Shown: positions 1 through 32,612 of the stretch, in pieces
How positions within the stretch are numbered: the first letter of the stretch is position 1
Layout: each line of letters begins with the position of its first letter
NCBI GenBank assembly: GCA_943372155.1
Contig: CALRXP010000002.1
Location: forward strand, 1-32,612
Reading direction: 5' to 3'
Length of the DNA: 32,612 nt
Source: Candidatus Endomicrobiellum trichonymphae
GTDB taxonomy: Bacteria > Elusimicrobiota > Elusimicrobia > UBA1565 > UBA9628
The notes under the pieces: generated by a model
Databases searched by the model: none
Told to the model about the DNA's origin: nothing
What the model saw: the letters and a program-made list of their open reading frames with translations, nothing else
Translations under genes and position numbers: made by a program

Positions 1-1713
1 CTCGGCGGTGAAGGGCATGAATAGATTTACACCGATCTGCCGGGCCTGACCTCCTCCGGCGCGCTCCCGGACTTCAAGCGCCAGAAGCAGGTCCGGGGGG
101 AACTTTGTCGCGGGTAACAACGCGCCGCGACCGTCGGCCAAGCGATAAAAGTACCCTTCGCCTTCCCGCACAGCCAGGCGATCGGTGAAGGCCCGCAACC
201 AAACCTGCCCGAGCGCGTCGGCCTCCGTCCCCTGCGGAGGCGGCGCGTCCGCGCGCTCGCCCAGGCGTTGAAACTGCCGGAAGACCTCCTTGGCCTCCCA
301 AGAAATCTCCTCGCGCGAACCGGCCAGCAGGTCTGAGGCCAGCGCCGAAAGGTCGGCCGCCTGGTCGGGCTTGCGGTCGCTCGACGTCTCGAACACGGCG
401 GCCATGGCGCACGCGCGTTCGTACGCCTCGGGGCCGAGGGCGTGTGCCTCTTCCAAAACCGCAGCGACGCGAGGCGGCGCGGGATAGCGCAGCAAGGCGC
501 GGCCGCGCGCCGTCGCCTTTTCTTTTGTATCAACGGCCTTTAATTCAAAAAGTGTCTTCTCCGCGGCGTTCCACGCGACTTCCTTAGGCGCAGTGACCCA
601 GTCCACCGTTTCAGGCAGGGACGCGGCCTGAAGGCGTAGTGAACTCAGCTCAAGCCGCAAAATCTCTGGAATCAGGCTCGGCGCCATGCCTGACTCTTCG
701 GAGCGGGACCATAGGCGCACGCAACGCCCCGGCGCAGTGCGGCCGGCGCGGCCGGCGCGTTGGTCGGCATTGCTTCGACTGATGCGCGTGAGATAAAGCG
801 TATTAATGCCGCGCGCGGCGTCGAAGGCGGCCACGCGGTGCTGACCGCTGTCGATCACGGCCGTCACCTGAGGAATGGTGAGGCCCGTCTCGGCCACGTT
901 GGTCGCGACGATCACGCGGCGCTTCTCCGAAGGCTCGAGAACTCCTTGCTGCTCGGCGAGCTCCATGCTGCCGTGCAACGAATGCAGCTCGAGGTCGTTT
1001 TCGCGGCAGTACGGCGTTAAGACCGTCATCGAACGCCGGATTTCCCGAAGACCCGGCATGAAGATGAGCACCGAGCCGTCGAGCCCGCCCTTCGCCAGTT
1101 CTTTGAGAGCGGCCAACGCCCCGTCGGCGGGCCCGCTTCGTTGATCCAGCGGATAATGGCTGACCGTCACGGGAAATATGCGTCCGGGCACGTCGAGCTT
1201 CGCGGCATCGGGGAGATATTTCACCAAGGCCTGAATTTCCAGCGTCGCGGACATGACCGCGACCTTCAGATCGGGACGCTTGCCCGCGCGGAGCCTCTTG
1301 AGCCAGGCCAAGGCGAGATCGCATTCGAGCGTGCGCTCGTGAAATTCGTCGAGCAGGACGGCGCCCACGCCCTTCAGCTCGGGGTCCTTCATCATCTGGG
1401 CGATGAACACGCCGTACGTCTGGAAGATCACCGCAGTATTTGAATCGCAATTGCTGTCGAAGCGCACCTGATAGCCGATCTGTTTGCCGAGGGGCGTCTT
1501 CGTTTCCGACGCCACTCGTCCCGCGAGGCTGCGGGCCGACAAGCGGCGCGGCTCGAGGACCAAGATCTTGCCCTTCACCTTGCCGAGTAGGAATTGCGGC
1601 GTCTGAGTCGACTTGCCGCTTCCGGTCGGCGCCGACAGGATCAGGCAACCGGCGCGCAGGAGCTCGGAAACGATCTTCTCCCGGTAGGCGGCGATGGGCA
1701 AGGCTTGGCTCAT
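1..1713 (-). CDS. hrpB: ATP-dependent DEAH-box helicase HrpB, N-terminal 571 codons (3' end lies beyond the left window edge)
   Basis: Absent from the ORF track because it has no in-window stop. My own minus-strand translation from ATG 1711-1713 gives MSQALPIAAYREKIVSELLRAGCLILSAPTGSGKSTQTPQFLL..., with Walker A GSGKST, DEFHER (motif II), SAT, ATNVAETGLTIP and QRAGRAGR. The frame stays open to position 1. ATGA overlap with the upstream gene's stop (1710-1713). Confidence 0.85.
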   Translation of the reverse strand, partial: MSQALPIAAYREKIVSELLRAGCLILSAPTGSGKSTQTPQFLLGKVKGKILVLEPRRLSARSLAGRVASETKTPLGKQIGYQVRFDSNCDSNTAVIFQTYGVFIAQMMKDPELKGVGAVLLDEFHERTLECDLALAWLKRLRAGKRPDLKVAVMSATLEIQALVKYLPDAAKLDVPGRIFPVTVSHYPLDQRSGPADGALAALKELAKGGLDGSVLIFMPGLREIRRSMTVLTPYCRENDLELHSLHGSMELAEQQGVLEPSEKRRVIVATNVAETGLTIPQVTAVIDSGQHRVAAFDAARGINTLYLTRISRSNADQRAGRAGRTAPGRCVRLWSRSEESGMAPSLIPEILRLELSSLRLQAASLPETVDWVTAPKEVAWNAAEKTLFELKAVDTKEKATARGRALLRYPAPPRVAAVLEEAHALGPEAYERACAMAAVFETSSDRKPDQAADLSALASDLLAGSREEISWEAKEVFRQFQRLGERADAPPPQGTEADALGQVWLRAFTDRLAVREGEGYFYRLADGRGALLPATKFPPDLLLALEVRERAGGGQARQIGVNLFMPFTAE

Positions 1714-2369
1714 GAGTTCAGCCGCAGGCCGCGTTCGTAGCGCGCGTTCATGCGTTTGTGAGATGAGCCGGTTAAGTATTCGATCTTTAAGCGCTGATTG
1801 AGCCAGGCCTGCCGCCACGGTCCGTTGGTCCGGAAACGCACGGCCGAGGTCGTCGCGACATGCGGTGAAATCGCCGGCGGTCCGCTTTCGCGAAGGATCA
1901 GCGACAGTTCGGTGTCCTCGAAGATGTCTACAGGGGGAATCGGCCGGGTCAGCAGTTTCTTCTCGAAGAACACGCAGTGATCGAGGTACACGATCCCGCG
2001 CGCGGCTCGGACGCGGTTGGAGTACCAGCTGGTGAAGCGCAGGAGCGGATGATCCCAATCGAAGGCGTGCGTGAATCCTCCCCAGCCCCGGGCGCCCGCG
2101 GCGAGCCAGCGCAGTCCCTCCGGGCTCACGAGGCTGCGCGGATGGTGAAGCAGGATCAGGGGGTGCGACGCGGCATCGATGCCCGCTTGCAACCGGGCGC
2201 CTCGAGACGGACCTTCCACGCGCAAGAAGCGCGCGCCGTATTCGGCGGGCGGCGGCGCGTCGCCGGCGCAGATCACTTCAAGCTCCGGCACCTCGCTCAG
2301 GCGAGCGAGAATTCGCGACAGCCAGTCGGCTCCGCCCGCGTGGACCGGGATGACGACCGAGACGCTCAT
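1710..2369 (-). CDS. Family-2 glycosyltransferase resembling the rSAM/selenodomain-associated transferase 2 group (TIGR04283-like)
   Basis: Part of track ORF 1710..2441. The likely true start is the internal ATG at 2369 (MSVSVVIPVH...), which forms an ATGA overlap with the radical-SAM gene's stop. Motifs seen: VVIPV, SRGARLQAG, ILLHHPRS, YLDHCVFF, FEDTELS, TTSAVRF. The family assignment is from memory of that family's pattern. Confidence 0.7.
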   Translation of the reverse strand: MSVSVVIPVHAGGADWLSRILARLSEVPELEVICAGDAPPPAEYGARFLRVEGPSRGARLQAGIDAASHPLILLHHPRSLVSPEGLRWLAAGARGWGGFTHAFDWDHPLLRFTSWYSNRVRAARGIVYLDHCVFFEKKLLTRPIPPVDIFEDTELSLILRESGPPAISPHVATTSAVRFRTNGPWRQAWLNQRLKIEYLTGSSHKRMNARYERGLRLNS

Positions 2370-3253
2370 TTGGAGCAGGACGCTCCGCCCAGCACGCAGA
2401 ACGACGCGCAGTGCGGGTGCTGGAGGCTGACCGGACGCCACGACTCGCGCACGGTCCGGCCGAGCTCGAAACGCGCGTCATAGGGGATCAAGGTGCAGGC
2501 GACGACCGCGGGTTTGTCGCCGCGGCGTTTGACCACCATGCGCGACGACGCGCACATGACGGATTCGGGGGATTTATCCAGAATGCCCCAGCATTCGGTC
2601 GTGATCTCGGGCAGCTCCGCGGCGGCGCCCATTTCCGGAAAGATCACGAGCTCGACGTCCCGCCCGATCGCGCGGCGGTAGCCGTCTTTCGCCGCGCTCT
2701 CCTCTTCTTCGACGAAGCTGCGCCCGGCGACGGAGGTCTTCACGCCCGCGTCGAGGAGCCAACGCAGGCCGGACAACGTTTTCTCAAACGTCCCCGGGCC
2801 GCGTTCGGCGTCGTGCGCGGACGCCGAGTGGTGATCGAGCGAAACCCGCACGCCCAGCCGTGAGCCGAAGCGTGAACGCAGCTCTTCGATCTCGCGTTTA
2901 TGATTCGTCATCGGCGCCATCGCGTTGGTGAGGATCAGGACCTCGAAGCCGCGCTCCAGACACGCCGCGGCCATGGCGATCAGCTCCGGATTCATGAACG
3001 GCTCGCCGCCGGTGAATCCGATCTCCCGGGCGCCCATGCCGCGCGCCTCTTCGATGAAGGGCAAGGCCTCCGACAGCGTCAAATACGCGAGCCGGTCGTT
3101 ACGCGGCGAGGACTCGATGTAGCAATGCTTGCACTCGATGTTGCACAGGGTCCCGGTGTTGAGCCACAGCGTCTTGAGCGCCATCGGGGCGACGGTCGCG
3201 CGGCGCTGACCCTTAGCGGTCAGTTTTGCGTCGGCCCACTTAGCAGCAGGCAC
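2366..3253 (-). CDS. Radical SAM protein with a C-terminal Cys-rich tail (ArsS/TIGR04167-like)
   Basis: 295-aa ORF. It has the CxxxCxxC cluster CNIECKHC, FTGGEPF, and a C-terminal HPHCASFCVLGGASCSK. GTG start at 3253; alternative ATG at 3184 (MALKTLWLNTG). Confidence 0.8.
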   Translation of the reverse strand: MPAAKWADAKLTAKGQRRATVAPMALKTLWLNTGTLCNIECKHCYIESSPRNDRLAYLTLSEALPFIEEARGMGAREIGFTGGEPFMNPELIAMAAACLERGFEVLILTNAMAPMTNHKREIEELRSRFGSRLGVRVSLDHHSASAHDAERGPGTFEKTLSGLRWLLDAGVKTSVAGRSFVEEEESAAKDGYRRAIGRDVELVIFPEMGAAAELPEITTECWGILDKSPESVMCASSRMVVKRRGDKPAVVACTLIPYDARFELGRTVRESWRPVSLQHPHCASFCVLGGASCSK

Positions 3254-3287
3254 CGTCGGTCTCCATCAGGAGATTGTACCCCTTCCG

Positions 3288-3653
3288 CTACTCGACGTCC
3301 TTCGTCTTGAAGTGAGGGTTTTGAATGATCCGCAACGCATTGCCGAAGGGATCCTTCACGGCGGCCACCTTGATGCCTTCGCCGACATCTTTGACGGGCT
3401 CGAGAACCTTGGCGCCGAGCCCTTCCAAGCGATTTACCTCGGCGCTCGCGTCGTCCACGCCCCAATACGCCTGGGCGCCGTCGGTGCCGGGCTTGCCGTC
3501 GGGAATCAGGCCGAGCTCGAAGCCGCCGACGGAGAAGCCGACATAGAAGGGTTGGTCGAAGTAGGGCTTCTTGCCGGTGACCTTCTCGTACCACTGCTTC
3601 GCCTTCTCGAGATCCGTCACGGGATAAATCACGGTGCGCAGGCCTTTGATCAT
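3288..3653 (-). CDS. VOC/glyoxalase-family protein
   Basis: 121-aa ORF MIKGLRTVIYPVTDLEKAKQWY...VKDPFGNALRIIQ, typical of glyoxalase/bleomycin-resistance fold proteins. Confidence 0.8.
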   Translation of the reverse strand: MIKGLRTVIYPVTDLEKAKQWYEKVTGKKPYFDQPFYVGFSVGGFELGLIPDGKPGTDGAQAYWGVDDASAEVNRLEGLGAKVLEPVKDVGEGIKVAAVKDPFGNALRIIQNPHFKTKDVE

Positions 3654-3660
3654 AAGCTCC

Positions 3661-4086
3661 TCATTTATACAGGCGCCGGGCCATCAGCTTGATCGTGTCG
3701 TCGTCTTCCCGGATCATCTCGATGCCGGCGTCTTCGGCGATGCACTCGAAGATCGAATCGCGGAAGGTGAAGACGAAGTGCTTGCCGCCGCCGCCGACGG
3801 CGCGCACCCAGGACGAGTCGACGACCTCGACGGCGGCGTGGGGCTTGAGGCCGCGCTCGGCGAGAGGGTGCTTCTTGAGCGTCTTGTCGTTGCTGGTGCC
3901 GAAGTATTGAGCGCGGCAGAAAGGGAACGTCGCGATGACGGTCAATTCACGGCCCGCGACGTAGGACAAGATCACGGCGCCGTCCTTGGCGAGGACGACG
4001 GGCAAGGGGTCTCCGTCATCGGGCGGGGGCGCGAAGTCGAGGGGGAGCACGCGGTCACGAGCGTCGATCTCGTACAGGGGCTTCAT
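3661..4086 (-). CDS. Hypothetical protein (141 aa)
   Basis: Track ORF 3661..4131. I prefer the ATG at 4086 (MKPLYEID...) because the longer form overlaps the upstream gene's end (4094). GC3-rich codon usage like its neighbours. I recognise no family. Confidence 0.6.
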   Translation of the reverse strand: MKPLYEIDARDRVLPLDFAPPPDDGDPLPVVLAKDGAVILSYVAGRELTVIATFPFCRAQYFGTSNDKTLKKHPLAERGLKPHAAVEVVDSSWVRAVGGGGKHFVFTFRDSIFECIAEDAGIEMIREDDDTIKLMARRLYK

Positions 4087-4093
4087 CTGCGGG

Positions 4094-4975
4094 TTATTGT
4101 ACCTGGGAATCGGTACGGGCTTCGATGGCATGCACGACGGCGGCCATGTCTTGCTTGCCGTGACCGAGCTTTTCGGTTTCCGCGTAGAGCGACAGGCAGA
4201 TGTCGAGCAGGGGCGACGACACCTTGGCCTTTCTCGCGGCGTCGGCGATCAGGCGATTGTTGTACAGCACGTCGCTGATCGCGGCCTGCACCTCGAAGTC
4301 GCCGTCGATCAGCTTGCGCCCCTTCACACGCGACACGGCGCTCGCCATCGGCCCCGCCTCAAGCACGGCTTGCAGGCGTTCGAGGTCGAGCCCGTGTTTG
4401 GCGGCGAAGTGGACGGATTCGGCCAGGCCGGTGACCATCGTGATCAAGTAGAGATTCACGGACAGCTTCATGAGCAACGCTTTCGGGACGGCGCCGCACG
4501 CGACGGTCTCGCGGCACATCGGTTTGAGCAGGGGGCTTACTTCTTCGACGGCGTCCGGCTCTCCGGCGATCATGGACACGAGCTGTCCCGCTTCGGCGGG
4601 CTTGCGCGAGCCGGAGACGGGGGCCTCGACGTAGCGGCCGCCGGCGGCGCGAATATCTTTCTCCAGGCTGTGGGAGTATTCGGGGGCGGTGGTGCCCATA
4701 TGGACGATCGTGTGGCCGGTGACGAGCGTTTTGAACTTGGCGGTCCCGCGGCCCAGCACGGCGTCGATGGCACCGCCGTTAGCGAGCATCAGGATCACGA
4801 CACGGGTTTTGCTGAAGAGCTCTTCGGGGGTGGCAGCAACCTTCGCGCCGGCTTGGCGCAGGGGCTCGCTCTTGTCCGCGGTCCGGCTCCAGACGACGAG
4901 CGGGGTGCCGGCGCGAGCGAGGTTGAGGGCCATGGGTTGGCCCATGACGCCGAGGCCGATGAAGCCGATATCCAT
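4094..4975 (-). CDS. NAD(P)-dependent beta-hydroxyacid dehydrogenase (HIBADH/6-PGDH NAD-binding family)
   Basis: 293 aa. N-terminal Rossmann motif [19 protein letters not shown] and EAPVSGS. AGGAGA Shine-Dalgarno sequence 5 nt upstream of the ATG. Confidence 0.85.
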
Positions 4976-4977
4976 TG

Positions 4978-5009
4978 AAATCTCCTGGGAGGACCTGACG
5001 AGGAGATTT
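4978..5009 (-). promoter_or_regulatory. Hairpin (9-bp stem, 14-nt loop) whose 3' arm contains the dehydrogenase Shine-Dalgarno sequence; possible terminator of the upstream gene and/or RBS-sequestering element
   Basis: Minus-strand RNA reads AAAUCUCCU-cgucagguccuccc-AGGAGAUUU-ca-AUG. The arms are at 5001-5009 and 4978-4986. Confidence 0.3.
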
Positions 5010-5025
5010 TAAGTTATCCCTGGAC

Positions 5026-5931
5026 TTAGCGCGCGCTCAGCGTGGTGCGAAACAACCGCGACGGCTTCTTGGGATCGTCCGCGTCCGTCACGGCGAAAAT
5101 CTCAAGCCGCCCGTTCGCCAGCTTTCCCGGCGCTATCCCCTCGATCTTCTCGCCCGCCAGCCGCGATAAGATGACGGGCTTCCGGCCCTTCGGCAGAATC
5201 CCAACGACGGAGCCGATGATTTTCCCGTCCGCGTAAGTGCTGTTCCCAGCCTCGGCCGTCGCCGCGAAGTACGCGACGCCGTCTAAGAAAAACCCGTCGG
5301 AGAAGCTCAACGGCACGTGATCCCAACGCGGCAGCGGGGCTTGCGCAATGTTTATGTGGAGAGAGGATCGTCGCCATACCCCTTTCAGACCCTTCATGAA
5401 AGCGGCGAGCCGGATCTTCACGATGGCGTTGAATCGCGCCTTGCCGTTGCCTCGCTGGAGCAGGATGAGATGCCTGCGGCGAACAAAGCCGCCCTCGATG
5501 TTGAGTTCAGGAATCATGTCGTCCAAGATGTTCATGAGCGGGCGAAAATTAATTTCGCGCGCGGACTTCCATTCGCCGGAGGGAGAGAGCCGGACCAGCG
5601 CGCCGCGGCAGCGGCGATCTTTGGAGCCGGACGGGAACGCGACGAGGCGGCCGTCGCCGAGATCGATGAGGGACTCGAGGTCCTTTTTGACGCGCTTGCG
5701 CCGGACGGCGTCCTGAGGAAGTTCTCCTGGGAAGATGCGGTGTCCGCGGCCCGCGCCTTTTCCGTCGGGAATCCATACGAGATGATTCAGATCGTCGGCG
5801 ACCCCCCAGAAGCCGCCGGGGACGCGCGCCAGGCCGCTGCCGGCGCTGAGGGGGCGGAGGGGGGCGCCGGCGGAGGTTCGCCAGCGCAGGAGTTTGAGAA
5901 GTTCCCAGCGAGTTGCCGGAAGACCCTTCAC
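5026..5931 (-). CDS. Hypothetical protein (301 aa)
   Basis: Long ORF with host-like GC3 usage. The GTG start at 5931 overlaps (GTGA) the stop of an upstream open frame. No motif I can name. Confidence 0.6.
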   Translation of the reverse strand: MKGLPATRWELLKLLRWRTSAGAPLRPLSAGSGLARVPGGFWGVADDLNHLVWIPDGKGAGRGHRIFPGELPQDAVRRKRVKKDLESLIDLGDGRLVAFPSGSKDRRCRGALVRLSPSGEWKSAREINFRPLMNILDDMIPELNIEGGFVRRRHLILLQRGNGKARFNAIVKIRLAAFMKGLKGVWRRSSLHINIAQAPLPRWDHVPLSFSDGFFLDGVAYFAATAEAGNSTYADGKIIGSVVGILPKGRKPVILSRLAGEKIEGIAPGKLANGRLEIFAVTDADDPKKPSRLFRTTLSAR

Positions 5932-6056
5932 TCGATTCCGGCGAGCATGCCCGCGTATGGGGAGATGAGGTCCTTGGCGTTCTTCATTTTCGGGAGCGAC
6001 TCGTTAATGGCGTAGAAGATGGTGTGATCCTTGTTTTGAGGAAGTTTAACGCCGAC
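5928..6056 (-). pseudogene. 3'-terminal remnant (42 codons) of a gene apparently truncated at the island boundary
   Basis: My minus-strand translation is VGVKLPQNKDHTIFYAINESLPKMKNAKDLISPYAGMLAGIE*. GC3-rich host-like codons. Its stop TGA (5928-5930) overlaps the GTG start of the 301-aa gene. The frame is closed by a TGA at 6057-6059, exactly where GC content drops. Confidence 0.35.
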
Positions 6057-6081
6057 TCAATCCGTTTCGCCGTTAACCACA

Positions 6082-6221
6082 ACTCTCCCCGGGGAGAGTC
6101 CCAGGTACTAATGATAATCACTGTTTCCTGGAAACAGTTCCCAGCCAGGTCGTCTAACGCAGAGGCTGACCAGCGGCGGCTTCAACAGTCCAACCAAACG
6201 AGGCCGCCGGCTGGTCAAGCC
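6082..6221. repeat. Cluster of three palindromes/hairpins in non-coding DNA downstream of the GIY-YIG gene
   Basis: (1) Perfect 18-bp palindrome ACTCTCCCCGGGGAGAGT (6082-6099). (2) 19-nt palindrome ACTGTTTCC-T-GGAAACAGT (6120-6138). (3) Imperfect long hairpin GACCAGCGGCGGC-N22-GCCGCCGGCTGGTC (6168-6216, one bulged G), extendable to 6164-6221. Confidence 0.7.
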
Positions 6222-6225
6222 AATG

Positions 6226-6234
6226 GTTAGCCGC
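6226..6234. repeat. Left copy (GTTAGCCGC) of a perfect 9-bp inverted repeat bracketing the three-gene cassette
   Basis: Lies 2 nt outside the cassette's final stop codon (6237-6239). It is the reverse complement of 7587-7595. Confidence 0.6.
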
Positions 6235-6236
6235 TG

Positions 6237-6497
6237 CTAGTGCTTCTGCGCCAATATCAATTTCCGTTTCTCGTTTTGATCCAGCCGTTTGATTGCTTTT
6301 TCACGAACCGCCGCTGCACCCCGATTCTGGAAATTGTCTTCCTTGTAAACCAGCTCAACGGGACGCCTAGATCTCGTGTGAAGTGCGCCCGTGCCGCGGT
6401 TGTGTGCGTCTATTCTTGCGTAAACATCATCTGAAATCCCAGTATAAAAAGTGCCGTCTGAGCAGAGAACGATATAGACCGACCAGTGTGCTTCCAT
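6237..6497 (-). CDS. Minimal GIY-YIG nuclease family protein (86 aa, UPF0213/YhbQ-like)
   Basis: MEAHWSVYIVLCSDGTFYTGISDDVYARIDAHNRGTGALHTRSRRPVELVY... matches the GIY-(x)n-YIG / R / H pattern. Its ATG overlaps the GNAT stop (TAATG). Confidence 0.85.
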   Translation of the reverse strand: MEAHWSVYIVLCSDGTFYTGISDDVYARIDAHNRGTGALHTRSRRPVELVYKEDNFQNRGAAAVREKAIKRLDQNEKRKLILAQKH

Positions 6498-6928
6498 TAG
6501 ATCAACTTCTCCAGGTGATCATCCTTGGGAATAGGCGAGTATCCTTCGGATTTATAGAAGTTCGTTAAGTCCGCTGCTGGAATTGACTCTCCAAGGGGCT
6601 TCGGCTTGAGTACTATTCGAGTGCATTTAAGATGCTTTGCCAGCTTCTCTGCTGCGCGAACGATTTGGCGCGCGATTCCTCTCCTTCTGTGCGCAGGATC
6701 AACAAAGATTGAATAGATCACCAGGAGCTTTTTATTGTCGTAGTGATCGAATACAGTGAAAGCTGTCTCGTTGTTATTTTCAAGAACGAGGTAATCGTAC
6801 CTGGAATAATACTCGGACTTCTGAGTGTGGGCCCGGCTGATGATGTCACGCAGATAGCCTGATTTTGCCTCATACCGATTGTCGACTTCTTTAAGTTGGA
6901 TTGGTGGCATGAGGCTAACGCCCTTCAC
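6497..6928 (-). CDS. GNAT family N-acetyltransferase
   Basis: 143 aa from GTG 6928 (or 137 aa from ATG 6910). Acetyl-CoA binding motif A is VDPAHRRRGIARQIV. GTGA overlap with the upstream gene's stop. Confidence 0.8.
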   Translation of the reverse strand: MKGVSLMPPIQLKEVDNRYEAKSGYLRDIISRAHTQKSEYYSRYDYLVLENNNETAFTVFDHYDNKKLLVIYSIFVDPAHRRRGIARQIVRAAEKLAKHLKCTRIVLKPKPLGESIPAADLTNFYKSEGYSPIPKDDHLEKLI

Positions 6929-7581
6929 TTAATCAGTCCAAAACTTATCGGCTTGTTTACCGGGAAATTCTTTGTCATTTCTGACAGCACCCCAGAGGCT
7001 TCTACAAGATAGGCGTTTATCTCTGCATCGAGGTCGACGTCAACAGCCTTCAGCTCTTTGCGGTTCTTGTATGAGTGGAAGCTAAATCCACGAGTGCCCA
7101 ACTCAGGCCGAGAAAGAAAACTGGGTCCTTCCGTGTCGGCATCATGAGGATGTCCGGCAATACAGACGCGAATTCTCCGTACGCGGTTCCAGGCGGAATC
7201 CTTGGCCCATTTGTATTGCTTCTGCAGCAAGCAGCTATGAAGATTTGCGATCGCATCTTGGTTGAGTGAGAGGGCCTGCAGCACTCCGTAGAGCCGCAGA
7301 TATCGCCCGCCAATAGTTTTCAAAGATGCGTTATACCCGCGACCTTTGTCTCGGGAAAGTCCGTGCCGGAGGTAATATCGGATGGCTTCTAGGCTGTCTT
7401 CCAGAATATCCATCGACACACACGTCGGAAGCCAGCGCTTGTCGTCAGCAAGGAGTACTTCTTTGAATTTCCCGTCGTCTCCGTCATTCACCCAGTCTCG
7501 TACATGTCCTGCAAGCTTCCCGCATTTGGCGAGATTGCGCATTGCTTGGCGGCGTAATTGCATAAGTTCCTTCGGATCCAT
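6925..7581 (-). CDS. Uncharacterised protein with an Abi-type HEPN-like R-x5-H motif (218 aa from ATG 7581; TTG 7584 also possible)
   Basis: Track ORF 6925..7584. Predicted helical. Contains RYLRLYGVLQALSLNQDAIANL and VRRIRVCIAGHPHDAD (RVCIAGH fits Rx4-6H). The CDS call is fairly safe; the HEPN assignment is inference only. Confidence 0.6.
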   Translation of the reverse strand: MDPKELMQLRRQAMRNLAKCGKLAGHVRDWVNDGDDGKFKEVLLADDKRWLPTCVSMDILEDSLEAIRYYLRHGLSRDKGRGYNASLKTIGGRYLRLYGVLQALSLNQDAIANLHSCLLQKQYKWAKDSAWNRVRRIRVCIAGHPHDADTEGPSFLSRPELGTRGFSFHSYKNRKELKAVDVDLDAEINAYLVEASGVLSEMTKNFPVNKPISFGLIK

Positions 7582-7586
7582 CAAAT

Positions 7587-7595
7587 GCGGCTAAC
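7587..7595. repeat. Right copy (GCGGCTAAC) of the 9-bp inverted repeat bracketing the cassette
   Basis: Lies 5 nt upstream of the cassette's first ATG (7581). A near copy, GAGGCTAAC, sits at 6911-6919 directly abutting ATG 6910 of the GNAT gene. Confidence 0.6.
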
Positions 7596-7611
7596 TTGTG
7601 ATTATGCTGAT

Positions 7612-7770
7612 CAGCCTATCCTGGCGGGTAATAAACGTCATCTCCGGATTGTATAGCGAAAACCAATATTTCGCCATGCCGAAGCGTTCGACGAAGGGGA
7701 GATAGGCTGCAATGGTTGTCAGCCTATCACCAATAGGGTAGCCCCCTGCCTATCCTGATTAGGGTAGCGG
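7612..7770. repeat. Intergenic motif cluster: CAGCCTATC x3-4 (one pair forms a 9-bp-stem hairpin) and a 26-bp-period tandem repeat GCCTATC-N5-TAGGGTAGC x2
   Basis: CAGCCTATC at 7612-7620 and 7720-7728, with its complement GATAGGCTG at 7701-7709 (hairpin 7701-7728, 10-nt loop). Tandem units at 7722-7742 and 7748-7768 share 17/21 positions. Confidence 0.6.
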
Positions 7771-7784
7771 TTATTCGGCCTCGA

Positions 7785-8117
7785 CTAGCGCAGCAATGCG
7801 TCGAGCCGACCCAGCACATCCTCAACCACGCTCGCCGGCGTCTTACAGGAGAACTTCGCATCGCGAGCCTGCCAGTCAAGGCTCTTCACTTGATCGGACA
7901 GCACGACGCCGGAGGCATTGAGTCCGGATGGAAGGGGGACTTCGAACGGATAGCCCTTAACCTGGGACGTGATCGGGCAGAACAGCGCGAGGCCGACCTT
8001 GCGGTTGTATTCCTCGGGGGACAAGGTCAAAGCCGGCCTGAGCCCGGCCTGCTCGTGCCCCGACTGCGGCGTGAAGGAGAGCCATACGATGTCGCCGCGC
8101 TTGGGGCAGTAGGCCAT
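7785..8117 (-). CDS. mazF: MazF/PemK-family endoribonuclease toxin
   Basis: Track ORF 7785..8150. I prefer ATG 8117 (MAYCPKRGDIVWLSFTPQSGHEQAGLRPALTLSP...FCPITSQVKGYPFEV), which overlaps the antitoxin stop (TAATG). Confidence 0.85.
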   Translation of the reverse strand: MAYCPKRGDIVWLSFTPQSGHEQAGLRPALTLSPEEYNRKVGLALFCPITSQVKGYPFEVPLPSGLNASGVVLSDQVKSLDWQARDAKFSCKTPASVVEDVLGRLDALLR

Positions 8118-8359
8118 TAAAGGAGCTCCCTGCCGACGGGCGCTCCCCAAGAAATCTCGCTATGGCGATTGTCCTTCGTGACCGCTTTAAGGAGTTGGGA
8201 AAGAGAGAGCTTCCGCTTTTTCACTGGCTTCACCGTCAGGTGGCCGTCTTCAACGGTGAGTTCGACGGAGGTGCCTTGGCTCAGCGCGATCTCCTTTGCG
8301 ACGGAGCTCGGAATTCGCAGAGCCAGGCTGTTTCCCCATTTCTGGACGGTGGCGTTCAT
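8117..8359 (-). CDS. mazE: MazE-type antitoxin (AbrB/SpoVT swapped-hairpin domain)
   Basis: Track ORF 8117..8401. I prefer ATG 8359 (MNATVQKWGNSLALRIPSSVAKEIAL...), preceded by a GGAGA Shine-Dalgarno sequence. Confidence 0.85.
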   Translation of the reverse strand: MNATVQKWGNSLALRIPSSVAKEIALSQGTSVELTVEDGHLTVKPVKKRKLSLSQLLKAVTKDNRHSEISWGAPVGRELL

Positions 8360-8374
8360 GGCGAAGGTCTCCTC

Positions 8375-8417
8375 GATGTATCTACAATGAGTATACATCA
8401 AGAATAGCCCCCGTCAA
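8375..8417 (-). promoter_or_regulatory. Putative sigma70-type promoter of mazEF with an overlapping operator-like inverted repeat
   Basis: Minus strand reads TTGACG (8417-8412), a 16-nt spacer, then TATACT (8395-8390). The inverted repeat GATGTAT-N11-ATACATC (8375-8399) overlaps the -10. Confidence 0.5.
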
Positions 8418-8487
8418 GACCCGGATTTGCCGAATATCCCATGTCTATATACGATTGCGACCCCCGAATTGTTCCCTGACTTGGGCG

Positions 8488-8516
8488 TTGATTTACCCGT
8501 ATTCTCCTGTTAGTCT
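8488..8516 (+). promoter_or_regulatory. Putative promoter of the HNH gene/operon (possibly giving a near-leaderless mRNA)
   Basis: TTGATT (8488-8493), 17-nt spacer, TAGTCT (8511-8516). Only 8 nt separate the -10 from ATG 8525. Confidence 0.3.
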
Positions 8517-8524
8517 ATAGGGAT

Positions 8525-9106
8525 ATGGGGCGTACCCTCGTGCTGAACAGGAGCTTCCGTGCGGTCGCGGTCGCCGATTGGCGCCGCGCCGTCACTCTTG
8601 TTTATATGGGCCTCGCCGAGGCCCTCGACGAGGACCTCACCTCCTACGATTTCCAGGCCTGGATCGCCGCTTCGTCCAATTGGGTTGAGCTTCCCGGCGG
8701 CTTCGTCCAGACGCCTAACATGCGCTTCGCCGTGCCCGAGGTGATCCGGCTCGTGCGCTACGACCGGATCCCGCACCGCGAGGTCGCGTTCACGCGTCAC
8801 AATGTTTTCGCCCGCGACCGCTACAGGTGTTCTTACTGCGGCAAGCGCAAGTCGAGCGACGAGCTCGATTTAGATCACGTCATCCCGCGATCGCGTGACG
8901 GCGCCAACGAATGGACGAACGTGGTGACCTCATGCCGGCCGTGCAATTTGAAGAAGGCCGACCGCCTGCCCGATGAGGCCGGCATGCCGCTCAAGAACCG
9001 GCCGGTGCGCCCGAGATGGACCTTGATGGGAAGCCTTGTGCCTCACCCGAGGGCGCATATCCCCGATAGCTGGAAGAAGCTGCTGTCCGAAGAGCCGACG
9101 GCGTGA
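8525..9106 (+). CDS. HNH endonuclease
   Basis: 193 aa. C-terminal HNH/zinc motif CSYCG...LDLDHVIPRSRDG...NVVTSCRPCNLKK. Confidence 0.85.
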   Translation: MGRTLVLNRSFRAVAVADWRRAVTLVYMGLAEALDEDLTSYDFQAWIAASSNWVELPGGFVQTPNMRFAVPEVIRLVRYDRIPHREVAFTRHNVFARDRYRCSYCGKRKSSDELDLDHVIPRSRDGANEWTNVVTSCRPCNLKKADRLPDEAGMPLKNRPVRPRWTLMGSLVPHPRAHIPDSWKKLLSEEPTA

Positions 9107-10023
9107 GCGTCAAAGCCCTCGGAAAAGCGGAGCTTCTGGAAGCGCTCGTCGAGCGTGAACCAGACGACCACAAAGGAATTTTCGGCCATGTCCTCGTCGT
9201 GGCCGGTTCGAGAGGAATGGCCGGCGCCGCGATCCTGGCCGCGAGGGGCGCCCTGCGCTCTGGAGCCGGTCTCGTCACCGTCGCCGTGCCCGCCGGTGTC
9301 GCCGGAACGGTGGCGGGCGCCGTGCCGTCGGCCATGACGCTCGGTTTGCCGGAAAACAATGCGGGCGCATTCCGCCCCGAGGGCGTGGACCGGTTGAAGG
9401 AATATGCGAAGGAACGAAGAGTCATGACGATGGCGATCGGCCCCGGGATGACGACGCACGCGGACGCCGCGAGATTCGTCCTGCTCGCGTTGTCCGGCGT
9501 GCCCGCCGCGGCGGTCGTGGATGCCGACGCACTGAATAATTTGGCCCAGCAAGAATTAGACGGCGTGGTTCAGATGCTCAAGGCCAGGAAGCAGCCCTGT
9601 GTGTTCACCCCGCATCCCGCCGAGGCCGGGCGATTGCTCGGCATGAAGAAGGTCGATGTGGAGGCCCAGCGCCTGAAGTGCGCGGAGAAGCTGGCGCGCA
9701 GCCTCGGCGGAGTCGCTTTGCTGAAGGGAAGAAAAACGTTGATCTCGACTGGCGCGCGCACGGTGGCCAACTCGACCGGCGGGAGCGGATTGGCGAAGGC
9801 CGGCTCGGGAGACGTGCTCACGGGGCTGATCGCGGGACTGTGGTCGCAGATGCTGGCGTCGGGCCGAGTGACCGGCGATTTGCCGTTTAAGGCGGCCACG
9901 CTCGGCGCCTGGCTGCACGGCGCGGCGGGCGAGGCGGCCGAGAAGGAGCTGACCGCGTGGGCCATGACGTCGTCCGATATCCCCGATTATCTGCCTCACG
10001 CCTTCAAAGCCCTGTGCGCTTAA
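9103..10023 (+). CDS. nnrD: ADP-dependent NAD(P)H-hydrate dehydratase (YjeF C-terminal domain type)
   Basis: 306 aa. Motifs HKGIFGHVLVVAGSRGMAGAAILAARGALRSGAGLV and GSGDVLTG. The GTG start overlaps the HNH stop (GTGA). Confidence 0.85.
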   Translation: MSVKALGKAELLEALVEREPDDHKGIFGHVLVVAGSRGMAGAAILAARGALRSGAGLVTVAVPAGVAGTVAGAVPSAMTLGLPENNAGAFRPEGVDRLKEYAKERRVMTMAIGPGMTTHADAARFVLLALSGVPAAAVVDADALNNLAQQELDGVVQMLKARKQPCVFTPHPAEAGRLLGMKKVDVEAQRLKCAEKLARSLGGVALLKGRKTLISTGARTVANSTGGSGLAKAGSGDVLTGLIAGLWSQMLASGRVTGDLPFKAATLGAWLHGAAGEAAEKELTAWAMTSSDIPDYLPHAFKALCA

Positions 10024-10025
10024 AA

Positions 10026-10469
10026 TTGAAGGACGAGAAGGAGACGATCGCCTTCGGCGAGCGGATCGGGCGGAAGCTGAAGCCCGGAGCGGTCGTGCTT
10101 CTGAGAGGGGAGCTCGGCGCGGGCAAAACGACCTTCACGCGCGGCCTCGCGCGGGGCACCGGTTTTAAAGGACGCGTGTCGAGCCCGACATTCGCGCTTG
10201 CTCACGTGTATCGCGGAAAACGCCTGACGGTCCATCATCTGGATCTGTATCGCGTGGCGAAGAGCGGCGATTCGGAGATTGGATTGGACGAGCTTCTGGC
10301 CGACCCGAAGGGCGCGGTGGTCGTCGAGTGGCCGGACGCGACCGGCGGAGTCTGGCCGAAGGATCGGTTGGAGATCACGCTATCGCACGCTGATCATGGT
10401 CGAACGGTTGTCACGAAAGCGACGGGTCCGCGCTCGCGGGCGTTGCAAAGTTCTAGAATCGGTTCATGA
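10026..10469 (+). CDS. tsaE: tRNA t6A37 biosynthesis ATPase TsaE
   Basis: Track ORF 9957..10469. P-loop GELGAGKTTFTRGLARG, then SPTFAL and HLDLYR. The start is uncertain; I chose TTG 10026, just after the nnrD stop. Confidence 0.8.
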   Translation: MKDEKETIAFGERIGRKLKPGAVVLLRGELGAGKTTFTRGLARGTGFKGRVSSPTFALAHVYRGKRLTVHHLDLYRVAKSGDSEIGLDELLADPKGAVVVEWPDATGGVWPKDRLEITLSHADHGRTVVTKATGPRSRALQSSRIGS

Positions 10470-11038
10470 ACATTCTCGCCGTTGACGTCACGGGCGACGT
10501 CATGTCCGTGGCCGTCGGACGGCATGAGCTCAAACGCGCCGGGAAGCTGCACGACGAGGCGTTGCTGCCTCTCGTCGAGCGCCTGCTCAAAAAGGCCAAG
10601 CTGAAGTGGTCGGATCTCGACGCGATCGCCGCGGCCTCGGGCCCCGGACGGTTTACCGGAATCCGCATCGGCATGTCCTTTGCGACCGCCGCCGGATTCC
10701 AGCTGAAGATCCCCGCGCTCGCCGTCAGCCGGCTGGCCGCCGCGGCGGCGAGATCCTCGGACGCCATCGTCATCGGAGCTTTGCCCGGGTGGCGGGACGA
10801 GGTGTACACCCAGGAGTTCCGGAAGGGGAAGGCGAAGGGCGAGGCGATTTGGACGGCTCCGAGCGAGTGGCCGGCGCTGAGGGCCTCGTTCGAGAAGAAA
10901 GGTTTGACCGTGAGCTACGGCGATACGACGGCCGTGGATCTGATACCGGTCGCCGCGGCCATGCTTAAGGCCAAGAAGATTCCGCCGTTCAAGCCGTTCT
11001 ATCTCAAGCCGGCGAGCTATGAGCGCCCCGTCCGTTAG
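10466..11038 (+). CDS. tsaB: tRNA t6A37 biosynthesis protein TsaB
   Basis: MNILAVDVTGDVMSVAV... and GPGRFTGIRIG. ATGA overlap with tsaE. Confidence 0.8.
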   Translation: MNILAVDVTGDVMSVAVGRHELKRAGKLHDEALLPLVERLLKKAKLKWSDLDAIAAASGPGRFTGIRIGMSFATAAGFQLKIPALAVSRLAAAAARSSDAIVIGALPGWRDEVYTQEFRKGKAKGEAIWTAPSEWPALRASFEKKGLTVSYGDTTAVDLIPVAAAMLKAKKIPPFKPFYLKPASYERPVR

Positions 11039-11447
11039 GATCGCGACCGTCGACGACGTAACGGATATATTCAAGATCGCGAAGTCGCGTCCCTTTACGG
11101 CCAAGTGGTCGGCGGAGGCACTGTCCGCGGAAATCCCCCGCGCGGATTCTATTTTTCTCGTCGTGCCCGGTCACGGTTACGCCTTAGCCCGCGTCGTGGC
11201 CGATGATTGTCGTTTGCTCGATTTAGCCGCGGCTTCGGACGGTGCCGGCGTTGGGCGGGCCTTGATCTCTGCCCTTTCAAAGACGGCCAAGGCCCGGTCC
11301 TGCGCGAAGATTACGTTGGAGGTCTCTGCCCTTAATTCGCGCGCCATTTCGTTCTACGAAAAAGCGGGATGGCGTGTTGTGGGACGCAGACCTAAATTCT
11401 ATGATGACGGCTCGGACGCCGTGCTGATGGACCTCGACATCTCTTGA
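11019..11447 (+). CDS. rimI: GNAT acetyltransferase, ribosomal-protein-alanine N-acetyltransferase type
   Basis: 142 aa. Sits in the classic tsaE-tsaB-rimI context. GVGRALISAL and FYEKAGW motifs. Confidence 0.7.
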   Translation: MSAPSVRIATVDDVTDIFKIAKSRPFTAKWSAEALSAEIPRADSIFLVVPGHGYALARVVADDCRLLDLAAASDGAGVGRALISALSKTAKARSCAKITLEVSALNSRAISFYEKAGWRVVGRRPKFYDDGSDAVLMDLDIS

Positions 11448-13567
11448 ACCTACTCCTCGCGTTGCTGCTCGTCCTGCCCGCCTCCGCCCGCGCGTCCTCG
11501 TCGGGCGGCTCCGCGTCGGCGACGGGCGCCCAGCAGGAATATCTCCGCGGAACTCTTTTGGAACGCCGCGGCGCGTTCGTCGAAGCGCTGGCCGCGTATG
11601 AGAACGCGCTGACGCTCGATCCCGCGTCGGCGTTTCTGGCCGGCGAGGCCGCCGACCTTGCGCTCGAGCTCGAGGACTGGGGCCGGGCCGAGAAGTGGGC
11701 GCGCAAGCGTCTGGAACTGGCGCCCAAGGACGGCAAGTCGCAGATGATCTTGGCGCGCGTGTTCTGGGCGCGAGGCGAGGAGGCGGAGGCGACCGCGCAG
11801 TTCGAGGCCGCGCTCAAGCTCGATCCCGCGTCGATCGACGCGATCATGGCGCTGACGGAGCTGATCGCTCCGAAGGATCCCAAGAAGGCGCGGGCTTTGC
11901 TCGAGAAGTTCCTGGCGGGCAATCCCGAGCACGCCGCGAAGGTCCTGCACGAGCTCGCGAAGCTCGACGCGCAGGAGGCCCGCTATCCCGCCGCCGTCGA
12001 GAAGCTGAGACGGGCGATCGCGCTCGACGAGGGCGAGTCCGACCCGGTGCGGCTGACGCTCGGCCAGGTGTTTGAGATTTCTCACGATACCGCCTCCGCC
12101 GTCGAGGAGTACCGGAAGGTGTTGGTCACGATCCCCGACGACTACGAGCTGTGGGAGCACGTGGCCGAGCTCGAGGCCGCGCGCGGGGACGACAACGCCG
12201 CGCGGGCGGAGTTTTTGAGGCTGAAGGAGAAGAAGCCCGACGATGCGGCGGCCGCGACGTGGCTGGCGACCGACGCGGAGCGCTCGGGCGAATTCGCGAA
12301 GGCGGCGGCGTACCTCAAGGACAGCTCGGCGCTCAAGGACGATCCGACGGTGCATCTGCGCCTGGGTTATTATCAGCTGCAGGCCGGCGGCGTGAAGGAG
12401 GCGATGAAGACCCTTCAAGACGCGCGCAAGCGCTGGCCGAAGGACGACCGCATCGCGTACTACCTTGCGCTCGGCCACGACGATTTGGGCGAACGGGCCG
12501 AGGCGGCTTCGCTTCTGCGCGAGGTGCTGGCGCTCAAGCCCGACGACCGGGACGCGCGCTGGCAGCTGGCGACGATTCTGGAAAAGGACAACAAGATCGC
12601 CGAGGCGGAGATCGAGTTCCGCAAGCTGCTCGAAAGCAAGCCCGACGACGCGCCGGCTTTGAACTATCTCGGCTACGCTTTGGCGGACCGCGGCCTCAAG
12701 CTCACGCAAGCCGAGGAGCTGATCCGCCGCGCCTTGGCGCTCGAGCCGGGCAACGCCGCGTACCGTGATTCCTTAGGCTGGGCGTTGTTCAAGCAGGGGC
12801 GAAGCACCGAAGCGGTGGCCGAGCTCCGGGCGTCCGCGTCCGTGATCGCCGACGACGAGGCGCTGTGGGAGCATTTGGCCGCGGCGTATGAGGCGACGGG
12901 CAACTCCTCCGAGGCGTGGCTCGCGTGGCGGCTGGCGCAGAGCCTGGGCGCCGCCAAGGCCGGCGAGAAGGCCGAGGCTTTGCAGAAGCCGATGAGCGAC
13001 GAGGTCCTGGGCGAGCTGTGGCGCCGGCACCTGGACGCGGTGCAGGGCGGCGTGAAAAAAATGAGCGGCCTGTGCGAGCTCCGGGGGCGGATCGCCGGTC
13101 GCGCCGTGTCGCGCCAGGCGCTGTTCACCTTCCGCGCGCCGCGCAAGGTGTCGTTCGAATTGCTCGGTCCGATGTTCTCGACCGTATGGCGCGCCAATCT
13201 CGACGAGCGTGGCTTTGCGATGGACCAATTTCCCGTCGAGGGCGTGGACCAGGGCCGGGTCGAGGAGGCCGCGCGCGGCGCGTTCACCGCGATCGCCGCC
13301 GCGCTGTCGGGCGAGGCGTTTTCCGCCGGGCCGGCGCGCATGGAGCGCGGCTGGGGCCGGACGAGCCTGATGCGGCCGGCTTGGCGCATCGATCTGGGCG
13401 AAGGGCTGGCGCGCTCGATTTCGCCGGCGGACAACGGCGTGTCGGTGTCGCTCTCGGATTTTTCGCGCGTACGCGCGCGCCAGGTGCCGCGTCTCATGGA
13501 AACGAAGGGCCGGTTTTGGGAGCTCGCGATCTCGTGCGCGGAGCCGAAGGCGGAGTTCCAGCCGTGA
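11444..13567 (+). CDS. Secreted tetratricopeptide-repeat protein with a non-TPR C-terminal domain
   Basis: 707 aa. Signal peptide MNLLLALLLVLPASARA. Many TPR-like A..Y..AL.LDP repeats up to about aa 500. The last roughly 190 aa lack this periodicity. Confidence 0.8.
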   Translation: MNLLLALLLVLPASARASSSGGSASATGAQQEYLRGTLLERRGAFVEALAAYENALTLDPASAFLAGEAADLALELEDWGRAEKWARKRLELAPKDGKSQMILARVFWARGEEAEATAQFEAALKLDPASIDAIMALTELIAPKDPKKARALLEKFLAGNPEHAAKVLHELAKLDAQEARYPAAVEKLRRAIALDEGESDPVRLTLGQVFEISHDTASAVEEYRKVLVTIPDDYELWEHVAELEAARGDDNAARAEFLRLKEKKPDDAAAATWLATDAERSGEFAKAAAYLKDSSALKDDPTVHLRLGYYQLQAGGVKEAMKTLQDARKRWPKDDRIAYYLALGHDDLGERAEAASLLREVLALKPDDRDARWQLATILEKDNKIAEAEIEFRKLLESKPDDAPALNYLGYALADRGLKLTQAEELIRRALALEPGNAAYRDSLGWALFKQGRSTEAVAELRASASVIADDEALWEHLAAAYEATGNSSEAWLAWRLAQSLGAAKAGEKAEALQKPMSDEVLGELWRRHLDAVQGGVKKMSGLCELRGRIAGRAVSRQALFTFRAPRKVSFELLGPMFSTVWRANLDERGFAMDQFPVEGVDQGRVEEAARGAFTAIAAALSGEAFSAGPARMERGWGRTSLMRPAWRIDLGEGLARSISPADNGVSVSLSDFSRVRARQVPRLMETKGRFWELAISCAEPKAEFQP

Positions 13568-13569
13568 CG

Positions 13570-14460
13570 ATGAAACAGCAGTGCCCGGCCAAAATCAACC
13601 TGTTCCTGGAAGTCACCGGGCGACGGAAGGACGGCTATCACACCCTCGCGACCCTTTTCGCCAAGATCAACCTGTACGACGTCCTCGAGATGGAGGTGGT
13701 CAACGGCAATAAGCCGACCCTCGAAATCGTGGACGAACTCAATACCATGCCTCTGTCGGCCGGGCCGGACAACCTGGTTTTGCGCGCGGCCCGGGCGTTT
13801 TACCACCAGTTCCATGTCGGGGTCGGGGTTAAGATCGTCCTGTACAAGCGGATTCCGATGGGTGCTGGCCTGGGCGGGGGCTCGTCCGACGCAGCGGGGA
13901 CTCTTCTCGGATTAGCCAGGCTTTTAAAGATCAATTTGACAGCTGCTAAGAAGAAAAAATTGCATGAAATCGGAGTCAAATTGGGCGCCGACGTGCCGTT
14001 TTTCCTCAAGGACGCCAATTTCTGCCGGGCGACGGGCATCGGCGACCGGCTCAAGCCCGTCAAAATCGCGAAATCCCTGCCTTTTATGGTCCTGGTCTGG
14101 CCCGGTTTCCCGTCGCCGACCGGCCCTGTTTTCACCGCCGTTCCGCCCCGAAAGCGGGCCGAAACGTTGACGCGACTCTCCCAACTTGATAAACTCATTC
14201 GTCGTCTGAGAATGGGCCGTCCCGTGAGCGAATGGGGGGGGCTCCTTTTCAACCGTCTTGAGCAGGCGGAACTGCCGGTGATGAAAGACGTCGCTCAGGC
14301 CCGCCGCATTATGGAAGCGACGGGCGCGAAGGGAGTGCGTATGTCGGGTTCGGGTTCCTCGGTTTACGGTTTCGTGAGTTCGCATGCCGAAGGCATGCGC
14401 GTCGTGAAGCGGCTCCAGGCGTACCCCTGGAAGGTCTATTTGACGAGCTGTCACGGCTGA
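13570..14460 (+). CDS. ispE: 4-diphosphocytidyl-2-C-methyl-D-erythritol kinase
   Basis: Lies within track ORF 12916..14460. The real start is ATG 13570 (MKQQCPAKINLFLEVTGRRKDGYHTL...), with GHMP motif PMGAGLGGGSSDAA. Confidence 0.9.
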   Translation: MKQQCPAKINLFLEVTGRRKDGYHTLATLFAKINLYDVLEMEVVNGNKPTLEIVDELNTMPLSAGPDNLVLRAARAFYHQFHVGVGVKIVLYKRIPMGAGLGGGSSDAAGTLLGLARLLKINLTAAKKKKLHEIGVKLGADVPFFLKDANFCRATGIGDRLKPVKIAKSLPFMVLVWPGFPSPTGPVFTAVPPRKRAETLTRLSQLDKLIRRLRMGRPVSEWGGLLFNRLEQAELPVMKDVAQARRIMEATGAKGVRMSGSGSSVYGFVSSHAEGMRVVKRLQAYPWKVYLTSCHG

Positions 14461-14465
14461 ACATC

Positions 14466-14759
14466 ATGGAGATCACGGAAATCCGCATCCATCTGCGCAA
14501 GGAAGACAAGCTGAAGGCGTTCGCCACGGTCACCTTCGATAAGGTTTTCGTGGTCCGCAACATGAAGGTGATCGAAAGCGACAAGGGCCTCATCCTCTGC
14601 ATGCCGTCGAGGAAGATGCCCGACGGGAGCTTCAAAGACGTCGCGCATCCGATCACCGTCGAATTTAGGACGCAACTGGAGAGCAAAGTGTTCGCCTGCT
14701 ACGAGCGGGAGGTTCTCCAGGCCGCTGCAGGGAATAAAGTCGACTCCCGGGTGGTGTAA
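14466..14759 (+). CDS. spoVG: Septation/regulatory protein SpoVG
   Basis: 97 aa, MEITEIRIHLRKEDKLKAFATVTFDKVFVVRNMKVIESDKGLILCMPSRKMPDGSFKDVAHPI, very similar in pattern to Bacillus SpoVG. Confidence 0.9.
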   Translation: MEITEIRIHLRKEDKLKAFATVTFDKVFVVRNMKVIESDKGLILCMPSRKMPDGSFKDVAHPITVEFRTQLESKVFACYEREVLQAAAGNKVDSRVV

Positions 14760-14815
14760 TGGTAACACAGAGGCCTTTGAAGCCTTTATTCGTGGTTCGA
14801 ATCCACGCCCGGGAA
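14745..14815 (+). tRNA. tRNA-Gln (anticodon UUG), no encoded CCA
   Basis: Cloverleaf folded by hand. Acceptor TCCCGGG/CCCGGGA (U1:A72, as in bacterial tRNA-Gln). D-stem GTGT/ACAC with a GG loop. Anticodon stem GAGGC/GCCTT with loop CT-TTG-AA. T-stem CGTGG/CCACG with loop TTCGAAT. Confidence 0.9.
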
Positions 14816-14836
14816 TGATTTAACAGGCAAAATAAC

Positions 14837-16225
14837 ATGAGCGCGACCAAAAAGGGACAAGGCCAGCTGTGCGTGCTGATCCTCGCCGCCGGTCAGGGCA
14901 CCCGGATGGAATCCACCATCCCGAAGGTGCTCCACCACGTCGGCGGGCGCCCCATGCTGTTCTACGTCCTGCGCATCGCCAACGCGCTCAAGCCCGGCTC
15001 CATCGGCGTCGTCGTCGGTCATGAGGCCCAGCAGGTCAAGGACGCCTCCGCGGAGATGCTCAAGTCCGTCGGCATCGCGCGTCCCCTGCAGATGATCCAT
15101 CAGAAGAAGCAGATGGGTTCCGGCAACGCCGTGCTCGAGGCGCTTCCCTACCTCAAGAAGTTTAAGACCGCGATGGTGATGTGCGGCGACACCCCGCTGC
15201 TCACCTACGAATCGATTTACAATCTCTACCTCACCCACGAGCAGCTCAAGGGCCAGGCGACGCTCCTGACCGCGCGCCTCGCGCAGCCGAAGGGCTACGG
15301 CCGCATCGTCCGCGGCGCGCTCGGCGAAGTGCAGCGCATCGTCGAAGAGTCGGTCGCGTCCCCGAAGGAGCTCGGCATTACCGAGGTCAATTCCGGCGCT
15401 TACTGCTTCGAAGTGGACGCGCTCGTGCAGGGCCTCAAGGAGATCGGCGCGAAGGGCCCGAAGAAGGAGCACTTCCTGACCGACGTGATGGAAGCCATCC
15501 GCGGCAAGGGCGGCCGTATTCACGCTTACACCTCCTCCAACTCCGAGGAGATCCAGGGCATCAACAACCGCGCCCAGCTCTCCGCCGCCGAGCGCGTCCT
15601 CAACAAGCGCATGCTCGAGCGCCTGATGATCTCCGGCGTCACGATCCGCGATCCGCAGTCGACGCACGTCGACGCCGACGTCGAGATCGGCCAGGACACC
15701 GTGATCTATCCCGGCACCATCCTGCGCGGCCACACCAAGATCGGCCGCATGTGCCGCATCGGGCCTTACACCCATATCGAGGACACGCAGATCGGTAACG
15801 AGTGCGAGGTCCGCTTCTCCTACGTGCTCCAGTCTCGCCTGCTCGAGAAGACGTCGGTCGGGCCGTTCGCTCACATCCGCCCCGAGTCGACGATCGGCCC
15901 GCGCGCGCGCATCGGCAACTTCACCGAGGTGAAGGCGTCGAAGATCGGCTTCGGCTCGAAGGTCAACCATCTCTCCTACATCGGCGACGCGGACATCGCC
16001 GAGGACGTCAACATCGGCGCGGGCACGATCACCTGCAACTACGACGGCAAGGAGAAGCACAAGACGACGATCGGCGCGAAGGCGTTCATCGGCTCCAACG
16101 TGAACCTGATCGCGCCGGTGAAGGTCGGCCGCGGGGCGAAGGTCGCCGCCGGCTCGACCGTGACCGAGGACGTTCCCGACGACGCTTTGGCGATCGCGCG
16201 CGCTCGCCAGGTGAACAAGACCTGA
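14837..16225 (+). CDS. glmU: Bifunctional UDP-N-acetylglucosamine diphosphorylase / glucosamine-1-phosphate N-acetyltransferase
   Basis: 462 aa. N-terminal [11 protein letters not shown] nucleotidyltransferase motif and a C-terminal left-handed beta-helix hexapeptide repeat region. Confidence 0.95.
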
Positions 16226-16226
16226 T

Positions 16227-17249
16227 ATGGCCATCAAAACTCTCGAGAAGCCGGAGGCGCGCATGGCGTCACACAAGATCGTCGAAAAGCCCCTCCCCAT
16301 GGAAGGCGTGAAGACCCTCCGCGGCCTGAAGGTGTTCGCCGGGAACGCGAATCGCCCTCTTGCCGAGGACATCGCCAAGTACCTCGGCGTGCCCCTGGGC
16401 AAGACCCACGTCGGCCGCTTCGCCGACGGCGAGATCAACGTCCAGATCGACGAGAACGTGCGCGGCGCGGACTGCTACGTCATCCAGCCCACCTGCCGCC
16501 CGACCAACGAGAATTTGATGGAGCTGCTCATCATGATCGACGCGCTGCGCCGCGCGTCCGCGGGCCGCATCACGGCCGTCATGCCCTACTACGGCTACGC
16601 CCGCGCCGACCGCAAGACCGCGCCGCGCATGCCGATCACGTCGAAGCTCGTGGCCAACCTCATCGTCGAGTCCGGCGCCAACCGCGTCATCACCATGGAC
16701 CTCCATGCCGCGCAGATCCAGGGCTTCTTCGACATCCCGGTGGACCATCTCTACGCCGCCCCGATCCTCATCGACTACGTGAAGAAGAAGGCGCTCAAGA
16801 ATCTCGTTGTCGTGTCGCCCGACGTGGGCGGCGTCGAGCGCGCGCGCGCGTTCGCCAAGCGGCTCAATGCCCAGCTCTGCATCATCGACAAGCGGCGCCC
16901 GCGCCCGAACGAGGCCTCGGTCTACAACATCATCGGCGACGTGAAGGGTAAGAACTGCTTCATTCTCGACGACATGGTGGACACCGGCGGCACGCTCTGC
17001 AAGGTGGCCGACAAGATCCGCGAGAACGGCGCGCTGAAGGTTTACGCGGCCTGCATCCACGGCGTGCTGTCCGGCGCCGCTCACGACTTGATCGCCAAGT
17101 CCGCTTTAGAGGAAATGATCCTCACCGATTCGATCCCGGTCCATGCGCTGGCCGGGGGGAAACTGACGGTTCTGTCGATCGCGCCCCTCATGGGCGAAGC
17201 GATCGCTCGTAATCACCAGGGCAAGTCCATCAGCGCTTTGTTCGTCTAA
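16227..17249 (+). CDS. prs: Ribose-phosphate diphosphokinase
   Basis: [21 protein letters not shown]...[25 protein letters not shown], plus the PRPP motif DDMVDTGGT. The start is uncertain (ATG 16227, 16263 or 16299). Confidence 0.9.
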
Positions 17250-17256
17250 GACACAG

Positions 17257-17278
17257 GTCGGGCCCCTTCGGGCCCGAC
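17257..17278 (+). terminator. GC-rich hairpin after prs (9-bp stem GTCGGGCCC / GGGCCCGAC, loop CTTC), no U-tract
   Basis: Seen directly, 8 nt after the prs stop. The missing T-run makes intrinsic termination uncertain. Confidence 0.4.
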
Positions 17279-17329
17279 ACAGTTGAAGTTAAAGGAAGTT
17301 CTTGTAGCAACTAGGAGAGTAACCAAGTC

Positions 17330-18061
17330 ATGGAAATCACGTTGAACGTCGAAGTCCGCGCCGAGAAGGGCACCAAGAAGGCCCTCTCGACGCTCCGCGC
17401 GTCGTCCACCATCCCCGCCGTCGTGTACGGCGGCGAGAAGGCCCCGATCATGCTCGCGCTGTCCGAGAAGGATCTGATGGCCGCCCGCCGCAAAGGTGGC
17501 GCGAACGCCATTCTCCGCCTGAAGCACGCCAAGGGCGAAGAGACGGTCATCGTCAAGGAGCTGCAGCGGCACCCGGTCACCGACCGCCCCGTGCACGCCG
17601 ACTTCCAGCGCATCTCGCTGACCAAGAAGATCGAGGCCAAGGTCCCGCTGAACATCGTCGGCGAGGCCCCCGGCGTCAAGACGTCCGGCGGCATGATGTC
17701 CATCGACATGCGCGAGCTCCGCATCAAGGCTCTCCCGACGGCCATCCCGCAGCACATCGACGTCGACGTCTCCAAGCTCGAGCTGCACCAGGGCATCTCC
17801 GTCAAGGACCTCGTTCTCGCCGAGGGCGTCGAAATCCTCGACAGCGCCGAGGCCACCGTCATCCGCATCGTCGTCGCCAAGGTTGAAGTCGTGGCCGAGC
17901 CCGTGCCCGGCGCCGTCGTCGAAGGCGCCGTCGCCGCCGAGCCCGAATCCGCCTCCACCAAGGGCAAGAAGGACGAGGACGGCAAGGTCATCAAGGAAGA
18001 GGTCAAGCCCGGCGCTCCGGCGGCCGGTGCGAAGGACGCCAAGAAGGAACCGAAGAAGTAA
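17330..18061 (+). CDS. rplY: 50S ribosomal protein L25 / general stress protein Ctc, with a Lys/Ala/Glu-rich C-terminal tail
   Basis: 243 aa. RASSTIPAVVYGG and HPVTDRPVHADFQR motifs. AGGAGA Shine-Dalgarno sequence upstream. Confidence 0.9.
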   Translation: MEITLNVEVRAEKGTKKALSTLRASSTIPAVVYGGEKAPIMLALSEKDLMAARRKGGANAILRLKHAKGEETVIVKELQRHPVTDRPVHADFQRISLTKKIEAKVPLNIVGEAPGVKTSGGMMSIDMRELRIKALPTAIPQHIDVDVSKLELHQGISVKDLVLAEGVEILDSAEATVIRIVVAKVEVVAEPVPGAVVEGAVAAEPESASTKGKKDEDGKVIKEEVKPGAPAAGAKDAKKEPKK

Positions 18062-18073
18062 GCCTTTCCTCAC

Positions 18074-18634
18074 ATGGCGCTCAAGCTCGTCGTCGGTCTC
18101 GGCAACCCCGGGCCGGAATACGAGAAGACGCGCCACAACGTGGGCTTCCGCCTCGCCGACCGTTTGGTCGGCGGGGCGGATTCTTTTTGGAAGGACTTCA
18201 AGGGACTGGGCGTCGCGGCCAAGAGCGGCGACCTCTGGGTAGCGAAGCCCATGACCTACATGAACCTCTCCGGCGAATTCGTGCAGAAGTTCGCCGCGTA
18301 TCACAACATCGCCTTGGAGCATATCCTCATCGTCTATGACGAACTGGCGATCCCTTTGGGCAAATTGAGAATCCGCAAGAACGGATCGTCCGGGGGGCAG
18401 AACGGGATGAAGTCCATCATCCAGCACTTCGGCACCGAGAACGTGTCCCGCCTGCGCATCGGCATCGGGCCCCAGCCTGAAAAAATGGACGCCGCCGCCT
18501 TCGTGCTCGGCCGTTTCAACAAGAGCGAGGAAGGCGAGCTCGAAGCGGTGCTCGACCGCGCCGCCGAGGCCGTGAAGGTCGTGGCCGACAGCGGAGTGGA
18601 CGCGGCCATGAACCGCTATAATCCCGGCGTATGA
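18074..18634 (+). CDS. pth: Peptidyl-tRNA hydrolase
   Basis: MALKLVVGLGNPGPEYEKTRHNVGF...GGQNGMKSI motifs. Confidence 0.95.
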   Translation: MALKLVVGLGNPGPEYEKTRHNVGFRLADRLVGGADSFWKDFKGLGVAAKSGDLWVAKPMTYMNLSGEFVQKFAAYHNIALEHILIVYDELAIPLGKLRIRKNGSSGGQNGMKSIIQHFGTENVSRLRIGIGPQPEKMDAAAFVLGRFNKSEEGELEAVLDRAAEAVKVVADSGVDAAMNRYNPGV

Positions 18635-18849
18635 CACCGCATTTTAAGATCCTCGTCGGCCTGCTCAGCGGCGTCCTCGGCCTCGGGTATCTGTATCGGC
18701 CCGATTTGATCGAGCGCATGAACGCCGTTCTGCGCGACTATTTCCTCAACGACGCCTACATCGCCCTGGAACGCCGCAAGTGGGGAATGTTCTTCCTGCT
18801 GGTCGCCTTCCTGTTCCTGTACATGGGCTGGTCGTCCCTTCCGCGCTGA
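18631..18849 (+). CDS. Small membrane protein (72 aa, two predicted TM helices)
   Basis: ATGA overlap with pth. Hydrophobic segments ILVGLLSGVLGLGYL and MFFLLVAFLFLYMGW. Confidence 0.5.
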   Translation: MTPHFKILVGLLSGVLGLGYLYRPDLIERMNAVLRDYFLNDAYIALERRKWGMFFLLVAFLFLYMGWSSLPR

Positions 18850-18856
18850 GCTCCGC

Positions 18857-20203
18857 ATGAAAGAGCTCGAGACCCTGGCGCGCGACGCCGTCGCTTGGAT
18901 GAAAGCCCAGTCGGCCGGCACGCAGGCCGAACTCTATCTGTCCAGCGGCGAGGATCGTTCCCTGTCGCGCCGCGAAGGCGAGCGAGACGGCGTGGAGGCC
19001 GCGGAGAGCGCGGGCGCGGGCGTGCGCGTCCTTCGCGACGGCCGCGCCGGCTTCGCCGCCGCCGGCGGCGCCGATCTCGCCGCGATCAAAGAGCTGTACG
19101 CCCGCGCATTGGAGCAGCTCCCTCACGCCGAGCCCGACGCACGCCGGAACTTGCCCGGACCCCAGCCCGCGCCCGGCGACGCCGCCCTCGCGGAAACGTT
19201 GTGGGACGAAGCCTTGTTCACGGCGCCGTGGGACAAGGTCGAGACGCGTTTGAAGGAAGCCGAGGCCGCGGCGGCCGCCCAGCCGCACGTGTCCAAGATC
19301 ATGCGCGTCGAATACGCCGAGAGCCGCGGCCACGTCGTAGTCGCCGGCACGAGCGGGCTGTTCGCCAGCGAGCGCGGCGCGTCGGCCAGCGTCTCCTTGG
19401 TCGTGTCCGCCGAGTCCGGTCAGGAAATTCAGCTCGGCGAAGGCTATCGTTCCGAGCGTCGAGCGTCCTCCCTGGACTACGCCGCCGCCGGCCGCGAGGC
19501 GGGCCGGCGCGCGTCCTCCTTGCTCGGCGCGGGCCGCATCAAGGGAGGCAAGCGCTCCGTCCTCTTCGAGCCTTGGATCGGAGTCGAGTTCCTCGAGCTT
19601 TTGGCCGAGCTCCTGTCCGCCGATGAGGTTCAGGGCGGACGTTCCCTTCTCGCCGGCAAGCTCGGCCAAAGCGTGGCCTCCCCGTTCGTCACCCTACGCG
19701 ACGACCCGCGCCGCCCCGGCGGCCTCGGCTCCTCCCGCTTCGACGACGAGGGCCTGCCCACTCGCGACAAGGCCATGATCGAGAAGGGCATCCTGCGCGA
19801 GTACTTTCACGATTCCACCACGGCGGCACGCGACGGCCTGATTCCCAACGGCTGCGCTTACCGCGGTTCGTACGCGGGCTTGCCGGGTCCCGGAGCGTCG
19901 AACCTGTACCTGGCGCCCGGCTCCGGTACCCGCGACGCGCTCATCGCGGACACCAAGAGCGGCCTCCTCGTGGCCGAGGTCCTTGGCATGCACATGGTCG
20001 ACCCTGTCTCCGGCGCCTTCTCCGTCGGCGTCTCAGGCCTCTCGATCGTCAAGGGACGCGTCTCCGCTCCCGTCAAAGGCGCCATGCTCTCCGGCAACCT
20101 CATCGAGCTCCTGTCCCGCGTGGACGGCGTCGCCTCCGACCTGACCTTCCAAGGCTCCCTCGGCGCCCCCACCTTCCGCGTCTCGTCCTTAGACGTCGCC
20201 TAA
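18857..20203 (+). CDS. TldD/PmbA-family metallopeptidase (PmbA-like)
   Basis: 448 aa with family-typical layout, including GAGVRVLRDGRAGFA and C-terminal GAFSVGVSGL...GAPTFRV. Confidence 0.8.
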   Translation: MKELETLARDAVAWMKAQSAGTQAELYLSSGEDRSLSRREGERDGVEAAESAGAGVRVLRDGRAGFAAAGGADLAAIKELYARALEQLPHAEPDARRNLPGPQPAPGDAALAETLWDEALFTAPWDKVETRLKEAEAAAAAQPHVSKIMRVEYAESRGHVVVAGTSGLFASERGASASVSLVVSAESGQEIQLGEGYRSERRASSLDYAAAGREAGRRASSLLGAGRIKGGKRSVLFEPWIGVEFLELLAELLSADEVQGGRSLLAGKLGQSVASPFVTLRDDPRRPGGLGSSRFDDEGLPTRDKAMIEKGILREYFHDSTTAARDGLIPNGCAYRGSYAGLPGPGASNLYLAPGSGTRDALIADTKSGLLVAEVLGMHMVDPVSGAFSVGVSGLSIVKGRVSAPVKGAMLSGNLIELLSRVDGVASDLTFQGSLGAPTFRVSSLDVA

Positions 20204-20224
20204 CAGCGGCATCGTCGCATAATT

Positions 20225-20263
20225 GGGGTCAGACCCCGGCGTTGTTGCATTGTTAAAGGTCAG
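20225..20263. repeat. Left arm of a roughly 40-bp inverted repeat bracketing the PilZ gene
   Basis: GGGGTCAGACCCCGGCGTTGTTGCATTGTTAAAGGTCAG. It overlaps the PilZ stop codon (20260-20262). Confidence 0.75.
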
Positions 20264-20643
20264 CCCCAATACGAACGCATGAAGCCCTTATCATCGGCAT
20301 CGGGCGTTCGTCGGACGTGCTCGATGAGCCCGCGCAACGACTTCTCCTGGCCGCCGGTCAGGTTGAATGCGATGCCGTACTGAAAGGCGGACGGATCTTT
20401 GCCGGAGCGACCGGCTTCGCGGGCGACGCGACCGGGAAGGTCGAGAACGCCTTCTTTCCATTTAAGGCTGATGCGGTAGGTCGAACCCGTCTTGAGTAAG
20501 CCCTTCGTGCGTAGCAGACAGCCGCCGATGCTCAAGTCGAGAAGCACGCCTTCGCCGATGCGCACGCCGCCCACCGGACCGCTGAAGACTTCGACGGTCA
20601 GATCGCTCGGAAAGCGCGCGTGAACGCGACGGCTTTTATCCAT
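20260..20643 (-). CDS. PilZ domain protein (putative c-di-GMP receptor)
   Basis: 127 aa. RRVHARF (RxxxR) and DLSIGGC (D/NxSxxG) motifs. Confidence 0.8.
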   Translation of the reverse strand: MDKSRRVHARFPSDLTVEVFSGPVGGVRIGEGVLLDLSIGGCLLRTKGLLKTGSTYRISLKWKEGVLDLPGRVAREAGRSGKDPSAFQYGIAFNLTGGQEKSLRGLIEHVRRTPDADDKGFMRSYWG

Positions 20644-20705
20644 CGGGGGTAGGGTAGCCGGGCACCGTTACGGGGTCATTTCAGGAGAATCTCAAGATCG
20701 GAAGC

Positions 20706-20745
20706 CTGACCCTTTAACAATGCAACAATGGTGGGGTCAGACCCC
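20706..20745. repeat. Right arm of the inverted repeat bracketing the PilZ gene
   Basis: CTGACCCTTTAACAATGCAACAATGGTGGGGTCAGACCCC. Its reverse complement matches the left arm at 35 of 40 aligned columns, including a perfect 18-nt core TTGTTGCATTGTTAAAGG. Confidence 0.75.
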
Positions 20746-20752
20746 TCATTCG

Positions 20753-21544
20753 TTAGCTGGAGCTGGAGGTGTAGCGGGCGACGGAGTTCTTCCAGAACAG
20801 CCAAGACAGGGGCAAGGCGACGGCCGTGAGGACCAAGGCGTAGGCGATCCAGCCGTACGACAGCCGACCGAGCAGGGCCTTGGCGGGGAAGGTGGTCATG
20901 ACCGCGATCGGAATCCCCAGCGTCAGCGCCCAGCGGACGGCGGGGGCGTAGACGTCGACGGGGAACTTGCCCATGAACATCACGTCGCGGTAGATCCAGA
21001 TCGCGCTTTCGAGCTCCTGGGTGCGAACGGCGAGCGCGGCGACGAGTACGTGGATCGCGTAAATCAGGCCCACGCCGTTGACCATGAGCAGGCCGTATGC
21101 GGCGTAGCGCTCCCAGCCGAGCGGCGGCAGGCGCGCGAAGACCATGCCGGTCATGACGATCACGGGTATGATGGTCACGATGTCGAGGAAGTCCACCGTC
21201 GAGCACGTCATACGAAACAGCGGCGAGCAGGGCTGGACCAGGTAGAAGTCGAAGTCGCCCTCGCTGACCGTGCGACGCGCCCCGTAGACGCCGCGGAACA
21301 GAATCTGCGCGGTCATGTCCACGAGGTTGAAGGTCATGAAGAATAGGGCGGTCTCGACGAGCGAGTAGCCGGCCACCGTCTCCACGTGCTGGAACACGGC
21401 GGCCATAAAGGCGAAAAAGAAGAACAGGCGGATCATCTTGCCGAGCAGGAAGCCGAAGGAGCCTAGGCGGTAGGTGAGCTGGGCCTGCATCGCCATTGAG
21501 GCGGTGCGCAGCCAGATTCTCCAATACTTCTTGAGCACCGGCAT
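20753..21544 (-). CDS. ABC-2 family transporter permease (DUF990-like)
   Basis: 263 aa, multi-TM hydrophobic profile. Directly abuts the preceding permease gene. Confidence 0.8.
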   Translation of the reverse strand: MPVLKKYWRIWLRTASMAMQAQLTYRLGSFGFLLGKMIRLFFFFAFMAAVFQHVETVAGYSLVETALFFMTFNLVDMTAQILFRGVYGARRTVSEGDFDFYLVQPCSPLFRMTCSTVDFLDIVTIIPVIVMTGMVFARLPPLGWERYAAYGLLMVNGVGLIYAIHVLVAALAVRTQELESAIWIYRDVMFMGKFPVDVYAPAVRWALTLGIPIAVMTTFPAKALLGRLSYGWIAYALVLTAVALPLSWLFWKNSVARYTSSSS

Positions 21545-22336
21545 TTAGCCGCCCTCCGCGGCGTAGGAGCGCACGCCCCGCGTCCAAACCATCATCGCGG
21601 CCGTATAGACGGCGACGAGCCAGAGAGATTCCATCGCGATGAGGTGAACGGCCTCGGCGGGGGAGACCTTCTCGAGGAACACGCGCACCGGGAAGTAGAC
21701 CATGTACGGGAACGGCGTCATCTCGAGCAGCTTGCGCAGAGCCAGGGGCAAGACGTCGAGTGGGAAGAAGGCGCCGGCGGCGAACTGTAGGAACAGCTCG
21801 AAGCAGAACAGCGGGCCGCCGGATTCCGAGGTCCAAAAGGCGAGCGAGCTGATCATGAACTCGAGAAAGAAGAACAGCAGCGAGGACAGCAGCACCGCGA
21901 CAGAGAACAGCAGCCAGGTGACCGGGTCCTTGGGCAGGAACAGTCCGCCGTGCACGAGCAAGGCGAGCAGGCCGACCTCGAAGAAGGAGGCGATCACGTG
22001 CACGGTCTTCTGCGCCATATCGAGCGAGAGCGCGTAGCCGTGGTAGCTCAGCGGGCGGACGAGGTAGGAGGAAATCTTGCCGGAGGAGATCTCACCCACC
22101 AGCTGCCAGCCGCGGCCGGTGAAGACGAAGGAGCGCAGAATATTCAGGGCGAGAACGTAGGTGAGCATCTCGGCGCGGTTGTAGCCGAGGAAGGTGGCCT
22201 TGTCGCCGATGAGCGCGGTCCAGAACGAGTAAAGGCTGACCACCACGGCGAAGCCGCCTAGGCGGTCCATGATCAGGGTCGACCTTCTCTGCAAGGTCTC
22301 CTGAAGCGCGATTTTGTACGCGACCCAGTACGTCAT
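21545..22336 (-). CDS. ABC-2 family transporter permease (DUF990-like)
   Basis: 263 aa, multi-TM. ATGA overlap with the ATPase gene. Confidence 0.8.
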   Translation of the reverse strand: MTYWVAYKIALQETLQRRSTLIMDRLGGFAVVVSLYSFWTALIGDKATFLGYNRAEMLTYVLALNILRSFVFTGRGWQLVGEISSGKISSYLVRPLSYHGYALSLDMAQKTVHVIASFFEVGLLALLVHGGLFLPKDPVTWLLFSVAVLLSSLLFFFLEFMISSLAFWTSESGGPLFCFELFLQFAAGAFFPLDVLPLALRKLLEMTPFPYMVYFPVRVFLEKVSPAEAVHLIAMESLWLVAVYTAAMMVWTRGVRSYAAEGG

Positions 22337-23337
22337 GAGTGCGTGAAGAGGCGGCGGACGATGTCGTCGATGGCGACCTCTTCCACGTTGAGGTCGGCCA
22401 CGGGGTAGGAGCTCAGCAGGGCGCCGGCGCTCGCGGCCATTTTGGCGCGCGGCACCTCGAGGGTGACGGTCAGGTCCTCGTACTTCACCACGGTGCCGAA
22501 GCTCTTGAGGTCGGCGGGATCCACGGGGGTCGTGAAGCGGGCGCGGAGAATCTTGTGGTCGGCGTAGCGCTCGACGAGGCGGTCAAGCGCGCCGTCGTAG
22601 AGCAGGCGGCCTTTTTCGATCACGATGACGCGCTTGCACAGCTCCACGACGTCGGTCATGTTGTGGCTCGTCAGCATGATCGTGGCGCCGGAGCGCTTGT
22701 TGTAGGCTTTGATGAACTCGCGCACGTTCTTCTGCATGACGACGTCGAGGCCGATCGTCGGCTCGTCGAGCAGAAGAAGCCTCGGACGGTGGAGCAGGGC
22801 GGCGGCCAGCTCGCACCGCATGCGTTGGCCCAGCGAGAGCTTCTTGACCGGAACCGCCAGGTGCTCGCCGAGCTCGAGAAGTTCCACGAGCTCGTCGAGC
22901 TGCTTGCGGAAATCCGCCTCGGACAGGCCGTAGATCGCCTGATTGAGCTTGAACGTCTCGAAGGCGGGGATCTCCCACCAGAGCTGGGAGCGCTGGCCCA
23001 TGACGAGGGAGATCGAGCGCTGGAACGCGGGCTCGCGCTTCCAGGGAACGTGTCCCAAGGCCGTGGCCTCTCCGCCGGTGGGCGTCAGGAGACCCGAGAG
23101 CATCTTGAGGGTGGTCGTTTTGCCGGCGCCGTTGGCGCCCAAAAAGCCCACGAGCTCGCCTTCCTGGATCGTGAAGGTGACGCCGTCGACGGCGCGGGTG
23201 TCCTTGTACTTCCGGTCGAACAGGGATTTAACGCCGCCCCACAGCCCCGGCTCCTTTAAAGGAGAGCGGTAATCCTTGGTGAGGCCTTTCGTCTCGATCG
23301 CGACGGACAAAGGGTTAGCCCCTCTTGCCCATCTCAC
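22333..23337 (-). CDS. ABC transporter ATP-binding protein
   Basis: Walker A GANGAGKTTT, signature LSLGQRMR, Walker B LLLLDEPT. The GTG start at 23337 overlaps the def 3' end; a downstream TTG start is also possible. Confidence 0.9.
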   Translation of the reverse strand: MRWARGANPLSVAIETKGLTKDYRSPLKEPGLWGGVKSLFDRKYKDTRAVDGVTFTIQEGELVGFLGANGAGKTTTLKMLSGLLTPTGGEATALGHVPWKREPAFQRSISLVMGQRSQLWWEIPAFETFKLNQAIYGLSEADFRKQLDELVELLELGEHLAVPVKKLSLGQRMRCELAAALLHRPRLLLLDEPTIGLDVVMQKNVREFIKAYNKRSGATIMLTSHNMTDVVELCKRVIVIEKGRLLYDGALDRLVERYADHKILRARFTTPVDPADLKSFGTVVKYEDLTVTLEVPRAKMAASAGALLSSYPVADLNVEEVAIDDIVRRLFTHS

Positions 23338-23857
23338 TCATGTAGGCGAGAGTTTTGAGGCCGTCCATGCGGTCGAGGTAAACGAGGCCGTTGAGGTGGT
23401 CGGTCTCGTGCTGGACGACGCGGGCCGGGAAGCCCTCGTAGATTTTCTTGAACGGCTTGCCGTCGAGGCCGTGGCCGGAAAGCTCGAGCTTGGCGTGGCG
23501 GCGGACCATGCCGCGAAGGTCGGGCACGGAAAGGCAGCCCTCCCAGTCTTCCTCGAACTCGTCGCCGATAGGCTTGATGACGGGATTGAAGACGACGGTG
23601 AGCGCGATGCCGTCGGGGTGACGCTTGGTGCCCTTGGGCAGGCCCATCACGAAGACGGACAAATCCTCGCCCACCTGGTTGCCGGCGATGCCGACGCCGT
23701 CGTACTCGTCCATGGTGACGGCCATCTCCTCGATGAGGCGGCGCATCTCCTCGGAGCGGATCTCCTCGGGCTTGAGCTTACGCAAGATCTTGCGCAAGAC
23801 GGGGTTGCCAAGCTGAGTGACTTTCCGGATGCCGGGGCCGACGATTCGAGCGGTCAT
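23315..23857 (-). CDS. def: Peptide deformylase
   Basis: Lies within track ORF 23315..24142. The real start is ATG 23857 (MTARIVGPGIRKV...). Motifs GVGIAGNQVG, EGCLSVP and HETDHLNG. Confidence 0.9.
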   Translation of the reverse strand: MTARIVGPGIRKVTQLGNPVLRKILRKLKPEEIRSEEMRRLIEEMAVTMDEYDGVGIAGNQVGEDLSVFVMGLPKGTKRHPDGIALTVVFNPVIKPIGDEFEEDWEGCLSVPDLRGMVRRHAKLELSGHGLDGKPFKKIYEGFPARVVQHETDHLNGLVYLDRMDGLKTLAYMSEMGKRG

Positions 23858-23911
23858 GAGGGCATTTTGCCATATCCGCGGGCGGCCGGAAAACGATACC
23901 ATCGCTGTCCC

Positions 23912-25003
23912 ATGGGTCAACGCGTCGTCGTGAAGGTCGGTTCGGGCGTTTTGTCGGGCGGGGGAGAGGGCCTCAGCGCGGCGACCTTGCGCCGCCTCGC
24001 GGCGGAGATCGCGAAGGCTCGCTCGGCGGGCGACGAAATCGTGCTGGTCTCCTCCGGCGCCATTCTCGCGGGGCGCGAACGCCTCAAGCTCGAGACGCGG
24101 CCCAGCGTCCAGCTCAAGCAGGCGGCGGCGGCCGTGGGGCAAAGCCGGCTAATGCGCGCGTGGGAAGCCGCGTTCGCGCGTCCGAAGATCACGGTCGCGC
24201 AGGTTCTGCTCTCCGGCGACGATCTGCACCACCGCGAGCGCTACCTCAACGCGCGCAATACCTTGCTGACCTTGCTGCGGCTGGGCGTCGTGCCGATCGT
24301 CAACGAGAACGACACGGTCGCGGTCGAGGAGATCAAATTCGGCGACAACGACGGACTGTCGGCGCTCGTCGCGGGACTCGTGGACGCGAACTTGCTCGTG
24401 CTGCTGACCGATCAGGATGGGCTGTATACCGACGACCCTCGCTCGAACCCTGACGCGACCTTGATCACGGAGGTGCGCCCCGGGGAGAAGCCCGCGCGCA
24501 TCGGCAAGGCGGGGCCGTGGGGGACCGGCGGCATGGGCTCCAAAGTAAAGGCGGCGAGCCAGGCGGCGGAAGGCGGGGTGCGGGCGGTCGTTGCCAACGG
24601 CACGAAGGCGGGAATTCTGTCGGCCGTGTTGAACGGCGGCGGCGTGGGAACCCGATTTTTGGCGGAAGACAAGCCGCTGGCGAAGAGACGGCAGTGGCTG
24701 GCGTTCGCGTCTCATCCGAAGGGGCGCATCATCGTGGACGCGGGCGCGCGGGAAGCGCTCACGGCCAAGCCGCGCAGCCTCCTCGCCTCGGGGATTAAGG
24801 GCGTGAGCGGCTCGTTTGAGCCGGGCGACGTCGTGAGCCTCGTCGAGGGCGGGACGGAGTTCGCGCGGGGCCTGACGAACTTCAGCTCGCGTGACCTCGA
24901 GAAGATCAAAGGGCTGAAAACCTCTCAGATTGAGGCGGTGCTGGGTAATAAGCCGGCGGATGAGGTCGTGCATCGGGACAATTTGGCGGTATTAAAAAAA
25001 TGA
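23912..25003 (+). CDS. proB: Glutamate 5-kinase (with C-terminal PUA domain)
   Basis: Lies within track ORF 23276..25003, whose first 212 codons are antisense to def. The real start is ATG 23912 (MGQRVVVKVGSGVL...VLVSSGAI...NENDTVAVEEIKFGDND). Confidence 0.95.
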   Translation: MGQRVVVKVGSGVLSGGGEGLSAATLRRLAAEIAKARSAGDEIVLVSSGAILAGRERLKLETRPSVQLKQAAAAVGQSRLMRAWEAAFARPKITVAQVLLSGDDLHHRERYLNARNTLLTLLRLGVVPIVNENDTVAVEEIKFGDNDGLSALVAGLVDANLLVLLTDQDGLYTDDPRSNPDATLITEVRPGEKPARIGKAGPWGTGGMGSKVKAASQAAEGGVRAVVANGTKAGILSAVLNGGGVGTRFLAEDKPLAKRRQWLAFASHPKGRIIVDAGAREALTAKPRSLLASGIKGVSGSFEPGDVVSLVEGGTEFARGLTNFSSRDLEKIKGLKTSQIEAVLGNKPADEVVHRDNLAVLKK

Positions 25004-26250
25004 ACGTGAAGAAGATGGCGCTCGAGGCGAGGACAGCGTCGAGGGTGCTCGCGCGCGCATCCACCTCCCTCAAAAATAAGGCCCTGCTCGAAATGGCCAA
25101 GGCGCTACGCCGCCGCGCGGGACGAATTTTAACGGCGAACGGAAGGGAACTCGCGGCGGTGAGAAAGACGGCCCGGAGCGCCGCCTTTATCGAGAGAATG
25201 ACTTTGAACGGCAAACGGATTGAGAATATCGCGTTGGCCCTAGAACACGTGGCACGGCTTCCGGACCCGGTGGGCAGGACAACGGAATTTGCGCGGCGGC
25301 CGAATGGACTTAACATCAAACGGATGAGAGTGCCTCTTGGTGTTGTGGCCATCATCTATGAATCCCGCCCCGGAGTGACGGCCGACGCGGCGGGATTGTG
25401 CATTAAGTCCGGCAATGCGGCGATACTTCGCGGCGGCAAGGAAACGGTGCTGACCAATGCCGTGATCGCGGACGCTTTGCGCGAAGGCCTGAAGAAGGCG
25501 GGATTGCCGCCGGGGTCGGTGGGATTCGTGAACGATCCGGACAGAGCGGCGGTGCGGGAACTGCTTCAGCTCGATACGCTGATCGATCTCGTGATTCCGC
25601 GCGGCGGGCCGGAGCTGACGACTGCGGTACGGCATGAGTCGCTCATTCCCGTGCTGGCGCATGACAAAGGTCTCTGTCATACGTATATCGACGAGAAGGC
25701 CGATCTTGCGATGGCCTTGGAGATCGCATTCAACGCGAAGGCGGAGCGGCCGGGGGTTTGCAACGCGATGGAAACCCTTTTGGTGCATGAGAAGGTCGCG
25801 AAACAGTTCTTGCCGATCATGGCGGCGAAGTATCACGCCGCCGGAGTCGAGCTGAGGGGCGATCCGAAAACGAAACGGATTTTGCCGGGGATCAAAACGG
25901 CGACGAGCGCGGATTGGGATACGGAATATCTGGCGCTGATCCTGTCGGTGAAGGTCGTGAAGAATATGGACGAAGCCATCGAGCATATCGCGCGTCACGG
26001 CTCGGGGCTCGCGGAGGCCATCGTCACGACGGACAAGAAGCGCGCGGCCAGATTTTTGAGGGAAGTGGATGCGGGCGCGGTGTATCACAACGCGTCGACC
26101 CGATTTACCGATGGCGGAGAGTTCGGCCTGGGCGCGGAGATGGGAATCAGCACGCAGAAGCTGCACGCGCGAGGCCCCGTCGCGTTGGAGGGGCTGACGT
26201 GCGAGAAGTTCATCGTCCACGGCAAAGGCCAAGTCCGATGCTCGAGCTGA
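25000..26250 (+). CDS. proA: Glutamate-5-semialdehyde dehydrogenase (gamma-glutamyl phosphate reductase)
   Basis: 416 aa. ATGA overlap with proB. Motifs RVPLGVVAIIYESRP, CNAMETLLVH and NASTRFTDG. Confidence 0.95.
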   Translation: MNVKKMALEARTASRVLARASTSLKNKALLEMAKALRRRAGRILTANGRELAAVRKTARSAAFIERMTLNGKRIENIALALEHVARLPDPVGRTTEFARRPNGLNIKRMRVPLGVVAIIYESRPGVTADAAGLCIKSGNAAILRGGKETVLTNAVIADALREGLKKAGLPPGSVGFVNDPDRAAVRELLQLDTLIDLVIPRGGPELTTAVRHESLIPVLAHDKGLCHTYIDEKADLAMALEIAFNAKAERPGVCNAMETLLVHEKVAKQFLPIMAAKYHAAGVELRGDPKTKRILPGIKTATSADWDTEYLALILSVKVVKNMDEAIEHIARHGSGLAEAIVTTDKKRAARFLREVDAGAVYHNASTRFTDGGEFGLGAEMGISTQKLHARGPVALEGLTCEKFIVHGKGQVRCSS

Positions 26251-27047
26251 AAGGGACGACGGCCCTCATCACGGGCGGGGCGGGGGGGCTGGGGTTTGCA
26301 ACCGCGCTTGTCCTCGGGAGAGAAGGGATGCACGTTGCGCTGTGGGATCTCAACGGCGAACGGATTGAGAAGTGCATAGCGGAACTGCGCGCTGCGGGCG
26401 TAACGGCAAAAGGATGGGCGCTCGATGTGACGGACCCAACGGCTGTTCGCGCGGGGGCCCTTCAGGTTGAGCGCGAGCTCGGACCTGTATTTCTCCTTAA
26501 CAACAACGCGGGCGTGCACACACCCGGCGACTTTCTCGAATCAACGGATGAGGTCATCAAACGACAGGTCGAGGTGAACCTCAACTCATATTTTTGGTGC
26601 GCCAAGGCCTTCGTGCCCGGCATGGTGAAACGGAACGAAGGACATATCGTCATGATCGCCTCCGCGGCCGGCCTCCTGGGAGTTCCCGGTATGACGGCCT
26701 ACAGCGCGACCAAGCATGCGGTGGTCGGATTCGCCGAGTCTTTGAGGCTGGAGCTTCGCCGCGGCGGGGCCGCGGCGGTTGGCGTGACGATCGTCTGTCC
26801 GAGCTTTATCGACACCGGAATGTTTCCGAACACGACGCCGCCGCTGTTTACGCCTTGGCTCAAGCCGGAGGCGTTGGCCGAGAAAATAGTATCGGCCGTC
26901 AAAGCGCGACGTCTTTATGTTCGCGAACCTTCGATGGTGAAGCTCATCCCTCTCCTCAAAGCTCTGCCGCGATTTATGAGTGACGCGCTGTGCTCCCTCA
27001 CCGGAATGGACCGTTCGTTGCAGGGTCCTCCGCCCAAAAAACCCTGA
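26238..27047 (+). CDS. Short-chain dehydrogenase/reductase (SDR) family oxidoreductase
   Basis: Lies within track ORF 25914..27047. The real start is ATG 26238 (MLELKGTTALITGGAGGLG). Motifs NNAG and YSATK. Confidence 0.85.
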   Translation: MLELKGTTALITGGAGGLGFATALVLGREGMHVALWDLNGERIEKCIAELRAAGVTAKGWALDVTDPTAVRAGALQVERELGPVFLLNNNAGVHTPGDFLESTDEVIKRQVEVNLNSYFWCAKAFVPGMVKRNEGHIVMIASAAGLLGVPGMTAYSATKHAVVGFAESLRLELRRGGAAAVGVTIVCPSFIDTGMFPNTTPPLFTPWLKPEALAEKIVSAVKARRLYVREPSMVKLIPLLKALPRFMSDALCSLTGMDRSLQGPPPKKP

Positions 27048-27059
27048 CGTAATTGGGCC

Positions 27060-27088
27060 TTGACGCTCTCAGGATTCGGGGTTAAAGT
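27060..27088 (+). promoter_or_regulatory. Putative sigma70-type promoter upstream of the SseB-like gene
   Basis: TTGACG (27060-27065), 17-nt spacer, TAAAGT (27083-27088). Only 9 nt separate the -10 from ATG 27098. Confidence 0.3.
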
Positions 27089-27097
27089 GGGGATAAG

Positions 27098-28150
27098 ATG
27101 GTTGAAAATCTCGAGCACCTCATACGGCGCGCCGCCCTGAACCCGCGTCTTCCGCGCACGGCTCTATATAAGGAGCTTCTGCGTTCGGAGACGTATCTTC
27201 TGACCGTCGACACCCCGCTCGCTGAAGGCGAAATCAAGCGCGTCACCAAGTCCGACGCCTCCTTCCCGGTCTGGGCGGACAAGGATCCCGAGCTCGGCGG
27301 CGTGTGGGTGCCGGTGTTTCCGGCGCGCGACCGCGTGCGGGATTTCGTGGCGGCGCGCAAGCTGAAGACGCCGCGCGGCAAGGAATTTTTGTGGATGGGG
27401 CACATGCCCGGCCAGGTGTTCAGCCTGCTCAAGGGCGTGCAGCGTTTCGCCGGCATCAAGCTGTTCCTCGATCCGGGCCTGTCGGTCACGGTGCCGTGGA
27501 CCGAGGTGCGCGCATTGGCGGAGGGGAAGATCGCCGACGAGGGCCCCAAGCGCTACGAGCTGCCCTACGACCGCCTGGTGATCCCCGCGGGGGCGCGCCT
27601 GTCCTTCGGCAAGATGAAGCCGTGGCCCGGCGAGGAAAAGCCGGTGCTGATGCTGATGCCCGACGCGGGGAAGTTCGCGCCGGAGGATTTGCGCCGGCTG
27701 GTGCGGCTGCCCCTGGGCGAGAAGCACGCTTGGATGCCGGTCCGCCACTTCTTGCAGATGATGCGCCGCTTGCAGGTGCTGAACGGGGCGGGCGACCGCT
27801 ATCTCGAGGATTTGTTCGCGTCCTTGCTCGCCTTCGAGATGTACGGCGAGGCCGAGGCGCTGTGCGAGTGGTTTGAGGCGCGCGGCCATGAGGCTTATGC
27901 CTGGATCGGCCTGTCGGCGATTTACGGCCGTTGCGCGCGGATGGAGGAGTGCGCCGACGTGTGCCTGCGGGGGCTGGCGAAGTACCCTGAGGAGCGCGCT
28001 TTCCACATCAACGGGATCCGCGCCTTGACGGCCGTGGGGCGCTCTGAAGAGGCCGTACGGCGAGCGGAGGCGGCTGTATTACGCTTCCCCGGTGACGAGG
28101 TTTTGGCCGCTATACGTGCCAAACTCGCCCCTACGGCTGCGGCTCATTAA
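27098..28150 (+). CDS. Hypothetical protein with an SseB-like N-terminal region and a TPR-like helical C-terminus
   Basis: 350 aa. The N-terminus (LIRRAALNP...LYKELLRSETYLL...VWVPVFPARDRVRDF) recalls SseB-family proteins. The C-terminal 100 aa resemble TPR helices. The function call is weak. Confidence 0.5.
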   Translation: MVENLEHLIRRAALNPRLPRTALYKELLRSETYLLTVDTPLAEGEIKRVTKSDASFPVWADKDPELGGVWVPVFPARDRVRDFVAARKLKTPRGKEFLWMGHMPGQVFSLLKGVQRFAGIKLFLDPGLSVTVPWTEVRALAEGKIADEGPKRYELPYDRLVIPAGARLSFGKMKPWPGEEKPVLMLMPDAGKFAPEDLRRLVRLPLGEKHAWMPVRHFLQMMRRLQVLNGAGDRYLEDLFASLLAFEMYGEAEALCEWFEARGHEAYAWIGLSAIYGRCARMEECADVCLRGLAKYPEERAFHINGIRALTAVGRSEEAVRRAEAAVLRFPGDEVLAAIRAKLAPTAAAH

Positions 28151-28196
28151 AACCCGGTAAAGACCGTAAAAATAGGGTGAAAACCGTATTTCCCTC

Positions 28197-28225
28197 TTGC
28201 GCACGGGCGGCCCGCGCCCTACACT
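28197..28225 (+). promoter_or_regulatory. Putative sigma70-type promoter
   Basis: TTGCGC (28197-28202), 17-nt spacer, TACACT (28220-28225), followed by an AGGAGG Shine-Dalgarno sequence 7 nt before ATG 28250. Confidence 0.35.
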
Positions 28226-28249
28226 GAGGGGGACTCAGGAGGAAGGGTT

Positions 28250-29025
28250 ATGAGCGATCAAAGCAAGTCCAATTTCCAGGCGTTCGGCGCGGGCCTTCTC
28301 GGCTTCGTCGCCGTCATGGCTGTCGGAGGCGGGGCTTTGATGGTTCATAATTCCCAGCAGGCCAAGTCCTCGGCCAAGCCCGCCGCGGCGGCCGCCCCGA
28401 TCGATATCGGCTCTTCCGCCCCTCGACCCATGATGACTTCGCCTGCGGCCCAGAAGGAGGCTCGCGCGCAATCGCCCGCGCCGTTGATGGGCGCCGATGC
28501 GGAGTCCGAGGCTTCCACCGAAGCGCCGTCCTCCGCCGCGTCCGCCGCTACGCCTGCCGCCGCGCCGTCTGCGGCCGCGTCGTCGCAGGCCGCCGCGAAG
28601 ACCAAATCCGCCGCACCCAGCCTGGAGCCGACTCAGCATGTGGACATGAGCGGACACCGTTCCACTGCGGAGGCGATCGTTAAGAACACGCTCGTGCCGA
28701 AGAAGGAGCATAAGGGGCTCGCCAAGAAGTCCTCAGCCGTTGAGGCGACCGCGGTGGCGCCGACGTCTCTGGCGTCCGTGCACTACGGCGTGACCAGCCG
28801 CAACGAGTTGATGGGCCGCGCGGCCGGCCCGGTTTACAACGTCAAGGGCGGCGCCACTAAGGGGGCACCCCCCGCGAACGGAAAAATGGCGAACGACACG
28901 AGCGCGAGCATCGCGGACCTGCAGAGCCAGCTCGAAAAGGCCGGGTTACCTGCGGACCAGCGCGCCATCATACTTAAGCAGCTCGAAAGCGCCAATAAGA
29001 CCGTCGCCGACGCCGATAAGGCCGC

Positions 29026-29032
<7 letters not shown>
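28250..29032 (+). CDS. Membrane-anchored Ala/Ser/Pro-rich low-complexity protein (hypothetical)
   Basis: 260 aa. Strong Shine-Dalgarno sequence. N-terminal TM helix FGAGLLGFVAVMAVGGGALMV, then an A/S/P-rich linker and a small C-terminal region. Confidence 0.55.
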
Positions 29033-31934
<2,902 letters not shown>

Positions 31935-31938
<4 letters not shown>

Positions 31939-32612
31939 TGCTTCTCCTGAGAGGGGTCCGGCTCCGGCTTGGGCTTCTTGACCGGCTTGGGCGCCTTGGG
32001 AGGCTTCGGCGGATCGGGCGGCAGCTTGATCGCGGGGCCGGCCTGGATGGCCGACCAGGTGTAGTGGTTCTGCGCGTTCCAGAGAATCCAGCCGCGCACC
32101 CCGAGCTCCTCGGTCGCAAGAATCTGCGCGCGCACGTGAGCGGGCGTGTAGCGCACGCCCATCGAGAAGTCCTGGAGATACGGGCGCATGGCGGCGGTCC
32201 GGGAGCCGAGCCGGTCGAGGGCGTCCTTCGTGCCGTGATGGATCGTCTCGTAGGGCGCGTGATTAGGATTTTTCAGGCCGTACTCGCCGTGGGCGTAGTG
32301 CGACGGGTACATCATGGGAGAGACATAGTCCACGAGATCAGCCATCTGATCCATGGTCTGTCCGATACCCATGCCGTTGTCCACGCTCGTGGTGAGGCCG
32401 AAGGTATCGATGGAGAGCTTGACCCCCAGCGGCCGGAGGCGGGCTGAGGCGAGCGTCAGGAACTCGCGCAGGGCGGCGGAGGCGGTCGCGGGAGAGTGAT
32501 CCTTGCGCGAGTAGCGGCACTGGCGGGTCTTGCCGTCGGAGGGGAAGCGGATATAGTCGAACTGGATCTCGTCGAAGCCCGCGAGCGCGGCGCGGGATGC
32601 GATGTCGATCAC
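31935..32612 (-). CDS. Putative glycoside hydrolase-like protein (DUF4015-like), C-terminal 225 codons with a Pro/Lys-rich tail; 5' end beyond the right window edge
   Basis: FDEIQFDYIRFP...YVSPMMYPSHY...GWILWN pattern, then PPDPPKPPKAPKPVKKPKPEPDP. ATGA overlap with the M16 peptidase start. The family call is from memory and tentative. Confidence 0.55.

Follow-up and report, generated by a model that had tools for sequence, protein, structure and literature searches.

Three tightly packed genes on the minus strand of the window (the whole 32,612-nucleotide stretch of DNA analyzed here) make up an integron gene cassette of 1,437 bp, located at positions 7594 to 6158. The cassette is a lone unit, or SALIN, in an Elusimicrobiota chromosome. 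Its tight packing is integron biology, that is, a cassette held between a core site and an attC, and the trio appears to be fused cassette cargo rather than a conserved three-part system. We assign a probability of about 0.8 to this explanation as a whole, which comprises a lone cassette, independent cargo, and the role that we propose below for gene 1. The first-pass annotation had instead proposed a three-component HEPN/GNAT/GIY-YIG defense or addiction system, and co-occurrence of the three families in other genomes had been set beforehand as one of the points on which that proposal would stand or fall. The three families occur together in 0 of the 22 other gene-1 loci, and the proposal is not supported.

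The bounds of the cassette are given by a GTTAGCC core on one side and an attC on the other. The upstream core, which is of the R' type, lies at 7595 to 7589 on the minus strand, 4 nt before the TTG at 7584 and 7 nt before the ATG at 7581 of gene 1. The cassette opens within this core at G/TT (the slash marks the boundary), its first base being the T that follows G7595. It closes with a canonical 81-nt attC, its last base being G6158 in the R' core of that site. Between these points lie the three ORFs as first annotated, at 7584 to 6925, 6928 to 6497, and 6497 to 6237, all of them present on the minus strand. A contig from another sample (L030) shares 96% identity with the window over gene 1 and the GNAT gene, but no further upstream than position 7595. 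The homology starts exactly at the G of GTTAGCC, and the sequences upstream of it are unrelated. Namely, L030 carries the 3' arm of an attC there (GCCGCCGC...GCGTTAGCC), whereas the window has unrelated sequence. The same G/TT cassette boundary is thus found in two differing upstream contexts.

The attC itself lies at 6234 to 6150 on the minus strand (an 85-nt covariance-model match, 81 nt from box to box). Sites of this kind are imperfect palindromes of about 57 to 141 nt with extrahelical bases. The R'' box, GGCTAAC (6232 to 6226), fits RYYYAAC at 6 of 7 positions, while the R' box, GTTAGAC (6158 to 6152), fits GTTRRRY at all 7, and 6 of the 7 positions pair between the two. Unpaired spacers of 4 to 5 nt, a stem of 4+6+7 bp, and a loop of about 22 nt complete the imperfect palindrome, with two single-base bulges that both fall on the ORF-proximal (R''-L'') arm. 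Folded as single-stranded DNA, the site reaches -25.8 kcal/mol (z = -4.9), and 0 of 200 shuffled sequences were as stable. The covariance model run on the window returned this attC as its sole hit (93.6 bits, E = 1.3e-21), and no Rfam family matches the region. In another contig, L002, the 35 nt past the GIY-YIG stop codon are 97% identical to the window, and the single mismatch is at a predicted bulged base.

A strict two-arm pattern search recovered 36 copies of this attC from 31 metagenome contigs, and these were aligned with the copies from the window and from contig L001 (38 copies in total). The family boxes in this alignment are YCTAAC and GTTAG(R/N)Y. Its long helix is 99.4% paired, with compensatory changes at 7 pairs, and the covariation score is 0.255, compared with 0.079 for shuffled alignments (0 of 500 reach the observed value) and at most 0.065 for slid controls; the informative covarying pairs fall in columns that the search pattern left free. 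Structure is therefore conserved over sequence in this family. Its members stand close together in arrays of a single orientation; contig L040, for instance, has about 16 copies within 6.8 kb, and arrays also occur in L039 and others. Three of the array contigs (L037, L039, and L043) encode integron integrases next to the array, with TIGR02249 scores of 423 to 436 bits against a cutoff of 265. In these source integrons, intI is co-directional with the cassettes. Relatives of gene 1, the GNAT, and the GIY-YIG protein were all absent from the 100 kb of array contigs.

Within the 32.6-kb window, we found no integrase-like ORF and no second attC, the next covariance-model match having an E value of 0.27. 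A complete integron or a CALIN would have intI, attI, or two or more attC sites, and the locus does not show these. With one attC and no integrase, the locus is therefore a lone cassette, the arrangement that has been defined as a SALIN (bioRxiv 10.1101/2022.09.11.507474). Integron integrases can also use 5'-GWT-3' sites other than att sites as targets for cassette insertion (bioRxiv 10.1101/2022.09.11.507474). Upstream of our cassette, neither an attI nor an attC of the family is recognizable. The spacer between mazF and the cassette (7784 to 7585, minus strand) contains GATAGGCTGA-type repeats (families D2 and D4) and is not an attC of the cassette's family. A second attC in this spacer was considered and rejected, since the covariance model gave no match there and the folds are weak (z = -1.9 and -1.35). 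The upstream target may have been a degenerate foreign attC that belonged to the mazEF unit, or else simply a secondary insertion site. An empty site would read mazF followed directly by ...CACAAG/TTAGACGACCTGG...; because none was found on record in a search through the exact MazF protein, we only infer the insertion event itself.

The base composition of the three genes sets them apart from their surroundings. The dip in GC content reported at first is real, but its numbers (38 to 53%, against about 70% in the flanks) were off: the GC content is 0.49, 0.46, and 0.51 for genes 1 to 3, compared with 0.62 to 0.67 for the flanking genes and 0.637 for the window. At third codon positions (GC3), the values are 0.53, 0.53, and 0.54, against 0.78 to 0.85 in native neighbors. 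The common GC3 of 0.53 to 0.54 across the three genes indicates that they were acquired together. Our results thus agree with the earlier suggestion of a horizontally acquired block beside a toxin-antitoxin pair. The block sits in a variable hotspot, directly upstream of a conserved HNH-yjeF-tsaE-tsaB-rimI block. The toxin-antitoxin pair, mazE/mazF (8401 to 7785, minus strand; MazE_antitoxin, 8e-14, and PemK_toxin, 3e-25, in Pfam), does adjoin the acquired block, but it is context only and lies outside the cassette. Its native-like GC3 (0.80 and 0.69 for the two genes) rules out that it belongs to the block, and it has its own sigma-70-like promoter, with a promoter-like site at 8417 to 8390. 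On the other side, a 27-nt palindromic element (6139 to 6113, minus strand) lies just outside the cassette, where it shows the left junction from the host side. Its 24-nt core has an exact match in the genome L024 (CP096137, positions 7269 to 7292), where the alignment extends the identity to 27 nt. Judging from this match, the palindrome is native Elusimicrobiota DNA.

The junction between gene 1 and the GNAT gene carries a trace of how the cassette may have been assembled. Gene 2 is a small GNAT acetyltransferase, as annotated (Pfam Acetyltransf_1, 2e-11; Acetyltransf_7, 8e-11). Both overlaps described for it are in the sequence, namely TAATG around 6497, which joins its stop codon to the start of gene 3, and GTGA at 6928 to 6925. 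The latter is probably not functional as a GNAT start, since the source gene call begins at the ATG at 6910 (6910 to 6497, minus strand; 137 aa), the GTG at 6928 is used in only one independent call (143 aa), and the ATG sits 2 nt past the core GCGTTAGCC, exactly as in the GNAT relative of L002. This 9-mer, at 6921 to 6913 on the minus strand, lies between the gene 1 stop codon and the ATG, and it occurs a single time in the window. Homology between the window and L002 starts at the 9-mer, which in L002 closes a genuine attC 3' arm. The window has no hairpin at this junction (z = +0.27). The 9-mer looks like the relic of an attC R' core, left by a collapsed attC at a cassette fusion point. As only this 9-nt relic is left between gene 1 and the GNAT gene, the trio has the appearance of fused cassettes.

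The GNAT had also been likened to toxins of the TacT/AtaT type, a comparison that our searches do not bear out. At an E value of up to 1, its matches among PDB sequences were MW0638, AAC(6'), RimI, YpeA, and similar proteins, with no TacT, AtaT, or KacT among them, and the gene upstream of it is the 218-aa gene 1 in place of a small antitoxin. Beyond its own cluster, we found only a single relative (70% identity). The protein is probably a generic small-molecule or protein acetyltransferase, which is typical integron cargo.

Gene 3 (6497 to 6237, minus strand) encodes a stand-alone GIY-YIG protein of 86 aa. Its description as a minimal GIY-YIG nuclease stands (Pfam PF01541, 1.3e-12), but there is nothing new in it, as it belongs to the long-known UPF0213 family. 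It matches the PDB entries 1YWL (6.4e-13, over residues 4 to 80) and 1ZG2 (5.3e-10), both named "hypothetical UPF0213 protein," and it shows the full-length similarity, the GIY-YIG domain, and the size of 80 to 100 aa that characterize this family. Its 142 homologs are named "GIY-YIG nuclease family" or "putative endonuclease," and its closest relatives are found in housekeeping contexts. A search of the literature on YhbQ, UPF0213, and COG2827 yielded nothing useful. Gene 3 is thus likely to encode an ordinary UPF0213 GIY-YIG nuclease-like protein. At the corresponding position of L002 lies a different gene, which overlaps the GNAT gene by ATGA. We saw no attC relic at the TAATG junction of the window.

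Gene 1 (7584 to 6925, minus strand; 218 to 219 aa, with a likely start at the ATG at 7581 or 7563) could not be assigned to a family by the first-pass annotation, and it has no match in Pfam, NCBIfam, PHROGs, PADLOC, or PDB sequences. An exhaustive search places it in an unnamed family of 460 representative clusters (E ≤ 1e-3), with the consensus W..LC.SMD.LEDT / YLRLYG.LQA..LQQDAI / W...R.LRN...GHP. The motif R..R(N)xxxGHP is invariant in the family and corresponds to R136, R139, G144, H145, and P146 of the window protein; D59, D63, and Q/D residues are conserved as well. The residue after R139 is V in the window protein and its two closest relatives, and N in the family consensus. The R-x5-H motif that had been pointed out (R139...H145) is indeed present and is invariant in the 72-sequence family alignment; none of the alignments that we made shows any variation at H145. 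It agrees with the conserved Rx4-6H motif by which the HEPN superfamily is recognized (PMC3710099). Profile and fold searches did not connect gene 1 to HEPN proteins. Pfam searches across the 72 members, down to an E value of 10, gave no recurrent match (HEPN_AbiU2 and PaREP1 appeared once each at noise level), and profile searches of the PDB returned coiled-coil noise only, from the extensions of long forms; some family members carry a coiled-coil or a transglutaminase-like extension. AlphaFold2 produced two confident models for the family (pLDDT of 91 and 94). In Foldseek searches against the PDB, the best E values for these models were 0.16 and 0.18, with TM scores below 0.4 and no HEPN entry, and BFVD gave no significant neighbor. 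Thus, neither Pfam nor Foldseek against the PDB detected a four-helix HEPN bundle. We have dropped the statement that a HEPN fold is shown and speak of a HEPN-like motif.

The genomic context of the gene 1 family agrees with the earlier expectation of relatives in defense and mobile settings. The family loci were found with a hand-made degenerate pattern; a scan of metagenomes returned no close relatives. In 7 of 17 genomic loci, a restriction or defense gene is found immediately upstream or no more than two genes away (Type I R, Type IIG, Type III Res, GmrSD, SEFIR/TIR, a DinG-like helicase, and Mrr), and two plasmid copies are located among IS elements and a SIR2 gene. PADLOC, run over the 72 family members, gave one noise-level hit. 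It is reasonable to regard gene 1 as the only plausible new defense gene of the three and, as such, a single-gene candidate. Most likely, it would act as the self-contained effector of a new defense-island family, with a putative catalytic center around R..R(N)xxxGHP together with D59, D63, and the Q/D residues; the basis of this enzymatic role is the conserved residues and the genomic context only. The protein may possibly be an RNase with HEPN-like chemistry. A wider proposal is that gene 1 represents a new single-protein anti-phage family of about 180 to 220 aa, with a fold without known relative and a catalytic R..R(N)xxxGHP, spread in bacteria and archaea as a cassette and as a 3' add-on to restriction-modification and other defense operons. 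We advance it tentatively, as a serious possibility that falls short of even odds. It is more speculative that the fused GNAT modulates the gene 1 protein.

Could the trio nevertheless be one functional defense or addiction module, with the cassette merely as its vehicle? The genes are tightly packed, co-oriented, and devoid of a promoter of their own; their equal GC3 indicates that they arrived together, and the gene 1 family is resident in defense islands. In addition, cassettes with several genes often work as a unit, and defense systems are enriched among cassettes, as stated in two preprints (bioRxiv 10.1101/2024.07.02.601686 and 10.1101/2024.07.02.601719). Yet the only other occurrence of the trio is in assembly L029, which matches the window at 100% over 4,150 bp, beginning in tsaE and reaching the first part of gene 3, and which stands for the same genome as the window rather than for an independent occurrence. 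Elsewhere, the closest relatives of each gene have different partners. L001 has the order attC, gene-1 relative, relic 5' arm, and ACP-like ORF, and L002 has the order attC arm, GNAT plus an unrelated 169-aa ORF, and attC arm; gene-1 relatives and GNAT relatives therefore each head their own, different cassettes. An intact attC after the gene-1 relative of L001 was considered and rejected, as only the relic 5' arm is there. Neither a GNAT nor a GIY-YIG gene was found in the 22 other gene-1 family loci, where positive controls were detected, and the +1 genes of these loci all differ. The attC-core relic between gene 1 and the GNAT gene also speaks against a single module, as do a GNAT that is not of the toxin type and a generic UPF0213 protein. 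A search with PADLOC-DB v2 gave 0 families for all three proteins. Overall, we consider a three-gene module highly improbable.

Slightly better placed, and still unlikely, is a functional pair of gene 1 and the GNAT, such as an effector with a modifying or neutralizing acetyltransferase, to which gene 3 would be an add-on. In L030, the two genes stand in the order seen here (96% identical in nucleotide sequence), but another attC precedes them, so the pair moves as one cassette, and the position after the GNAT gene is variable, being taken by the GIY-YIG gene in the window and by the unrelated 169-aa ORF in L002. However, an identity of 96% reflects recent common ancestry and not independent retention. 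Relatives of gene 1 at 63% identity lack the GNAT: that of L001 is followed by the ACP-like ORF, and the gene after a second such relative, P0002, is probably not a GNAT relative, judging only from its absence among those recovered. Conversely, the GNAT of L002 heads its own cassette without gene 1, and distant members of the gene 1 family have no GNAT nearby. The block might also be a generic islet, such as what is left of a transposon or phage, or an artifact of assembly, with its hairpin acting as a transcription terminator. The window has neither an integrase nor a second attC, the hairpin is placed where a terminator would be expected, and terminator-like sites occur within the next 100 nt. 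This reading is scarcely credible given the boxes (RYYYAAC and GTTRRRY), conserved bulges, and covarying stems of the hairpin family, its arrays next to integron integrases, and a homology breakpoint with L030 that falls exactly at G/TT. Moreover, no T-tract follows the hairpin, and an assembly chimera is ruled out by the 100%-identical independent assembly L029.

We therefore return to fused, independent cargo in a lone cassette, for which the following course can be proposed. Gene 1 and the GNAT gene would have begun as the first genes of separate cassettes, as their relatives do. In the window lineage, the attC between them would have collapsed to the 9-nt relic, which would have fused the two. 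An integron integrase would have joined the folded attC to a G/TT in the host or in an older site; such an insertion would place GTTAGCC at the upstream edge of the cassette and close its downstream edge with a complete attC that terminates in GTTAGAC. The promoterless, tightly packed genes would now move and be transcribed as one unit, with read-through from the mazEF promoter as the probable source of transcription.

The combination of overlapping start and stop codons with foreign composition is what an integron cassette, here a fused one, ordinarily looks like, and recognizing it averts a false lead. The locus offers a clean natural case of a lone cassette in Elusimicrobiota, each of its junctions being placed to the nucleotide, and it illustrates cassette fusion through attC collapse; both bear on how cargo escapes into integron-less genomes. 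In addition, the attC family, which is homogeneous, is now defined together with a covariance model and its integrases and can be used for mining more cassettes. Gene 1 becomes a testable candidate for a new defense gene, as it comes from an unnamed and widespread family whose fold is confidently modeled but unmatched, whose invariant residues look catalytic, and which is strongly associated with restriction and defense genes.

Compared with known systems, the cargo genes show different degrees of likeness. The GNAT shares its fold and small size with the TacT/AtaT/KacT toxins; unlike them, it shows no similarity to these proteins at E ≤ 1 and has no small RHH antitoxin gene upstream, and its L002 relative stands alone at the head of a cassette. 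Gene 3 aligns end to end with UPF0213/YhbQ-type proteins (1YWL and 1ZG2) and has the same size of 80 to 100 aa, with nothing notable to distinguish it except being cassette cargo. Gene 1 resembles the stand-alone HEPN Abi-type RNases (Anantharaman et al. 2013, PMC3710099) in being helical, with an invariant R-x5-H at the end of a helix and into the next loop, and its family shares with them a consensus N after the R, acidic residues in the preceding helices, and a location in defense islands. In contrast, neither HMM nor structure searches matched it to a HEPN family. An invariant P comes after its motif and a second conserved R before it, its last helix is preceded by an inserted three-stranded sheet, and the window protein has V after the R instead of N, D, or H.

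The closest parallel is with integron cassettes. The unit differs from them in packing three ORFs into 1.4 kb, whereas cassettes usually have one, apparently through a lost internal attC, in its host phylum, Elusimicrobiota, in source integrons whose intI runs in the direction of the cassettes, and in an upstream target that is neither a recognizable attI nor an attC of the family. Yet its promoterless, co-oriented ORFs start a few nucleotides past a GTT core; it ends in an attC with RYYYAAC and GTTRRRY boxes, an unpaired spacer, bulges, and a variable loop; and this attC belongs to a family found in arrays next to IntI. Like other SALINs, it has a foreign composition and sits by itself in a chromosome, with no integrase. 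Streamlined anti-phage systems are often encoded in integron cassettes, according to the two preprints that describe phage-defense cassettes (BRiCs) and sedentary chromosomal integrons as defense biobanks (bioRxiv 10.1101/2024.07.02.601719 and 10.1101/2024.07.02.601686). Unlike BRiCs, gene 1 matches no PADLOC model and is a candidate defense gene; it resembles them in being a small, streamlined cassette gene whose wider family lies amid restriction and defense genes.

Two readings may account for the three minus-strand genes beside mazEF. They could form an undescribed defence or addiction module with HEPN-like, GNAT and GIY-YIG components, as the first-pass annotation proposed. Alternatively, the block could be a gene cassette of a known kind. 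The ORFs lie where that annotation had placed them, at 7584..6925 (gene 1, 219 aa read from TTG), 6928..6497 (GNAT, 143 aa read from GTG) and 6497..6237 (GIY-YIG, 86 aa), and both overlaps, GTGA and TAATG, are visible in the sequence. An assembly chimera was ruled out as the source of this arrangement, since L029, assembled independently from another run, matches the window at 100% identity along 4,150 bp that reach from tsaE to the gene 3 start. Pfam bore out the GNAT (Acetyltransf_1, 2e-11) and GIY-YIG (1.3e-12) assignments and the adjoining MazF/MazE pair. Searches of Pfam, NCBIfam, PHROGs, PADLOC and PDB sequences left gene 1, described as unassignable, without a match. The exact 86-aa GIY-YIG protein is missing from a 15-billion-protein collection that includes its neighbours' proteins; the gene was apparently not called, or called otherwise, in the source record. 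The claimed GC contrast (38-53% against about 70%) is qualitatively right, though overstated: sliding GC is 0.46-0.52 over ~6000-7700 and 0.62-0.68 on both sides, with 0.49, 0.46 and 0.51 for gene 1, GNAT and GIY-YIG, respectively. Together with GC3 (0.53, 0.53 and 0.54, against 0.78-0.85 in native neighbours), it confirms the foreign origin of the block; the trio, sharing one composition, was acquired together.

Cluster look-ups placed near-identical copies of gene 1 on two further contigs. L030, a contig from another sample (~51% GC) with gene 1 and GNAT, is 96% identical to the window solely from 7595 downward. The G at this position opens a GTTAGCC heptamer, which lies 4 nt before TTG 7584 and 7 nt before ATG 7581 of gene 1; upstream of the G, L030 reads GCCGCCGCTCACCCCCTGC and the window has other sequence. 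At the opposite end, the 35 nt directly after the GIY-YIG stop are 97% identical to L002, where the nearest GNAT relative is preceded by GCCGCCGCCGCACAGCCTCAGCGTTAGCC; the sole difference in that arm is a predicted bulged base. The element following the stop (6232-6152, -) has the box-to-box architecture of an integron attC. Its ORF-proximal end is a RYYYAAC-like box (GGCTAAC) with a 4-nt spacer. A stem of 4+6+7 bp comes next, whose ORF-proximal arm has two single-base bulges and whose arms are joined by a loop of ~22 nt; after its complementary arm, a further spacer (5 nt) leads to a perfect GTTRRRY box (GTTAGAC). Folded as single-stranded DNA, it reaches -25.8 kcal/mol (z = -4.9), and 0/200 shuffles were equally stable.

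Further attC copies were collected with a strict two-arm pattern (~55 bits), which hit 31 JGI metagenome contigs; several of these hold 2-3 copies that share one orientation. Across 38 aligned copies the stems are visibly compensatory: pairing holds in 99.4% of the cells of the long helix, and 7 pairs changed on both sides, all in columns left free by the search pattern. The covariation score was 0.255, against 0.079 for shuffles (0/500 reach it) and at most 0.065 for partner-slid controls. A covariance model built from this alignment found exactly one site in the window, at 6150-6234 (-; 93.6 bits, E = 1.3e-21; next match E = 0.27). On the metagenome contigs it detected dense co-oriented arrays, with ~16 copies in 6.8 kb of L040 and 8 in L039, and it confirmed partial arms at the ends of L001 (the contig with the nearest gene-1 relative), L002 and L030. 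Three array contigs encode a protein at the array head that scores 423-436 bits on NCBIfam TIGR02249 (integron integrase; cut-off 265), at L037 1110-2423 (-), L039 3623-4948 (-) and L043 124-1386 (+). Given the single model match, the co-oriented arrays and the integrase-headed contigs, site 6150-6234 is a genuine integron attC, and the block bounded by 7594 and 6158 (1,437 bp) is an integron gene cassette. No TIGR02249-type integrase protein is encoded in the window; the single attC without an integrase therefore makes the locus a lone cassette (SALIN). Integrases create SALIN-type cassettes by insertion at 5'-GWT-3' sites outside att sites (bioRxiv 10.1101/2022.09.11.507474; for lone cassettes, see also IntegronFinder 2.0, PMC9024848). 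Here, an integrase would have inserted the cassette at G|TT. The three integrases of this attC family are 58-64% identical to one another and lie upstream of their cassettes, co-directional with them; in classical integrons, the integrase is divergent from the cassettes.

As to whether the trio's genes belong together, relative searches left each a near-orphan. Gene 1 has two relatives at ~63% identity among 5.8 billion proteins searched. Its relative P0003 on L001 is followed by an 84-aa ACP-like ORF and no GNAT, and the gene after family member P0002 (JGI contig) was not among the GNAT relatives recovered by the GNAT search. The GNAT has one relative (70% identity, on L002), which is followed, via an ATGA overlap, by an unrelated 169-aa ORF. 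Its nearest solved relatives are generic small acetyltransferases, with no TacT, AtaT or KacT toxin among solved structures at E<=1. The GIY-YIG protein has 142 homologues, near full length and at most 59% identical, annotated as 'GIY-YIG nuclease family protein' or 'putative endonuclease'; those nearest to it on long contigs sit amid housekeeping genes, and it aligns end to end with the solved UPF0213 proteins EF2693 (1YWL, 6e-13) and BH0048 (1ZG2, 5e-10). A local HMM search that recovered the window genes as controls found no GNAT or GIY-YIG gene beside gene-1 homologues in 22 family loci, and the genes directly after family members are all different; the gene-1 family therefore behaves as stand-alone rather than as a third of a system. 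The trio is not conserved, and the proposed three-component system gives way to an integron gene cassette of a known kind.

The junctions within the cassette point the same way for gene 1 and GNAT. On L001, the first ORF to follow a complete attC (947-1029, 70 bits) is the gene-1 relative, at whose stop codon begins a relic attC 5' arm (CTAACATTGG...GGCGGCC) that no longer folds; on L002, an attC 3' arm has the GNAT relative as its first ORF downstream. The gene 1 stop and GNAT ATG 6910 are just 14 nt apart in both the window and L030. This gap holds GCGTTAGCC, which is unique in the window, matches the R' end of the attC family and is the exact start of window/L002 homology; the junction forms no hairpin (z = +0.27). 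The simplest reading is that the two cassettes fused through collapse of the attC between them, so that the GTGA overlap, taken for translational coupling, would be incidental beside an R' relic. The GNAT/GIY-YIG junction has no attC relic, and L002 carries a different gene in that position.

The cassette lies next to a conserved block. The window order of HNH, YjeF-C, TsaE, TsaB, RimI, TPR, IspE, SpoVG and GlmU is syntenic in other Elusimicrobiota genomes, and the 193-aa HNH protein (8525-9106, +) belongs to a cluster of 134 sequences at >=90% identity whose named members are all Elusimicrobiota. Always heading the yjeF-tsaE-tsaB-rimI block, with the HNH part of IscB/Cas9 as best named match, this protein appears housekeeping-like. 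The DNA directly upstream of its gene differs in each genome compared; the cassette and mazEF therefore occupy a variable hotspot. Native-like GC3 (mazF 0.80, mazE 0.69) and a promoter-like site of their own indicate that mazEF was not co-acquired with the trio. Gene 1 has no recognised promoter-like site upstream, and the attC is followed by terminator-like hairpins, which suggests that the trio may be transcribed by read-through from mazEF.

Several observations concern the surroundings. The equivalent hotspot of CP096137 (L024, 6801-7869, -) holds three small genes (145, 105 and 86 aa, the last two overlapping) without a Pfam match, a further accessory insert at the same site. A 27-nt palindrome, ACTGTTTCCAGGAAACAGTGATTATCA, is identical in the window (6113-6139, -) and in this otherwise unrelated Elusimicrobiota genome (7266-7292, -; ~30 nt upstream of a gene start), in both within the variable region upstream of the HNH-yjeF-tsaE block; its role may be that of operator, terminator or recombination hotspot. 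Several repeats of the GATAGGCTGA type, both direct and inverted, lie in the mazF-gene 1 spacer (7585-7784), at 7604-7620, 7712-7728, 7722-7742 and 7748-7768; by the covariance model of this family, the spacer contains no attC. It might represent a degenerate attC of a different type, a set of operator sites or the target of the original insertion. The left neighbour (5026-5931, -), native in composition, encodes a 301-aa DUF6929/DUF6910 protein; a 19-codon ORF overlaps its GTG start via AGTGAAGGG, a string also found at the gene 1/GNAT junction, probably by coincidence.

What remains of interest is the uncharacterised gene-1 family, a fused, escaped cassette in Elusimicrobiota at nucleotide level, and the newly defined attC family with its integrases. 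The 18 genomic loci retrieved with a hand-designed degenerate pattern span widely separated phyla, archaea among them, and each carries a true gene-1 family member. At 7 of the 17 non-redundant loci, a gene for a restriction or defence enzyme stands immediately upstream in the same orientation or at a distance of two genes: a Type I R subunit with a stop/start overlap (L016), a Type IIG Eco57I-type enzyme (L008), Type III Res (L019), GmrSD with a Snf2/PLD helicase downstream (L018), SEFIR/TIR (L010), a DinG-like helicase (L007) and Mrr (L006). Elsewhere the neighbours are a T4SS coupling protein, a resolvase or a DDE transposase or, at a few loci, housekeeping genes; two plasmid copies ('hypothetical protein') sit amid IS elements and a SIR2 gene, and a search for a phage copy found none. 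The family thus behaves like a defence-island resident that stands alone. The same truncated copy, of 77 aa, occurs beside a DDE_3 transposase in two Acidobacteriaceae MAGs (L015 6140-6373; L020 2964-3197) and is probably a pseudogene in an IS-associated region. Preprints describe integron cassettes as frequently encoding compact anti-phage systems (bioRxiv 10.1101/2024.07.02.601686, 10.1101/2024.07.02.601719), which makes a defence role for gene 1 plausible; it would act as a self-contained catalytic effector, possibly an RNase.

An exhaustive HMMER search gave 460 representative clusters of this family at E<=1e-3 and 23 at E<=1e-10, and no Pfam or PADLOC model covers it. Most members have 180-200 aa; others (e.g., L008, L010 and L019; about a third of those listed) reach ~310-330 aa through a coiled-coil-like C-terminal extension of ~120 aa, and P0007 (706 aa) is fused to a transglutaminase-like protease domain. 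The alignments show D63, G100, R139, H145 and P146 as invariant and D59, Y95, Y99, Q103, Q108/Q109, D110, R136 and G144 as near-invariant (consensus W..LC.SMD.LEDT / YLRLYG.LQA..LQQDAI / W...R.LRN...GHP / FLSR). AlphaFold2 models of the window protein (pLDDT 91, pTM 0.87) and of a 153-aa minimal member (pLDDT 94) predict a fold that combines long helices with a three-stranded sheet and a C-terminal helix; Foldseek searches of PDB and BFVD gave no neighbour of significance, and none of their matches was a HEPN structure. HEPN proteins are recognised by an Rx4-6H motif, a polar residue after the R and a recognisable fold (PMC3710099). Of the HEPN likeness first suggested for gene 1, the motif stands, and a HEPN fold was not recognised: the resemblance is an Rx4-6H at a helix end running into a loop, and the residue after the R is N in the family and V in the window protein. 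The motif is therefore HEPN-like and gene 1 a putative HEPN member.
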